From contig CAXXVS010000002.1 in the NCBI GenBank assembly GCA_963674755.2, forward strand, positions 2,048,001 to 2,112,000: a stretch of DNA of 64,000 nt, in the 5' to 3' direction. Below, one piece after another: positions 1-64,000 of this stretch. Made by a program: the position numbers and the translations under genes. Origin of the DNA: Desulfobacterales bacterium. Lineage in GTDB: Bacteria > Desulfobacterota > Desulfobacteria > Desulfobacterales > UBA5852. Within the stretch, counting starts at the first letter, position 1, and the number at the start of each line of letters is the position of its first letter. The notes beneath the pieces were generated by a model that ran no database searches, had not been told where the DNA came from, and saw nothing but the letters and a program-made list of their open reading frames with translations.

Positions 1-2
1 CC

Positions 3-1793
3 GACCCCGATAATCGGGAGATCCTGAACGATATCTTCCGCTCCGTGCATACCATCAAGGGCGCAGCGGAATACCTGGGGATGGAGCGCATCGCCGAACT
101 ATCGCACAAACTGGAGAACCTGCTTGATCTTATGCGCCGCAACGAACGTTCGGCAGGCCGCGAGGTCATCGATCTCCTCATGGCGGCCCGGGATCGGATC
201 GGCATCCTGACCGCCGATCTTCACCAAACCCAGTCGGAGCAGGCCGACATCGAGGACCTCCTCCTCCGGATCCAATCCGCGGGTCTTGTCGAAACAACAC
301 CGCGGCGTGAAGAATCAACGATAGACACGGATGCCCCGCCTGCTTCGACCGGTGCTCCTTCCGACACAGCGCCTGTCGCTGAAGCCTACGAAGAAGAACA
401 TGATGAAGAACTTTTCGGAATTTTTCTGGAGCAACTTCAGGAAGGTCTCGAAGCCCTGCAATCCTGGACGGACGCCTTGGCCGGGGCGGACCACTCCGAC
501 CGGATCGAAATCCTGGGCCGTTGCCTGGAACAGATGGAGCCCCTGCGGTCATCCGCCAATTACATGGGATACGGCAAGTTAACCGCGCTCTACGAGCAGT
601 GGCATCTGGCCTGTCGGAATGCCCGCGAACGCCTTGACGGTGGGGACGACAGCTTCATGCCCACTTTCCTGAGCGAGGATATGCAGGCCACTATCGACGA
701 AATTACAACGGCTTTCCCCCGGTTGAAGCTTGCGGGCCCTGTGCCCCCGGTACCGGCAAGCGGTGTCCAAGACGATCCTTTGGGGCTTATGGAAACCGCG
801 CTGGCAGAAACGCACAACAATTTGTCACCCGAAGAGGCACCTGCCTCCCCGGGCGAAGATGGCCGCCCGAATCCGGTAAATGGGGAGGCGGCCTCGGAAG
901 ACCTACTCGAAGCCTTGAACCTTTTTTCAGAGGATGAAGCCGAAAGCGATCATTTCCGTCTGACAAGCGATCCCGAGCCCTCCCTCGACATCGCTCTCCT
1001 GCAGGATTTTATTGCCGAAACGGTCGAGCATCTGGGCGACATGGAAAGCAGCCTTTTGACACTCGAAAACGATCCCGGCAATCGCGACGTCCTCAATGAC
1101 ATCTTCCGCGCCATGCACACCATCAAGGGGGCCGCTGAATATATGGGCATGGGGCGTATGGCCGAATTGTCCCACAAGCTCGAAAATCTGCTCGACCTCA
1201 TGCGCCAGGGCAAATGCACGATCAACCGCGATATCATCGACCTGCTCATGGCGGCCCGAGACCGAATCGGCATCCTCACGGCCGACCTCCATCAAACCCA
1301 AGCGGAGCAAGCGGATATCGACGATCTCCTGTCGCGTATCCAACCTCTGGTTGCGCAAACCATTGCGCCGGAAACGCCGCCCGCAACCGAAACCTTCGAT
1401 GTTCCAGCAGCCGCGCCCCCGGCCCAGAACGAAAATCCTGAAAACGAAACATATGACGAAGCATATGACGAAGAGCTTTTCAGCATCTTTCTGGAACAGC
1501 TAGAAGAAGGTCTCGACGCCCTCCAGTCATGGACCGATGTCCTCTCCGCCGCGGATCGCGATGATCGGAGCGAAATTCTGGGGCGCTGCCTGTCGCAGAT
1601 CGATCCTCTGCGTTCTTCCGCCAACTACATGGGCTACCGCAAGCTGACCGGACTCTACGACCGGTGGAGCGAAGCCATCCGGAACGCCCTCGAGCGGCTC
1701 GCGGTAGAAGACGATACGTTCATGCCGGCCTTTCTGGCCGGTTGCATGCAGGCCACCGTCGACGATATCCGCCGTTGCTTCCCCAAACTGAAA
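3..1793 (+). repeat. Internal tandem duplication in cheA (unit ~1065 bp: Hpt + pseudo-Hpt)
   Basis: Segments ~3-730 and ~1070-1793 share near-identical protein blocks (AELSHKLENLLDLMR, IDLLMAARDRIGILTADLHQTQ, PLRSSANYMGY) and matching DNA. Confidence 0.9.
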
Positions 1794-3845
1794 ACCCCCG
1801 CGGATGATACGGCCGCCGGCCCTGCTGAAAAAAAACCGCCGGAGACACCTCACGAGGCCCTCCATGCCACCGCCGGGATGGCTGCTGATCTCCTGGATGT
1901 CTACGCCGAGGCGCCGGAAGACCCAACCGTCCCGGGAATCGATCCGGCCCCGAACACCGATATTTCGGAAAGCGACAATCTTTTCGATCGTCTAAGCCAG
2001 TCCTTCGATCGGCGGATGACGGAAAATCAGATACACGGAGGCCACGCGCCGTCCGGCTTGGATTGGGAATTGTTTTCGGAGGACCGTCCTCACGACACCA
2101 CCGCTGACGAGGCCCCCTTGCCGGCCAACCGTCTTCTGGATGAAGAAGACCCCTTGTCCGCCTATCTAACTGCATCTGCGACAGAGGTCCGGGAGACAGC
2201 CATTGAAAGCGTCCATGCGGATGAGGCGGCTTGGCAGGCGGTATCTGTGGAAGAGGACATAGCTTCCGCTCCTCCTGAGAAACCGCTCGAGAAGGCGCCC
2301 ACCAAAAAGGCCGGCCGGCCCCAGGCCGAGACGCCCGCATGGGAGGATCCCGAAATCGACGAGGCTGCGACGGCCGTCCCGGAAGACCGAACGGATGATC
2401 CTTTACCTTCCGGACAGGCCCTTGAAGAAAAGCCCTCCGAGGAGACCTTCGGGGTCGAGGAAACCACCACGCCACCCTTGTCCCAAACGCCTTCCCCGGA
2501 TCCCGATCAGAGTTCGGGCGAACGACGGGACCTCTCTCAACGGGGCCGGCGCAGATCCGACCGGATCGGCGAGCAATTGCTGCGCCAGAGCATCCGGGTC
2601 GATGCGGCCAAGATCGATGCCCTGATGAATCAGGTCGGGGAACTCGTCGTCAGCCGGGCCTGGTTTTCTCAGCTGTTTCACGAGATGCGGGATCTCCAGC
2701 AAAACCTCCAGCACTACGCCAATATTGAAGCCCGTGAAATGAAACAGGTCAAGGGCCTGACCTTCCGGTTGAGCGAAGCCACGGTCGCCTTGGGGCGGGT
2801 GGCCAATGAACTGCAGGAAGGGGTCATGAAGGTACGCATGCTGCCCATCGCCCAGCTATTCAACCGCTACCCGCGTCTGGTGTTCGACCTGGTGCGCAAC
2901 GGCGACAAAAAAGTGAGTCTGGACATCAAGGGTGAAGAGACGGAATTGGACAAGATGGTCATCGAAGCCATTTCCGACCCCCTGATCCATATCATCCGCA
3001 ATGCCGTCGATCACGGCATCGAACCGACCGAAGCGCGCGAACGCCTGGGCAAACCTGAATCCGGCAGTATTCAACTGGAAGCCTACCACGAAGGCAATCA
3101 TGTGGTGATCGAAATTGCCGACGACGGCCGGGGCCTGGATATCGAGCGGATTAAAACCAAGGCCGTGGCCGGCGGGTTTGCCACGCGTGACGACGTCGAC
3201 CGGATGCCCCTCAAGGAACTGACCAGCCTCATTATGCTGCCCGGGTTTTCCACGGCGGCGGAGATTACCCACACCTCCGGCCGGGGGGTGGGCATGGACG
3301 TGGTCAAACAGAATATCGAAAAACTCAACGGTACCATCGAAATCGATTCCACCCCGGGGGTCGGGACGCAGTTTCGCATCAAAATCCCGCTGACCCTGGC
3401 GATCATCCCGGCTTTGCTGGTGCAAGTGCGCGGTGAACTGTTCACCATTCCGCTCTCCACCGTGGAAGAAACGATTCGGATCGCCCCCCAGGATCTTTCC
3501 ACCATCGAAGGGGTCGAAGTCCTGCAACTGCGGGAGACCACCCTGCCCTTGGTGCGGTTGGCCGATCTCTTCAACATGCCCACCGAACCATCGGACGACG
3601 GGCGCGCCTTCGTGGTGGTGGTCAGCACCGGAATGAAACGCGTGGGGCTTGTGGTGGACGTATTGCGGGGGCAGGAGGAAGTGGTCATCAAACCGCTGGA
3701 GGATTACCTCCAGGAAAAGAGCGGCTTCTCCGGGGCGACCATCCTCGGTGACGGCCGGATATCCTTGATCCTGGATATCTACGAACTGGTCAATTTATCC
3801 ATCGACCGTCAGTCACGGCGTCAGCACGCCGCCGTACCGGCGTGA
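3..3845 (+). CDS. cheA: CheA-like chemotaxis histidine kinase, 5'-truncated by the window edge; two Hpt plus two pseudo-Hpt domains, acidic linker, dimerisation, HATPase and CheW domains
   Basis: HTIKG motifs at 48 and 1116; SIRVDAAKIDALMNQVGELV; HIIRNAVDHGIE, DDGRG, PGFST and SGRGVGMDVV ATPase boxes; C-terminal CheW-like domain. The frame is open from base 3. Confidence 0.95.
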   Translation, partial: DPDNREILNDIFRSVHTIKGAAEYLGMERIAELSHKLENLLDLMRRNERSAGREVIDLLMAARDRIGILTADLHQTQSEQADIEDLLLRIQSAGLVETTPRREESTIDTDAPPASTGAPSDTAPVAEAYEEEHDEELFGIFLEQLQEGLEALQSWTDALAGADHSDRIEILGRCLEQMEPLRSSANYMGYGKLTALYEQWHLACRNARERLDGGDDSFMPTFLSEDMQATIDEITTAFPRLKLAGPVPPVPASGVQDDPLGLMETALAETHNNLSPEEAPASPGEDGRPNPVNGEAASEDLLEALNLFSEDEAESDHFRLTSDPEPSLDIALLQDFIAETVEHLGDMESSLLTLENDPGNRDVLNDIFRAMHTIKGAAEYMGMGRMAELSHKLENLLDLMRQGKCTINRDIIDLLMAARDRIGILTADLHQTQAEQADIDDLLSRIQPLVAQTIAPETPPATETFDVPAAAPPAQNENPENETYDEAYDEELFSIFLEQLEEGLDALQSWTDVLSAADRDDRSEILGRCLSQIDPLRSSANYMGYRKLTGLYDRWSEAIRNALERLAVEDDTFMPAFLAGCMQATVDDIRRCFPKLKTPADDTAAGPAEKKPPETPHEALHATAGMAADLLDVYAEAPEDPTVPGIDPAPNTDISESDNLFDRLSQSFDRRMTENQIHGGHAPSGLDWELFSEDRPHDTTADEAPLPANRLLDEEDPLSAYLTASATEVRETAIESVHADEAAWQAVSVEEDIASAPPEKPLEKAPTKKAGRPQAETPAWEDPEIDEAATAVPEDRTDDPLPSGQALEEKPSEETFGVEETTTPPLSQTPSPDPDQSSGERRDLSQRGRRRSDRIGEQLLRQSIRVDAAKIDALMNQVGELVVSRAWFSQLFHEMRDLQQNLQHYANIEAREMKQVKGLTFRLSEATVALGRVANELQEGVMKVRMLPIAQLFNRYPRLVFDLVRNGDKKVSLDIKGEETELDKMVIEAISDPLIHIIRNAVDHGIEPTEARERLGKPESGSIQLEAYHEGNHVVIEIADDGRGLDIERIKTKAVAGGFATRDDVDRMPLKELTSLIMLPGFSTAAEITHTSGRGVGMDVVKQNIEKLNGTIEIDSTPGVGTQFRIKIPLTLAIIPALLVQVRGELFTIPLSTVEETIRIAPQDLSTIEGVEVLQLRETTLPLVRLADLFNMPTEPSDDGRAFVVVVSTGMKRVGLVVDVLRGQEEVVIKPLEDYLQEKSGFSGATILGDGRISLILDIYELVNLSIDRQSRRQHAAVPA

Positions 3846-3914
3846 GGAAGATAGAGAAGCACTGGTAATGGGGTGTCGAAAAACGTCGACTGACCGGATA
3901 CTGGAAAAGGGGTC

Positions 3915-5741
3915 TTGACCCGAATGACCGCTGGGATACCCAAAGCGCTGTTTGTTAATCTGCCGCCCCGTCTGCGTACCTCGCTGACCACTTCACCTAG
4001 CGGGGATACAATGCCTTACGGCGTGCGCACCGCCGGCAATCTCCAGGAGGCCCTTGTCATCCTGACCGAGGACGACGTCTTTAGCGTTCTCATTGCCGTA
4101 GAGACGGCGGAAACGGTCGGTGACCATCTGCTCCGGGAAATCCGCGCCGGATATCCCAATATCGACATCTTGGCTCTGCTCCCGGAAGGCGACACCTCCC
4201 TGGCCGGTCAAATTCCGGCCGACTTGAACGTGCGGGCCCTGCACCATCCGGTGGATGTCGCCGCCCTGGCTCAGCAACTGACCGAACAGTCACACCGCCG
4301 CGGACAAGGATTTGCCGGAACCCTGAAAAACATCCAGATCGACGATTTGATCCAGATGTGCTGCCTATCGATGGCCACCATTTCCATCCGGGTTGCCCAG
4401 GACAGCCAGCAGGGTGTCATTTACATCCGGGATGGCGAAGTGGTTCACGCGGTTTGCGGTAAGACCACCGGCGAGGAGGCCTTCTACCAGATCCTGGGAT
4501 GGGCCAGCGGCCGGTTCGAAACCATCGACGAATGCTACGAAGGCGACGATACCGTCAACAAAAGCCACGAATTTCTTCTGATGGAAGCGGCCCGCCGCAA
4601 CGACGAGGAGAACGAGAATGAAACGGAGGGCGATAGCGGCGCGTCCTTTGAAGAAAACACGGGACACCCTACGAAGGAGCGGCTCAAAATTCTTCTGGTG
4701 GAAGATTCCACGCTCATGGCAAATATTCTTTCAAGCATGCTGACGGCAACGGGCGAGATGGACGTGGTGGGAATCGCCCAAAACGGCCAGGACGCTTTGG
4801 AGATGGCCCAAAATTTTTATCCGGATCTGATTCTGCTGGATGTGAATATGCCGGTTATGGACGGCAGCACGGCCCTGAAACACATCATGATCCGAACGCC
4901 TTGCCCGGTGGTGGTCATGAGCAATGTCGGCAGCGGGTCGCCGGAAACCGTCCTTCAGTTCCTGGAGCTGGGGGCGGTGGACTTCATGGCCAAACCGATC
5001 AAGAATAATGACCTGTTGCTCCAGCAGCAAAAAATTGTCAGCCGTATTGCGCGTGCGGCCGCGGCCGAAATTAAAAATTTCCGTCGCTACCGGTCTGGCC
5101 CGGTACAAAACCCGGAAGATCGTACACGCCATTTCCCGGACTCGCCCGCCGATCAGCTGATGGTCATTTCGACAGGGTGCAGCGCCCATGCCGAACTGAC
5201 CCAATTGCTGGCCCAGCTGCCCAATGATCACAATCTGGCAATGATCATCCTGCAGACGATCCCGCCCGCCTTCATCCCGGCGCTTGCCCGCTATCTCGAC
5301 AAGCAAAGCGCCTATTCGGTGGTGCCGCTGATCGATGGGTCTCCGCTTCGGACCGGCACGTGCTATCTGGGCACACCGGGCCATGCCCTGCGGACCACCG
5401 CCACCGGACGGGAAATGGTGGTGGAAATGCCCACCCACCGCCGCAGGGATTCCGCCCATGAGGTCAGCTATCTGGATCTATTTCTCTGCTCGGCCGTGGA
5501 CTGCTACCCGGGAAGCTTGATGGTGGCCGTTCTCTCCGGTGCGGAAACCGGCAATCTGGAAGGTCTGCGCTACGTGCAGCAACGCGGCGCCCGAATCATG
5601 GTGCAGGATCCGGCGACCTGCATGGTGGCGCAACCGCCCGCATCCATTGCGGCGGCGGGTCTGGCCGGAACCATTGCGGCGCCGGAGGCCATTGCCGATC
5701 ATATCCGCGTCTGGGCTGGCAACGGCATTGGGGAAACATGA
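3915..5741 (+). CDS. Hybrid signalling protein: degenerate receiver + DUF4388 + receiver + CheB-methylesterase-like domain (probably inactive)
   Basis: FAGTLKNIQIDDLIQM...GVIYIRDGEVVHA...GEEAF (DUF4388-like); ILLVEDS / ILLDVNMP / FMAKP receiver; C-terminal CheB-like segment (VQDPATC). Start uncertain (TTG). Confidence 0.8.
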   Translation: MTRMTAGIPKALFVNLPPRLRTSLTTSPSGDTMPYGVRTAGNLQEALVILTEDDVFSVLIAVETAETVGDHLLREIRAGYPNIDILALLPEGDTSLAGQIPADLNVRALHHPVDVAALAQQLTEQSHRRGQGFAGTLKNIQIDDLIQMCCLSMATISIRVAQDSQQGVIYIRDGEVVHAVCGKTTGEEAFYQILGWASGRFETIDECYEGDDTVNKSHEFLLMEAARRNDEENENETEGDSGASFEENTGHPTKERLKILLVEDSTLMANILSSMLTATGEMDVVGIAQNGQDALEMAQNFYPDLILLDVNMPVMDGSTALKHIMIRTPCPVVVMSNVGSGSPETVLQFLELGAVDFMAKPIKNNDLLLQQQKIVSRIARAAAAEIKNFRRYRSGPVQNPEDRTRHFPDSPADQLMVISTGCSAHAELTQLLAQLPNDHNLAMIILQTIPPAFIPALARYLDKQSAYSVVPLIDGSPLRTGTCYLGTPGHALRTTATGREMVVEMPTHRRRDSAHEVSYLDLFLCSAVDCYPGSLMVAVLSGAETGNLEGLRYVQQRGARIMVQDPATCMVAQPPASIAAAGLAGTIAAPEAIADHIRVWAGNGIGET

Positions 5742-5834
5742 CGTGACGCGCCGATTAAGTTCGCCGGCGGCGATGACAGCCGGATGCCGTTTGAAGGAAA
5801 TTGAGTTTCCGTCGAATTCGATTTGGGAGACCTC

Positions 5835-6872
5835 ATGGGAGAAAAAATCAAAGTCCTGATTGTCGACGATGCCGCATTTATGCGCAAAGCCATTGCCGAT
5901 GTTCTCGGTCGGGACCCGGGAATTGAAGTTGTGGGCACCGCCCGCAACGGACTTGAAGGGTTGAAAGCCATCAAAACGCTGCGGCCGGATGTCATTACCT
6001 TAGACATCGACATGCCCGTGATGGACGGCTTGACCGGCATTCGCCATATCATGATCGAATCCCCGGTTCCCATCGTCGTTCTAAGCTCGCTGTTCACCGA
6101 CGGTGCCATCACCTTCGATGCCCTGCGGCTGGGAGTTGTGGATTTCATTCCCAAACCGTCCGGGGCGGTTTCCACCGATATCGAAAAGTCCCAGAGCCAG
6201 TTGGTTGACCGCATCAAGCTGGCCAGTTCGGTGAATCTGGAAAATGTCCGTCGGGTACGCCTGCTCAACTATGACATCAATGAACGCCTGTCCGCGCGCT
6301 ATGGCTACGCGCAGCTGGACTATCTCCTGACCTTGGGCACAACCCTGAGCGGACCCAATACGGTCATCCGCCTGCTCTCCAATCTTCCGCCGCGGTTGCC
6401 CGCGGCGGTGGTGGTCGTTCAGGAAATTTCCCCCAAGATCATCACCGCCTTTGCCCGGCAGTTCGATGCCAGTGTCCCCTGGCGCGTGCGCGTGGCCGAG
6501 GACGGCATACCCATCGAGCAGGGCACCTGCTACATCAGTTCCTATGAAAGACCCGTCCGCATCCAGGCGACGGCGGAAAGCGGGCCCTGTCTGAGTCAGG
6601 TCGGTGAAGCGGCCATGCCGCTGGATCTGCTGTTTTCCTCCGCCGCCGACATATTCCACCAGAACACCATCGGGGTTCTGCTCACCGGTATCGGGGAAGA
6701 CGGCGCCCGGGGCTTCGCCCATATAAGGGAAACCGAGGGCGTGACCCTGGCGCAGGATACCCAGTGCTGCGTGTATCCCAATCTGACCCATAATGCGATC
6801 CATAGCGGCACGGTGGACATCGTGCTGGATGAATTGAAGCTGCCCCAGGCCATCGCATCGATCATGACCTGA
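5835..6872 (+). CDS. cheB: CheB-family response regulator/methylesterase-like protein with a degenerate catalytic site
   Basis: KVLIVDD, ITLDIDMPVMDG, FIPKP receiver; methylesterase domain with GVLLTGIGEDGARG; GGAG upstream of the ATG. Confidence 0.85.
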   Translation: MGEKIKVLIVDDAAFMRKAIADVLGRDPGIEVVGTARNGLEGLKAIKTLRPDVITLDIDMPVMDGLTGIRHIMIESPVPIVVLSSLFTDGAITFDALRLGVVDFIPKPSGAVSTDIEKSQSQLVDRIKLASSVNLENVRRVRLLNYDINERLSARYGYAQLDYLLTLGTTLSGPNTVIRLLSNLPPRLPAAVVVVQEISPKIITAFARQFDASVPWRVRVAEDGIPIEQGTCYISSYERPVRIQATAESGPCLSQVGEAAMPLDLLFSSAADIFHQNTIGVLLTGIGEDGARGFAHIRETEGVTLAQDTQCCVYPNLTHNAIHSGTVDIVLDELKLPQAIASIMT

Positions 6873-6948
6873 CCGTCCCCACAGGCCTTGGATCCCCTGC
6901 GGACACCAAGCGCATGACAGGGTCCGGCCATGCTCAAAAGGAGTCTTC

Positions 6949-7911
6949 ATGATTGTCGTTTGTGAAAAGTGTCAAAGCCGATTCAAGCTGGACGAAAGCC
7001 GGATCAAGGCTTCCCGCTTCAAAGCCCGGTGCTCCCGGTGCCAGCATGTATTTTCCGCGACCAAACCGGCACCGGCCGCACCGGAAACGTCCCCGGCCGC
7101 GGCCCCTATCGTCCCGCAGGGGGAAAAACCGCCGGCCGGGGTGATTGCCGTCAGCAACCAGAAGGGCGGGGTCGCCAAGACCACCACCTGCCTGAATCTG
7201 GGTATTTCCCTGGCGATGCTGCGCAAACGGGTGTTGCTGATCGATTTCGATGTCCAGTCGAATCTGACCATTTCCCTGGGATATCAGAACATGCCGTCAT
7301 TCTATGACATGCTCAACGCCCCCCGGGAAAAGGAGGAGCGTTTTCTGATCAAAACCCAGTATACCGGCCTCTGGCTCCTGCCCTCGAACAAGAACATGGT
7401 GTTGCTGAATAAAAGATATTTCGGCGCCCCCCACTACGAATTTATTCTCCAGGAACGATTGAAAGCCCTCCGGAACCGTTTCGACTACATCCTCATCGAC
7501 ACCCCGCCTTCGATTGAATTTTTTACGTTGAATGCATTGACCGCATCGGACTTGGTCATCATCCCCACCCAGTGTGACTACCTGTCCACCCATGGTGTCG
7601 ATCAGATCCTGAAGTTGATCGATCTGGTCCGCCAGAAAACGAACCCGGCAGTCACCCCCCGCATGCTGATCACCATGTATGACGACCGGTCCACGGCCTC
7701 CCAGGTCATTTACAACAAGCTGCAGCAGCTCTACCGCGACCAGACCTTCGAAGCCCTCATTCATTACGACGACAAACTGCGGGAAGCCCAGATCATGACC
7801 ATCCCGGTGATCCACTACGACCAGGGCAGCCGGGCCGGAAAGGAATACATGGATCTGGCACAGGAAGTTCTTCAGCTGACGCCGGGAGACGCAACAGTCC
7901 ATGGGCGGTAA
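6949..7911 (+). CDS. ParA/Soj-family ATPase with an N-terminal MJ0042-type zinc ribbon
   Basis: CEKC...CSRC zinc ribbon; NQKGGVAKTTT Walker A; LLIDFDVQSNLT; ILIDTPPS; AAGGAG RBS. Confidence 0.9.
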   Translation: MIVVCEKCQSRFKLDESRIKASRFKARCSRCQHVFSATKPAPAAPETSPAAAPIVPQGEKPPAGVIAVSNQKGGVAKTTTCLNLGISLAMLRKRVLLIDFDVQSNLTISLGYQNMPSFYDMLNAPREKEERFLIKTQYTGLWLLPSNKNMVLLNKRYFGAPHYEFILQERLKALRNRFDYILIDTPPSIEFFTLNALTASDLVIIPTQCDYLSTHGVDQILKLIDLVRQKTNPAVTPRMLITMYDDRSTASQVIYNKLQQLYRDQTFEALIHYDDKLREAQIMTIPVIHYDQGSRAGKEYMDLAQEVLQLTPGDATVHGR

Positions 7912-8968
7912 GCCGATAATGGGAGCCCTGTGGCAGTGGGCGGCGCTGCTGATGGCCCTCTTGGCGGCCCTGCAATTCGCTGCGAGCGCTGCCGCGGAAA
8001 CCCGCTTGGAGGGACCGATCCGGCAGGATCAGATCTGGGACCAGGGGCAAAGCCCGTATCGTATCGCAGGCGTGTTGTCCGTGGAGAGGAACGCCACCGT
8101 GACCGTTACGCCCGGCGTGGTGGTACGCTTCGAGAAAGACAGCAGCATCGATGTCAAAGGCTCCCTAATGGCCGATCATGCCGTCTTCGACGGGATGGAA
8201 GACCTCTACAATCATGAAAAAATACGCTTCCATCCCGGAAGTCAGGGGCGCCTGAGCCATTGCGTTGCGCAAAACCTGGCACTTGAAATTCACACCAGCG
8301 AAGCCATGATTACCGGCAGCGTCATCTCCAACCGCAACGGCAGCGGGATTACCGTTGGCAAAACCAGCCGGCCGGCCATCTTTCACAATGACTTTACGCA
8401 CAACAGCTACTATGCCGTCTACAAGGAGGGCCATGATATCCTCCACGCGCCTAACAATTACTGGGGGGCGGCCGACGGTCCTTCCGGCACCGGCCCGGGT
8501 ACAGGGGATGCCGTCAATACCGCTGTCGATTTCCTGCCCTTCGCGTCCGCCGACATGGGGGAGCACCTCGTCTTGCTGGAAAGGCGTCTGGACCACACCA
8601 CCGCCCAACCGGGTGCTAATGTCACGTTAACCTATGTCATTGCGAACCTTAACAGCTTTGACCATGACGTCATTCTGGGGGCATCCATTTACAGCGACCC
8701 GGCACGGCATATTCACAGCCCTTCTCACGATCTGGCGGTGACGATCAAGCCCGGGGTCCATCGGGTGACCCGCGCCTTCACCATTCCACCGGATGCGGCC
8801 CTAGGATACTACACCATGCTGTGGGGCGTAATGAAGGCCGACCTCTCCGCCTATTTCGTCCTGCAAAAAGATCCCGATCGATTGAACGTCGCGGCGGTTG
8901 CCGCCACGGAGCCACCCCCGGCCGAATCGCCGGGATGGGCACCGATAAAACCATCGCTGCCGTATTAA
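7901..8968 (+). CDS. Secreted protein with a right-handed beta-helix-like region and a C-terminal beta-sandwich-like domain
   Basis: Signal peptide ending in AAA; SPYRIAG-VLSV...VTPGVVVRF and APNNYWGAADGP motifs typical of parallel beta-helix proteins; overlaps the parA stop. Confidence 0.6.
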   Translation: MGGKPIMGALWQWAALLMALLAALQFAASAAAETRLEGPIRQDQIWDQGQSPYRIAGVLSVERNATVTVTPGVVVRFEKDSSIDVKGSLMADHAVFDGMEDLYNHEKIRFHPGSQGRLSHCVAQNLALEIHTSEAMITGSVISNRNGSGITVGKTSRPAIFHNDFTHNSYYAVYKEGHDILHAPNNYWGAADGPSGTGPGTGDAVNTAVDFLPFASADMGEHLVLLERRLDHTTAQPGANVTLTYVIANLNSFDHDVILGASIYSDPARHIHSPSHDLAVTIKPGVHRVTRAFTIPPDAALGYYTMLWGVMKADLSAYFVLQKDPDRLNVAAVAATEPPPAESPGWAPIKPSLPY

Positions 8969-9011
8969 GGGACCACCCCATGCACGAGCACGAAACAGGT
9001 CCTCAGAATCG

Positions 9012-9638
9012 ATGAAATCGCAATCAAAATACTCTTTGCAGCGCACCATGATGGTCTATTTCCTGCTCATCGGATTTGCCGTCCTGCTCGTCGGCCTTGA
9101 ATTTATCGTCGAAACCCAGGGGGAAGACATGCGCCAAGCTTTTCTTACGCGGCTCTCCGCTCCCGCGGCGGATTCGGCCCAGCAGGAGGTATTGCTGCAA
9201 CCCCTGGCCCATCTGCGCAACAAGGCGATTCTGGTAATAGCCATCATCATGGTCGTCATTCTGATTGTCATGACCATGTTCATGAAGCACATCACGGAAC
9301 CCCTGCAGCACATGATTGCCGCCTCCCGCAAGATATCCGGCGGCGACCTCAGCCAAACGATCCGGATCGAGGGCAACAACGAATTGGCCGAATTGGGCGG
9401 CGTCATCAATGAGATGTCCAGCAACCTGCAGGAAATCATCCATATGTCCCGCCATGTCTGTGAAGCTGGCGAAGCATTGCTGTCGACGGTAGACAAGGTT
9501 CCGTCCAAGCTGGAACCCGCCGCCCAAAATAAATCGCAACGGCAGACGGAGCTGGATCGCTTCCGTGCGGAGCTGGGCGTACTGCAAACAGCGCTGAAGT
9601 GCTTTCGCTTTTACGTCATCCCGGAGTCGAAGACATGA
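9012..9638 (+). CDS. Two-TM HAMP-domain protein without a recognisable output domain
   Basis: Two hydrophobic helices; ITEPLQHM...ISGGDLSQTI...NELAELGGVINEM HAMP motif; short C-terminal tail. Confidence 0.8.
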   Translation: MKSQSKYSLQRTMMVYFLLIGFAVLLVGLEFIVETQGEDMRQAFLTRLSAPAADSAQQEVLLQPLAHLRNKAILVIAIIMVVILIVMTMFMKHITEPLQHMIAASRKISGGDLSQTIRIEGNNELAELGGVINEMSSNLQEIIHMSRHVCEAGEALLSTVDKVPSKLEPAAQNKSQRQTELDRFRAELGVLQTALKCFRFYVIPESKT

Positions 9639-10393
9639 GCGATGTCTGGCTCGCGCTGCCCACCGGGATCGGCATTGCCGCGGTGGCTTCGGCCGTGGGG
9701 ATTGGCGGAGGAATTCTCTGGATGCCCTTTTTGTTGATCATGTTGCGCATGAAACCGGAAACGGCGGTCCTGTCCTCGCTCATCATCCAGAGCGCCGGCA
9801 TGGGCTCGGGAACCGCCGCCTATAGCCGTCTGGGGCGGATCGACTATCGGCTGGCCGCGCGCCTGCTGATGATTACCGCCCCCGGTATCGCCCTCGGCGC
9901 TTATGTGACCCGGATCACCAGTCCCGCACACCTGGAGCTGATCCTGGGGCTGCTGACCCTGACCACGGCCTTTCTTTTTGTTTCATCCAACCAGCGCTAC
10001 CACGATGTCGGCCGGACGCGGATCGACCGGCAGGCGGCCACGCCTTATCTGGGTTTCATTTCTCTGCTGTCCGTCATCAGCGGCATGCTCAGTATCAGCA
10101 TCGGGGAATGGCTGATTCCCATCATGCGCAGCAAAATGGCGCTGCGTATGAGCGTGGCCGTGGCCACCAGCATCGCCACCATCTTCGGGACCTGCCTGCT
10201 GGGTGCCGCCAGTCATTCCCTGATGGGCAACGCGCCCCAGTGGAACGTGATCGGCTGGGCGGTTCCCGGCGTTTTGATCGGGGGGCAAATCGGCCCCCGC
10301 CTGGCGGAACGCATCAATGAGCGCAAACTCAAGGATCTGTTTGTATTCTTGTTGACGCTGATCGGCATTCATCTGATTTACAACGCCTTTTGA
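9635..10393 (+). CDS. Sulfite exporter TauE/SafE family membrane protein
   Basis: GIGGGILWMPFL motif, about 8 TM helices, GGQIGPRL; ATGA overlap with the upstream stop. Confidence 0.85.
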   Translation: MSDVWLALPTGIGIAAVASAVGIGGGILWMPFLLIMLRMKPETAVLSSLIIQSAGMGSGTAAYSRLGRIDYRLAARLLMITAPGIALGAYVTRITSPAHLELILGLLTLTTAFLFVSSNQRYHDVGRTRIDRQAATPYLGFISLLSVISGMLSISIGEWLIPIMRSKMALRMSVAVATSIATIFGTCLLGAASHSLMGNAPQWNVIGWAVPGVLIGGQIGPRLAERINERKLKDLFVFLLTLIGIHLIYNAF

Positions 10394-10416
10394 GCTGACA
10401 GACAGGGGAAAAGACG

Positions 10417-11199
10417 ATGGCCAACGACATGCCCAAACCGTCCCATCCATGGAAAATGCGCCTGGTGCTGCCCTGTGCCGCCTTCGCCGGGCTCCTCCTG
10501 GTATGGGATCTCCTGGCCCGTTTTGCCGGTTGGAGCGTCGATGTCTTCCCCGGCCCACTGCAGGTCTTCATAAGCTTGGGCGAATTGATCGCCAACGGCA
10601 CCCTTATCAAGCATACCGTAGCCAGTCTTTTCCGTGTCACGGTGGGCTTCTACCTGGCCGTTCTGGGGGGCATCCCCCTGGGGATCATGTTGGGACGATG
10701 GGAAAATGCCCGTCTCCTGATCAATCCCATGATCCAGTTTCTGCGGCCCATCTCTCCTCTGGCCTGGATCCCCCTGTCCATGCTGTGGTTCGGTATCGGC
10801 GACAAACCGGCGGTCTTCCTCATATTCCTGTCCAGTTTCTTCCCGCTGGTGGTGTCCACCACCGCCACCGTCAGCGCCATCAATCCCATTTACTTCCAGG
10901 TGGGGGCCAACTTCAACTTCTCCCGCTGGGAGGTGATCACCCGCATCATCATTCCGGCCATGATGCCCGGCACCATCACCGCCCTGCGGATTTCGGTCAC
11001 CATCGCCTGGTTGGTGGTCGTGGCGGCGGAGATGATCGCCGTCCAATCCGGTCTGGGGTATCTCATCCTGGATTCACGCAACGCCCTGCGCATGGATTAT
11101 GTCATGGACGGCATGATCGTGATCGGACTGATCGGTCTCCTGCTGGATGTGATCATGCGGCGGCTGGGCCGAATCGAAGCCACCGGCTGGAACGGTTGA
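10417..11199 (+). CDS. ABC transporter permease, nitrate/sulfonate/taurine (SsuC/TauC-like) family
   Basis: LRPISPLAWIPL..LWFGIG and WLVVVAAEM...SGLGYLI motifs. Confidence 0.9.
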   Translation: MANDMPKPSHPWKMRLVLPCAAFAGLLLVWDLLARFAGWSVDVFPGPLQVFISLGELIANGTLIKHTVASLFRVTVGFYLAVLGGIPLGIMLGRWENARLLINPMIQFLRPISPLAWIPLSMLWFGIGDKPAVFLIFLSSFFPLVVSTTATVSAINPIYFQVGANFNFSRWEVITRIIIPAMMPGTITALRISVTIAWLVVVAAEMIAVQSGLGYLILDSRNALRMDYVMDGMIVIGLIGLLLDVIMRRLGRIEATGWNG

Positions 11200-11216
11200 G
11201 GGAAGGAAGCGACCCC

Positions 11217-12014
11217 ATGGGGCATATCGTTGTCGACCATATCAGCAAATCCTACCGCAACCGGCGCCGCCGCAACCGCACCGGCGACGACCCCGATTTG
11301 CGTTATGGCGACCGAATTCTCGTGCTGGACGACATCAGCCTGGAATTCCAGGATGGTGAAATGGTCTGCATCCTCGGGCCGTCGGGATGCGGAAAGTCGA
11401 CGCTGCTCAAAATCATCGCCGGCTTCGACCGTCCCAGCGCGGGCGGCATCCTGATTGACGACCAACCGGTCACCCGCCCCGGTTCCGACCACATCTTCGT
11501 GTTTCAGCACAACGGGCTGCTGCCCTGGATGACCGTCTGGCAAAACGTCGGCCTGGGCCTGCGGCATATGACCGACCGGGAAGCCAAAGCCGAACGCATC
11601 ATGGAATTCATCGAGATGGTGGAATTGGAGAACTTCGAGCAGCACTACCCGCACCAGCTTTCCGGAGGGATGCAGCGCCGGGCGGAACTGGCCCGGGCCC
11701 TGGCCGTCAACCCCGACATCCTGATCATGGACGAACCTTTCAGCGGGCTGGATTTCCTGACCCACATGAAAATGCGGGAAGAGGTCGTCAATATGCATGA
11801 GTTTATCGGCAAGACCACCATCGTCGTCACGCACGACATCGACGACGCCCTGATCATGGGGGACCGCATCGTCGTGATGAGCGGACAGCCCTCCGTCGTC
11901 AAACTCGACCGGCAGCTCGACTTTGTCCGTCCCCGGGATTTCCAGAAAGAGCCTTCCCTCAACAAGCTGCGCAATGAGATCTTCTTTATGTTGGGAGTGC
12001 CCTATGCGGTTTAA
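11217..12014 (+). CDS. ABC transporter ATP-binding subunit, nitrate/sulfonate family
   Basis: GPSGCGKST, YPHQLSGGMQRR, ILIMDEPFSGLD, VVTHD; real start at ATG 11217. Confidence 0.92.
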   Translation: MGHIVVDHISKSYRNRRRRNRTGDDPDLRYGDRILVLDDISLEFQDGEMVCILGPSGCGKSTLLKIIAGFDRPSAGGILIDDQPVTRPGSDHIFVFQHNGLLPWMTVWQNVGLGLRHMTDREAKAERIMEFIEMVELENFEQHYPHQLSGGMQRRAELARALAVNPDILIMDEPFSGLDFLTHMKMREEVVNMHEFIGKTTIVVTHDIDDALIMGDRIVVMSGQPSVVKLDRQLDFVRPRDFQKEPSLNKLRNEIFFMLGVPYAV

Positions 12015-13041
12015 GCTGGCCGGCAAACACAAATGGCGGTTTAGCATCGCCTGGCGCTACACGCTCCTGACCGCGGCCTGGCTGATCGCGATCACGGTGC
12101 TGCACTGCCGGTTGAACATGCCGCGCGAGGCGCGTGATCTGGTGCGCATGGGCTATATGCCGGTCGTTACAAATCTGGCGGCGCCCCTCCTGGATTATGT
12201 TTCCAAGGACAACGGGGCCTACCGCTACCAGGCCATCAAATTTTCAAGCTTCGCTGAAATGGCCGAGTCCCTGCGCAACGGCCATATCGATGCGGCCTTC
12301 ATGATCGCGCCCCTGGCGGTGGTCCTCCACCAGCAGGGGGAGGACGTGCATATCGTCTATATCGGCAACCGCCACGAGAGTACCCTGGTGGCCCGCAAGG
12401 ATCTGGCCATCCGGGATATCGGCGACCTGGCGGGCCGCACCCTGGCGGTTCCCATGCGCTTCTCCGGCCACAATCTGGGAATCCTGCGGGCCATGGACGA
12501 TCGGGGCATGCCGGGGGCCATCAACATCGTCGAGATGAACCCGCCGGACATGGCCTCGGCCCTGGCCGCAGGCGCCCTGGACGCCTATTTCGTGGGCGAG
12601 CCCTTTGCCGCCCAGACGATCGTCTCCGGCGATGCCCAGGTGGTGAATTACGTCGAAGACATCTGGCCCCAATTCATTTGCAACCTGGTGATCGTCCGTC
12701 AGGACTTCATCGGCAAGCGCCCCCGGGCCGTTCAGCAGTTGGTGCAGACCGCCATGCGCTCCGGTATTTGGGCGGAACAGCACCCGGACGAGGCCGCGGC
12801 GATCGCTTCCCGCTACTGGAACCAGCCCACGGACCTGATCCGCTACGCGCTGACCACCCCCAAGCACCGCATCCAATATCGCCACGCCGTCCCACAAGTC
12901 GCCGAAATCCAGCAACTGGCCGATCTCATGGTGCGCTTCCACCTGATTGACGACAACGACATCGCCGGCCTGGTGGACGACCGTTTCGCCCGGGCCGCCG
13001 CTCTGGACGGAATCACGGATGTGAGCAGCATTTTGCGGTAG
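12004..13041 (+). CDS. ABC transporter substrate-binding protein (NrtA/SsuA/NMT1-like), membrane anchored
   Basis: N-terminal TM; RMGYMP, DAAFMIAPLA, ALDAYFVGEPF; operon context. Confidence 0.85.
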   Translation: MRFKLAGKHKWRFSIAWRYTLLTAAWLIAITVLHCRLNMPREARDLVRMGYMPVVTNLAAPLLDYVSKDNGAYRYQAIKFSSFAEMAESLRNGHIDAAFMIAPLAVVLHQQGEDVHIVYIGNRHESTLVARKDLAIRDIGDLAGRTLAVPMRFSGHNLGILRAMDDRGMPGAINIVEMNPPDMASALAAGALDAYFVGEPFAAQTIVSGDAQVVNYVEDIWPQFICNLVIVRQDFIGKRPRAVQQLVQTAMRSGIWAEQHPDEAAAIASRYWNQPTDLIRYALTTPKHRIQYRHAVPQVAEIQQLADLMVRFHLIDDNDIAGLVDDRFARAAALDGITDVSSILR

Positions 13042-13294
13042 CCGGCGTTGCTGCAACATCCTGCGGGACTTACGATTATTTCGAACCCTTTCACAAGGGG
13101 AACGCGCTCTGCGAATTGGAAAATGGGAATCTCACGGATAGGCGGTCCCGGAAGCAGCCCGCCTATACCCCCCTTGACGAATCTCAATCGGGGATTACCC
13201 TATTCGCGATATGGCCCCCCCGGCGAACAGGCCCCGGGGGCATCCGTGACGCGGAACATAAACCGAACCATCTCTGCTGGTATAGCGTCCCATC

Positions 13295-13834
13295 GTGAAA
13301 ATTTCGCGACGTATAACGATGCTCATCATGGCTGGTATTTTATTGACCGGCTGCTCTTCCGACAAAAGCTGGCGCACTGCCAGCCGTGCGTCGGCCGGGC
13401 TCGCGCCTGACCCGGCCGTCACCCCGGAAGCCGTTCTGCAAGTCTATGGGGCCGATGCCTGGGGTTGGCGGGGCTGGTTTGCGATCCACACCTGGATCGC
13501 TGCCAAACGCACCGGCGAAGACCGCTACACGGTTTACGATGTGGTCGGCTGGCGCAGCCGCCATGGCCAGCCGGTGGTGCGAATCGTCCAGGACATCCCC
13601 GATCGTTACTGGTACGGTGCCAAACCCCGGGTTCTGCAAAAACGCCAGGGGCCGGGCGTGGACGCGCTCATTGATGCCGTGGACCGGGCGGCCCGCGCTT
13701 ATCCCTGGAAAGATACTTACACCCTCTTTCCGGGTCCCAACAGCAACACCTTCACCGCCTGGATCGCCAAACAAGTGCCGGAACTGGAGCTGAAACTGCC
13801 CTTTTCCGCCATCGGCAGCGGCTATGTGAATTAG
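13295..13834 (+). CDS. DUF3750-family lipoprotein
   Basis: Lipobox LTGC; WRTASRASAGLAPDP, GWRGWFAIHTWIA, PGPNSNTF motifs. Confidence 0.75.
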   Translation: MKISRRITMLIMAGILLTGCSSDKSWRTASRASAGLAPDPAVTPEAVLQVYGADAWGWRGWFAIHTWIAAKRTGEDRYTVYDVVGWRSRHGQPVVRIVQDIPDRYWYGAKPRVLQKRQGPGVDALIDAVDRAARAYPWKDTYTLFPGPNSNTFTAWIAKQVPELELKLPFSAIGSGYVN

Positions 13835-14103
13835 CCCGGCCCTGCCGCCCCTGATCGGCCACTTTCCGAGCCCCTTCATCCCCTGCTAACATGGATGGTC
13901 TAACCAGAGCATCGCCAACGGCATGATGCCGGCACCATGCGCTTCAGGCTGTTCCCGATTTCAAATGGCGGATGAAAACCGGCGGGCATGGGAGGTTAGC
14001 CCGTGCTCGGATGGTGCCGACCTATCGATAAAGCCATCATACCGACGTGGATAGGCGGCCGTATCAACGGCGTAACGTTTCTCAAACCGGACAGGAGGCA
14101 GAC

Positions 14104-14577
14104 ATGAACCGCATCAAAAACATTGCCTTGGTCGCCCATGACAATCGCAAGCGTGACCTGATGGAGTGGGTGGAGTGGAATTACGAAGTTCTGCTGGGAC
14201 ACAACCTGATTTGCACCGGCACAACCGGCCGCCAACTGGAAGAAACCCTGGAAAAGAAAATAGCGATCGAAAAATCGCCGGGAATCCTTAGAGGAATCAC
14301 CCTGCTTAAATCAGGCCCATTAGGGGGCGATCAGCAGTTGGGCTCCCTGATCACTGAAGGGCGGGTGGATATCCTGATATTCTTTTGGGACCCCATGCAG
14401 CCCCATCCCCACGATGTGGACGTCAAGGCCCTGCTGCGCATTGCGGTGGTTTACAACATCCCCATCGCCTGCAACCGCTCGTCCGCTGATTTCATCATTT
14501 CATCGCACCTGGTGGAGGAAGCCTATACCCCGGTTCTCAAGGATTACAGCGCCTATCTAGAACGCAAAATCGAGTAA
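14104..14577 (+). CDS. mgsA: Methylglyoxal synthase
   Basis: IALVAHD, TGTTG, SGPLGGDQQ, FFWDP..PHPHDVDVKALLR; AGGAGG RBS. Confidence 0.95.
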   Translation: MNRIKNIALVAHDNRKRDLMEWVEWNYEVLLGHNLICTGTTGRQLEETLEKKIAIEKSPGILRGITLLKSGPLGGDQQLGSLITEGRVDILIFFWDPMQPHPHDVDVKALLRIAVVYNIPIACNRSSADFIISSHLVEEAYTPVLKDYSAYLERKIE

Positions 14578-14595
14578 GGCAGGATCGGGGCGTGG

Positions 14596-15837
14596 TCACA
14601 GCGCCGCCAGGACCGCATCGGCCCACTGGATGGCGTCCAGATAGGTGGTCATAACCGCGTGTTGGGTCAAGTTCAATCCTTGGAGGCGTGTGGTGTGATT
14701 GTCCCACTCCCCTTTCTCGTAGGAAATGGCTAATCCCAGCAGTTCCCCGAGTAAATTGCCACCCTTCAGCAGCGCTGTTTTGATGGTTTCGGATAACGGT
14801 AATTGTTCGAGAATAGTGACCATCGGAAGGTCCAGCAGGGCATCAACACTGGCAAATAGACCGGTCAAAAAGGCCTCTTCACCACCCAGCGCCTCTGCGG
14901 TCTGGTAACGGGTCATCAGCTCGCAGAACCGCGCCCGCATAAGCGATTGACGGAGTGATTCGGCCGGCTTGTCACTTGCCAGGTCGGAAATGATGATCAT
15001 CGTCACCAGTCGCCGGATGTCCCGGCATCCCAGGTAAGCCAGGGCGTGACGCAGGGAGGTAATGTTGCTAACCCTGCGGTAGAAGGCCGAGTTGACCATC
15101 TGCAGTAATTTGATGGTGAGCGAAACATCGCTCTTGATCAAACGTTCCAGATTTTGGATGTGGCATTCATCGCCATAAATCTCAGCGACAATACCCAGTA
15201 AAACAGCCTTATTGGGTCGGATATCCCTGCCGCTGACGACCTCCGGTTTGCTGAAGAAATAGCCTTGAAAGAGTGAAAACCCCATGGCCATGGCCTGCTC
15301 GAATTCCTCATAAGTCTCCACTTTCTCCGCCAACAAACGGGCCTGCGTGGGGCCCATTTGATCGAGCATCTGCGCGATGGCCTCAGGCGAGGCGGCCCTG
15401 AAATCGATTTTAATGAACCCGGCCAGTTCAACCAGGCGTCTGTAACGCTCCTCGAAAATAAAATCGTCCAGGGCCAGCGTAAATCCGTTCCGGATCAACC
15501 GGCGGCAAGCGTCCAGAATGTCGTCCGAAGGATCAATGTTCTCAAGGATCTCAACGATAATCTTGTCCTTCGGAAACAAAAGCGGAAGATCTTGAAGCAG
15601 CAGATTAGCGGTAAAATTGATAAAGGCGGGTTTCCCGTGCGTCAGGCTTTCGATGCCATAACTCAAAAGGCCTTTGTAAAGCACCTGGGCCGTAGCCAGA
15701 TCGCCGTCCACATCCGGGCAGAAATTGGCTTTGCTGTCACGGAACAGCAATTCATAACCGAAGAGTTGTTTCCGGCGGTTGAATATCGGCTGGCGCGCAA
15801 TGTGGCAATTGATAATGGTTTCCGTATCCACTTCCAA
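14596..15837 (-). CDS. EAL and HDOD domain protein (YuxH-like c-di-GMP signalling protein)
   Basis: ARQPI...GYELLFR, AFINF, ALDDF, LLAEKVET, FQGYFF, followed by an HDOD region (LLQMVNSA). Confidence 0.9.
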   Translation of the reverse strand: MEVDTETIINCHIARQPIFNRRKQLFGYELLFRDSKANFCPDVDGDLATAQVLYKGLLSYGIESLTHGKPAFINFTANLLLQDLPLLFPKDKIIVEILENIDPSDDILDACRRLIRNGFTLALDDFIFEERYRRLVELAGFIKIDFRAASPEAIAQMLDQMGPTQARLLAEKVETYEEFEQAMAMGFSLFQGYFFSKPEVVSGRDIRPNKAVLLGIVAEIYGDECHIQNLERLIKSDVSLTIKLLQMVNSAFYRRVSNITSLRHALAYLGCRDIRRLVTMIIISDLASDKPAESLRQSLMRARFCELMTRYQTAEALGGEEAFLTGLFASVDALLDLPMVTILEQLPLSETIKTALLKGGNLLGELLGLAISYEKGEWDNHTTRLQGLNLTQHAVMTTYLDAIQWADAVLAAL

Positions 15838-15864
15838 CTGCCCTTTCGAATGGCGACTTCCTGC

Positions 15865-16323
15865 TTACGGGCCCTCTTTCAGCGCCACGTCGATGTGCAG
15901 GGGGCCTGTCTCCGTCTTGCAGGGGATCTGGATCACCGGTGTTGCCGCAGGATAGGGAACCCTCTCCCTGCCGAGCACCACCCGGGGCACCGAAATGGCG
16001 CCGGCGCCGCCGGGGAAATCCGTCTTGGCATTACCCGCAATCATGTTGGCGATTTCGCCCACGGCATCCATGACATCCTCATCGAGCTCTTGAATGGGAT
16101 CACCCAACAAGGCTGATGCCAGCTGTGCCGCGACCGTTTCCGGCATGCTCACCACGACACGGCCGTTGACCTCACCGGTCACATCGATGATGCCGCAGAC
16201 ATCGTGCTGGGGCTTGGCCTCCCGGTTCAGCCCCGGCTGTCCGATGCTGAGCGGCAGGTCCATCATGGTCTTGAACAAACGGCGCACCGCATCGATAAAG
16301 GGATTGATATAGGCCGCTTTCAT
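15865..16323 (-). CDS. cheX: Chemotaxis phosphatase CheX
   Basis: YINPF and DAVGEIANMIAGNAK (ExxN) signature. Confidence 0.9.
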   Translation of the reverse strand: MKAAYINPFIDAVRRLFKTMMDLPLSIGQPGLNREAKPQHDVCGIIDVTGEVNGRVVVSMPETVAAQLASALLGDPIQELDEDVMDAVGEIANMIAGNAKTDFPGGAGAISVPRVVLGRERVPYPAATPVIQIPCKTETGPLHIDVALKEGP

Positions 16324-17210
16324 AGGGCACCGATATACAGATTCTCGTGCCGCACCGGATTTTTGGCTGTAATTGTGACGGAATCGAAGAGTGCCCGGCG
16401 CTGATCCTCCTTAATGGTTTCGAATTCCACACCGATCCCGGGAATGATCAGGGCTTCGCCCCAATTGTGCTTGTGGCGGACAATGCCGCTGATGGGCGTC
16501 TTGTCGTAAAGATCCATGATGCGCATCCATACCCGCGCCCCGAGTTGAAATCGTGCCGCGGAAAACAGAAAGCACCCGCTCAGGGACACGTCCATGGTCA
16601 CCGTACGGATCAGGGTCTGGGGATCGAAGTGTCGTTTGGTTGACAGCAATACATTGTAATGCAAGGGCTTGCGCTCTTCCGAGCGCAATTTGCGGGCCGG
16701 TGCGTGCCAGCAGTTTTGGCGAATCAGGTCTTCCAGGCCGCCGGATCGTTCGTGTTGACCATGGAGCAGCGCCCGAATACGACGCGTTTGCGGATCGAAA
16801 TTGACCTGAATCACTGGAAAGCGGCCCAGAATACTGTATACGAGATCTTTATGATCGCTCAGGGCCTTGATTTTGGTGGGGATATCGATGACGATCCCGT
16901 TATAGGCAAAATGTGTCACAGCGCCGTAAAAGGTATCGACGGCGGCCACCGTATCCACCTGGACGCCGCATCGTTGCAGGGCGGTCTCGTAAAGGGTGCA
17001 GGCATCGCCCGGCTGGGCCACCAGCAGAATACGGGGGGGCAATCGTGCTTCTTCGGCCGCCAGGGTTTCAGAATACGTCGGCAGTATTTCGGCGCATGGG
17101 GTGGCAGCTTCTGTGGGGCAAACGTCGATGTCGCGCAATGGGTTACCTCGTTCTGGATCATTCCAGGCCCGCCGATCCCGGGAACGCATCCGGGCGGGGG
17201 CATCGGCCAC
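16320..17210 (-). CDS. PilZ-domain protein with an N-terminal degenerate receiver-like region (start uncertain)
   Basis: RSEERKP (RxxxR) and DVSLSG (DxSxxG) c-di-GMP motifs; GIGVEF; overlaps the cheX start. Confidence 0.8.
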   Translation of the reverse strand: MADAPARMRSRDRRAWNDPERGNPLRDIDVCPTEAATPCAEILPTYSETLAAEEARLPPRILLVAQPGDACTLYETALQRCGVQVDTVAAVDTFYGAVTHFAYNGIVIDIPTKIKALSDHKDLVYSILGRFPVIQVNFDPQTRRIRALLHGQHERSGGLEDLIRQNCWHAPARKLRSEERKPLHYNVLLSTKRHFDPQTLIRTVTMDVSLSGCFLFSAARFQLGARVWMRIMDLYDKTPISGIVRHKHNWGEALIIPGIGVEFETIKEDQRRALFDSVTITAKNPVRHENLYIGAL

Positions 17211-17353
17211 GATGCCGAACTGACCCCGTTATCGGCCAAAGACTGCCCTGACTTGAACCCTTGCCCATATTTTTATTTTGAATATGTAACATTTTGGCTT
17301 GACGTCGCTCATAAGGGTCGTAAACAATTAGCCCAAAGGAAAGGATGACCTCT

Positions 17354-17716
17354 ATGCAAGCGAACATCACCGAAATCACCGATCAGAATTTCACCCAGAC
17401 CGTCCTTGAAGCGTCGCAACCGGTCTTGGTAGATTTCTGGGCGCCCTGGTGCGGCCCCTGCAAGGCCATCGGTCCTACCGTCGACGCCCTGGCGGCCGAC
17501 TACGAAGGCCAAATCACGGTGGGCAAGTGCAACGTCGACGACAACGCGGAAATCCCGGCGCAATACGGTATTCGTTCCGTCCCGACAGTGGTAGTGTTTC
17601 GTGAGGGCCGGGTATTCGAGCAAGTCACCGGCATGGTGAATCGGGGTAAACTGGAAGGTATGATCCGGAATGCCATCGACGGCCAGGCCGCCACTTCGCC
17701 TTTCGTGGTTCATTAG
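17354..17716 (+). CDS. trxA: Thioredoxin
   Basis: VLVDFWAPWCGPCK, YGIRSVPT. Confidence 0.95.
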   Translation: MQANITEITDQNFTQTVLEASQPVLVDFWAPWCGPCKAIGPTVDALAADYEGQITVGKCNVDDNAEIPAQYGIRSVPTVVVFREGRVFEQVTGMVNRGKLEGMIRNAIDGQAATSPFVVH

Positions 17717-17731
17717 CGGCAGCGAGGCGCT

Positions 17732-17950
17732 ATGAAGACATCGACAAATCCTGAAAAGGACACGGAAACGGCCGGTGAAACCGAGAAAACGGGCACGGTC
17801 AGCTATCTCTGCATGAAATACAACCGCCATCTGCAGGGGGACAATCCGACCTGCCAGGACCCGAAACTGTACTGCAAGTTCAGGCCCCAATGCATGATTC
17901 ACTATATGGAGAAGCGCAAGCGGCGCAAATTGGACGGCTCGGAAGACTAA
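17732..17950 (+). CDS. Small Cys-containing hypothetical protein
   Basis: GAGG RBS, 15 bp after trxA; four Cys (C-x13-C-x6-C-x5-C). Confidence 0.6.
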   Translation: MKTSTNPEKDTETAGETEKTGTVSYLCMKYNRHLQGDNPTCQDPKLYCKFRPQCMIHYMEKRKRRKLDGSED

Positions 17951-17985
17951 CCGTCGTGGGGAGAAGCGCCAGGGCGGCCGAAAAA

Positions 17986-18870
17986 CTAGACCCGGGCGGC
18001 ACCAAACAGCTCCCGGGCCTGGTATGAGCTGCGCACCAGCGGCCCGCTGGCGGCTTGCTGAAATCCCATTTGCAGGGCGACATCACGCCAGTGGTCGAAT
18101 TCCTCCGGCGGAACATAGCGCTGCACCGGGAGATGATCGGGGCTGGGCTGCAAATACTGGCCCAGGGTGACCATGCGGCAATCCACCGCCCGCAGATCCT
18201 CCAGCGTGCCCCTGACTTCCGGCTCGGTTTCCCCCAGGCCCAGCATCAAGCCGGACTTGGTCATCATACGGGGGGCGATATCCCGCACCCCTTGGAGCAA
18301 ATTCAGCGAGCGCCGGTAGTCCGCCTCGGGTCGAACCCGCCTGTACAGTCTGGGAACCGTTTCCAGGTTATGGTTGAGCACGTCCGGACCGGCGGCGACG
18401 ACCGTGGCGATGGCCGCCGGCTGGCCCTGCAAGTCCGGTATCAGCACTTCCACGCGCACCTCGGGAATCGCCTCCCGCAGCGCCCGGATCGTATCCGCAA
18501 ACAAGCCGGCCCCCCCGTCGGGCAGGTCATCGCGGGTCACCGAGGTCACCACCACATAAGACAGTCCCATGTCGCGCGCCAGACGGGCGACCCGCTGGGG
18601 TTCCTCCGGATCGGGCGGTCCCAGGGGGCCGTGTCCCACGGCACAGAATCCGCAGTTGCGCGTGCAGCGCGACCCCAGAATCAAAAAGGTCGCGGTCTGA
18701 TGCGAAAAGCACTCCCACTGGTTAGGGCATTTGGCTTCCTGGCAGACCGTATGCAGGCCTTGGGCTTCCAAGCCCTGGCATACGGTGCCGTAGATGGGGC
18801 CGGAAGGAAGGCGCCGTTTCAACCAGGACGGCTTGCGCAGGGGCGCTTTGGAATCGGGCATGCGCGGCAA
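17986..18870 (-). CDS. lipA: Lipoyl synthase
   Basis: CQEAKCPNQWEC and CTRNCGFC motifs; NHNLETVPRL; LVRSSY. Confidence 0.96.
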   Translation of the reverse strand: MPRMPDSKAPLRKPSWLKRRLPSGPIYGTVCQGLEAQGLHTVCQEAKCPNQWECFSHQTATFLILGSRCTRNCGFCAVGHGPLGPPDPEEPQRVARLARDMGLSYVVVTSVTRDDLPDGGAGLFADTIRALREAIPEVRVEVLIPDLQGQPAAIATVVAAGPDVLNHNLETVPRLYRRVRPEADYRRSLNLLQGVRDIAPRMMTKSGLMLGLGETEPEVRGTLEDLRAVDCRMVTLGQYLQPSPDHLPVQRYVPPEEFDHWRDVALQMGFQQAASGPLVRSSYQARELFGAARV

Positions 18871-19584
18871 TCAGACCTCCTTGTCGTCAGCGGCATCAAG
18901 GGCCGCATCGCCGAACAAGTCATCCACCTCGACGGGTCGCAGGGCCACGTCAAAAATCGCACGCACCTGCCGCCAAACGCTTTGCCGGAGGCGGTCCATG
19001 GGAATGTCATGCCCTGCCGCCCGGGCCAGGGAGGTCATGTGGACACCCGCCAGGCCGCAGGGATTGATCCATCCAAAGGGGGTTAAATCATTGTTGACGT
19101 TGAGGGCGAAGCCATGGAAGGTCATGCCGTGCCGCAGGCAAAGCCCGATGCTGCCCACCTTGGCGCCGTCCACCCAGACGCCCCGGTTGCGCGGATCCCG
19201 TTGGACGGCAACCCCCCATTCCCCGGCCACGGCGATCATCAGCTCTTCCAGGGCGGCCACATAATCGGCGACCCCCAGGTGGGCGCGCTGCAGGTCCAGG
19301 ACCGGATAGCCCACAATCTGACCCGGGCCATGGTAGGTGATGTTGCCGCCCCTTTCGGAGGACCTGACGCTCACCCCGGCCTCATGCAGGAAGGCATCGG
19401 AAACCATCAGGTTTTCCCGGCCCCCGTTGCGCCCCAGGGTAAAGACCGGGGGATGTTCGAGCAACAGCATCAGGTCCTTCGGCAGCCGGCCGGCGTGTTT
19501 GGCCGCCACGCAGCGCTCTTGCAGGGCTTGCGCCCGGCCATAGTCTGTTTGGGGGAGATCGATGGCCAGCCATTCATCCTTCAT
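18871..19584 (-). CDS. lipB: Lipoyl(octanoyl) transferase
   Basis: LEHPPVFTLG, RGGNITYHGPGQ, HGFALNV, INPCG. Confidence 0.95.
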   Translation of the reverse strand: MKDEWLAIDLPQTDYGRAQALQERCVAAKHAGRLPKDLMLLLEHPPVFTLGRNGGRENLMVSDAFLHEAGVSVRSSERGGNITYHGPGQIVGYPVLDLQRAHLGVADYVAALEELMIAVAGEWGVAVQRDPRNRGVWVDGAKVGSIGLCLRHGMTFHGFALNVNNDLTPFGWINPCGLAGVHMTSLARAAGHDIPMDRLRQSVWRQVRAIFDVALRPVEVDDLFGDAALDAADDKEV

Positions 19585-19755
19585 GGGACTGAAATTCTCC
19601 GTACACGCATCGGCAGGGGAGCTGTCGCGTCAGGGCTGGTTGCCGGGCGCTTCCCATGGAATACAACCCTCCTGTTTTGACAGCCCCTTATCTTATGGAT
19701 ACCATTGGATCCCGTCTTAATCCAAACACCCCGTGAAGATAAAGGAGGAAATCCC

Positions 19756-20175
19756 ATGTTCCGGAAAATTCTGCTGGCCGTCGACGGTTCGGCGCACGGC
19801 GACAAGGCCGCCGATTGCGCCGCCGGCCTGGCCGCCGCCTTCCAGGCCGAACTGTTCGTAGTCCACGTCTATCCCCAGACATCCGATCTGTTGGCCTACG
19901 ATGATTTCGAACGTTTTGTGTCCCGGCGCAAATCCGCCGGCCAGAAGGTCCTCGACCGTGTCCGCCGACGATTGGAGGAGCGCGGGGTATCCCTCCAGGA
20001 AGACTTGCTGGAGGGGCCTGAGGCCGAGGCCATCCTGGCCTCGGCCGAAGCTCACAAGGCCGATCTGGTAGTCATGGGCACCCGCGGATTGGGGACCATT
20101 GAGGGGATGCTGTTCGGCAGCATCAGCCGCAAGGTTTCCCAGCATGCCCACTGCCCGGTCCTGTTGGCCCGCTGA
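19756..20175 (+). CDS. Universal stress protein
   Basis: KILLAVDGS; DLVVMGTRG...GSISRKV...CPVLL; AGGAGG RBS. Confidence 0.92.
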   Translation: MFRKILLAVDGSAHGDKAADCAAGLAAAFQAELFVVHVYPQTSDLLAYDDFERFVSRRKSAGQKVLDRVRRRLEERGVSLQEDLLEGPEAEAILASAEAHKADLVVMGTRGLGTIEGMLFGSISRKVSQHAHCPVLLAR

Positions 20176-20268
20176 CAACGCGCAGTCCGCTTTTTTAAAA
20201 GCAATGTCCCATCAACGCGCTCCCTGTCAGGAAGCAAGGATATTCTCGGGGTTGGCGGCGCTAGGGCA

Positions 20269-21117
20269 TCAAGTCTTCGCCAGTTCACCTATCTTGCGGG
20301 CAATGGCTTCATAAGCCTGGGTGACGGGTGAATCCGGGTACTTATCCTGAAATGATTGGCCGGCATCCGCACAACTGACCACCTGGGGGTCAAAGGGGAC
20401 CCGCCCGAGGAACGGTATGGCCGCATCCTTGGATGTACGCTCACCGCCGCCGGACCCGAAGAGATCCACCTCTTTACCGCAATGCGGACAAATATAGCCG
20501 CTCATATTTTCCACCAGCCCGAAAATGTCCATCTTGACCGTGCGGCAGAAGCTGATGGATTTGCGCACGTCGGCCAGGGATATCTCCTGGGGGGTGGTCA
20601 CGATGACGGCCCGGGCATCCGAAATGGTCTGGGCCACGGTCAGGGGCTCATCGCCGGTGCCCGGCGGGGCGTCGATCAGCAGAAAGTCCAGTTCGCCCCA
20701 ATCAACGTCGGCGATGAACTGGCGAATGGCCGAATACTTGATGGGCCCCCGCCAGATGATGGCCTCGTCTTTGCTGGTGGACAGCGATTCGATGGAAACC
20801 ACTTTCAGGTTGTCATTGAAGCGGATGGGATCGAGCTTGTGGTTCGGGCTCAGGCCGATCATGCCCATCAGCCCCAGCACCCGGGGCACATCCGGTCCGT
20901 GGAGATCCACGTCCATCAGGCCGACCCGGTATCCCTGGCGGGCCAAGGCGACCGCGAGATTGACGGAGGTGCTCGTCTTCCCCACGCCGCCCTTGCCGCT
21001 CATGATCAGCAGCTTGTTTTTAATGCGGCTCAACGAATCCTTGAGGGCCACATCTTGTTCATCCTTGCTCGTCTGTTTCTTGTTGGCTTCATCGGGTGAA
21101 TTCATGATCTGCGCCAT
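20269..21117 (-). CDS. apbC: Mrp/NBP35/ApbC iron-sulfur cluster carrier ATPase
   Basis: SGKGGVGKT, DVDLHGP, IIWRGP, DAPPGTGD, ENMS..CPHC. Confidence 0.9.
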   Translation of the reverse strand: MAQIMNSPDEANKKQTSKDEQDVALKDSLSRIKNKLLIMSGKGGVGKTSTSVNLAVALARQGYRVGLMDVDLHGPDVPRVLGLMGMIGLSPNHKLDPIRFNDNLKVVSIESLSTSKDEAIIWRGPIKYSAIRQFIADVDWGELDFLLIDAPPGTGDEPLTVAQTISDARAVIVTTPQEISLADVRKSISFCRTVKMDIFGLVENMSGYICPHCGKEVDLFGSGGGERTSKDAAIPFLGRVPFDPQVVSCADAGQSFQDKYPDSPVTQAYEAIARKIGELAKT

Positions 21118-21318
21118 GCGACATCTTCTCCTCTTGCAATATCGATCTTCGTTAGCGTCCGTGCATAAATGGCAGATTTTGGTTTCCGGCAAGGTCCGAG
21201 CACGTTTTCAACCGGAGAAATAGTAACCTATTTCGAGGATTGAAAACGTGCGAGAACGCAGCCAGGGACTGCAAGATGCCATTTATGGATGGGCACTCGT
21301 TAACCCGGTTGGGGCGTA

Positions 21319-21765
21319 TTACGCCTTGGAATTTCCTCTATGGCCAGCTTTATGTCCCTGGCTGACACGAAAAAGCTTGCGGCTGTTGCAGTGGGGGCAT
21401 TGATTCGGGCGGCCGGTGCCCAGTGCTTCACTCCAACGGCGATGACAGCCGTCGCATTCAAAAATGCGTTCCTTGGAGGTCATCTTGTAATTGCCGCCTT
21501 CGATATTGATGGCCTTGCCATTGATCAGGGCGTCGGCCACAACGCTGCGGGCCCGCTGCAGAATACGGCCGAAGGTGGCCCGAGAAACGCCCATCTGCTT
21601 GCCGCCGTCCTCATGGGACAAATCCAGCAGATCCGACAGGCGCAACGCTTCGCATTCGTCTACCGTGAGGCGCACTTCCTCCAGATCGACCATGGGAATG
21701 CCGCGCGGCTTGAAGTAGCTGACGTCTGGATTGTGGGCGACGATACGATCTTTTTGCGGGCGCAT
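21319..21765 (-). CDS. DUF134-domain predicted DNA-binding protein with C-terminal zinc ribbon
   Basis: FKPRGIP, EALRLSD, MGVSRATFGR, ADALINGKAINIEGG; CxxC...CxxC; GGAGG RBS. Confidence 0.88.
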   Translation of the reverse strand: MRPQKDRIVAHNPDVSYFKPRGIPMVDLEEVRLTVDECEALRLSDLLDLSHEDGGKQMGVSRATFGRILQRARSVVADALINGKAINIEGGNYKMTSKERIFECDGCHRRWSEALGTGRPNQCPHCNSRKLFRVSQGHKAGHRGNSKA

Positions 21766-22012
21766 AGGCAGCCTCCATAATGGGAATTTGCTCATAAAGT
21801 ATACAGCCGCCGGCCGACTTGTCAAGCCGCGGCGATGGTGCGTTGCGGTGTCCGCACAATACACATTCTCTGAGTGATATCAAGAGAAAAACGATTGGCG
21901 TTGTTCCTACGGCCGCTGGGAAAGCCGTATTTCCGGCCCACCGGCGGGATGCGGCATGGGCTGTGCGTAAGGCTTGGTTTGCGAACCAACCCTTCGGTCA
22001 TCATCATCGGCG

Positions 22013-23245
22013 CTAGCATCCCAAGGATGCGCACCCTGTCAGCCAGCGGACCGCCTCCTGGACTCCGTTGCGCTGCTGCAACGGTGTGGACAGCGCACGG
22101 GCGTTACGGCCCAGGCGCGGTGAGGACGCGATGCGCCCCATAGCGTGGGCTAGCCGTCCGGCTTGCAGCCGATTTTTGGGCAGCGGACGCGGCCCGAGGC
22201 CCTTTTCCAGGATGCGCTGCCCCCAATAATACTGGTCGAGCAAATGCGGCACGATGACTTGGGGGATGCCGGCCCGAGCCGCCGCCAGGGTCGTTCCGGC
22301 ACCGCCGTGGTGCACGGCGCCGGCCAGACGGGGGAACAACCGGTCATGGGGCAGGTCCTCCGTAGCACACAAGCAGGTGTCATCGCTTGCGAAACGCCAT
22401 CCGGCCCATCCGCTTTGAATCACGGTCCGCAAACCGGCCCGGCGGGCAGCTTGTCTCAGAATGGACAGAGTCCGGCGGGGCTGGGGATCGCCCATACTGC
22501 CGAATCCGACATAAAGCGGACGCGGCCCTTTATCCAGAAAACGCTCCAGCGCCACCGGCAGGGGCGTGCGCGATGGGGCATGCCAATAGCCGGTTTGGTG
22601 GCAATCGGACGGTGCCTCGGGGGGCAAAGGGGCCAGCTCGCGGTCGGCCGCCACCACCATGTTGGCCGTCAAATGCGACATAACCCGTTTCAGGGGACGC
22701 AGCCCCAGGCGACGGCGGTAGCGGTTGATCAGGGATCGGTAGCCCAGATCGAGCAGGATGCCGGCCCATTGCCAGAGCATCAGGTTGCAAAAAGGCGGTA
22801 GACGCTGCCACGGTACCGTGGGCGGCGCATGGCGGCGGGAAGGCAGCAGAACCGGCAGGCTGACGGCGTAGTGATACGGAACGCCGCAGGCCTCGGCCAG
22901 TGAAGGCACGGCCAGGGCCAGACCGGAACAGAGCACCCGATCGGCGGCCGCGACTTCGGCGGGTAACTGCTGGAATTGGAATTCCAGTTCCCGTCGGAGA
23001 AGCCGGGTCATGGGTGCGGCGGCGGCCAGCGGCCGGCCGACAATCCGGCCCGCCAAGGCCGCCATCATCTGACGGACGTCACTCCCCAAAGGCGCATAGG
23101 AAAGGCCGACGTCCGTAAAAAGATGTCCACTGTCCGGCGGCGCGCAGACCCGGACGTGCTGCCCGCGCTTGCGCAGGGCCAGTCCGAGGGCCAACAGGGG
23201 CCGGACGTCTCCCGTGGAGCCGTATGTGACGAGCAGGATTTTCAT
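22013..23245 (-). CDS. GT-B glycosyltransferase (GT1/GT28-like)
   Basis: GSTGDVRP, YVGFGSM, HHGGAGTT, DQYYW. Confidence 0.9.
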   Translation of the reverse strand: MKILLVTYGSTGDVRPLLALGLALRKRGQHVRVCAPPDSGHLFTDVGLSYAPLGSDVRQMMAALAGRIVGRPLAAAAPMTRLLRRELEFQFQQLPAEVAAADRVLCSGLALAVPSLAEACGVPYHYAVSLPVLLPSRRHAPPTVPWQRLPPFCNLMLWQWAGILLDLGYRSLINRYRRRLGLRPLKRVMSHLTANMVVAADRELAPLPPEAPSDCHQTGYWHAPSRTPLPVALERFLDKGPRPLYVGFGSMGDPQPRRTLSILRQAARRAGLRTVIQSGWAGWRFASDDTCLCATEDLPHDRLFPRLAGAVHHGGAGTTLAAARAGIPQVIVPHLLDQYYWGQRILEKGLGPRPLPKNRLQAGRLAHAMGRIASSPRLGRNARALSTPLQQRNGVQEAVRWLTGCASLGC

Positions 23246-23538
23246 CTGGCGGCCTCAGCTCTTAAAATCTATCGGCTCAATGGGTTTCGCAGAAAAAAAC
23301 CAAGTGTCCGTCCAGCGGTGGTAGATTTTGGTTCCTGGTCCCGCCGCACAGCGCGGGATTTCACGCCGGATCTGTAACACATCGGTGTTCAACAAAGCGC
23401 AACCGACGGGCGTCCACAGGCGTAGCCCGGCTAGGCCGAGGACCGACAGAAGGCGGGAACACCGGCTTGTCCGCCAAAGGTGGATTGGTTTACCGGCGAC
23501 GGGCCAGGGGCCAAAAGATGCCATCTCGGGACGGACAC

Positions 23539-23946
23539 TTAGCCCCGAGCCGCACGGGTGTTGATCAGGGTCAACTGATCGTTCAGGGTCCAGTAGTCGT
23601 AGATGACACCAATCAACCCCAGCCCCCCCGTAAAAAAATAGAGGATTCCACTGAGCCATTTCCCCATATAAAAGCGATGAACGCCAAAAATCCCCAGAAA
23701 CGTCAAGAAAGCCCAGGCCACATTGTAGTCCAGGGGACCGGCTGCAAACCGGAAATCGGCCCGTTCGTCCATACCGGGGATCAGAAAGAGGTCCACGATC
23801 CATCCCACGAACAGCAGCCCCAGCGTAAAAAAATAGATCGTCCCGCTGATCGGTTTGCCGTAGTAAAAGCGGTGAGCCCCCATGAAACCGAAAATCCATA
23901 GTACATAACCGATGGTTTTGCTGTGTGTGTCTGCTTGCGATGTCAT
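23539..23946 (-). CDS. TM2/NINE-domain membrane protein
   Basis: Two G(A/V)HRFY.GK repeats. Confidence 0.85.
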   Translation of the reverse strand: MTSQADTHSKTIGYVLWIFGFMGAHRFYYGKPISGTIYFFTLGLLFVGWIVDLFLIPGMDERADFRFAAGPLDYNVAWAFLTFLGIFGVHRFYMGKWLSGILYFFTGGLGLIGVIYDYWTLNDQLTLINTRAARG

Positions 23947-23957
23947 CGATGTTCCTT

Positions 23958-25871
23958 TCAGGATGCCGACGCATCGGCACCACGGTCGATCGTTTCCAGT
24001 TGTTCCCAGCGTTCATAGGCCCTGGCCAGGGCCTCCTCCACTTCCGCGAGACGTACTTTGGCTTTGGAAACGGCCTGCCCGTCGGACTGATAGGTCGACG
24101 GATCCGCCAGGGTTTCAAAAAGCCTCACCTGTTCGCCTTCCAGGCGTTCGATCAGATCCGGGAATTGGGTCAATTCGCGTCTTTCATTGTAGGAAAGTTT
24201 GCGCGGCCCTTGCCGCACAGCGCGCGGCGGGCGCTCCGGACGGCCTTTTTTTCGCGGCGCAGGGGGGATATTCTGAGGGCGCTGCCGCTGCCAGTCATCG
24301 TAGCCGCCGATATATTCCGCCACCCGATCCTGCCCTTCAAACACCAAGGTACTGGTCACCACGTTGTCCAGAAACGCCCGGTCATGACTGACCAGCAGGA
24401 CCGTGCCCTCGAAATCCACCAGCAGGTGTTCCAGCAGCTCGATGGTCTCCATGTCAAGGTCATTGGTGGGCTCATCCAGCACCAGCAGGTTGGCGGGTTT
24501 GGCAAACAGTTTGGCCAGCAGGAGACGGTTGCGTTCGCCGCCCGAAAGAACGCGCACCGGTGAGCGCGCCTTGTCCGGGGTGAACAGAAAATCTTTCAGA
24601 TAGCCAATGATGTGTCTTGGCTGGCCGTTGATAATCACCTTGTCGGCACCGTCGGCAATGTTGTCTTGGAGCGACCGATCGGAATCAAGTTGGGCCCGCA
24701 TCTGGTCGAAGTAGGCCGGCTGCAAACGGGTGCCGTGCCGCAGCTGTCCGGTGGCCGGGAGCAGCTGCCCCAAGAGAACCTTCAGGAGGGTCGATTTGCC
24801 GCACCCGTTGGGGCCGATCACCCCCACTTTGTCACCGCGCAGAATCACCGTCTTGAAGTCGCTGAAAACGGTCTGTCCCCCATAGGCGAAGCTCAATCCT
24901 TCGGCCTCGATCACCAGCCGGCCGCTGCGCTCGGCTTCCTGGGCCAGGAGCCGGACATTGCCCACCTGCTCCACACGGGCCTGCCGTTCGGCACGCAACG
25001 TCTTAAGGGCCCGCACACGCCCCTCGTTTCTCCGCCGACGGGCTTTGACACCCTGGCGGATCCAGGCTTCTTCTTCGGCCAACTTTTTGTCCTGGCGGTG
25101 GTTTTGCCGGGCTTCGGCATCCAGGCGGGCTTCTTTGCGCTGGAGATAGGTGGCGTAGTCGCAACGCCAGGAGCTCAGGCGGCCGCGGTCCAGCTCGAGG
25201 ATGCGCGTCGCCAGCCGCTGTAAAAAGACGCGATCGTGGGAAACGAACAGCAGGGTACCGCGCCAACTCCGGAGCATGGCCTCTAGCTGCTCGATATTGG
25301 CCATATCCAGGTGGTTCGTAGGCTCGTCCAGCAGGAGGATATCCGGCCTTGCCGCGAGGGCGCGAGCCAGCAGAACCCGCCGCTGCAGGCCCACCGAGAG
25401 GGTCGTGAAATCCTTTTCGGCCGGCAGGTTCATCTGGGATAGCAGGGTCTCGACCTCCCGCCCGGCATCCCACCCCCGGGCGGCATCCAGGGCTTGATGG
25501 ACTGCGTCCAAGCGGCGGGCGACGTCTTCCTGATCGTCCTGCCGGGCCAATTGGTCGCTCAGGTGGTGGTAGACGGTCAGAAGCGCCCCGCGCTCCCCTA
25601 ACCCCTCGGCCACCACCTCGGAAACGGATCCTTCCAAATGGGCTGGAATCTCCTGGGGCAGGCGTGCCCAGCGGATACCCGGGGGGGATTCCACGGTCCC
25701 GCTGTCCGGGGGCTGCTCGCCGCTGATCACCTTGAGCAAAGTGGTCTTGCCGGCCCCGTTGCGGCCGAGCACACCGATCCGTTCGCCGGATTCGATCTGC
25801 AAACTGACATCCGCCAGCAGCGACTTTCCACCGAAACCGTAATCAATATGGTGCAGCGTCCGGATGGCCAT
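23958..25871 (-). CDS. uup: ABC-F family ATPase (Uup-like)
   Basis: Two ABC cassettes ([22 protein letters not shown]), [20 protein letters not shown] linker, [11 protein letters not shown]-terminal domain. Confidence 0.9.
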
Positions 25872-26184
25872 TGCGTACTCGTTTTCTCTCTTGTCCGTAG
25901 CGTCTTATGCTCTGTCTGGCGTCATTGAAAACAATGACGGATAGCGGATGGCGTCCAACCTGTCAAATCCTCTCCATAAGGGTCTATGGGCGCTTCTGCC
26001 GGTTGTTTGATCGGCGCAGCACAACCCCGAAACCGATGGTGTTCAGCAGAATACACCGCCCAAGGCCATCTGCAACGGGCAGATCAACCCCAACGGACAA
26101 ATCAGGGGAATCAGCAGGACATCGGTCCGGCTTCGCGTAAGCATCGCGACCTATTGGAAAATGATCGAACAGTGGTTCATCCGG

Positions 26185-26856
26185 TCACCGTCGATCCCCC
26201 GGATGATAGCGATAAAGGGTTTTGGTTACGACAGGGCGGATCGCCTGCGGTGTGACAATACCCCGCAAGTTGACATGATCGGTCTCGGGGAATTCCTCAC
26301 CATTATAAAGCAGGATCAGGCCATCCACCAGGGGCGGATCCAGTTGGGGTTGCAGAAAGGTGGCGGCAAGCATGTAGTAGGTCGTCAGGCCGCCGGCCGA
26401 CCCCTGGAAAAACCCCTGCAAGGCGTTCCGCTGGGGGTCAATCATGTTGATGACCGCCAGGCGGTAGTTGCGCTGGGCCACTGCAAAGCGATGGACCCCC
26501 TCGACTTCGAATCGAATCGCAGCCTCCCGGCGGCCGCTGTCACTGCGGAAGTAGGTCCGGCCGAGGTGGTCTCCCAGAGCAGTCAGCGCGTCTGTGGGCG
26601 ACATCGCCGCGTCCAGGGGGAATGGCCGGGGCGCGGCCAGATAATCCTGGGAATCGGGTTCGAACACATAGACCTTTACGGCCCCGATGCGATCCACCGG
26701 GGGAGGTCCCGGGACCGGGGGCGACTCACGGCATCCCTGGAGCACCAGGGCCAGCCCCATGAAGGCCACCAGGAGAAGGGCCAGCCCTTGCCGTGGGCGC
26801 TCGTAGGCGCAACGGCGATTCGTTTCAGTCACGGAATTCCAGGAACAATTTTTCAT
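26185..26856 (-). CDS. Hypothetical lipoprotein (start uncertain)
   Basis: Hydrophobic stretch plus LQGC lipobox; coupled to the upstream ORF. Confidence 0.6.
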   Translation of the reverse strand: MKNCSWNSVTETNRRCAYERPRQGLALLLVAFMGLALVLQGCRESPPVPGPPPVDRIGAVKVYVFEPDSQDYLAAPRPFPLDAAMSPTDALTALGDHLGRTYFRSDSGRREAAIRFEVEGVHRFAVAQRNYRLAVINMIDPQRNALQGFFQGSAGGLTTYYMLAATFLQPQLDPPLVDGLILLYNGEEFPETDHVNLRGIVTPQAIRPVVTKTLYRYHPGDRR

Positions 26857-27223
26857 TCTGCCCGTCGATCTCCGGTTCGTTGTTTTTCCAGTCGTAAATC
26901 CGGCAGGCGTCCGTCTGATCCGAGGGGATGGAGCAGCCGATGAAGGGCATCAGGGGATCACCGGCCGTGGATTTGAGATTGAGCATGAGGGCCTGGGATC
27001 GCGGGAAACGATCGAATTCGAGCAATTGAATAAAGAACACGCGGGTCTGTCCTTGGAAGAAATCACCTTTGTCCCGTATTTCCGCAATACGATCCTTGAA
27101 TTTGAGAAACGCGGTCTCCCCGTCCTGGGCTTCGATGATCAGGTCGAACTCACCATGGCGCCGTTCCTGTTCTTCGATTTCCTGTTGGTTGGTCAGGTAG
27201 AAAAATTTGCCGATAAAAATCAT
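26825..27223 (-). CDS. Hypothetical protein
   Basis: AAGGAG RBS upstream; protein-like composition. Confidence 0.65.
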   Translation of the reverse strand: MIFIGKFFYLTNQQEIEEQERRHGEFDLIIEAQDGETAFLKFKDRIAEIRDKGDFFQGQTRVFFIQLLEFDRFPRSQALMLNLKSTAGDPLMPFIGCSIPSDQTDACRIYDWKNNEPEIDGQNEKLFLEFRD

Positions 27224-27520
27224 CGCTGATCTCCTTGATGAAGTAAGCCTCTCATGGGTGAGTAAAGAACAAACGCTTCCCGGATTTTTACCTCAACTGC
27301 CCGTTAACTGCAACTCTCCTTTATCTGTTATGGTTCGACCTGGGATGGTTTTTGCCCGCTGATGCCAATGTCCTGCGCCGGGGTCCATGTATACAAAGGC
27401 GCAGAACGGTTTGCGGTATGGCGATGTCGGCGCCGGGGGAATACCTTGCAGATCTTCTTCGAATGGCGTATGCTGCCCGCGCGAAACCAAACGGCATCCT
27501 TCGGGCAACGGCAGATAAAG

Positions 27521-27766
27521 ATGAAGCACCACTTCTTTTCCATTCTAATAGCGGCCGTCCTTTTGGCGGCCTGCGCCTCCCTTCCCCCCTATGACGCCGC
27601 GTTCTCCGACATTGACCAGGACCACGACGGCATCATCGAATGGCGCGAATTCCAGGCGTATTATCCGAACGCGGACCCCAAGACCTTCCTGGAAGCCGAT
27701 CGCAACAAGGATGGCGACATTACACCTGACGAATGGCGCGCCTATATCGAAGTCCAGGAACCCTGA
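27521..27766 (+). CDS. Small EF-hand lipoprotein
   Basis: Lipobox LAAC; two EF-hand loops DQDHDGIIEWRE and DRNKDGDITPDE. Confidence 0.8.
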   Translation: MKHHFFSILIAAVLLAACASLPPYDAAFSDIDQDHDGIIEWREFQAYYPNADPKTFLEADRNKDGDITPDEWRAYIEVQEP

Positions 27767-27827
27767 AGCATTTTCTGCAAAGCAGGCCATGCCCCTTCCG
27801 GGGACGACCGTGCCCCTGCCCACCCGG

Positions 27828-28913
27828 TTAGAACCCATCTAAGTGGGGGCAACCGCGGCATGGCGCCGGAGGCGCAAGCCGGCCGCGATATAGCCCTTGC
27901 AGTCGCGCGACCGCGCGTTCCAGCTTGGCCAGTCCGTCAAAATCCGGCTTGATGCCGTCCATCTGGTTCTGGTAGGCCTCGACCCGTTGTTGAAAAGCCT
28001 GCCGGAAAGCCCGGTAGTCCGGCGATTGCCAGATCTCATCCAGCGACTGTTCGGTGAGCCGTCCCATGATGACGCGGGGTGTTTCCACCAACTGCCCGTC
28101 CCTGAAGAGCGGAACGGTCCCTTTCAAGGGCGGGTTCAAATACACGCAGGGCGATACCGTGCCATCGGCCCCGACAAAGCAGTTTTCGAGGGGATTCTTG
28201 GGGCATACGGCCATTGGCTGCCCCTTCATGGAGGGCAGTCCTAAAGTCGTCCGATGCCAGAGCACCGACAGGCGCAGCCAAAACCATCGTGGAGGCGCCC
28301 GGCCCGTCGCGGGATAGGCGGACCATGCCGCCTGCTCCGATGCGACGCAATGGATGAAGTGCCCCACCTCGACCCGCTGCATGCCCAGCCGTTTCGCCAA
28401 TCCGAGGATAGGTAAAAGGGCCTGCCGGTTCGACCGCAACAGCAGATAGTTCATGAGCAGCGGCGGGTGGCCATCCGACCGGCAGCCGCTAAACAGGGCC
28501 GCTGATGCTGCGGCGCGCTGGAAGCTTCCCTCACCCCGCAGGGGATCCTGTTCAGCGGGCGAGGCGCCGGCAAAACTGAACGCCATCGAATCAAGGCCGG
28601 CGTCAATCAGCTCACGCGCCAGATCCGCTGTCATCGTGCTGCCATTGGAACTCAGGCTGACCGCGAGCCCGGCCTGTTTCACCTGCGCAACCAGCGCCGT
28701 ACAGTCTTCCCGCAGCAGCGATTCGCCCCAACCTTGGAGATGGACGGATCGCATCCGCGGCGCCAAATCCAGAAGCCGATCCAGAATGACGTGCGGCAAG
28801 TCGGTTTCCACCCAGCGTTCCGGATAGTGCCCGTAAAGACAGGTCCGGCACCGCAAATTGCATCGGCTGGTCAATTCGATTTGGAGGTGGTTGTAAAGCG
28901 GCAGATCGGGCAT
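27828..28913 (-). CDS. Radical SAM protein with SPASM/twitch domain
   Basis: CNLRCRTC; GWGE; CPKNP..CFVGADGTVSPC; C-terminal CRGC. Confidence 0.88.
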   Translation of the reverse strand: MPDLPLYNHLQIELTSRCNLRCRTCLYGHYPERWVETDLPHVILDRLLDLAPRMRSVHLQGWGESLLREDCTALVAQVKQAGLAVSLSSNGSTMTADLARELIDAGLDSMAFSFAGASPAEQDPLRGEGSFQRAAASAALFSGCRSDGHPPLLMNYLLLRSNRQALLPILGLAKRLGMQRVEVGHFIHCVASEQAAWSAYPATGRAPPRWFWLRLSVLWHRTTLGLPSMKGQPMAVCPKNPLENCFVGADGTVSPCVYLNPPLKGTVPLFRDGQLVETPRVIMGRLTEQSLDEIWQSPDYRAFRQAFQQRVEAYQNQMDGIKPDFDGLAKLERAVARLQGLYRGRLAPPAPCRGCPHLDGF

Positions 28914-29000
28914 AGCTCAAGGGGGCATTTAGAGGCTCCCCGACCCGCCGGCGTCGGGCAAACGGGAGCGACGTTCAGCCCTCAAAACGATAGAAGCACC

Positions 29001-29609
29001 TCAATAGGATTCGATGATTTCACCTTTTTCAATATAGGCCCTGATTTCATGCTCCGCCTGTTCAAGGCTGCGCAGGGCCTGGCGATAGCCATGACAAACC
29101 GGATCGTCATCCCCGAGCGCGGCCTCAATTTTAGCCAGCACGGCCCGCCCCTGGTGCACGTGGGCCGCAATGTCTTCCAATATGACCTTGCGGCGGCGGT
29201 GGCGCTTGCGTTCCTCCTCGATGACAGGCATCAACCGCAAGATCGAATACTCTACCAGGGCGTCGCGGGGGGTATCGAAGGCATCGCAGGCTTCCTGAAG
29301 CATATTTAGCGTATGCCGGCTGAGAACATAGGTCTTCTGGACCCGTTCCGCGGGCTGGAAGTCGCTTTCCTGAACCTGGCGGGCAATCTTGGACAAGGTC
29401 TGGGCGTCTTCCATGAGGTGTTCGAACAGCGATTTCTGCTTGATGCCCAAATGGACCGCCACCACACTGATGGCGTCGATGGCCCGCGAGGTCAACCGGA
29501 AGGTGGCCCGCACCGATTGTTTGCCGCGCAGATCCGAGGATGACGGTCGCGGCAGTGAGAAGGCATCGAACGCTGCCGGCATCTTTTTTGTCTTCATGGG
29601 CCACCTCAT
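29001..29609 (-). CDS. Hypothetical protein, probable tandem ribbon-helix-helix DNA-binding protein
   Basis: Two strand-helix-helix-like segments (SVRATFRLTSRAIDAI..LGIKQKSLFEHLM; VQKTYVLSRHTLNML..TPRDALVEYSI) and a helical C-terminus. Confidence 0.6.
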   Translation of the reverse strand: MRWPMKTKKMPAAFDAFSLPRPSSSDLRGKQSVRATFRLTSRAIDAISVVAVHLGIKQKSLFEHLMEDAQTLSKIARQVQESDFQPAERVQKTYVLSRHTLNMLQEACDAFDTPRDALVEYSILRLMPVIEEERKRHRRRKVILEDIAAHVHQGRAVLAKIEAALGDDDPVCHGYRQALRSLEQAEHEIRAYIEKGEIIESY

Positions 29610-29619
29610 TTACGCTGCA

Positions 29620-29678
29620 AGTATTATGCAAACCATTACTGCATTACTTATATATAAAACACCCTTATCAGTAATGCA
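29620..29678. promoter_or_regulatory. Putative operator: CATTACT direct repeats and a TGCATTACT/AGTAATGCA inverted repeat
   Basis: CATTACT at 29634 and 29642; TGCATTACT 29640-29648 inverted at 29670-29678, directly upstream of the RHH-like gene. Confidence 0.5.
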
Positions 29679-29815
29679 ACAGTCCTTCAGGCGCTTACCG
29701 CCGTGTTTCTTCGTGCCAGTCAGCCACAGGTCCCCCGGGCTTTGATGACTGGCAGAACCAAAGCACAGCGAGCTTGCAAAGGCGTGAACTTAAGGGGAAG
29801 AGAAAATGGGGGCGC

Positions 29816-30430
29816 TTAAGGCGTGGGTCTCAGCGCCCTGAGCGCCTTGGCAATGTCACGGCAAAGGCCTTCCAGGGCACGGCTTTGGGCATCCACGAGA
29901 CCGTCGTAGCCCTCCCCGGTGACGGCTTCCTGGATAATGGTGCGGCGCACCAGGAGAGGGGCATCGTCTTTTGGGCCGATGATCATCCAGGTGGCATTGA
30001 GGGATGCATACTCTCCCAGGCGGCCGTCGAACTGGCGGATATCCAGCGCGAGACGGACATCGGGCTGGAAATAACGTTCCCAGGGACGGGCCATGACCCG
30101 GTCGGTTTGCAAGAGCAGGGCGAGATTTTCTTCCATGACCCGGGTGACATTTTTCTCCAGGGATCCGCCCCAGCGGTGGAATTCATTTACTTCCAGGCGA
30201 TTGCGGCCGCTGCGCGTGACGATGGAGGGACGATTGAGTTCGTCCGGGAACTTGACCGGTCCGATACCGATGGACAGTGGCTCCGAGGTGGCCACCAGCG
30301 GCGCCGCTGGAGATGCCGCCATTGGGCGCAGGGTGTAGTAGACCGACGGCGGGGAGGTTCCGAAACACCCTGCCAGCCCGATGAGCAGCAAGCTTAGTGG
30401 CAAAAACTGCCATACACGTCTATTCGTCAT
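29816..30430 (-). CDS. pqiC: PqiC-family lipoprotein
   Basis: LAGC lipobox, YYTL, IGIGPVKFP..LNRPSIV, HRWG; operon position. Confidence 0.88.
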   Translation of the reverse strand: MTNRRVWQFLPLSLLLIGLAGCFGTSPPSVYYTLRPMAASPAAPLVATSEPLSIGIGPVKFPDELNRPSIVTRSGRNRLEVNEFHRWGGSLEKNVTRVMEENLALLLQTDRVMARPWERYFQPDVRLALDIRQFDGRLGEYASLNATWMIIGPKDDAPLLVRRTIIQEAVTGEGYDGLVDAQSRALEGLCRDIAKALRALRPTP

Positions 30431-32091
30431 TGTTTCTCACTTCCTTTCCCCTGGATCAGCGCTTCGGGATGACGATCAAGCAGATCCGCCAATTCGCTTA
30501 CCGCCCGTGCGGCGTCCCTCAATTCCTCCAGTGTGCTGCGCACCTCCCCCCGTAAGGGGGCATCCGCGCTGATCCATCCATTTAGGTCTTTGAGCACCAT
30601 ATTCATCTCGGCCAGCGCGGCATTGACCCGGGGCACCGTATCCGCATTCAGGGTTCGTGTAGTCGTTTCCAGATCAGCCAGTATCTTTTGCAATGATTGG
30701 ATACTGTTTCGCAAATCAGGGCCGTTCACCAAGTGGTTCATGCCGGCCATGGTGCGTTGCAGATCCCGGCCGATATCCTCCAGGGGCAACTGGTCGAGTT
30801 TCTTCGCAAACCGGGTGACGGCTTGGATGACTTCCCGGGAGTTCGAAGGCATACTCGGAATTATGGGTAGGCCTTTATAATATCGGATTTCGGCAGGAGG
30901 CACATCATCAAAAAACTTAAGATCGACGTAGAGTTGCCCGGTTAGCAAGCTGCCCGTATTCAACTGCGCGCGAAAGCCTTTGGCCAGCATGCGCTGCATG
31001 TTTTTTTTCAACTCCGCGCCATAGGCCACAGGCAGGTTCAACCGCTGCGGTTCGATACTGATCCGGACTGGAATCACAAAGTTGAGTTTCTCGTAATCCG
31101 CCAGCAGCTCAATGTCATCCACGACCCCGATCTGGAGCCCCTTGAACTCCACCGGCGCCCCGATGGAAAGCCCCCGTACCGATTCATGGAACTCGACGAT
31201 ATAATCGCGTTTGATCGTATAGCGGTCGTCGCGGGCTTTCTCGAAGGTCTCATAAAGCTTGAAAGCCGTCTCCGGCTTAGCCTCCGGGCCCGGATCCTCC
31301 CGGGAAAAGGTCTCAAACGCAAGACCGCCGATCAGCAACGAAACCACGGATTCGGTATCGACCCGCAGGCCGTTGGCGGTCAGATTGAAATCCAGACCAC
31401 TGGCCAGCCAGAAGCGGGTGTTCTCCCGCACGAAATGATAATAGGGGCTGTCGATGAAGATCTCGATACTGACATTGTCGCCATCCTTCCCCAAACTGTA
31501 GTCCACCACCTGTCCGACCTCGATCTGCCGGAAGTAGACCGGTGAGCCCGGGTTAAGCGATCCCAGACGCGAGCTCGCCAGGGTGAACTGGCGCCCTTTG
31601 GTTTCTCCGGTCACCATGGGCTCTTTTTCAAGCCCCTTGAAATGCCGTTGGGTCTTGCCGCCAAGACCGGGCTCGATGCCGATGTAGGCCCCTGAGAACA
31701 GTGTGCCCAGACCCGTGACCTGCCCCGCCGTCACTCGGGCCCGCACCACCCAGAAGCGCGTCTTGTCGGTGAGATATCCCTTGGCTTCCGGCACCATCTC
31801 GGCCGTCACGGTCACATGAGAGAAATCATTGCTCAGATCGATGGCGCTCACCTTGCCCAGTTCCACATCCTTATATTTGATCTTGGTCTTTCCGGCTTCC
31901 AGCCCCTCGGCCGACTGGAAACTGATGGTGATGGTCGGCCCCTTTTCGGTGAGTGCCTTGTAAGCCAGCCAGCCGCCGATCAGCAGCGCCACCAGCGGCA
32001 CGATCCAAACCACCGAGATCGTGCGGCGTTGTTTGATAACCGGTGTTGCCGCTTCGGGAATCTGAGGGGACGTGTCAGTCTTCTCGGTCAT
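30427..32091 (-). CDS. pqiB: PqiB/MCE (MlaD) domain protein
   Basis: VWIVPLVA, AEGLEAGKT, FWVVRARV, three MCE domains, LLTGQLYV, HPEALIQG. Confidence 0.93.
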   Translation of the reverse strand: MTEKTDTSPQIPEAATPVIKQRRTISVVWIVPLVALLIGGWLAYKALTEKGPTITISFQSAEGLEAGKTKIKYKDVELGKVSAIDLSNDFSHVTVTAEMVPEAKGYLTDKTRFWVVRARVTAGQVTGLGTLFSGAYIGIEPGLGGKTQRHFKGLEKEPMVTGETKGRQFTLASSRLGSLNPGSPVYFRQIEVGQVVDYSLGKDGDNVSIEIFIDSPYYHFVRENTRFWLASGLDFNLTANGLRVDTESVVSLLIGGLAFETFSREDPGPEAKPETAFKLYETFEKARDDRYTIKRDYIVEFHESVRGLSIGAPVEFKGLQIGVVDDIELLADYEKLNFVIPVRISIEPQRLNLPVAYGAELKKNMQRMLAKGFRAQLNTGSLLTGQLYVDLKFFDDVPPAEIRYYKGLPIIPSMPSNSREVIQAVTRFAKKLDQLPLEDIGRDLQRTMAGMNHLVNGPDLRNSIQSLQKILADLETTTRTLNADTVPRVNAALAEMNMVLKDLNGWISADAPLRGEVRSTLEELRDAARAVSELADLLDRHPEALIQGKGSEKQ

Positions 32092-32734
32092 TGGGGACCT
32101 CCATTCCGTCCCAGATGAGTCGGGGGTCAAAAGCTTCAGCCGCGAACATGGTCACCACCACGACGGCGGCAAAAAATAGCGCACCGGGTCCGGCCTCGAT
32201 GGTGGCCAGCGCGCCTAAATGAACCAGGGCTACCAGGATCGTGACCACGAAGACGTCCAGCATGGACCAGCGTCCGATAGCTTCGGTGAGACGATAAAGG
32301 CGGGTGCGATCCACCGGGCGCCATTGCCAGCGCCGCTGCACCGATATGAGCAGAAAGGATAAAATGATCAATTTGAGAATCGGTACAAAAATACTGGCGA
32401 CGAAAATGACCAGAGCGATGGGCCAACTACCGGAATGGATGAAATAGATCACCCCGCTCATGATGGTATCCGACTGCACCATTCCCAGCGATGTCGTTAT
32501 CGTGACAGGGAAAACGTTGGCCGGTATATAGAATACCGCAGCGGCCAGCACCAGGGCCCAGGTCCGGGCAATGCTGTTGGGTTTGCGGCTGTGCAGGGGC
32601 GCGCCGCACCGCGGGCAGTGGGCCGGTCCGCCCGCCTGTCGGCACAACAGGTGGCAGCGATGACAGGCCACCAGACCAAGCGCCCGGGCCGTCAGTGATG
32701 CGCCTCGGAAGATTGGTGCTCGAAAGTTTGCCAT
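32075..32734 (-). CDS. pqiA: Paraquat-inducible protein A (second half-type)
   Basis: CxxC...CxxC; IGRWSMLDVFVV; FDPRLIWD. Confidence 0.92.
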   Translation of the reverse strand: MANFRAPIFRGASLTARALGLVACHRCHLLCRQAGGPAHCPRCGAPLHSRKPNSIARTWALVLAAAVFYIPANVFPVTITTSLGMVQSDTIMSGVIYFIHSGSWPIALVIFVASIFVPILKLIILSFLLISVQRRWQWRPVDRTRLYRLTEAIGRWSMLDVFVVTILVALVHLGALATIEAGPGALFFAAVVVVTMFAAEAFDPRLIWDGMEVPNDRED

Positions 32735-33312
32735 ATTTGATGTTCATCCAGGGTAGCGGACATGGCGGCCAGTACAAAAATCAACGCTAAAAAAGCGAAT
32801 AGCGCCAGTCCGGGAATAATGGTCGCCATCTTCCCCAGTTTGGCCACCGATACCAGGATCCCCAGCATGAAAATTTCCATCATACCCCAAGGCTTGAGGA
32901 GCAGATACACTCTGAAAACACGGGTCAGGTGACGGGGCACCTGATTCATTTTTAGTGGCACCAGGATATAGAGCAAGCTCAATAGATGGATCGCCGGCAC
33001 GATTACCACGGTGATCAGCACCAGGGTGGCGATGATGACCATACCCTGCTGATAGAGCTGGTAAATCCCGGTGGCCAGAATTGTCTCACGGAGCTGGGCA
33101 CCGATACGAAAGCCGAGAAACGGATTGAGGTTGGCCACCAGGTAAAGTGTGATACCGGTTATGGTCAAGGCCAGGGTACGGTTAATGCTGTCGCGCTTCG
33201 GGCGGTTCAGGGGAGCGCCGCAACGGGCGCAACGGGCAGAGCCCCCGAGCGGTATCTCACCCAGATGGTGGACCAGGTCGCAATCGTGGCAGGCGATGGG
33301 ATGGACGGTCAT
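32692..33312 (-). CDS. pqiA: Paraquat-inducible protein A (first half-type)
   Basis: CHDCDL, CARCGA, PWGMMEIFMLGILVS. Confidence 0.92.
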   Translation of the reverse strand: MTVHPIACHDCDLVHHLGEIPLGGSARCARCGAPLNRPKRDSINRTLALTITGITLYLVANLNPFLGFRIGAQLRETILATGIYQLYQQGMVIIATLVLITVVIVPAIHLLSLLYILVPLKMNQVPRHLTRVFRVYLLLKPWGMMEIFMLGILVSVAKLGKMATIIPGLALFAFLALIFVLAAMSATLDEHQIWQTFEHQSSEAHH

Positions 33313-34069
33313 CTCCGGTATCCTTATCCAATCAGGTGAACTCTATGACCATACCAGAACTTTCGGAAAATACAACTCATTCGCGTCCGAAGCGCCGACC
33401 GGTATTTTCATCCCTCTTAAATCCTCTGGCAGGCGCCGCCCTCATATCGCACTGATTGTTTTCCTGATTTTGGCTTAAGTGGGACAAGTAGAACTAAACC
33501 GCGACAATGGGGTGTGTCAAGGGCACCGGCACCTCCGCCGGTTGCCCGAAAACATGCGACGAAGGGTGCGTTTGGTTTGTGGGAAGCCGATCCTGGATTA
33601 CAAGCTTGCATCTGGCAGGGTGTTGATTGGAAAAACACCACTGCCTTGATTGGGTACCTGCCCGCTGTTCAGCAGGTGATTTCCTCTGCTCTGTGAGCCT
33701 GAATGGCAGGGTCGGCAGCTTTGGGGCTGCCACCCTTATCACCTCGCGACTGGATGTAATAAACCCTCCACGGATCTCCCCGGCTCGGAATCCTTGGGGG
33801 TGTCCCCTCTTCCGTTTCATCCCCCTTGCTTTCGGAGTTGGCTGGTGGTATCAGACGCTGCTTTATGCATCGATATCCCTTAATGTTTTCAGAAAGATAG
33901 AATGATGTGTTATGCAATATGGTGTTGGTGTCGAGGTATGTTTATAGCCGCCCGGCTGGGCTTGCTGAAGGGGGCAGGGGAGAGAAGATAGATTATTCGT
34001 ATTCTCCCGCCCTCACCACAGAGGGGTGGGAGGGGGATGGACATTAATATGAAGGAAAGTGCATCTGAT

Positions 34070-34453
34070 ATGGGAACCATCAAAACGACATACGAGCTTG
34101 ATAAGGGTCTGACTGTCATCACAGCAACGGGTAGGATGACTGCACAGGACTTCGATGAATGGAGGCAGAATTACTATTCTGACAAAGTTACAGCGAACAT
34201 CCTTTGGAACATCGTTGATGCCGACCTATCAGAAATTGAGTCCGAAGATGTTGCTACACATGCCCAACGTATTAGTGCCGATGCGAATGTACGTAAAGGC
34301 GGCAGATCTGCCATCGTTGTTGGTGGAAACACACTGGCATTAGGTTTAAGCAGGATGCGTGGAATTTATGGTGAGCTTGCGGATTCGCCCATTGCGGTAG
34401 AAATATTCACCAACATGGACGAAGCCAGAGAATGGCTTGGTGTAAAGGAATGA
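34070..34453 (+). CDS. STAS/SEC14 (SpoIIAA-like) domain protein
   Basis: ~125 aa; RSAIVV, FTNMDEAREWL C-terminus; start may be 34037. Confidence 0.65.
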   Translation: MGTIKTTYELDKGLTVITATGRMTAQDFDEWRQNYYSDKVTANILWNIVDADLSEIESEDVATHAQRISADANVRKGGRSAIVVGGNTLALGLSRMRGIYGELADSPIAVEIFTNMDEAREWLGVKE

Positions 34454-34824
34454 TGGTATTGGATATCAAGATTGACAACGAAAAGAAGATCATCCAGCGA
34501 ACCGTAACCGGTGATCTCTATACCGGGCGCTCACTCAAACTGGTCCGTGAACTTGCGATGTCTGTCAATACTCACAAGGGTTACAATGTCCTGATGGATA
34601 TGCGAGAGACAGAAACCAAGCCCGACATGCTCGACCTGATGCAGATCGCATCGGCTTGCACGAAGCTTCGGTCTAATTTCGATAGCAAGATTGCCTTTCT
34701 TATCCCAGATACCGAAGAGCGCATCCGATTCGCCCAGCTTTTCAAAGCCTGTATGGGAGCCCAAGGCTTTGAGTTCCGGCAGTTTTTCGATCGGGAAGCA
34801 GCTCTGGAATGGCTCGGAGTTTGA
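34450..34824 (+). CDS. STAS/SEC14 (SpoIIAA-like) domain protein
   Basis: NVLMDMRET, KIAFL, FFDREAALEWL; ATGA overlap with the previous gene. Confidence 0.7.
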   Translation: MMVLDIKIDNEKKIIQRTVTGDLYTGRSLKLVRELAMSVNTHKGYNVLMDMRETETKPDMLDLMQIASACTKLRSNFDSKIAFLIPDTEERIRFAQLFKACMGAQGFEFRQFFDREAALEWLGV

Positions 34825-34969
34825 GCCATCGTTCCCAGCCCGATACCGGCAATTACGGTTGACACGCTCCCTAAAAACATAGTAGCGATTTCAGTCAATT
34901 ACATTGGAAACGGATCGAATAAACAAGTCCGCCCGTCGCTCCGGCAATCATTAGTACTTGGAGACACTC

Positions 34970-35338
34970 ATGCCTGACAGGATTAAGCTCTATCATATAA
35001 GGGACTTCATCAGAATGACAGAATCCGGTGAGCTTGATCGTGACAGGTCGATTAGACTTGTTCGTGAACTTGCGACCTCAGCTGACTTCCATAAAGATCA
35101 CAATGTCATGCTGGACTTGAGAGAGACTCATGGACAAGCAAGTATGAGCGATCTAATTGAGATCTCAACTGAGTTTGCATCCTACCACAAAGTCTTCAGA
35201 AACAAGATTGCCGTGCTCATTCCAAACACCGAAGAACGGCTTCAACTCGCCAACCGATTTAAAACGTGCATGGATATGCAGGGCTTCCTATTCGAACAGT
35301 TTACCGACTTTGAAGAGGCAATAGAGTGGCTCTCATAG
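34970..35338 (+). CDS. STAS/SEC14 (SpoIIAA-like) domain protein, paralog of 34450
   Basis: NVMLDLRET, KIAVL, FTDFEEAIEWL; GGAG RBS. Confidence 0.7.
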   Translation: MPDRIKLYHIRDFIRMTESGELDRDRSIRLVRELATSADFHKDHNVMLDLRETHGQASMSDLIEISTEFASYHKVFRNKIAVLIPNTEERLQLANRFKTCMDMQGFLFEQFTDFEEAIEWLS

Positions 35339-35515
35339 GTTCCTTGCCATAGCAAGAGCACAGTCAGGACCGCATTCATCAATCCAGCTAAGGATCATAC
35401 CTTTTATTGTCTTGTACTCGACGGTCCCCGGCACCAAGGTGCCGGAGGGATCAATCAGTGTCAGCGCTTTGGTGATCGTTTCGACTTCGGTTTCTCGTTC
35501 CAGTTTCTTAGCCAA
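35333..35515 (-). CDS. Small DPxG/PGT-family protein, copy A (C-terminally truncated)
   Basis: IDPSGTLVPGTVEYKTIKGMILSW; GAGGGG + TTG start; DNA closely similar to copy D until 35339. Confidence 0.6.
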   Translation of the reverse strand: MAKKLERETEVETITKALTLIDPSGTLVPGTVEYKTIKGMILSWIDECGPDCALAMARNL

Positions 35516-35718
35516 GAGTGCCCCTCGATATTGAGAAGGTGCCGACTGTCGTGAGACATTCGCAGCACCTCGTCCGGTTCCATTTCCGCCATCCAAGATA
35601 GGATCATTTCCGTAACCCAATTGTGCTCGTGCGTACCTGGCATCAACACGCCCTTCGGGTCGATGATTGCCAGAGCGTTCGAGAGCGTCTGGTATCTGAC
35701 ATTGGTGGGTTTTGCCAT
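35461..35718 (-). CDS. Small DPxG/PGT-family protein, copy B (divergent; start uncertain)
   Basis: IIDPKGVLMPGTHEHNWVTEMILSW...VLRMS. Confidence 0.6.
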   Translation of the reverse strand: MAKPTNVRYQTLSNALAIIDPKGVLMPGTHEHNWVTEMILSWMAEMEPDEVLRMSHDSRHLLNIEGHSWLRNWNEKPKSKRSPKR

Positions 35719-35913
35719 TAGCGACTTTCCCATTGTTGGCAACCACGGTCTGAAATTGGAATTCGGAATTGGCAATCTATCTTGAGCCATAACGATGGCA
35801 GGATCGCTAATCAGGTTGGGTGAAGATGACCCTTAGCACAATGATAGGTTTAAGTTCTACTCAAAAAATGATCTTATCCATAGCTGGTTAAATGGACTGG
35901 CAAGGCAAACGCA

Positions 35914-35945
35914 GGTGGGATTGATACCGGGGGCGGAACGCCCCC
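35914..35945. repeat. Conserved GC hairpin element, copy 1
   Basis: GGTGGGATTGATACCGGGGGCGGAACGCCCCC; 31/32 identical to 38597-38628. Confidence 0.85.
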
Positions 35946-35966
35946 ATGGAAGCATGATTCGGCGAT

Positions 35967-36167
35967 CTATCTCACAGCACCTTCCACCCACACCTTCAGG
36001 TGCTTGGCGCTGTACCGAGCCATCTCAAGCACCTCGTCCCGGCTGTGCCGCCTCAACCAGATATAGATCATCTCGCTGATCCGATCGTACTGGCGAGTGC
36101 CCGGTATGAGCATCCCTTCGGGATCGATTAGCTTCAGGGCTTCTTTTATGGTGCCATCGGGGTCCAT
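35967..36167 (-). CDS. Small DPxG/PGT-family protein, copy C (+1 frameshift near the C-terminus)
   Basis: MDPDGTIKEALKLIDPEGMLIPGTRQY; close paralog of copy E. Confidence 0.7.
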   Translation of the reverse strand: MDPDGTIKEALKLIDPEGMLIPGTRQYDRISEMIYIWLRRHSRDEVLEMARYSAKHLKVWVEGAVR

Positions 36168-36224
36168 GCCACATTCTAAAACAAAAAGGGGAGGTGCCAC
36201 CAAAGCAGCAGTCGGATCCGCTAA
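36168..36224 (-). promoter_or_regulatory. Conserved upstream element / putative sigma70 promoter for leaderless mRNA (copy C)
   Basis: GTGGCA-N16-TAGAAT-N5-ATG with an upstream CGGATCCG palindrome; near-identical to 39295-39352. Confidence 0.55.
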
Positions 36225-36413
36225 CAATAGTTGCCTAAAACAATGGAGCGGCGCCATAGAGGAGTGTAATACTCTGGTGGGTATTTACCTTCCGGGACTT
36301 CGTTGAAGCTTCTTAGAATTGATTTTACTTTGGTGATCATGGCTTACCCCTGTTTTCTTTTTAGGGGTTATCAACACCATAAGGATCACTGCATTCCGAG
36401 CCGCACAATTATT

Positions 36414-36713
36414 TCAAGATTTCTTCCGCTTCTCCCGCCGCCATTCCCATGGCGGCGTAGGATCCTTATTAGCCCATAACCCGATACCAGCCTTCCTGGC
36501 TACCTCCTCAGCATCGGCATAATCCTGCCGCTTCGAGTACCGCTTATAATGCCACGCAAACCCAGCCTTCAGGATCTCCAAATTCAGCTCCTTGCCGCTT
36601 TCAAGATAAACCCTATCCACGGTCCGACCGTACCGGTCGATATCCACCTCCCGGTAATGGATGGTCTTGCCAAAGCACTGATCTGAAACAAACTGCTTAG
36701 CTTTCTTCCCGTA
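36414..36713 (-). pseudogene. Thermonuclease (SNase-like) C-terminal fragment
   Basis: YGKKAKQF..CFGK...DIDRYGR...LNLEILKAGFAW...ARKAGIGLW...PPWEWR; the DGDT/GIDAPE N-terminal half is missing. Confidence 0.8.
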
Positions 36714-36798
36714 ACCCGCCGTAAGGGATCTTGAGCCGGATGGCTACGTCAAGGGCGGCTTGTTCGGCGCCGGAGGATATGATCTTGGTGATGGTCAT
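36697..36798 (-). pseudogene. N-terminal fragment of a cpYpsA/'putative molybdenum carrier' SLOG-family protein
   Basis: MTITKIISSGAEQAALDVAIRLKIPYGG resembles the family start KIISGGQTGAD.AALD.A...GIP.GGW; it ends at the junction with the nuclease fragment. Confidence 0.6.
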
Positions 36799-36802
36799 AC
36801 GA

Positions 36803-37465
36803 CTAATTGTCAGGCATATCATGCATTGTAAGGGATTCCACTACTGACTCGAATGCTGGGCGGTTACTTTCAAATTTTTCACTCACAGAAAAAAGTATCA
36901 CTGCCGTTTGACAAAAATTCGTTTTGTGGCATGGGCAAATAAACCAGTCTAAACCAGCTGTTACGTCATTTAAGGAATGCTCCATATCGACCTCAATCTC
37001 GTACAGCGCTTCAGGTTTATACGATCTGGCATTAGCAATATAATTGCGGTGCGTTGTTGAAAGACTTTCAACATTGACCTGGCTCTCAAATCGCGAGACC
37101 TTGGTGTCTGTTTCGATCTTTTCTTTCATCATTGGCAGGATCTCACGAATTTTTCTTTCCGGCGTATCAAGCAAGTCCTGAAAGCTGTGTCTTCTTTTAT
37201 CGTTTGCAATGGTAATTATTCCTCCCGAGCTTTTATTGATCATTACCAACGTCACCATTTTTTTGAAGGACTGAGGAATCGTTTTCTCAATGTCCTTTGG
37301 GAATTTTTCGTAAACATCCCAACCTTGGGGGATGTCAACGCTGTACTGATATTTGAAATTGGTAGCCTTGTCGGGGAGAATAATCGGGGGAGGAAAAGTT
37401 GCACAACCAACGAGTCCAACTACCGCAGCCATAATAAGCAGATTACTCCAGGTCAGGCGTTGCAT
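36803..37465 (-). CDS. Hypothetical lipoprotein
   Basis: GGAGGA RBS; LVGC lipobox; AT-rich codon usage. Confidence 0.7.
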   Translation of the reverse strand: MQRLTWSNLLIMAAVVGLVGCATFPPPIILPDKATNFKYQYSVDIPQGWDVYEKFPKDIEKTIPQSFKKMVTLVMINKSSGGIITIANDKRRHSFQDLLDTPERKIREILPMMKEKIETDTKVSRFESQVNVESLSTTHRNYIANARSYKPEALYEIEVDMEHSLNDVTAGLDWFICPCHKTNFCQTAVILFSVSEKFESNRPAFESVVESLTMHDMPDN

Positions 37466-37506
37466 ACTGTATATCCTCCATTTATTTGGTATTCGGATAG
37501 GCGTCA

Positions 37507-37971
37507 CTATCCCGCGACGCTTAGTTCATATCCAAAGGTTACTTTGTCAAATCCTTCATCCGAATGATACTCGATGCGAAAAGGCATTCGCTTCTGGAGA
37601 TCGCCGAATACCGTATGGGGGCGAAAACTTACATTATCAACTATCCGATCCACTCTGCCTACAAGCATAAAGAACTTTGAAGGTCCATCCATAAGCCTGT
37701 AAAAGCTTATGTTCCCGTTGGAGGCATCAACAAAGCCCTCGATAACATAGTCTCCTTCAGCCACTCCCTTTTTTATGATAAAATCGAAAACCATGTGGGG
37801 GGTTGTGAGAACACACTGTTTGCCTTCACCAAAGGCTGGATAGTAGCCAGAATGATAATCACACCATCCCTCTGAAGGGTATTCTATCTCTTGCCCAACA
37901 TACTTCTTACCGCAAGAAACAAGAACAAGAGCACAAAGAACGAGAATCACTGCTACCGAAATTCGCCTCAT
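37507..37971 (-). CDS. Hypothetical lipoprotein
   Basis: GAGAGGG RBS; MRR + hydrophobic core + LVSC lipobox. Confidence 0.7.
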   Translation of the reverse strand: MRRISVAVILVLCALVLVSCGKKYVGQEIEYPSEGWCDYHSGYYPAFGEGKQCVLTTPHMVFDFIIKKGVAEGDYVIEGFVDASNGNISFYRLMDGPSKFFMLVGRVDRIVDNVSFRPHTVFGDLQKRMPFRIEYHSDEGFDKVTFGYELSVAG

Positions 37972-38001
37972 GTCATTCCCCTCTCATATTGAGTTCCAAG
38001 T

Positions 38002-38547
38002 TTATCTCGTCAGGTACTCCGTATCCCCTTTCGCCCAGCCCAGATATAGTACCAGACCATCAAAGGGCTGGGCGGGGTATATCATGTTCATCTCAGTCTC
38101 TATTCCAAACAGTGCTGCAAATTTGCTGTACTGGTCGAACCACATGTTCTGCGGACTGAACGAATGCACCAGCATGAGTGCTATCCCCGCTTGAAACTGC
38201 CGAGCTAAAAGCTTAGCGGACACAGTCCGGTGTAGCAGCTGGTACGGGATTTCCATGACGGCATCCACAGGCAGGTTAAGCTCCGAACACAGGAACTCCA
38301 ACCGCTTCACCTTTCCGGCAGAGGGGTTCTGGTACCATTCCGATACAGGCTTATCGAACGGTTCGTCCACCTTGCCTTCCACGGCAATGGTGACAAGCTG
38401 ATCGGCTGACTTAGCCAGGACGAATATGTCATTCTGAGAGGCGGCTCTGCCGCCGGGGAGGTCCACCTTGTGCTCGGGGATAATCAGGAGGGGGGCGATG
38501 TGCTTGACCTGATTAGCAAACGAATAGTAGATCCTGAACTGGACCAC
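38002..38547 (-). pseudogene. DUF6946-like (PD-(D/E)xK nuclease-like) protein, apparently lacking its N-terminus
   Basis: PEHKVDLPGG..SQNDIFVL...AVEGKVDEPF; YQLLHRT; MLVHSFS; YLGW. No RBS, and a + strand terminator lies just upstream. Confidence 0.55.
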
Positions 38548-38550
38548 ATC

Positions 38551-38581
38551 GGCAGAGCCTCTTTGAGGCTCTGCCTTTTTT
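38551..38581 (+). terminator. Intrinsic terminator
   Basis: Perfect 11-bp stem GGCAGAGCCTC-TTT-GAGGCTCTGCC followed by T6. Confidence 0.8.
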
Positions 38582-38596
38582 GTGCCTTGAGTATTG

Positions 38597-38628
38597 GGTG
38601 GGATTAATACCGGGGGCGGAACGCCCCC
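38597..38628. repeat. Conserved GC hairpin element, copy 2
   Basis: GGTGGGATTAATACCGGGGGCGGAACGCCCCC. Confidence 0.85.
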
Positions 38629-38670
38629 GTGGGGGTGGTACGCCGGGTTGACGGCTGCCTCAACGACACT

Positions 38671-38877
38671 TCACTTCAACCATGTGTCCAAGTGCTTTGC
38701 GCCCTTCCTTGCCATATCAAGAGCGTAATCAGGACAGCCTTCATCAATCCAGCCAAGGATCATATCTTTTATCGTATTGTATTCGACGGTCCCCGGCACC
38801 AAGATTCCGGAAGGATCAATCAGTGCCATTGCTTTAGATACGGTTTCGTCATCTTGATCGGTTCGTTCTGGTTGCAT
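38671..38877 (-). CDS. Small DPxG/PGT-family protein, copy D
   Basis: GGGAGG RBS; LIDPSGILVPGTVEYNTIKDMILGW...ALDMARKGAKHLDTWLK. Confidence 0.75.
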   Translation of the reverse strand: MQPERTDQDDETVSKAMALIDPSGILVPGTVEYNTIKDMILGWIDEGCPDYALDMARKGAKHLDTWLK

Positions 38878-39046
38878 TGCAATCCCTCCCTGGTGGCATA
38901 TTGAGCAGCCGTGTTTCTCAGGAGCAAGATCAGAAATTGGAACGCTGATGTGAATGGCTTTGTCAAAAAGGTTATAGCGGCACTAAAAAATGTCAAACGC
39001 AGCTGCCGGGGGAACTGGTATTGGGGAACCAGAAACGGGAGGAGTC

Positions 39047-39073
39047 GATACCGGGGGCGCAGAGCGCCCCCGG
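39047..39073. repeat. Conserved GC hairpin element, copy 3
   Basis: GATA-CCGGGGGCGC-AGA-GCGCCCCCGG (perfect 10-bp stem). Confidence 0.8.
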
Positions 39074-39099
39074 CTATGGGCGGGATTTCAGAGCCTATC

Positions 39100-39294
39100 T
39101 TACAGCACCTTCCACCAAACCTTCAGGTACTTAGCGCTGTATCGAGCCATCTCAAGGGTCTTTTCAGCACCGTGCTGCCGTAACCAGATTTCGAGCATTT
39201 CCCAGATCCTGCCGTATTGACGTGTACCGGGAATGAGCATCCCCTCGGGGTCGATGCGCTTGATAGCTTCGGATATTGTTTCATTCGGGTCCAT
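39100..39294 (-). CDS. Small DPxG/PGT-family protein, copy E
   Basis: MDPNETISEAIKRIDPEGMLIPGTRQYGRIWEMLEIW...LEMARYSAKYLKVWWKVL. Confidence 0.75.
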   Translation of the reverse strand: MDPNETISEAIKRIDPEGMLIPGTRQYGRIWEMLEIWLRQHGAEKTLEMARYSAKYLKVWWKVL

Positions 39295-39352
39295 GACATA
39301 TCATAAAACAAAAAAGGGGAGGTGCCACCGAATCAGCAGTCGGATCCGCTAA
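39295..39352 (-). promoter_or_regulatory. Conserved upstream element / putative sigma70 promoter for leaderless mRNA (copy E)
   Basis: GTGGCA-N17-TATGAT-N5-ATG with an upstream CGGATCCG palindrome. Confidence 0.55.
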
Positions 39353-39460
39353 TCCGAATCGAGACTAAGAAGCGGGCTTGACGTACCATCATTGGTACGG
39401 GTGCCATTCTGGGACTAAAAACCCTCTGGGGCTATATCACTGTAAGGGTTGCCCAATAGG

Positions 39461-39594
39461 GCGAGAACAGAGCGAGAATGAGGGAATGCCTATGGGCATC
39501 CTCCTTTTTTATGGGGAAAGTGGTGAGAACAGAATGAGAATAAGTCTTCCCAGAAGCAACTCAGGGGGTCAGGCTTTGTTGCCTAACCCCCTGA
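39461..39594. other. att-like region: two 19-bp direct repeats plus a hairpin abutting the tRNA 3' end
   Basis: GCGAGAACAGAGCGAGAAT (39461) and GTGAGAACAGAATGAGAAT (39523); inverted repeat 39561-39574/39581-39594 (13/14). Confidence 0.55.
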
Positions 39595-39601
39595 TTTTAT
39601 T

Positions 39602-39689
39602 TGGTGCCGGAGGGGAGAATCGAACTCCCACGAGCGCAAGGCTCACCAGATTTTGAGTCTGGCGCGTCTACCAATTTCACCACTCCGGC
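39602..39689 (-). tRNA. tRNA-Leu (CAA)
   Basis: GCCGGAGTGGTGAAATTGGTAGAC...CCAGA-CTCAAAA-TCTGG, long variable arm, GTTCGATTC T-loop, encoded CCA. Confidence 0.97.
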
Positions 39690-39820
39690 CGAAATGAGTG
39701 CTATTCCATAGACAACCTGCCGGTGATTGTCAACCCAAACTCCACCCGTCGGGGCAAAACGTCGTTGCTGGTGTAGGTTGAGCAGCAGGGCGGTGGAAAC
39801 CGTCCTGAGGACGACGCCGC

Positions 39821-40471
39821 TTACGGTCCCGCAACAGGGCCATCGATAATAGTGCGAATGGCGTCCACCTTCACGGCCCCTTCGCGCAGAATCCGCACCA
39901 CATCGGGTTGCACATCGACCACGGTGGACCCGATGCCCGGCAGCAGCGGGCCGGCATCCAGAACCAGATCCGCGGCAGCCAGAATGGCCGGCTGGAGGTC
40001 TTCGATACGGCGACATCCCGGATGACCCGATAGATTGGCGCTGCTGGCAGTGATCGGTCTTCCCAGGGCGCGAACGAGGTGGCGGCTCACAGGATGCGCG
40101 ACAAGACGGATGCCGATACGGCCCGTGCCACCCATGAGGGCTTCCGGTAAAAGCGGTCCGGCCGGCAAGACGATCGTCAGCTTGCCGGGCCAGAAGGCAT
40201 GCATCAGGGCCGTCGCCCGGGCATCGATCCCCCGGGCATAGATCCCTGCCTCCGCGGGCGATGCCACCAGAATCAACAGGGGCTGCTGCCTCGGACGCTG
40301 TTTGGCCGTAAAGACACGCTCGACGGCCCGGGGGTTGAGAGCATCCACGCCCAGGCCGTAAAGATGCCGCGTGGGGAGAACCACCATACCGCCCCGGTCA
40401 AGACGATGAATCGCCTCTCGAATCAGGACGGGATCCGGACCAAGCGGATCGATGAAACGGATTTTACTCAA
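39821..40471 (-). CDS. tsaC: L-threonylcarbamoyladenylate synthase (Sua5/YrdC family)
   Basis: PT..LYGLG, AKQRP, FWPGKLT, ITASSANLSG, GSTVVD. Confidence 0.9.
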   Translation of the reverse strand: MSKIRFIDPLGPDPVLIREAIHRLDRGGMVVLPTRHLYGLGVDALNPRAVERVFTAKQRPRQQPLLILVASPAEAGIYARGIDARATALMHAFWPGKLTIVLPAGPLLPEALMGGTGRIGIRLVAHPVSRHLVRALGRPITASSANLSGHPGCRRIEDLQPAILAAADLVLDAGPLLPGIGSTVVDVQPDVVRILREGAVKVDAIRTIIDGPVAGP

Positions 40472-42236
40472 CCCGCTGAAGCGCTTGAGCCTTGCGTTCG
40501 ACCTGACGGGCCATCTCCGCCCGGTGGACCGTCAATCGCGCTGCCAGGTCGGGATCGGAAAGGGCCAGGATCTGAACCGCCAGCAGGCCGGCATTTTTGG
40601 CGCCCGGCTTGCCCACCGCCATGGTGGCCACCGGAATCCCCGGCGGCATCTGGACCGTCGACAGCAGCGCATCCAACCCCTGCAGGCAGGAGGAATCGAT
40701 AGGCACGCCGATGACGGGCAGGGTCGACTGGGCCGCCATGGCCCCGGCCAGATGGGCGGCGTGCCCCGCACCCGCGATGATAACCTTGATCCCTTTGTCC
40801 GGTGCGCTGCGGGCCCATGCTGCGGCCCGCTCGGGCGTCCGGTGGGCCGAGGCGACGGTGATCTCATAGGGTACGTGGAATTTCTTGAGCATGGCCACGG
40901 CCCCGTTCATCACGGCCAGATCGGAATCGCTGCCCATCACGATGCCCACGGCCGGCTGCTGCTGAAAACGCCGTAGCGCCTTCTGTCCGATATCCGTGCG
41001 GTAGTGAACCTTTCGCCATGTGATCTTCTCCACCGCCTGGTAGGCCCTGTGGATGGCTTTCTCGACGGTGTCTCCCAAAGCGGTAACGCCCAGAACGCGC
41101 CCGCCATTGGCCACGACCTTCTTGTCCTTGGTTCCGGTGCCTGCATGGAAAACCATCACATCCCTCATGCGCCGGACGGCATCAAGGCCGCTGATGGGAA
41201 AGCCCTTGCCATATTTGCCTGGGTACCCGCCGGAGGCCATGACCACGCAAACCGTGGCCCGGGAATCGATCTCCATCCGGCACTGGTCCAGCCGTCCCTC
41301 GATGATGGCCAGCATAAGGGGCACGATATCGCTCTTGACGCGCATCAGCAGCGGCTGTGCTTCAGGATCCCCCAGGCGGGCGTTGAACTCCAGGACCCCG
41401 ATCTTGTCGCCGTCGATCATCAAACCCGCATACAGGAAACCTTTATAGGGCCGACCCTCCGCCGCCATGCCCTTGACGGTGGGAATCATGACTTCCTTCA
41501 TGATGCGTTCGTGCAGATAGCGGTCCACGATGGGCGCCGGCGAGTAGGCCCCCATGCCCCCGGTATTGGGCCCTTTATCCCCGTCGAAAACCGCCTTGTG
41601 ATCCTGCGAAGAGGGCAGCGGCAAAACGGTTTTGCCGTCCGTAAAGGCAATGAAGGACGCTTCCTCGCCCACCAGGCATTCTTCGACCACCGCTTTGTTA
41701 CCGGCCACCCCGAACTCTTTTTTCACCATGACCCGATCCAAGGCCTCCAGGGCCTCCTTTTCGGTCTGGCAGACAATCACCCCTTTGCCGGCCGCCAGGC
41801 CGTCGGCTTTGACGACGACCGGCGCTCCCATTTTCTTGATATAGGAGCGCGCCGCCTGAACACGTGTAAAGGTCTCTCCCTTGGCGGTGGGAACCCCGTA
41901 TTTCTCCATAATGTATTTGGAAAAGGATTTGCTGGCTTCCAGTTCCGCGGCTTTCTGCGAGGCCCCAAAAATTTTAAGGCCCTCGGCCTCGAAGATGTCG
42001 ACCACCCCCTTGGCCAGCGGCGCCTCGGGTCCGCAAATGGTCAGGTCGATGTCCTCGCTTTGGGCAAAGGCCAGCAGAGCCGGTACATCTTCGGCATCGA
42101 TGGGCACGCAGGTTGCTATGGTTGCGATACCGGCATTGCCGGGGGCACAGAATACTTTCTTGACCAGGGGACTTTGAGCAACTTTCCACACATAAGCATG
42201 CTCCCTGCCGCCGCTGCCGATCACCAGCACTTTCAT
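40464..42236 (-). CDS. purD: Fused phosphoribosylamine-glycine ligase (PurD) and N5-CAIR mutase (PurE)
   Basis: GSGGREHA, KADGLAAGKGV, GPNTGGMGAY, EFNARLGDPE; then VGIVMGSDSD, SAHRTP, AGAGHAAHLAG, MPPGIPVAT. Confidence 0.95.
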   Translation of the reverse strand: MKVLVIGSGGREHAYVWKVAQSPLVKKVFCAPGNAGIATIATCVPIDAEDVPALLAFAQSEDIDLTICGPEAPLAKGVVDIFEAEGLKIFGASQKAAELEASKSFSKYIMEKYGVPTAKGETFTRVQAARSYIKKMGAPVVVKADGLAAGKGVIVCQTEKEALEALDRVMVKKEFGVAGNKAVVEECLVGEEASFIAFTDGKTVLPLPSSQDHKAVFDGDKGPNTGGMGAYSPAPIVDRYLHERIMKEVMIPTVKGMAAEGRPYKGFLYAGLMIDGDKIGVLEFNARLGDPEAQPLLMRVKSDIVPLMLAIIEGRLDQCRMEIDSRATVCVVMASGGYPGKYGKGFPISGLDAVRRMRDVMVFHAGTGTKDKKVVANGGRVLGVTALGDTVEKAIHRAYQAVEKITWRKVHYRTDIGQKALRRFQQQPAVGIVMGSDSDLAVMNGAVAMLKKFHVPYEITVASAHRTPERAAAWARSAPDKGIKVIIAGAGHAAHLAGAMAAQSTLPVIGVPIDSSCLQGLDALLSTVQMPPGIPVATMAVGKPGAKNAGLLAVQILALSDPDLAARLTVHRAEMARQVERKAQALQRVE

Positions 42237-42305
42237 ATAAACCTCCCCTCGCTCGTCGCTATTGGTTGCAATTAACCGCTCGCCCCCAAGGGCGGACGAC
42301 CCGCC

Positions 42306-43262
42306 TCAGGCGGCCCCTCCCCGCTTGGAGCGCCCTTCCAGACTGAGCGCAATCAACCGGTCCAGCAATCGGGTAAAATCCATCCCCGCTTTGGCCGCCG
42401 CCTGAGGAAACAGGCTGGTGGCAGTCATGCCGGGAATGGTATTGGTTTCCAGGACATAGATCTCATCCTGTTGAATAATCATGTCCGTGCGACTGTAACC
42501 GCGGCAAAAAAGCGCCTCATGGGCTTGGATGGCGCATCGCTGGGCCTTTTCCGTAAGGATGTCATTGATGCGTGCCGGGCAGATTTCTTCAGTTTCACCG
42601 GCCGAATATTTGGCCTGGTAGTTAAAAAAAGCATGCCCCATGCCGGGGATGATTTCAATCAACGGCAGGGCCTCCGGATCGTCGTTGCCCAGTACGCCGC
42701 CGGTTACTTCGGTCCCTTCCATATACTGCTCCAAAAGCACCTCGCGGTCGAACTTAAAGGCCTCTTCAACGGCTTCCCGGAGTTCCTTTTCCGAATGGGC
42801 GATCGCCATGCCGATGCTGGAACCTCCGGCCACAGGCTTAACGACGATGGGCAGCCCCAGATGTTGGACGCAGCCCCCCAGCTCCGGCAGGGGACCGCGG
42901 CGGACAAGGCAATAAGGCGGCACTTTGAGCCCGGCATGTTCATAGAGGCGCTTGGCGACCAGCTTGTTCATCGCGACGGCGCTGCCCAGCACGCCGGCCC
43001 CCTGGTATGGGATGTCGAGCAGATCCAGCAGGCCCTGGATCGTGCCGTCCTCTCCGAAGGGGCCGTGCAGGATCACCAGTGCGGCATCAATGTTGTCGGC
43101 ATGGGCCACCAGGTCGGGCAAGTCGGTTTGCGGGTCGTAGCGCTTAATATCGTAGCGCGTCTTGTCGAGGGCCTCATAGACTTGCTGACCGCTGTTGAGT
43201 GAGACGTCTCTCTCCGAGGAAATTCCTCCTGACAGCAAAGCAATCTTGAGTTTTTTCATCAC
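42306..43262 (-). CDS. ddl: D-alanine--D-alanine ligase
   Basis: GGISSERDVSLNSG, LHGPFGEDG, GSSIG, YQAKY, ETNTIPGMT. Confidence 0.95.
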   Translation of the reverse strand: MMKKLKIALLSGGISSERDVSLNSGQQVYEALDKTRYDIKRYDPQTDLPDLVAHADNIDAALVILHGPFGEDGTIQGLLDLLDIPYQGAGVLGSAVAMNKLVAKRLYEHAGLKVPPYCLVRRGPLPELGGCVQHLGLPIVVKPVAGGSSIGMAIAHSEKELREAVEEAFKFDREVLLEQYMEGTEVTGGVLGNDDPEALPLIEIIPGMGHAFFNYQAKYSAGETEEICPARINDILTEKAQRCAIQAHEALFCRGYSRTDMIIQQDEIYVLETNTIPGMTATSLFPQAAAKAGMDFTRLLDRLIALSLEGRSKRGGAA

Positions 43263-43320
43263 ACGGATTCCTTTGGGCTTGGCGGTGGGTGATCGGCTGC
43301 CATCCTGTCGGCAGCGGCTA

Positions 43321-43806
43321 TCAGGACCGGAAGATTTTTTGCTTGGCTTTTTCGTATTCGTCGGGCGTGATCAAGCCGCTTTGCAGTAGCCGCGCCAGTT
43401 CCGTAAGTTCCTGAACCTGTGGATCGCCCGTCCACTCCAATTGCTGGGAATCTTCCGAACGGGGGTGATCCAGCAGAGGAGGACCATTCGACTGGCCCAC
43501 GCGAAATTGCGCCAATCCGCCCAGCAGCGATATTTCGACGGTTTTGTTTCTGAAAAAGGGGGAATTCAGCGTATCCCGCAAACTGCGCCCCTCGGTCTTC
43601 AGACGCCGAAAAAACCAGAAGCCGGACGCCAGAATGGCCAGGCCTCCGAAAAGGACGATCCATATCATGTACTGGACGATGCCGCGGAAGAAAAATACCA
43701 GAAATCCCAAACCGACCAGTAAAATGACATGCAGAATTAAAATTAGGTAGGCCATCATGACGCTCTTCATGACGCCGTCACCATCGTTTTTTTTAAACAT
43801 GGGCAT
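43321..43806 (-). CDS. Membrane protein with C-terminal SHOCT domain
   Basis: Two TM helices; ELTELARLLQSGLITPDEYEKAKQKI. Confidence 0.8.
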   Translation of the reverse strand: MPMFKKNDGDGVMKSVMMAYLILILHVILLVGLGFLVFFFRGIVQYMIWIVLFGGLAILASGFWFFRRLKTEGRSLRDTLNSPFFRNKTVEISLLGGLAQFRVGQSNGPPLLDHPRSEDSQQLEWTGDPQVQELTELARLLQSGLITPDEYEKAKQKIFRS

Positions 43807-43954
43807 GTGGCTCTAAATCATCTCGCACGGCAGCGTCCCCTGAGGGGGGAGCACCGTTGGAGAGTGGAATATCTTGAAAAATAAAGGTGAAGCACGCGCT
43901 GGGTCGCGGATTGGCGTGATGTCCGGTCAAGATGGGGCGACGGTTCCGAAGCGC

Positions 43955-44341
43955 CTATTTGGGAGCATCCTTTTCCAACCTTCCCAGCAGTTGGTCGGCG
44001 TAGTACTGGGGCACCTCCAAGGCGGCCGACCCCCTTCGCATGGTGTTCAATTTCAGGATGAGATAGTTGAGTTTCTGCATCGTCCGATAGCGCTCGGCCG
44101 TATCCTTCATGCCGGCCAGCAGGTCTTCGGTGCGGCGAATTTCCTTTTTCACTTCTATCTCGGGGGGCAGGCAATCCGCATTTTTGAGGATGCGGTAGGA
44201 CAGTCGCAAATCCTCGGCAACCGAGTCGCCGATCACATCTTTGGGCAGAGGCTTTCCGGCACCGGCCAAATTATCGAACAGGCCGCGCCTCTGCGCTTTG
44301 CGGATGCGCTCCTCAACAACCTTTTCAAATCCGGTAAACAT
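43955..44341 (-). CDS. DUF1992 / DnaJ-associated family protein
   Basis: VEERIRKAQRRGLFDNLAGAGKPL; YRILKNADCLPPE. Confidence 0.85.
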   Translation of the reverse strand: MFTGFEKVVEERIRKAQRRGLFDNLAGAGKPLPKDVIGDSVAEDLRLSYRILKNADCLPPEIEVKKEIRRTEDLLAGMKDTAERYRTMQKLNYLILKLNTMRRGSAALEVPQYYADQLLGRLEKDAPK

Positions 44342-44696
44342 GGAGCCCTTCCATATATAATATTAGACGTGGTTGATCATCCACGATCCTGCCACCGGCC
44401 GTGGCCAATTAATATAATACATGGTCCGGCGGATGATCAAGATCTAAAGCCGCCGCTACACAAGGGCGGCAATGAAATGCCTGGGAGGACAGCGGCTGGG
44501 TTTCCGGACTGATTGTGGAGGGATTGAGACGCAAGAAGGATGCGCACCTGCCAACGCGAATACGATCGCTTTTCTTATTTCCGATCTCTTTAATATGACG
44601 TGCCCCACTATTTTTTTTAAATTGGGGGATCTATGGCGGGATGTCAATCGATTCCGAGGCGTTTCGGCAATCAATGGTCCAACGGAGATCGACAAC

Positions 44697-44729
44697 AAGA
44701 AAGGCTGCAATCCTAAAGAATTGCAGCCT
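44697..44729 (-). terminator. Probable intrinsic terminator downstream of tRNA-Met
   Basis: AGGCTGCAAT/ATTGCAGCCT 10-bp stem followed by a T-rich tract on the minus strand. Confidence 0.65.
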
Positions 44730-44741
44730 GTTCCGATCTAG

Positions 44742-44818
44742 TGGTGGCGATGCAGGGACTTGAACCCCGGACACTGCGGATATGAGCCGCATGCTCTGAC
44801 CAGCTGAGCTACATCGCC
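44742..44818 (-). tRNA. tRNA with CAT anticodon, probably elongator tRNA-Met
   Basis: GGCGATGTAGCTCAG...TGCGG-CTCATAT-CCGCA...GTTCAAGTC...CATCGCCACCA; paired G1-C72 excludes the initiator; Ile2 not strictly excluded. Confidence 0.93.
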
Positions 44819-44869
44819 GTGAAAAAGCAGCCTATTAGCAAGTCCGTCCCCCGAAGTCAAGCGCAAAGA

Positions 44870-47731
44870 TTATTTGGCGACCACCGGCAGGGAACCGGAA
44901 ATTTCCACGGCAAACTCCTGCAGTTCGATATCGGGTGGCAGGTCACCGAATACGACCATGAAAGGGACTTCCTGTCCGGGGGCCACGTTGACGTTCGTGT
45001 TGTCCAAGCCCATACGATTGTTCAATTTCTGCTGAATGTCGGCCAGGGGCAGGCTGGCCAGCTCGTCGGTCGGAACGATATTCCCGCAATAGGCCTTGGC
45101 CGCACGCTGAAACTTGCGGCCGTTGGCATAAACGCGGCCGGTCACCCGTATGTAGCTGCGGGAGCTCTTGTAGTCGTTTTTCACGCGTCCTTGAATAATG
45201 TAAAGGCGGCCGACCTGCTGATTCTGAACCCATTCCCCTTTAAGGGAGCTCTCTACCGGCAGAATCGCTTGATTGGACGGGCTGCCGAGATATTGTCCGA
45301 TGAAGGGTATTCCGGAGAGATCCGGCATTTTGATTTCTGGCAGTTTAATACCTGTATACTTCGGCAGGAGATAACCCGCCCCTCCAAGCAGAACTAAAAT
45401 AAAGAGAAGTACCAGGCCTTTGCTCGATTTCTTCTTCCGCTTCATGGGCGGCGCTGGTTTGATTGGCTTCGTCTCCATTGGCGGTGCGGCCATGGTCTGG
45501 GTGTCGGCCGCCGCCATTTCATCCATGAGTTCCTGTGTCAGATCCCGGTCATGCGGACGGCCTGGTTGGCCGGCAGCCACGGCAATCGGTTCCGAAAGGG
45601 TGTCCGCCGAAATATCTTCGGCATCGAGATCAAGGTCGACCTCCTCCACGGCAAGGTCGTCATCCATGATCTCAAAATCGAGGTCGCCCTCAATATCCTT
45701 GGCATCTGCCTCCCCTCCGCCACTGCCCGTAAGGTCAAGACCGAGGTCCTCCGACTCGGAGGTATCGAACAACGCCGAAGCTTGGGCCGGTTCCTCATCC
45801 AACATGTCGAATTCGAGATCCAGATCGTCGCTTTCCTCGGTCGACGGCTGAAGTTCGAAGTCGAGATCCAGATCGTCCATATCGTCATCGGCAGCCGTAG
45901 GGGAATCGGTGGTATCTTCCACATCCAGCATCTTTTCAAGTTCGGAAAGATCCAGAGCGGCATCTGCGTCGGTGGTCTCTTCGTCTGTTTCCTCGGCCTC
46001 CTCTGCGGGCGACGCCACGCTGCCCATATCCAAATCGAGGTCGAGGTCGAGGTCTTCGGATGGTGAGGCTTCCTCGGCCGTATCTTCGCCGACCCCGTCC
46101 ATCTCCAGAATTTTCTCGATGTCATTCAGATCGAGTTCGCGCGTGGCGTCATCCATATCATCGTCGCCACCCTCATCCAGGCTGTCGAGATCGATGTCGA
46201 GCTCCAGGCTGTCGGAGGGCAGATCATCTCCCTCTCCGGAGCTATCTTCCATTCCTTCAAGCAGGGATTCCAGCTCATCGACTTCCAGCTCGCGGGTTTC
46301 TTCGGCAATATCCTCTGTCGATCGAGAGGCTTCCGGGCTATCCGCCAACGCGTCGTCCTCCAGGAAAAGATCGAGTTCATCGGCCCCGTCCTTTCCGGTG
46401 TCATCAAGATCCATCTCCAGCTTGAGTTCGGGCGCTTCGGCTTCCTCGACAGCATCGGCCGCCTTGTCGGGGCTTTCGTCAAGGGCTTGGCTCAAATCGG
46501 AAAAATCGAGTTCCGGCAGTGCCTCTTCATCGGAAGGCATCGCGGTAGCGTCATCCTCCTCCAAGGACAACGCCAGGTCGCCTAAATCATCCGGCTCACC
46601 CTGCTGCCCTTCCGGGGTAGCCTCTTCCAAATCAAGATCAAGTTCGAGTTCTTGATCCTCTTCGTCGGGCTCATCGTCTTCGTCGGGCTCATCGTCACTC
46701 GACGCAAAATCGGCTTCGAGCTCGGAGAAATCCAGCTCCTCGGTTTCCTCAAGCGGCACGTCCCCAGCGTCATCTTCATCGAAAATGCCGTCAAGTCCGG
46801 GGGCCAACTCGAAATCCAGATCCAAGTCATCACCGGCATCACCTGCGGCCGACCCTTCCTCAGCCTCCGGGGCATCACTGATTTCGGACACCCCGATTTC
46901 CTCGGTTTCTTCGAGAAGGGGCTCCCGGCCGTCGTCTTTCAAAAGATCTTCCAGGTTGGAATCCAGATCCAGATTGATTTCATCCGCAACGGGAGAGGCC
47001 TCCTCCTGCGCCCCGACCCCGGCCTCTGGCTCAATCCCGCCGATCGACTCTTCCACGGCAGCGATTTCATCACCCAGTCCGGTATCCTCCTCCAGGAGAT
47101 GCTCAAGATCTTCCAGATCGAGATCCAGCTCTTCAATGACGCTGTCTTCCTCCTCGATCGCTCCGATTCCGGCATCATCCGGTAGGCTTTCCCCGAAATC
47201 GAGCTCTTCGGAATCCACCGCCTCACGGCCCTGTTGCGCCCCGGGTGAGTCACCTTCGGCGTCGAGCATTTTTTCGAGATCAGCCAGATTGAGCTCTTCT
47301 GTCTTGAAATCCTCTTCGGGCGACGGGCGCGACGACGGGCTCTCGTCCTCGCTCAGCAACTGGTCCAGCTCATCGAGATTGATCTCATCGGTCACCAGGT
47401 CGTCATCTTCGGACAGCGCTTCCCCGATTTCTTCATCCGCAAAGAATTTGAGCTCCGGCGGCGCCGCTTCTGGGAGGTCTGTTTCTTGGGCGCCATCTTC
47501 CGCCAAACCCGCTGCAACCGCCCCCAAAACAGCACCTGTTGCTGCAAGACCTGCCGCTCCCGCCGCCGTGCCATCGTCGTCAGGCTCAAGGCGTCCCCTG
47601 GTCGAAGTCTCCGGAGGAAACGCCACCCAAATATTCTGACACAGGGAGCAGCGCACCTTTGAGCCGGTCCCTTTCAGTAACGTTTCATCCAAATTGAAAC
47701 TGGTACTGCATTTCTGGCAGGTAAGAATCAT
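44870..47731 (-). CDS. Zinc-ribbon + long acidic repeat region + TM + DUF3426-like domain (ZitP-like architecture)
   Basis: CQKC...KVRCSLC; ~700 aa D/E-rich region; KRKKK + TM; LYIIQGRVKN...PFMVVF C-terminal domain. Confidence 0.82.
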   Translation of the reverse strand: MILTCQKCSTSFNLDETLLKGTGSKVRCSLCQNIWVAFPPETSTRGRLEPDDDGTAAGAAGLAATGAVLGAVAAGLAEDGAQETDLPEAAPPELKFFADEEIGEALSEDDDLVTDEINLDELDQLLSEDESPSSRPSPEEDFKTEELNLADLEKMLDAEGDSPGAQQGREAVDSEELDFGESLPDDAGIGAIEEEDSVIEELDLDLEDLEHLLEEDTGLGDEIAAVEESIGGIEPEAGVGAQEEASPVADEINLDLDSNLEDLLKDDGREPLLEETEEIGVSEISDAPEAEEGSAAGDAGDDLDLDFELAPGLDGIFDEDDAGDVPLEETEELDFSELEADFASSDDEPDEDDEPDEEDQELELDLDLEEATPEGQQGEPDDLGDLALSLEEDDATAMPSDEEALPELDFSDLSQALDESPDKAADAVEEAEAPELKLEMDLDDTGKDGADELDLFLEDDALADSPEASRSTEDIAEETRELEVDELESLLEGMEDSSGEGDDLPSDSLELDIDLDSLDEGGDDDMDDATRELDLNDIEKILEMDGVGEDTAEEASPSEDLDLDLDLDMGSVASPAEEAEETDEETTDADAALDLSELEKMLDVEDTTDSPTAADDDMDDLDLDFELQPSTEESDDLDLEFDMLDEEPAQASALFDTSESEDLGLDLTGSGGGEADAKDIEGDLDFEIMDDDLAVEEVDLDLDAEDISADTLSEPIAVAAGQPGRPHDRDLTQELMDEMAAADTQTMAAPPMETKPIKPAPPMKRKKKSSKGLVLLFILVLLGGAGYLLPKYTGIKLPEIKMPDLSGIPFIGQYLGSPSNQAILPVESSLKGEWVQNQQVGRLYIIQGRVKNDYKSSRSYIRVTGRVYANGRKFQRAAKAYCGNIVPTDELASLPLADIQQKLNNRMGLDNTNVNVAPGQEVPFMVVFGDLPPDIELQEFAVEISGSLPVVAK

Positions 47732-47746
47732 GACACACCCCAACGG

Positions 47747-48265
47747 TTATAATTTCAAGTGATAGACTTCCGGCAGGTTGCGATAAAACTCGGCATAATC
47801 AAGCCCGTAACCCACGAGAAACCCTTTATCAACCGTATGGCAGGCATAGTCCACGGTCACGTCAGCCTCCCGTCTTTCCCGTTTGTCAATCAAGGCACAG
47901 ATGCGGACCGAAGCCGCCCCGGAAGATTTCAGGTAGTCCACCAGATAGGAAAGGGTCAGTCCCGTATCCACGATATCTTCGACAATCAGCACATCTTTGT
48001 TGTTTATATCGATTTCCACGTCTTTGGACAATTTAATCCGCCCGGAAGATGCTGTTTGGTCCCCATAGCTCGAGGCACACATGAAATCGACTTTCACAGG
48101 GATGGATAACTGGCGGATCAGATCGGACAGGAAAATAAAGGCGCCCTTTAAAATGCCGATGAGGATCAATTCACGGTCCTTATAATCGGCTGAGATGACT
48201 TGGGCGATACGACGAACCTGGATCTCAATCTCTTCTTTCGTGAGTACCGGAATAAATTCAGACAT
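47747..48265 (-). CDS. hpt: Hypoxanthine phosphoribosyltransferase
   Basis: GILKGAFIF, VLIVEDIVDTGLTL, FLVGYGLDY..YRNLP. Confidence 0.95.
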   Translation of the reverse strand: MSEFIPVLTKEEIEIQVRRIAQVISADYKDRELILIGILKGAFIFLSDLIRQLSIPVKVDFMCASSYGDQTASSGRIKLSKDVEIDINNKDVLIVEDIVDTGLTLSYLVDYLKSSGAASVRICALIDKRERREADVTVDYACHTVDKGFLVGYGLDYAEFYRNLPEVYHLKL

Positions 48266-48606
48266 AATAATTTTATCGACACGGCGCTCAAACACGTGCC
48301 AGCATACCCCTCCACCCCGCCATCATTCCGGTCGCGTGCAATGGACTCTGGCAGCGAGACTCCGGTCAATCAATGAATCCACCGATCGGACGCCATGGGT
48401 TCATCTGCGTTGTGCTGATCCACGGTTTACCGGAAGCGCCAACGCTTACAGCTCGCCCAACGTGAAAAATGATGTCGCCATGCCGCAGCCGTTCACAACC
48501 ACGATGCGGCCCAAACCGCCTATCAAACGATTTTTTGCATTAAAACAAACAGTTTACTTCGTTATTCGTATTCGAAAATATTGGAGTTGTCAATGAATTT
48601 GATTGG

Positions 48607-49521
48607 TTACAGGCCTGTGGCGGCCAACTTTTCAAACAATTGCTGCTGCTCGGGGGATAATTGCTGCGGCAGTTTCACCTGCACGACAACGAACAGATCA
48701 CCGCGCCGTTCCTTGCGCATGTATGGCAGGCCGTGGCCGGCAAGTCGCATACGGGTTCCATGCCGCGTTCCCGGAGGGATCTTGACGTTCATGGCCTTGC
48801 CCTCCAGCGTCGGAACGGACAGCGTGGTGCCCAGGACCGCTTCCGTCAATTTGACATCACGGTAGACAAACACGTCATGCCCTTCCGCATTAAATCGACT
48901 GTCCGGCAGCACACGGGATCGTATATACAAATCGCCGGGCGCACCGCCCATCGGGCTGGGTGCCCCTTTGCCGGCCAAACGCAATTTCTTCCCGGCAATC
49001 ATGCCTTTGGGAATTTTGACGGTTAAACGTTCGGATTGCCCTTCATGCTGAAAATCCAGCGTCTTGCTGGTTCCCGTGGCAACTTCCTGGAGTGTCAGGG
49101 CCAGCTCGTATTCGAGGTCGTTGCCCTTGACAGGACGGCGCCCGCCGCCGCCGAAATCGAAAGGCGCCTCCCCCCGTCCGAAAGAAAAGCGCACCCCCCC
49201 CTGCTGTCCGGTCTTAAAGCCGCCGCCAAAACCGAACTCGCGGAAAATGTCGCCGAAATCGAAGTTGCGGAAGATATCCTCCTGGGAATACTGCTGGTGA
49301 AACCCTTCCGATCCGAAACGGTCATACTGGCGGCGTTTCTCCTTGTCGCTGAGAACCGCATAAGCTTCGCTGATCTGTTTAAATTTGTCCTCCGCCTGGT
49401 GATCCCCCTTGGCATGGTCCGGGTGATATTTCATGGCCATGCGGCGGTAGGCCTTCTTGATCTCTTCATCAGATGCGGTTTTCTCAACACCTAAAACCGC
49501 GTAGTAATCCTTCTCAGCCAT
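48607..49521 (-). CDS. Class II DnaJ-family chaperone (CbpA-like, no zinc finger)
   Basis: [14 protein letters not shown]-rich region, C-terminal DnaJ domains. Confidence 0.92.
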
Positions 49522-49834
49522 TGGCTTCCTTTCCCCTCCGGATGAATTGATGGGGACTGCCGGCAGTCGCGTTGTTCACCGGTCGCTGGGCACCTTTTTT
49601 GCCGCCGCTCACGCGCCGGATGCGGATGCCCCCGGCGGCCGGCCGGTATAATCGAGCGGTCGCAGACTGCCCCCCGATTAAAAAATGGATATCATTTTAT
49701 AACTGCTTAAAATATTACAATATTTGCCCATGTCAATGGCTTTTCGCATCATGGAGGAATAAGCTGCATACAGGCGGCCGGGGTGCTTGGTCCGGCCTAG
49801 GCTCATATGCTTCCGGAGGAGGCCCGGAAAGTGT

Positions 49835-51733
49835 TCACCGGGAGGGTGCCCGGGGTCGCGACGTTTGGGCCGAAGCCCGCAGGGTCACCATCAGGGCCGT
49901 CAGGGCGGCCGGGGTCATCCCTTCGATGCGGGAGGCCTGACCGATGGTCGTCGGGCGAACAGCGGCCAGTTTATCTTTTAGCTCGTTGGACAATCCATGC
50001 ACCTTCTGAAAATCGAAGCTGTCCGGAATGCGAACTTTTTCCATATCCTTAAGCTTTTCAGCTTCCTTTATCTGGCGTTGGATATAGCCCTCGTATTTGA
50101 CTTCGATCTCTACCTGGCGCTTGACCGGTGCGGGCAGGGGCTCCGGCGGTGGGGCCAGCGCGTCGACGGCGTCGTAAGCCAATTCGGCGCGCTTCAGCAA
50201 TTGGTCCAGGGCGACTCCGCTGCCCAAAGGCCGGGTTCCCTTTGCTTCGAGATAGGCATTGACGGCCGGGAGGGGTTTGACCACGGTCCGTTTCAGACGG
50301 CGGATTTCTTCCCGGATGGCCCGGCGTCGCGCGACAACGCCCTTGGCCGTATCCTGGTCGATCAAACCGAGTTCGTGACCGACTTCCATCAGCCGCAGGT
50401 CGGCGTTGTCTTCGCGCAGGATGAGGCGATATTCGGCGCGGGAAGTAAACATGCGATAAGGTTCTCTGGTGCCGCGAGTCACCAGATCATCCACCAGCAC
50501 GGCCATGTAGGCCTGGGAGCGATCCAGCACGAAGGGCGGCCGCCCCTGAAGGCGGCAGGCCGCATTGACACCGGCCCACAGCCCCTGGGCGGCGGCTTCC
50601 TCATAACCGGAGGTGCCGTTGATCTGACCGGCCATGTAAAGTCCGGCGATGCGCTTGGTTTCCAAGGTCGGCTTGAGTTGCAAAGGGTTGATGTAGTCAT
50701 ATTCGATAGCATAGGCCGGGCGCATGATCTCGGCCTCTTCCAGACCTTCCACGGCGTGCACAAAGGCCAGTTGAATCTCAAGGGGCAGGCTGTTTCCCAG
50801 GCCGCTGGCATAGATTTCCTCAGTATCCAACCCCTCGGGTTCCAGAATGATCTGGTGGCGGTCCTTATCCGGAAACCGCACGATCTTATCTTCGAAGGAC
50901 GGGCAGTAGCGGGCCGGAATCCCCTTGATGACACCGCTGTATAAAGCGGAAAGGTTCAGGTTCTGCCGAACGACGTCATGGGCCCGCAAGGAGGTGTAGC
51001 CGATATAACTGGGTTGTTGGGGCAAAGGGATATGATCGGTAAAAAAGGAAAAGGGATGCCGCTCGGCTTGCAATTCCTGGCATTCAAACCGTGAGAAATC
51101 GATCGTGGCCCGGTGCAGACGCGGTGGCGTGCCGGTTTTCATGCGGCCCATGGTAAAGCCGAGTTCCCGCAGGTTGGCGGGCAGGGCATAACTGGCAAAT
51201 TCCCCGGCGCGACCGGCCTTGATGGAACGATCGCCGATGTGGACCAAACCGCTGAAAAACGTTCCGGTGGCCAGGATGACCGCCCGACAGCCATGGCTGA
51301 AGCCGGTATGATCGACCACCCCCACGACGCGGCCGTCCTCCACCACCAGCTCTTCGATCAGGGCCTGTTTGAGGTCCAGTCCGGGGGTGTTCTCCAGCAC
51401 CTGTTTCATGGCCGTGTGGTAGCGTAACTTGTCGTTTTGGGTGCGGGTGGAGTGGACCGCCGGTCCCTTTTTGGTGTTCAGGGTGCGGTATTGGATGGCC
51501 GTCTGGTCGGTGATGCGGGCCATCTGACCGCCCAGGGCATCGATCTCCTTGACCAGCTGCCCCTTGGCCATGCCGCCGATGGAGGGACTGCAAGGCATGG
51601 CCGCCACCTTGTCCAGATCGATGACCGCCAAGAGCACCCGGCATCCCATGCGCACCGCCGCCAGGGCCGCTTCGCAACCGGCATGCCCGGCCCCGATGAC
51701 GACGATATCATACGTTCGCAGGAAGGATTTCAT
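49835..51733 (-). CDS. mnmG: tRNA uridine-5-carboxymethylaminomethyl(34) synthesis enzyme
   Basis: [55 protein letters not shown]. Confidence 0.97.
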
Positions 51734-51891
51734 AGCATTTCAGCGTTCCGCCAAGGATTTTCTTTTGATATAATGCGCTTCACAGGTTATGGCACGACAT
51801 CGTGCCGCCGCGTGAACACCGTCCGGGGTGTGATACGTGGCAGTGATATAGTATCGCCAAGCCGACCGGGTCAAGAACGGGCCGCTAATCC

Positions 51892-52812
51892 ATGGAAACC
51901 CCTTATCGTGATCTCAACCGCTATTTTCGGAAACGCTTCGGCCAGCGGGTCCACAAGCTTACGGTGGATGCGGGCCTGACCTGCCCCAACCGGGATGGAA
52001 CCCTTTCCACACGCGGCTGTATCTATTGCAATGCACAGGGCTCCGGAACGGGTGCCTTTAGCAAAGGGCTTTCCATCCGCGAGCAGCTGGAGCAGAGTAA
52101 AAGCGCTGTGGCCCGACGGTTCAAGGCGCACAAATTTATCGCCTATTTTCAATCTTTCAGCAACACCCACGGCCCGGTCGCAAAACTGGCGCGCCTCTAT
52201 GAGGAGGCCCTCGCCGTCGAGGATGTGGTGGGACTGTCCATTGGCACCCGCCCGGATTGTGTCGGCGATGACGTCCTGGACCTGCTGGCGGGCTATCGCC
52301 GGCAGTATCTAATCTGGCTGGAATACGGCCTGCAGTCTGCCTGCGACCGGACCCTGCGTCAGATCAACCGCGGCCACGACGCGGCCTGTTTCAGCGACGC
52401 CCTGCGTCGCACCCGCCAAAGGGGGCTGCCGGTCTGCGCCCACGTCATCCTGGGACTGCCCGGTGAAAGCCGCCAGGATATGCTGGCCACCGCCCGGTTT
52501 CTGGCCGAACGACGCATTGAGGGGGTCAAACTCCATCTGCTGTATGTTATCCGGGGCACGCCTTTGGAAAAGCGCTATCGGCAAGGCCGGGTCCAGTGCC
52601 TCCAACCGGAGGAATATGCCGGCCTGGTGTGTGATTTCATCGAACGTCTCCCGCCGGAAACCGTCATCCAGCGCGTTACCGGCGACCCCCACCCCGATGA
52701 GCTGGTGGCGCCCAGCTGGGCGCTGCGCAAACGTGAGACCCTGGAGCGCATCCAGCGTCTCTTCCGACAGCGCGGCAGCCGTCAGGGGGATCGTTTCCGT
52801 TCTGCTTCCTGA
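51892..52812 (+). CDS. TIGR01212/YhcC-family radical SAM protein
   Basis: TCPNRDG....GCIYC, YFQ, IGTRPDC, EYGLQS, GVKLH. Confidence 0.9.
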   Translation: METPYRDLNRYFRKRFGQRVHKLTVDAGLTCPNRDGTLSTRGCIYCNAQGSGTGAFSKGLSIREQLEQSKSAVARRFKAHKFIAYFQSFSNTHGPVAKLARLYEEALAVEDVVGLSIGTRPDCVGDDVLDLLAGYRRQYLIWLEYGLQSACDRTLRQINRGHDAACFSDALRRTRQRGLPVCAHVILGLPGESRQDMLATARFLAERRIEGVKLHLLYVIRGTPLEKRYRQGRVQCLQPEEYAGLVCDFIERLPPETVIQRVTGDPHPDELVAPSWALRKRETLERIQRLFRQRGSRQGDRFRSAS

Positions 52813-52992
52813 CGCTTGGCGCGGGCTGCCTTAGTTCCCCCGCCAAACGATAGCCTGATCCCAACACCCCAGGGGGGTCTCTTGTGGGATCCCTTCGAAT
52901 CGGGTATACAAGCCCCCGCAAGCATGTCGGTCTGGAGCGGGCAGACCTTCGCCCCTTGCCGCTTTTGTTTGACGATCACCGGAACCAAAACC

Positions 52993-55900
52993 ATGACGCA
53001 TTCGCCCTTTCGTGCCCACCACCAACGGGATGTCTTTGACCTGTCGTTTAAAGTCTTCCACGAGCTGATGGCGCGCAAGGTCAACCATATCCTGCTGGTG
53101 TCCAGCCCCTATGAGGCCTTTATCATGGAGGAGGAGGGACGCCTGGCCCAGCGCATCATCCAGGAATACCGCGGCCTCAACCTGTCGCGGCCGCCCCACC
53201 TGACCTGGGTTTCCACCGCCCGGCAGGCTCTGGAGGAATTGTCCCGCAAATCCTTTGACATGGTCATCACCATGCCGCGCATCGGTGATCTCCCGGCTCA
53301 CGAACTCGGGCGCCGGATCAAAAAAGACCACCGCCGGATCCCCGTCTTCCTGCTGACCCCCGACCCCAACTGGATGCGTCTCGACCCCCAGTGCTTCAAC
53401 GAGGACTGCATCAACCGCGTTTTCATCTGGAGCGGCAATGCCGATCTTCTCCTGGCCATTATCAAAAGCGTTGAAGACGCCATGAACGTGGCCTACGATA
53501 CGGAACGGGCCCGGGTGCGCGTCATCATCCTGGTGGAGGATTCGCCGCTCTATTTTTCGGCCTTGCTGCCCCTGCTGTATAAGGAAATCGTCTCCCAAAC
53601 CCAGGCGGTCATGGAAGAATCCCTCAACGAAGAGCATCGCTTTTTTCGGATGCGGGCCCGCCCCAAGATTCTCATGGCCAGCACCTACGAAGAGGCACTC
53701 AAGCTTTACCGCACCTTCCAGCCCTATCTGCTGGGGGTTCTTTCGGATGTACGGTTTCCGCGTCAAGGCCGGCTCGATCCGGATGCCGGCTACGCCCTGC
53801 TGCGGTTGATCAAAGACGAAACACCCGATGTGCCCCTCTTGAATTTCAGCTCCGAGGAGTCCAACCGTGAAAGGGCTTCCCACATTCCGGCCGTTTTTCT
53901 GAATAAGAACTCGCCGATTCTGCACGAGGGGATCCGGCGTTTTTTTCAGGAGCACCTGGGGTTCGGTGATTTCGTATTCCGCCTGCCGGACGGCTGCGAG
54001 GTCGGACGGGCCGCCAATCTTCGGCAGCTGGAAGCCATTCTGCCCGACATTCCCCAGGAATCGATTCTCTACCATGCCCGCCGCAATCATTTTTCCGGCT
54101 GGCTCATGGCGCGCTCGGAAATTCTGCTGGCCTACCGTCTGCGCCCGGTCAAAGTATCGGATTTCGCCACCACCGAAGAATTAAAGGAATATTTGGTGGA
54201 TTGCCTGAAGGAGCGTCGCCGGGGGCGGCAGCGTGGTGTCGTCACAGATTTCGATCCCGACAATTACGATCCTGAAGCCGATTTCGTCAAAGTCGGGCGG
54301 GGGTCCCTGGGGGGCAAGGCGCGCGGGCTGGCCTTCATGGCCAGTCAAATTCGCGCCCTGGGACATCTGGACGAACGCTACCCCGAGGTGACCATCGAGG
54401 TGCCCAAAACGATCGTGATCTCCACGGAAGCGTTCGACACCTTCATCCATCAGAACCAGTTGCGGGACATGGCCTCAAGCGATCAGGAGGATGCCCGGAT
54501 CATCGATGTCTTTCTGAAAAGCCACCTGCCCGACAGCCTCGAAAACGCCATCAGCCTCTTTATCGAACAGGCCCAGCACCCCCTGGCCGTACGCTCATCC
54601 AGCCTGCTGGAGGATGCCCAGCACCAACCCTTCAGTGGTCTTTACCAGACCCTCATCCTGCCGAACTGCCATCCTGACATCGAAGTACGCCGCCGTCAGA
54701 TGGTGCGCGCCGTAAAGCTGGTTTACGCATCAACTTACCTCAAACGCGCCCGCACCTACGCCCGCAGCACCGGGCATCGCCTGGAACAGGAGCAGATGGC
54801 GGTGCTGGTCCAAAAGCTGACCGGTGCCGAGCATAACGGCCTGTTCTACCCGGCCATTACCGGGCAGGCCAGTTCCTTCAATTTTTATCCGGTGGCACGC
54901 ATGAAGGCCGAGGAAGGCATCGCCCTGATCTGTCTCGGCTTCTCTTCCTCGGAGGAGATCAAACGCCGGGCCCTGCGATTTTGTCCGTCCCACCCGGAGC
55001 TGTTGCCCCAGTTCTCCACCGTCGAGGATATCCTTAAAAACGCCCAGCGGTCTTTTTTTGCCATCGACATGCCGACCGCCCGTCGTCTGGTGGATGCGGA
55101 TACACGCGCCGTTCTCGTGCGCCGTGATATTGACGACTGCCGCAACGACGCGCCCATCGAAGCCATGTGCAGCACCTATATCCCCGCCGAAAACCGTATA
55201 CGGGATTCCCTGACGCCCCGGGGATATCCGGTACTCACCTTTGCCCCGCTTCTCAAACACCGCCGCTTTCCCTTGGCGGACATTCTGGCCGACCTCCTGG
55301 CCGCCTGCCAGGAGGGCATGGGCGGGCCGGTTGAAATCGAATTCAGTGTCAATCTGACCGGCGCGGCCGATACACCGAATGAATTTCACCTGCTGCAAGT
55401 TCGCCCCATGCCCCAATTCGATTTGCAGGCCCGCCCGATGCTATCCGATTCCCAGAAGGCCCACGCCGTCTGCTATTCACGTCTGGCCTTAGGCAACGGC
55501 CACTATGACGACATGGCGGACATCGTTCTGGTGGATCCGGAAACCTTCGATCCCGCCCGCACGATCGATATTGCCGCTGAGATCGGCCGTCTCAATGCCG
55601 AATTGCAGCAGGCCCAAAAACGCTATCTCCTGATCGGTCCGGGGCGCTGGGGATCAGCCGACCGCTGGCTGGGCATACCGGTCGCCTGGCAGGATATATC
55701 GGGGGTCGGCGCCATCATCGAAACGTCACACCCGGCATTGCAGGCCGATTCCTCCCAGGGATCCCACTTTTTTCAGAATCTGACGTCCTCCGGCATCTGC
55801 TATCTGACCCTCCAGAACAGTTCCGACGGGTTCTTGCGCTGGGACTGGCTGGCGCGGCAGACCCCCCGGGCGCATACCGCCTATTTGAAGCACATCCGAC

Positions 55901-56004
55901 TCGCCTATCCAGTGCAGCTCTATGTGGATGGCAAATCTTCGGAGGGCTTCGTTTTGGATCCCCAGGAAAGCCGGCCGGAGGCTGAAGGCTCGGCCGCCCC
56001 ATAG
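52993..56004 (+). CDS. PEP/pyruvate-binding (PPDK N-terminal ATP-grasp) protein with N-terminal receiver-like domains
   Basis: ILLVSSPY, IILVEDS; GSLGGKARGL, AVRSSSLLED, LLQVRP; IGPGRWGS, SQGSHFFQN. Confidence 0.85.
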   Translation: MTHSPFRAHHQRDVFDLSFKVFHELMARKVNHILLVSSPYEAFIMEEEGRLAQRIIQEYRGLNLSRPPHLTWVSTARQALEELSRKSFDMVITMPRIGDLPAHELGRRIKKDHRRIPVFLLTPDPNWMRLDPQCFNEDCINRVFIWSGNADLLLAIIKSVEDAMNVAYDTERARVRVIILVEDSPLYFSALLPLLYKEIVSQTQAVMEESLNEEHRFFRMRARPKILMASTYEEALKLYRTFQPYLLGVLSDVRFPRQGRLDPDAGYALLRLIKDETPDVPLLNFSSEESNRERASHIPAVFLNKNSPILHEGIRRFFQEHLGFGDFVFRLPDGCEVGRAANLRQLEAILPDIPQESILYHARRNHFSGWLMARSEILLAYRLRPVKVSDFATTEELKEYLVDCLKERRRGRQRGVVTDFDPDNYDPEADFVKVGRGSLGGKARGLAFMASQIRALGHLDERYPEVTIEVPKTIVISTEAFDTFIHQNQLRDMASSDQEDARIIDVFLKSHLPDSLENAISLFIEQAQHPLAVRSSSLLEDAQHQPFSGLYQTLILPNCHPDIEVRRRQMVRAVKLVYASTYLKRARTYARSTGHRLEQEQMAVLVQKLTGAEHNGLFYPAITGQASSFNFYPVARMKAEEGIALICLGFSSSEEIKRRALRFCPSHPELLPQFSTVEDILKNAQRSFFAIDMPTARRLVDADTRAVLVRRDIDDCRNDAPIEAMCSTYIPAENRIRDSLTPRGYPVLTFAPLLKHRRFPLADILADLLAACQEGMGGPVEIEFSVNLTGAADTPNEFHLLQVRPMPQFDLQARPMLSDSQKAHAVCYSRLALGNGHYDDMADIVLVDPETFDPARTIDIAAEIGRLNAELQQAQKRYLLIGPGRWGSADRWLGIPVAWQDISGVGAIIETSHPALQADSSQGSHFFQNLTSSGICYLTLQNSSDGFLRWDWLARQTPRAHTAYLKHIRLAYPVQLYVDGKSSEGFVLDPQESRPEAEGSAAP

Positions 56005-56041
56005 GCCGCCCACTTCCCTGCCGGAAAGGAATCGCGCCCTC

Positions 56042-56950
56042 ATGGCCGTCGTTTCACGCCCTCGTCTTCCCTCCCTTGCCAAGCTGCTGATCAGCGTCAT
56101 GGCGCTGGGCCTGATCTTTGGTCTGTATCGCCTGATCCTCCATCAAAACGTCGCCCGGCATGTGCAACTTCTGGCCCGATCCATACCCAACTGCACCGGA
56201 ATACGCTACGGCAGGCTCAAGATCCCTTTCTTTTCATTTCAGGCTCACCTCCACAGGGTTCGACTCGATTTTGCGAACGGCATCGCGCCCATCACCATCG
56301 ATGCGATTCATATCCGCCGTTTCCGCCCCGGCGACCGGCTGCCCCGGATACTGGACGTTGCTGTGGAGGGGGTCGTCGCCCCCTCCGGGCATCCCCTGGT
56401 GCCCTTTGGACACAGGCTGCGGGAGTTGGGCTATCCCGTGGTGCGCGGCGATCTGCATATCCAATGGACGCGCCGCGGAACGACCCTGGACGCCTGGGAT
56501 CTGGATCTGGCGTTCAAGATGGCCGAAGCCGGCGACATGGCCCTGGCCTTGAACCTTGCCAAAGTGAATCTAGAGGGGGTCTTTCTGGCCCTGCAAAAAC
56601 CGGTCAACTGGCTGATGGTCTTGCCCTCTATGGAATTGATGGCGTTCCGCGGCAGTTATCGGGATAGGGGGGTGTTCGAACGGGCTGTCAGGGTGGCCGC
56701 CCGTGACCGGGGCCAAACGCCCCAAGCCTTGCGTGCGGCATTGCAGCATCAATTGCAGATAGAGGAGCAAAACGAAAAAGATCCCCACCTGCGGTCGGTC
56801 TGGCAGGCGCTGGACGCCTTTGTCCGCCATCCCGGCCGTATCCGTCTGCGCACGAACCTGGCAGGCCCCATCCCCCTGGGGCAGTTGTGGTGGCTGCGCC
56901 GGCCGCGGGACGTTATCCAGCGGCTGGGTCTTGAATGTCGCGTGGGATAA
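56042..56950 (+). CDS. Hypothetical membrane-anchored protein
   Basis: AAGGA RBS; N-terminal TM; fills the intergenic space. Confidence 0.6.
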   Translation: MAVVSRPRLPSLAKLLISVMALGLIFGLYRLILHQNVARHVQLLARSIPNCTGIRYGRLKIPFFSFQAHLHRVRLDFANGIAPITIDAIHIRRFRPGDRLPRILDVAVEGVVAPSGHPLVPFGHRLRELGYPVVRGDLHIQWTRRGTTLDAWDLDLAFKMAEAGDMALALNLAKVNLEGVFLALQKPVNWLMVLPSMELMAFRGSYRDRGVFERAVRVAARDRGQTPQALRAALQHQLQIEEQNEKDPHLRSVWQALDAFVRHPGRIRLRTNLAGPIPLGQLWWLRRPRDVIQRLGLECRVG

Positions 56951-57007
56951 TGGCGGCCGCGGCCGCTCTGCACCGCGGCGCCTAGTCTGCTTGCCCGGGG
57001 CGGGGGC

Positions 57008-59002
57008 TCAATTCCAGTCCACCCCCGCGTGCTTCAGATAGTCCCGGGCGTCTTTATTTCCCAGAAAACCGGCTTCCATGAAATCTTTCATGGCCAACGC
57101 TTCTTCGCCGGCCAGGAGGTAAACCCGCCCCCGCCCGTAAAAATAGGCGCCGTTGGTGGGATCCCGATCAATGGCCTGGGAAATCGCCTTGACGGCCGCC
57201 TCAAACCGCCCCATTTCGCCATAGGCCACCCCGAGCTGGAAGTAAGCCTCGGCCCTCTCCGGCGCCAGATCGATGGCTTTTTGATAGCAGCGTGCCGCTG
57301 CCTTGTAATTGCCGTAAGCGGCCAACAGACCGCCGCGGTCCATCCAATAGGCTGGCGTGTTTTTGATGTCCGGCGAGGGTTTCTCAGTATGAGGCGGTTC
57401 GGATACCGTTCGAGGGTTCATCTCTCCGGCCATTGTTTTGGCCTGGGTCTCTGTCATGCGGCTTGAAAGGGCGGCCATAAGACCGATCATCTGCTGAAGG
57501 TCCTGCACCCCAACCTGGGTGCGGGTGGTCAGGGTACCGCTCTGCATCTCGGCCTGCATGGTCAAGGTTCCGATGTCCGCCGGAATGGCGACAGTCTGCC
57601 CCGCATCCGGCATGAAACTCTGCAGGCCGCGCAGGTAGGCCCCCAAATCCATGGAGAATTCGCCCAGGGGCCCCTGGGCGGGACCCTTTTGCAAACCGGT
57701 GACTTGAGAAATCATCTTGGTTATCGTCGCATCGCTGGAGGCCATCAGAATCAGGCCGTCCACCGTGGTCATGCGCGTCTGGTAGTCCTGCAGAGCGCCC
57801 ATGGCCGGCATCTGAGCGCCGGCAGGATTCATGGCGGGAAAACGCGTCCGGACCCCGATGACCTTGTGGCCGGCAATGGTGGTGTCCGGCATCCGTTCGT
57901 ACAGGGGCGTTACCGTTTGACCGGTCTGTTTCTCCATCATGGCGGCCATGCGTTGATTGTATTTTTCGAACCAGGGCAGGTAAACCCGGTCCAGATAGTC
58001 GTTCGCGTCCACCGTATCATGCAGGGCGTAAATCATCTCGAAGCGCATCTGGCCCTGATCCATGTCCAGGCCGCCGACCATCTCGCCGGTCAACCCCTTG
58101 GCAATCTGGGCCAACTCGTCGAAATCAAATCCCATTTTTCGATAAAATTGTCCGAAGGTGGCCCCCAGCATCTGCATGGCCCCGGCCACATTGTAGGATC
58201 GCGCACGAAAATGCATGGGATAATCCGGACGATAGCCGTCCAGACGCTCATCCGCCTGCTGGTCGGTCAATACCCCTGCCAGATAAGACTCCGGCATGGC
58301 CTGCACGTCCAACAGCAACAGCAGGTTCCGTGGGTCGAGATTCAGGCCGAAACGCAGGGTTTGCACCTGTTTGAACGTCGCGACGAGATCGCGCACCAAC
58401 CGTTGGGTTTCTTCCTGTGTCAGGGGAGCTTCCCCACTGCCAGGGGTACCGGCAGCCATGTTCTGGAGGGCCGCCTCGATTTGCGCTTCGGATTGCAGCA
58501 AAACATCGTGTGCTGCCAACTCGACAACGATATTGGCCTCTGATCCGCGTTGGGATACCGCGCGCAAATGCTCACCCAATGCATCCGGCAGAGGCGCATC
58601 CGGCGCCGGCGGAAAGCGCAGCAGGTAGTAATCCTCTCCAGCTATGGCGCCATAGGTTTCCTGGAAGGCGTCATTCGGTTTCTGGAAAGGCAAAAAGACC
58701 AGCCAGGATGACATCTGGCCGTCATAGACCATGCCTGCCACCACCGGGCGCGCGGGATCGATCCAATCCGTGCCCTGCAACAGGCCCTTGATCATCGCGG
58801 TCTGGGAAGATGGATTGGCCTCCGTATTGGCCGGCATCAAAGATTCCAGATCTTGCAGCAGACGGTCAATATCGCGGATCTTGATCGTCACGACCGGCGC
58901 GGCGGCGGCAATCGTCTGCCCCTGAACCGGCAGCGCCGCCGCCACAATAAACACCATCATCCATATACCGAGCGCCAATGCCATGCATCGTCTGGTCCAC
59001 AT
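57008..59002 (-). CDS. Secreted protein with C-terminal TPR repeats
   Basis: Signal peptide; three TPRs (AARCYQKAIDLAP, AYFQLGVAY, YFYGRGRVY). Confidence 0.8.
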   Translation of the reverse strand: MWTRRCMALALGIWMMVFIVAAALPVQGQTIAAAAPVVTIKIRDIDRLLQDLESLMPANTEANPSSQTAMIKGLLQGTDWIDPARPVVAGMVYDGQMSSWLVFLPFQKPNDAFQETYGAIAGEDYYLLRFPPAPDAPLPDALGEHLRAVSQRGSEANIVVELAAHDVLLQSEAQIEAALQNMAAGTPGSGEAPLTQEETQRLVRDLVATFKQVQTLRFGLNLDPRNLLLLLDVQAMPESYLAGVLTDQQADERLDGYRPDYPMHFRARSYNVAGAMQMLGATFGQFYRKMGFDFDELAQIAKGLTGEMVGGLDMDQGQMRFEMIYALHDTVDANDYLDRVYLPWFEKYNQRMAAMMEKQTGQTVTPLYERMPDTTIAGHKVIGVRTRFPAMNPAGAQMPAMGALQDYQTRMTTVDGLILMASSDATITKMISQVTGLQKGPAQGPLGEFSMDLGAYLRGLQSFMPDAGQTVAIPADIGTLTMQAEMQSGTLTTRTQVGVQDLQQMIGLMAALSSRMTETQAKTMAGEMNPRTVSEPPHTEKPSPDIKNTPAYWMDRGGLLAAYGNYKAAARCYQKAIDLAPERAEAYFQLGVAYGEMGRFEAAVKAISQAIDRDPTNGAYFYGRGRVYLLAGEEALAMKDFMEAGFLGNKDARDYLKHAGVDWN

Positions 59003-59295
59003 AAGGATCGATCTCCCATGAGCTGAAATTGAAATAAAGTCCGCGCCTTCGCCTTGGCATTGATCCATCGCTGCCGTTGGCGAACATCCTTATAGATGAA
59101 CGTGATTATATCATCATCCCCACGGCATAGGCAAACCGCGTGGGTCCCGCCCGGGAAAGACCCGGCACCGCTCGTCGCAGGTACAGGACTTGATCATTTC
59201 AGGGGAATTCATTATCTATAGGCGCATTGTGACGATCGCGTTTGGGACTTTGGGGAAAAGCTGTTCGTTAGAACATTATGAAAGGGGGACCGCCC

Positions 59296-59628
59296 ATGGC
59301 GGTTGAAAACGATCTCGTTCTCATTCATCACGAAGACCAGCCCGTGATATTTGCACGCATCGAGGAAATTTTGCCGGATGCCAAGCCGGACTGGTATCAT
59401 GTCAAACTGCTGCTGCTGCAAGTTCCGCCCCAGGTGGTCACCTGGATTCTGCGGGATATTTATATCGACGGCCAGGAGTTCACCATGAACGGCCAGCGCA
59501 TGCGCCTGGAGAAGGTGATCTCTCCGGTGGAAAGCGTCAAGACGCCGGAAACTGACGCGCCACCGTCTTCGCCGCCACCGTCGGGGAGCGGCCGGGTCAT
59601 CTCCCTCTCAGATTTGAAAAAGAAATAG
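59296..59628 (+). CDS. Hypothetical protein
   Basis: GGGGGA RBS; first gene of an apparent operon with DUF1848 and dusB. Confidence 0.7.
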   Translation: MAVENDLVLIHHEDQPVIFARIEEILPDAKPDWYHVKLLLLQVPPQVVTWILRDIYIDGQEFTMNGQRMRLEKVISPVESVKTPETDAPPSSPPPSGSGRVISLSDLKKK

Positions 59629-59652
59629 AATGCCGCGGGATCATCCGGCGTC

Positions 59653-60561
59653 ATGACAGATACCCCCACCACCAAAACGATCCTGTCGGCCTCGCGACGT
59701 ACCGATATCCCGGCCTTCTATATGGAATGGTTCATGGCGGGCATCACCAGGGGTGTTTTCGAGGTTCTCAATCCTTACAACCAGCATCGTCGTCAGGTCC
59801 CGGCACAGCCCCACCAGGTCCACAGCATCGTCTTCTGGTCCAAAAACTTCGGTCCCTTTCTGCATGACGGCTTCGATCGAAGGCTGCAGCGCAAGGGCTA
59901 CCATTTATTTTTCAATTTCACCATCAACACCGCCAGCCCGGTTTTGGAGCCCCATGTCCCGCCCCTGGAGGAGCGCCTCCGTCAGATGGCCGTACTGGCC
60001 GAGCGCCACGATCCCCGGGCCATCACCTGGCGTTTCGACCCCATCTGCTTTTTCCGCACCGCGCCGCATGAAGCCCTCCGCCATAATCTTGACGACCTGG
60101 AAACCATCGCCGACGCCGCGGCCCGTTTGGGCATCCGTCGCTGTGTTACTAGCTTCGTGGATCTCTATCGCAAAGTCCTCATCCGTCTCCCGTCCAAGGG
60201 ATTGGAATTGGTCGATCCACCACTGGATGTCAAAAGTGAGATCCTGGTCAACATCGCGGAAAAATTGCGCGAACGGGAAATTGCCCTGGGGGTTTGCTGT
60301 GAGCAGGTGGTTCTGGAAGCCTTGCCGCCCAGTACCGGCATCCACCCGGCCGCATGTATCCCAGGTCCCTTGTTGGCCCGTCTCTTCGGTTCCGATATGC
60401 TTTTGAAAAAAGACCCGGGGCAGCGCCGCACCGCAGGGTGCACATGCAATGCCACCGTGGACATCGGCTCCTACCGCTGGCATCCGTGCCACCACAATTG
60501 TCTCTTCTGTTATGCCAATCCACGCCCGCCCCGGCCGTCCCCGGCAGAAAAGCGACACTGA
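59653..60561 (+). CDS. DUF1848-family protein
   Basis: SASRRTDIPAFY, VFWSKN, WRFDPI, DIGSY..CHHNCLFCYAN. Confidence 0.9.
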   Translation: MTDTPTTKTILSASRRTDIPAFYMEWFMAGITRGVFEVLNPYNQHRRQVPAQPHQVHSIVFWSKNFGPFLHDGFDRRLQRKGYHLFFNFTINTASPVLEPHVPPLEERLRQMAVLAERHDPRAITWRFDPICFFRTAPHEALRHNLDDLETIADAAARLGIRRCVTSFVDLYRKVLIRLPSKGLELVDPPLDVKSEILVNIAEKLREREIALGVCCEQVVLEALPPSTGIHPAACIPGPLLARLFGSDMLLKKDPGQRRTAGCTCNATVDIGSYRWHPCHHNCLFCYANPRPPRPSPAEKRH

Positions 60562-60564
60562 CCC

Positions 60565-61554
60565 ATGCAGATCGGCACCCTGGCCCTGGCCAATAATCTC
60601 GTTTTCGCGCCGCTGGCCGGCATTTCCAATCTTCCCCTGCGGCTTTTGGCCAAAGAAGCGGGCTGCGGTCTGGTCTGTTCCGAAATGGTCAGTGCCAACG
60701 GGCTGGTCTATGGATCGCACAAAACCGCACAGCTGCTGCACACCGTTCCGGAAGAATATCCCCTGGCGGTCCAGCTATTCGGGAGCGACCCGGCCCTAAC
60801 GGCCGAAGCCGCCCGCATGGCCGTGGCCTCCGGCGCCGCCCTGATCGATATCAACTTCGGCTGCGCCGTCAAAAAAATCGTCCGGACCGGTGCCGGGGTG
60901 GCCCTGATGCGCACACCGGACCGGGCCCAGGCGCTCCTGAAAGCCGTGCGCCAAGCCATCGCGGTGCCCCTGACCATTAAGATCCGCAGCGGATGGGATA
61001 CCTCCGGCCGTCAAGCGCTCAGACTGGCACGCCAGGCAGAGGACTGCGGTGTGGACGCCCTGACCATCCACCCGCGTAGCGCCTCTCAGGGCTTCCGGGG
61101 CCATTCGGACTGGACGCTGATTGCCGCCGTCAAAAACAGCCTGCAAATTCCCGTCATCGGCAATGGGGATATTGGGACGGCGGAGGACGCGCTGCGCATG
61201 CTTTCCGAAACGGGATGTGATGGCGTTATGGTGGGGCGGGCCGCGATCGGGAACCCTTTTATTTTTGCGGCCATCCAGGCGCGCCTGGAAGGCCGACAAC
61301 CCCAGGCGCCTACCCTGGGTCAGCACTTCCGGGTCATGAAACGCTATCTCAGGGATTCCGTGGCCTACCTGGGGGAGCGCCAGGCCTGTCTCATGATGCG
61401 CAGTCGCTTGGGCTGGTTTGTCAAAGGCCTGCATGCCAGCAGCCAGTTTCGGAAGACGATCGCCCTGGTAGGCACCATGGATGAGGCCCTGGCAGCCATC
61501 GAGGCGTATGAGCGGATGCTCGCGGATCAGCAAGCGGTTTCCCCCGGAGGATAA
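60565..61554 (+). CDS. dusB: tRNA-dihydrouridine synthase DusB family
   Basis: APLAG, SEMVS, VQLFG, DINFGC, TIKIRSGW, IGNGDI, GVMVGRAAIGNP. Confidence 0.9.
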   Translation: MQIGTLALANNLVFAPLAGISNLPLRLLAKEAGCGLVCSEMVSANGLVYGSHKTAQLLHTVPEEYPLAVQLFGSDPALTAEAARMAVASGAALIDINFGCAVKKIVRTGAGVALMRTPDRAQALLKAVRQAIAVPLTIKIRSGWDTSGRQALRLARQAEDCGVDALTIHPRSASQGFRGHSDWTLIAAVKNSLQIPVIGNGDIGTAEDALRMLSETGCDGVMVGRAAIGNPFIFAAIQARLEGRQPQAPTLGQHFRVMKRYLRDSVAYLGERQACLMMRSRLGWFVKGLHASSQFRKTIALVGTMDEALAAIEAYERMLADQQAVSPGG

Positions 61555-61651
61555 AACAACCTCATCCTCCACCGCCCATCGGGTCGTTACCCCGTAAAAA
61601 GACGTCCGGGAACAGGCTATCGCCGGTGGACGTTATTCTGCGTCGAGGCCG

Positions 61652-63934
61652 TCATTCTTCCGGCAATACGACGCTGTAGTCCTGCAGATGGCCTCCTTCA
61701 ACCAGGTGTGCTTCGCTGTGGTCGGGGTACACGTGGGTGATCTGCAAGCGCCCGACGCGCTCCCCGGTAAGGAAAAACTGCTGGTTGTTGAGGCCCTCGA
61801 TAATTTGGCTGTTGTAAACGGCCAAGATGTTCCCGGGTACAAGACCGGTATCCGCACCGGCGGAAAGGGTGATGCGGGATCCGTCGATGCCGGTGACATA
61901 ACCCCGCCAGGGCTGGTCTTCAAGAACGTTGCAGACCATTTCACTCATTTCGGCGGCAATCTTCCCCAGAGCGGTCCGCAATTTGGCCATATCTTCTTCC
62001 CGCAAACGGCCGTCGCTGCCGGGTTCCAACTCGTCCACATTCATCTTGTGAGTCAGGGTTTTATCGAGCAGTTTGGTGCCGGTTTCCGCATCGTAGATCT
62101 CCACCAGGATCGCCACGCGCAGATTTCCTTCAGGCGCTTTGTACCACAGGACACCACTAATTTCGTTGGACAGGCGAACGTCGATGATGGATCCCGTCAC
62201 AACGGCATTGATGCCGCTATAACGGGCCAGGGTCGTCATGGCGAAGCTGTTCAAACGTCCGAACTGGTCGCGGGGCAACTGGGTCAAACTCTCGGGAAAG
62301 CGCGCATCTCCCTGCCGGAGCAAATGGACGTTGCGGCTGCACTCATCCAGCAAATCAGGCCACAAGCGGCCTTCAAAGGCCGCTTTAACGCCCGGGCTAA
62401 CAGTGGCCTTCTGGCTGACAAACCCGAGGAACGCCACCTGTTTTTTGAGCTTGCTTCTGGAAACGTCGACCTCTTCGAGCTGAGCCGGCGCCGGCGCTTC
62501 GGACGGCATCGATTTCCGGCTGTCGGAGATACTGGCCATTTCCAGCGGCACGGGGCGTTCTTCCCCTGCGGGCGCCGAGCCGTCCTGGGCCGCAGGTGCT
62601 GCTGGTGCTGGGGCAAGCGATTCTGTCGAAGAACGCAGATCGTCTTTTGCCGCCGGCGGTGTTGTCTCCCGGCCGGCGCCATGATCGTCGCTCGGCATCC
62701 CGCTATCTTCAGCGGCAACGCCAGCGGCAGAGGCTTCCACCAAGTCCTCTTCCTGAATTTTCGCGGTTTGGGGCGTCCCTTCACCATCCACAGCCGGTTC
62801 GGGTTGGCTAGACGACGAAACCGCTTTGGGAGCATCGCCGGCAGTTGTCGACGTCTCTCCAGCAGGAGGCGTGGTGGCTTCCTGAAGCAAGCCCTCATTT
62901 TCCGCCATGACAGGCGCGGGCGCATCAGCGCTTTGTACCGGCACGTCCTTGGCAAGTGGTGTTTCAGCCACCGGCGGGGGGACTGTCGCCGGCATTGCCG
63001 CGGATGCTGCTGCGGTAGGCGATGCTTGATTTTCCGTCGCAGGGCGCGCACTTTGATCCGCACTGGGCGCAGCCTCACCCGCCGCGGCAAGCGGCTCAAC
63101 CGGTGCAGCTTCAACGGCCGCCTTGGAGGGTGTCGACTCGGCTTCCCCTACCGCCGTGGTTGCACTGTCAGGCCCCTCGGCCAGGGCTTCCGTCGAGGTA
63201 TCGGCGACCGCCGCCTCGGCGGCTGCATCCGTGAGCTGGGGCTCATCCGGGGCCTTCGCGGATGGCGTTTCCGCCGACGTGCCGGTCTCCTGATCGGCGG
63301 TGGCCGTCTGCCCCGCTTCGGTCACCGGCGCGGTCGTTTCAGCCCCGTCGGATCTAAACATGAAATAAGTGCCGGCCACCGGAATATATAGGGTCTTCAA
63401 AACATCGTGGACCAGGTAAACAGGCGTTTTCATGACCGCGGCAATCCCGGCATTGTAAGCCACGCTGCTGGCATAGGAGCCGGAAGGAGGCGGGTGGGTC
63501 CCATCTTCTTGATCGGATACGGCGGTGGCGTTGCGGTAGGGGATGATGACGTCCACAAGACCGGCATCGACGGCGTTGAAATTGAAGGTTTCGCGCCCCT
63601 CCTCCACCATTTCACAGGCGTAGGCCGCCTGGCCGCCTTGGCCGGACAGGGTCGTCGCGGTACTGCGTTCAGGGTAGTGGATGCCCCCCTGGGGCTGGTA
63701 GAGGACCTCTAACGTCCGGAAATGCAGGTAATAGGGATGACGTTCGCCAAGAATGCGGTCAGCGTAAGGATCACAGCGCTTTTCACCTAAGGCGCCGGCC
63801 ATTCCGGGTTCCCCGAAATACCAGCTCTTGAAATCCTTTTCCTGACTGAGGTTGAAAAAACATCCGGAAAGGCCAAGCGCCAGTCCCAATACGATACCCC
63901 AGTATAAAAAACGTTTCCCGGAACCTCTGGTCAT
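61652..63934 (-). CDS. Large lipoprotein with Ala/Pro/Glu-rich linker and FlgT-like C-terminal region (start may be 63979)
   Basis: LSGC lipobox; low-complexity middle; [27 protein letters not shown]...[18 protein letters not shown] resemble FlgT middle/C-terminal domains. Confidence 0.65.
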
Positions 63935-64000
63935 TGTTGTCTGTTCCCCGGCGCGGTTCCAAATCCAGCGCATACCCATGCGATGCTGTTTGAGGGGGTG

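Follow-up and report, generated by a model that had tools for sequence, protein, structure and literature searches.

The small-gene array beside tRNA-Leu in the window, which denotes the whole 64,000-nucleotide stretch of Desulfobacterales DNA analysed here, is very probably an integrase-less, twice-accreted remnant of a family of integrative elements of the type found intact in the relative G010. This assignment is drawn from the coupling of these genes to an integrase in relatives, the intact G010 element, the cargo common to both, and the empty tRNA-Leu site of G010. The island type is familiar; what is new is the protein family, which is previously undescribed, together with its link to integrases of a large, unstudied group. 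If the family controls recombination, it would bring a new fold into tyrosine-integrase control, and if it acts for the host, it would be a candidate defence accessory of sulfate-reducing sediment bacteria. With its att sites, the 28-kb element that is intact in G010 offers a direct way to probe the gene behind the integrase.

The array and its five paralogs

As proposed in the first-pass annotation, a tRNA-Leu island is present (~33580-39601; 49% GC vs 58-59% in the flanks), and five minus-strand ORFs (A-E) lie at the coordinates claimed, all carrying the motif T..A...IDP.G.L.PGT......M...W.......L.M. The features of the island, in window positions, are as follows.

39602..39689, minus: tRNA-Leu(CAA), insertion site of the island (ARAGORN; site empty in relative G010)
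39460..39540, minus: two short direct-repeat pairs (39522-39540, 39460-39478), likely arm-type integrase sites
39295..39352, minus: leader common to E and C, in place of the integrase tail of relatives
39100..39294, minus: E, alpha subfamily, 64 aa, intact (genome HMM, trees)
39052..39072, minus: GC hairpin after E (fold z -2.4)
38969..38996, minus: beta-type promoter TTGACA-16-TAAnnT, spacer conserved (layout in at least 9 relatives' beta copies)
38671..38877, minus: D, beta subfamily, 68 aa, intact, good RBS (genome HMM; AlphaFold model)
38611..38629, minus: GC hairpin after D (hairpin scan)
38551..38580, plus: intrinsic terminator, opposite in orientation to the array (fold z -5.4)
38002..38507, minus: DUF6946, putative restriction-endonuclease fold, 5' part missing (Pfam E 6e-61)
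37507..37971, minus: 154-aa lipoprotein-like ORF, no family, cargo
36803..37465, minus: 220-aa lipoprotein-like ORF, no family, cargo (also adjoins DUF6946 in locus L025)
36700..36798, minus: cpYpsA SLOG gene remnant, first 36 codons (81% identity to the G010 element gene)
36414..36713, minus: SNase-family nuclease remnant, C-terminal part (Pfam; 79% to G010 gene residues 74-171)
36168..36224, minus: leader, second copy, before C
35967..36167, minus: C, alpha subfamily, last four residues changed by a one-base insertion
35928..35946, minus: GC hairpin after C
35834..35859, minus: gamma-type promoter region with a 6-14-6 inverted repeat (14 gamma upstream regions compared)
35461..35718, minus: B, gamma subfamily, 85 aa, intact, 3' end overlapping A
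35333..35515, minus: A, beta subfamily, TTG start and RBS, 3'-truncated
34037..35338, plus: three SpoIIAA/STAS-like genes, cargo (weak Pfam; 38-79% to G010 element genes)

A-E match one another pairwise in tblastn (E-values 1e-25 to 3e-6) and are genuine paralogs. Searched in six frames with the family HMM, a check suggested earlier, the 6.7-Mb genome yielded A-E alone (E 8e-35 to 1e-26), the next match having E 0.96; a sixth family copy, which is broken, lies at G000 C2:1890159-1890290. C and E are assigned to an alpha subfamily, A and D to beta, and B to gamma. Thus the earlier grouping of A with D and of C with E holds at the level of subfamilies, but neither pair consists of sisters in the trees. 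A and D differ at 24 of 149 nt, close to the ~23 over ~146 counted by eye. The order of the genes had been taken as a sign of a duplicated block; a simple duplication is not sustained, because dS is 1.59 for C/E and 0.38 for A/D, neither pair is a sister pair in the trees, and one relative has both blocks at the same site. Sequence comparison indicates that E-D and C-B-A are blocks of separate derivation, with no recent duplication.

The first-pass annotation had further modelled the array as a self-contained ~300-bp expression cassette. It has been reported that PeSL cassettes of T4-type phages flank unrelated ORFs (PMC2839356). The present array resembles these in its recurrent promoter and stem-loop within a hypervariable region and in recombination between repeats, and differs in that the motifs stay with one gene family, the setting is a bacterial island and the coding sequence is the strongest repeat. 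Several observations behind the model were confirmed: the C/E leader is more conserved (43/47 nt) than the coding DNA (133/180 nt identical), a GC hairpin stands after each of C, D and E, with one further genome match at the same stringency, and recombination among paralogs is seen in relatives as chimeric or fused genes (L029, L077, L085, L033, P0121). However, the leader is present as two copies private to the source genome; no other mapped locus yielded it, and 0/12 same-genus genomes gave a real match. Therefore, a leader-defined cassette is unsupported, and what survives of the expression modules is that beta and gamma copies have their own conserved promoter regions behind the GC hairpin. 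That such a unit multiplies and shuffles by recombination of its regulatory ends is accordingly very unlikely, even with the hairpin and promoter repeated before beta and gamma and with the chimeric genes just mentioned, since the hairpin is bound to one gene family rather than dispersed among unrelated ORFs (3/4 genome-wide matches lie within the array), and the copies are old and move together with integrase stumps and common cargo.

The leader has no Rfam match and no stable predicted fold, and 17 viral 16-mer matches to it were dismissed as chance (19-27/47 identical). Before E it has weak sigma70-like hexamers at 39328-39300, whose end is 5 nt from the ATG, possibly a leaderless promoter. 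The gamma 6-14-6 inverted repeat keeps 5 or 6 of 6 pairs in 10/14 gamma upstream regions and is possibly an operator.

Integrase coupling in relatives and origin of the island

The piece missing from the earlier model is the integrase. In relatives, at tRNA 3' ends, a tyrosine integrase of the DUF6538 type has an alpha-type (C/E-type) gene coupled to its own 3' end, and an integrase or its remnant precedes alpha at 7/10 alpha-type starts examined. In L085, the start codon ATG of alpha lies across the integrase stop codon. L027, L028 and L081 have, ahead of alpha, either an integrase with an internal deletion or just its final 11 codons, and L022 and L074 keep no more than the final 2-4 integrase codons there. 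L031 has an intact integrase followed after 8 nt by delta and then by a broken alpha. Among the closest 10 integrase proteins, 4 end in a tail corresponding to the alpha start in another frame. E, C and L077 are without an integrase tail, and alpha is broken in four integrase-linked loci. In 15 other genomes with this integrase family, one of them same-genus, no family gene lies within 1.5 kb downstream, so a family gene is not an obligatory partner of the integrase. A full-text literature search for DUF6538 with integrase found nothing.

The intact element of G010 spans 28 kb, is bounded by a 23-bp exact tRNA-Met att repeat, and contains three family genes and an integrase with TGCR/HSFRH motifs. 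Arm-type repeats lie at both of its ends; repeat pairs of different sequence occupy the place of the window's pairs in relatives as well. Its cargo includes RM, HNH-HIT, Abi_alpha, TIR, SRAP, SLOG, SNase and STAS genes, and a winged-helix ORF, a candidate excisionase. Relaxase, conjugation or replication genes were not recognised among the scanned ORFs of at least 90 aa (Pfam; about half had no family). The window's cargo is 38-81% identical to that of the element, with SLOG, SNase and STAS common to both. The SNase remnant is in a single frame in the window, and a surplus base breaks the frame in a sister strain. Contigs from a second sample cover the E-D stretch thinly; of these contigs, only the junctions count as evidence here. 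The DUF6946 match spans profile positions 50-213 of 214, with a full-length homolog in L025; for its putative fold, parts of PMC10584680 may be compared. In G010, the tRNA-Leu site is empty, with ~170 nt from tRNA-Leu to pqiA.

None of the 17 PF00589 matches of the source genome lies in the island, and DUF6538 was not found in that genome. A search for an attR copy of the tRNA 3' end gave a longest match of 12 nt, within gene A. This match belongs to an inverted repeat at the G-x-L-x-P codons of beta genes, whose third-position pairing was 66/141 vs 54 in shuffled sequences; the repeat was rejected as an att site because kinship and GC-rich codons can explain the pairing. Of 15 same-genus clusters, which as kin are not independent, 7 lie within 3.5 kb of a tRNA, compared with 4.7% of the genome.

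From these comparisons, the recurring unit is integrase > alpha (or delta), GC hairpin, promoter > gamma > beta and terminator, often facing a two-peptide operon. The array is very probably the integrase-proximal end of a genus-level, tRNA-targeted family of integrative defence elements, left at tRNA-Leu at least twice after integrase deletion, with E-D and C-B-A as two separately derived remnants of the unit. Site-specific accretion of ICE/IME remnants (PMC5357655) and tRNA-seeded islands from tycheposon remnants (10.1101/2020.12.28.424599) have been described. The present island type shares with them insertion at a tRNA 3' end, a tyrosine integrase together with integrase fragments, low GC, repeated arrivals at a single site and a relative whose site is empty. 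Unlike those islands, the window has no partial tRNA between or after the remnants, the intact relative has no recognised relaxase, conjugation or replication gene, and the persisting part is a multi-copy small-gene module.

Fold, selection and possible function of the family

The earlier view of an unrecognised, soluble, helical family (60-85 aa) was upheld. The AlphaFold model of D consists of three helices without strands and is soluble (pLDDT 85.6), and the model of P0121, a natural gamma-beta fusion, has a good fold in its first repeat only. No family was found in the libraries: A-E have no Pfam match, 58 members gave chance-level Pfam matches only, and NCBIfam and PHROGs returned no family match. 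A source's label of YdhG/DUF1801 for three delta proteins (P0244, P0258, P0264) was discarded, as Pfam gave 0/3 at E 1. In a PDB sequence search, the best hit (E 0.57) was a myosin light chain EF-hand. The consensus EF-hand loop has glycine at position 6; the loop here lacks it, and this reading was dropped. A wide VIA fold search returned generic three-helix bundles (best Z 5.6, rmsd 2.5-3.3, ~60 aligned), Foldseek gave nothing at E below 1, and literature searches of main texts found nothing on the family. The family occurs in 13/401 genomes of the order, in three genera of this single order, and was found nowhere else.

The dN/dS values (about 0.13-0.33; medians 0.13, 0.34 and 0.20), a check also suggested earlier, indicate purifying selection, and the majority of copies under such selection are in integrase-free loci. 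Copies A and C of the window are damaged. A ends ~10 codons early, abutting a STAS-like gene on the opposite strand, and its TTG start overlaps the 3' end of B by 55 nt; C has one surplus base among its final codons, absent from the contig of a near-identical strain. Together with the broken sixth copy, the cut cargo genes and the many broken family copies in relatives, this damage would fit decaying passengers, in which case mobile ancestors were once under selection and the window copies are silent debris. Such a reading is improbable, as B, D and E are intact with a promoter or RBS, and B compared with 8 gamma orthologs gives dN/dS of 0.09-0.18.

The attachment of the gene to the integrase in relatives suggests a role in element control, and we tentatively propose, from sequence and predicted fold, that the protein may be a small regulator of the element, built of three helices and acting by binding protein. 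Translation of alpha or delta would be coupled to that of the integrase, and the product would tune integration or excision; beta and gamma would be diverged paralogs with their own promoters, acting in trans after integrase loss, which would explain their continued selection. Counting against this proposal are the 15 other genomes without such a pairing, the alpha copies that are broken or have no integrase tail, the stand-alone delta copies, the selection found mostly on integrase-free copies and the winged-helix ORF of the G010 element. Excisionases (RDFs) are a close comparison, being likewise small genes adjoining an integrase in elements with arm-type repeats. Known Xis proteins have a winged helix, whereas the family is predicted to be an all-helical bundle without strands; moreover, there are several paralogs per element, mostly not basic, and 0/58 members match Xis-type Pfam profiles at E 0.1. 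A more specific version, which is very unlikely, would make the family a new class of directionality factor or inhibitor that lacks a helix-turn-helix and acts on DUF6538-type integrases: a free copy of the internal helical hairpin of the integrase that binds the integrase as a mimic and is kept by the host in tRNA arrays as a record controlling re-entry or excision. The hairpin aligned with the family in hhalign at a probability of 5.6-7.4% over 18-19 columns; this was the best of the sliding windows and lay above 60/60 column shuffles, but is not significant and serves as a lead at most. In the ESM Atlas, P0105 had weak integrase-domain neighbours (0.91-0.93, 68-100 shared features, recognition below threshold), and D gave nothing.

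It is possible, though doubtful, that genes of this same origin serve the host as defence-associated or stress accessories binding a host or phage protein, the integrase link being a positional by-product; paralogs differing in helix 3 and the C-terminus would then cover different targets. Integrase-free copies with purifying selection and their own promoters are consistent with this, as are the largely defence-gene cargo of the intact element and the subfamily-specific C-termini. In addition, delta is a conserved stand-alone gene in genus g159, with dozens of homologs 63-93% identical, mostly alone and with no integrase nearby. However, 0/58 members match the PADLOC library (2023), no family relative was found in viral contigs, phage records or plasmid records, and this reading leaves unexplained why two subfamilies occupy the position immediately after the integrase.

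Peptide genes convergent on the family

In 8 loci of relatives, a two-peptide operon, or the second gene of that operon, points towards beta and has its terminator in common with it, and the counterpart of the window's terminator at 38551..38580 closes this operon, which is missing in the window. TxpA/RatA-type loci are type I toxin-antitoxin systems with convergent genes. The arrangement resembles them in that the family gene is met in relatives by a convergent gene for a short hydrophobic peptide, and differs in that A-E are not hydrophobic and there is no obligate pairing with the peptide. A-E themselves were rejected as type I toxins, which are short hydrophobic transmembrane peptides, given a maximum 19-residue hydropathy of only 0.06-1.11. 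The family protein could instead counteract, as antitoxin or immunity protein, the hydrophobic peptide of 28-30 aa encoded behind beta, stabilising the island in a TA-like manner, and the hydrophobic N-half of the second peptide agrees with this. Little weight is given to this reading: the operon has no family gene nearby in the source genome (C3:224858-225100) or in 9/9 further loci fetched, the first peptide occurs in 125/401 genomes of the order vs 13/401 for the family, and the window has family genes without the peptides. Both peptides are unannotated, and one of them occurs in roughly one third of the genomes sampled from the order.

A new family of selected small genes

The small ORFs of the tRNA-Leu(CAA) island represent a new family of small proteins with ties to an unstudied clade of integrases, and the window shows a decayed array of them. 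Both the family and the DUF6538 integrases are undescribed in the literature searched, mainly open-access main texts. The five minus-strand ORFs described in the first-pass annotation are as follows, and their alignment shows 15 invariant core positions:

35333-35515 (-): A, beta subfamily
35461-35718 (-): B, gamma subfamily
35967-36167 (-): C, alpha subfamily
38671-38877 (-): D, beta subfamily
39100-39294 (-): E, alpha subfamily

A and D differ at 24 of 149 nt, close to the by-eye estimate of about 23 over about 146. A ends about ten codons early, at the junction with a STAS-like gene, and its TTG start, overlapped by B, has a ribosome-binding site; C carries one additional base in its last codons, which is absent from a contig of a nearly identical strain. 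The dN/dS ratio over 46 core codons, a check proposed at first pass, is 0.33 for A/D, 0.13 for C/E and 0.09–0.18 for B against eight orthologs; with saturated pairs left out, the medians are 0.13 for gamma (78/120 pairs usable), 0.34 for beta (111/153) and 0.20 for alpha (5/6). A–E are real genes under selection, and a reading of the array as inert debris, for all its damaged copies, is improbable. The AlphaFold model has three helices (7–20, 31–46, 49–67; pLDDT 85.6), the proteins are soluble by sequence with pI 4.4–9.2, and none of the family, structure and fold libraries puts a name on them, so that "unrecognised, soluble, helical" was an apt description.

The protein collection contains 138 relatives, which reduce at 50% identity to 64 representatives, including one spurious entry. 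Four main subfamilies can be told apart: alpha (C, E), beta (A, D), gamma (B) and delta, which is divergent and is linked at an hhalign probability of 99.6%. The family is present in 10 of the 12 genomes from the same genus and in none of the 48 other relatives; wider profiles find it in 13/401 order genomes and 13/401 class genomes, confined to three genera. Named matches are Desulfobacteraceae/Desulfobacterales bins and Desulfosarcina widdelii, which points to a host within the Desulfobacterales, and no member was found in the viral contigs, phages and plasmids searched. In-frame gamma-beta fusions without the second helix 1 occur (L033:10015-10335, L034, P0121), as do gamma-beta or alpha-beta chimeras (L029, L077, L085). 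Beta genes have an 8-bp inverted repeat across conserved loop codons (window 35430-35449 in A); degenerate beta copies in L027, L078 and L081 have changed codons and retain a near-perfect repeat.

A profile of the five ORFs found no further intact copy in the 6.7-Mb genome; a broken sixth lies 190 kb off in the midst of IS elements, and a tRNA-Arg accompanied by an integrase fragment is about 12 kb from it. Three c-di-GMP-I-GGC riboswitches, one adjoining this copy, lie within a 15-kb span inside that IS-rich island (locus L001; G000 C2, ~1.88-1.90 Mb):

L001 4362-4436: c-di-GMP-I-GGC riboswitch
L001 10053-10127: c-di-GMP-I-GGC riboswitch
L001 18715-18789: c-di-GMP-I-GGC riboswitch
L001 10631-10771 (+): short ORF of ~47 aa, presumably akin to a seed-maturation/LEA-type hydrophilin

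An intact element and its integrase

In the relative G010, family genes reside in an intact att-flanked defence element:

G010 C6 ~41170-69150 (L204:4572 to L031:12721): tRNA-Met element, 28 kb, with DUF6538 integrase and defence cargo

Its integrase gene adjoins tRNA-Met, the end of this tRNA gene recurs as a perfect 23-bp repeat 28 kb away, and the same arm-type repeat occurs at both ends. Delta, a broken alpha, a winged-helix ORF, beta and two peptide genes are accompanied by type I RM, HNH-HIT, Abi_alpha, DUF4145, TIR, SRAP, cpYpsA SLOG-DUF6794, SNase and STAS-like genes; about half of the ORFs have no family, among them a 594-aa ORF adjoining the att repeat. The window's island (~33580-39601, GC 49%) shares part of its cargo with this element, namely SLOG (81% identity), SNase (79%) and STAS-like sequences (38–79%), and has arm-like repeats; neither an integrase nor attR was found for it, and the integrase has been lost there. 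The tRNA-Leu site of G010 is empty. The island fits site-specific accretion and decay as outlined in PMC5357655 and 10.1101/2020.12.28.424599. Two other genes of the island, DUF6946 and a 220-aa lipoprotein, recur in L025 at a distance of 8 kb from its gamma-beta pair; DUF6946 is given a putative restriction-endonuclease fold (PMC10584680) and is named once as a toxin-antitoxin partner (PMC12654330), a listing with no bearing on the family genes.

The integrase is the decisive link in the relatives' context. In L085, the alpha ATG overlaps the final codons of a tyrosine integrase of DUF6538 type; in L031, delta begins 8 nt behind an intact integrase and a broken alpha comes next; in L027, an internal deletion leaves the first 44 and last 11 integrase codons joined, with a broken alpha immediately behind them. 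Only the last 11 codons remain before alpha in L028 and L081, and two to four in L022 and L074. Of ten alpha-type starts, seven thus follow the integrase or its tail, which is missing before E, C and L077; alpha and delta are coupled to one integrase clade. Among the ten closest integrase proteins, four finish with this tail, which doubles as an alpha start in the other frame; of the next 50 matches listed, none does. Two findings count against a strict partnership: the integrase family has no family gene within 1.5 kb downstream in 15 of 15 other genomes, and delta copies in genus g159 are mostly solitary. Same-genus clusters lie ≤3.5 kb from tRNA-Leu, -Phe or -Met in 7/15 mapped cases, vs 4.7% of the window's genome, a count with one contig-end cluster unmapped, short flanks in four and kin that are not independent. 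In L068 and L069 (G377), tandem repeats of delta with a DUF4136 gene lie near tRNA-Met and a different integrase. An ORF of ~64 aa with a hydrophobic stretch recurs in the same slot of three relatives:

L027, L081: ~64-aa ORF between broken alpha and hairpin
L035: ~64-aa ORF after tRNA-Leu

Arrival of the blocks and candidate functions

E-D and C-B-A are two arrivals, not the one duplicated block first proposed: synonymous sites of C/E are saturated (dS 1.59), C is nearer to a relative's alpha (dS 0.29), and the members of neither pair, C/E or A/D, group as sisters in the protein tree or the DNA tree, where support is modest. Both blocks occur at the same tRNA in G004. One contig from a second sample matches 34933-38507 at 99% identity and then continues with 1,656 other letters exactly at the DUF6946 cut and another departs from the window at 39437; therefore, the E-D stretch differs between strains.

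An alpha start overlapping the integrase stop would allow the product to be made in step with the integrase, and excisionases go with arm-binding tyrosine integrases, according to PMC8138268. On these two grounds a regulator of the element is tentatively ranked first, as judged from sequence; known excisionase profiles do not match the family. A defence or stress accessory serving the host comes a close second, somewhat unlikely in itself, since selected, separately promoted copies persist without any integrase. Helix 1-loop-helix 2 faintly resembles a hairpin that the same integrase contains (hhalign 5.6–7.4%, not significant; weak ESM neighbours), which would back only the improbable case of an integrase-derived family.

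Leader, promoters and the two-peptide operon

The 57-nt leader of C and E (4/47 nt differ) is better conserved than their coding DNA, as had been noticed. It has no stable fold, and its weak -35/-10 hexamers end 5 nt ahead of the ATG, which makes it a possible leaderless promoter put in the integrase's place. Nine of its nucleotides (39320-39328, 36192-36200) are complementary to the ribosome-binding region of the hydrophobic peptide gene elsewhere in the genome, which may be chance or trans-acting antisense. Beta promoters read TTGACA-16-TAAnnT with a conserved spacer, and gamma has an upstream 6-14-6 inverted repeat (5 or 6 pairs in 10/14). A check for the same leader in homologs had been proposed; it occurs in 0 of the other loci mapped, with no above-chance match in same-genus genomes, and the array falls outside the PeSL definition of PMC2839356. 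A PeSL-like cassette, the analogy drawn from T4-type phages, is quite unlikely; the first-pass observation is confirmed, its interpretation only in part.

The terminator after D points the opposite way, and at eight related loci it closes a convergent operon that encodes an acidic His/Cys peptide of 44 aa plus a hydrophobic one of 28–30 aa. The unannotated operon has no match in Pfam, NCBIfam or Rfam:

G000 C3:224858-225100 (L136): two-peptide operon, window's genome
L022, L025, L027, L031, L075, L078, L154-L162: two-peptide operon

It stands without the family in the window's genome and at 9/9 loci fetched for it, and its first peptide occurs in 125/401 order genomes, in up to 11 copies; therefore, the pairing is not obligate, and an antitoxin role for the family, which such a pairing would suggest, has little probability. 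The first peptide has two invariant Cys and one His, the second is hydrophobic in its N-half and usually has two Cys; the 5' arm of the terminator is repeated in the conserved 3' region (~140 nt). Just upstream of the window's tRNA-Met lies a further gene, kept in relatives:

44870-47743 (-): 957-aa, very acidic zinc-ribbon/DUF3426 protein
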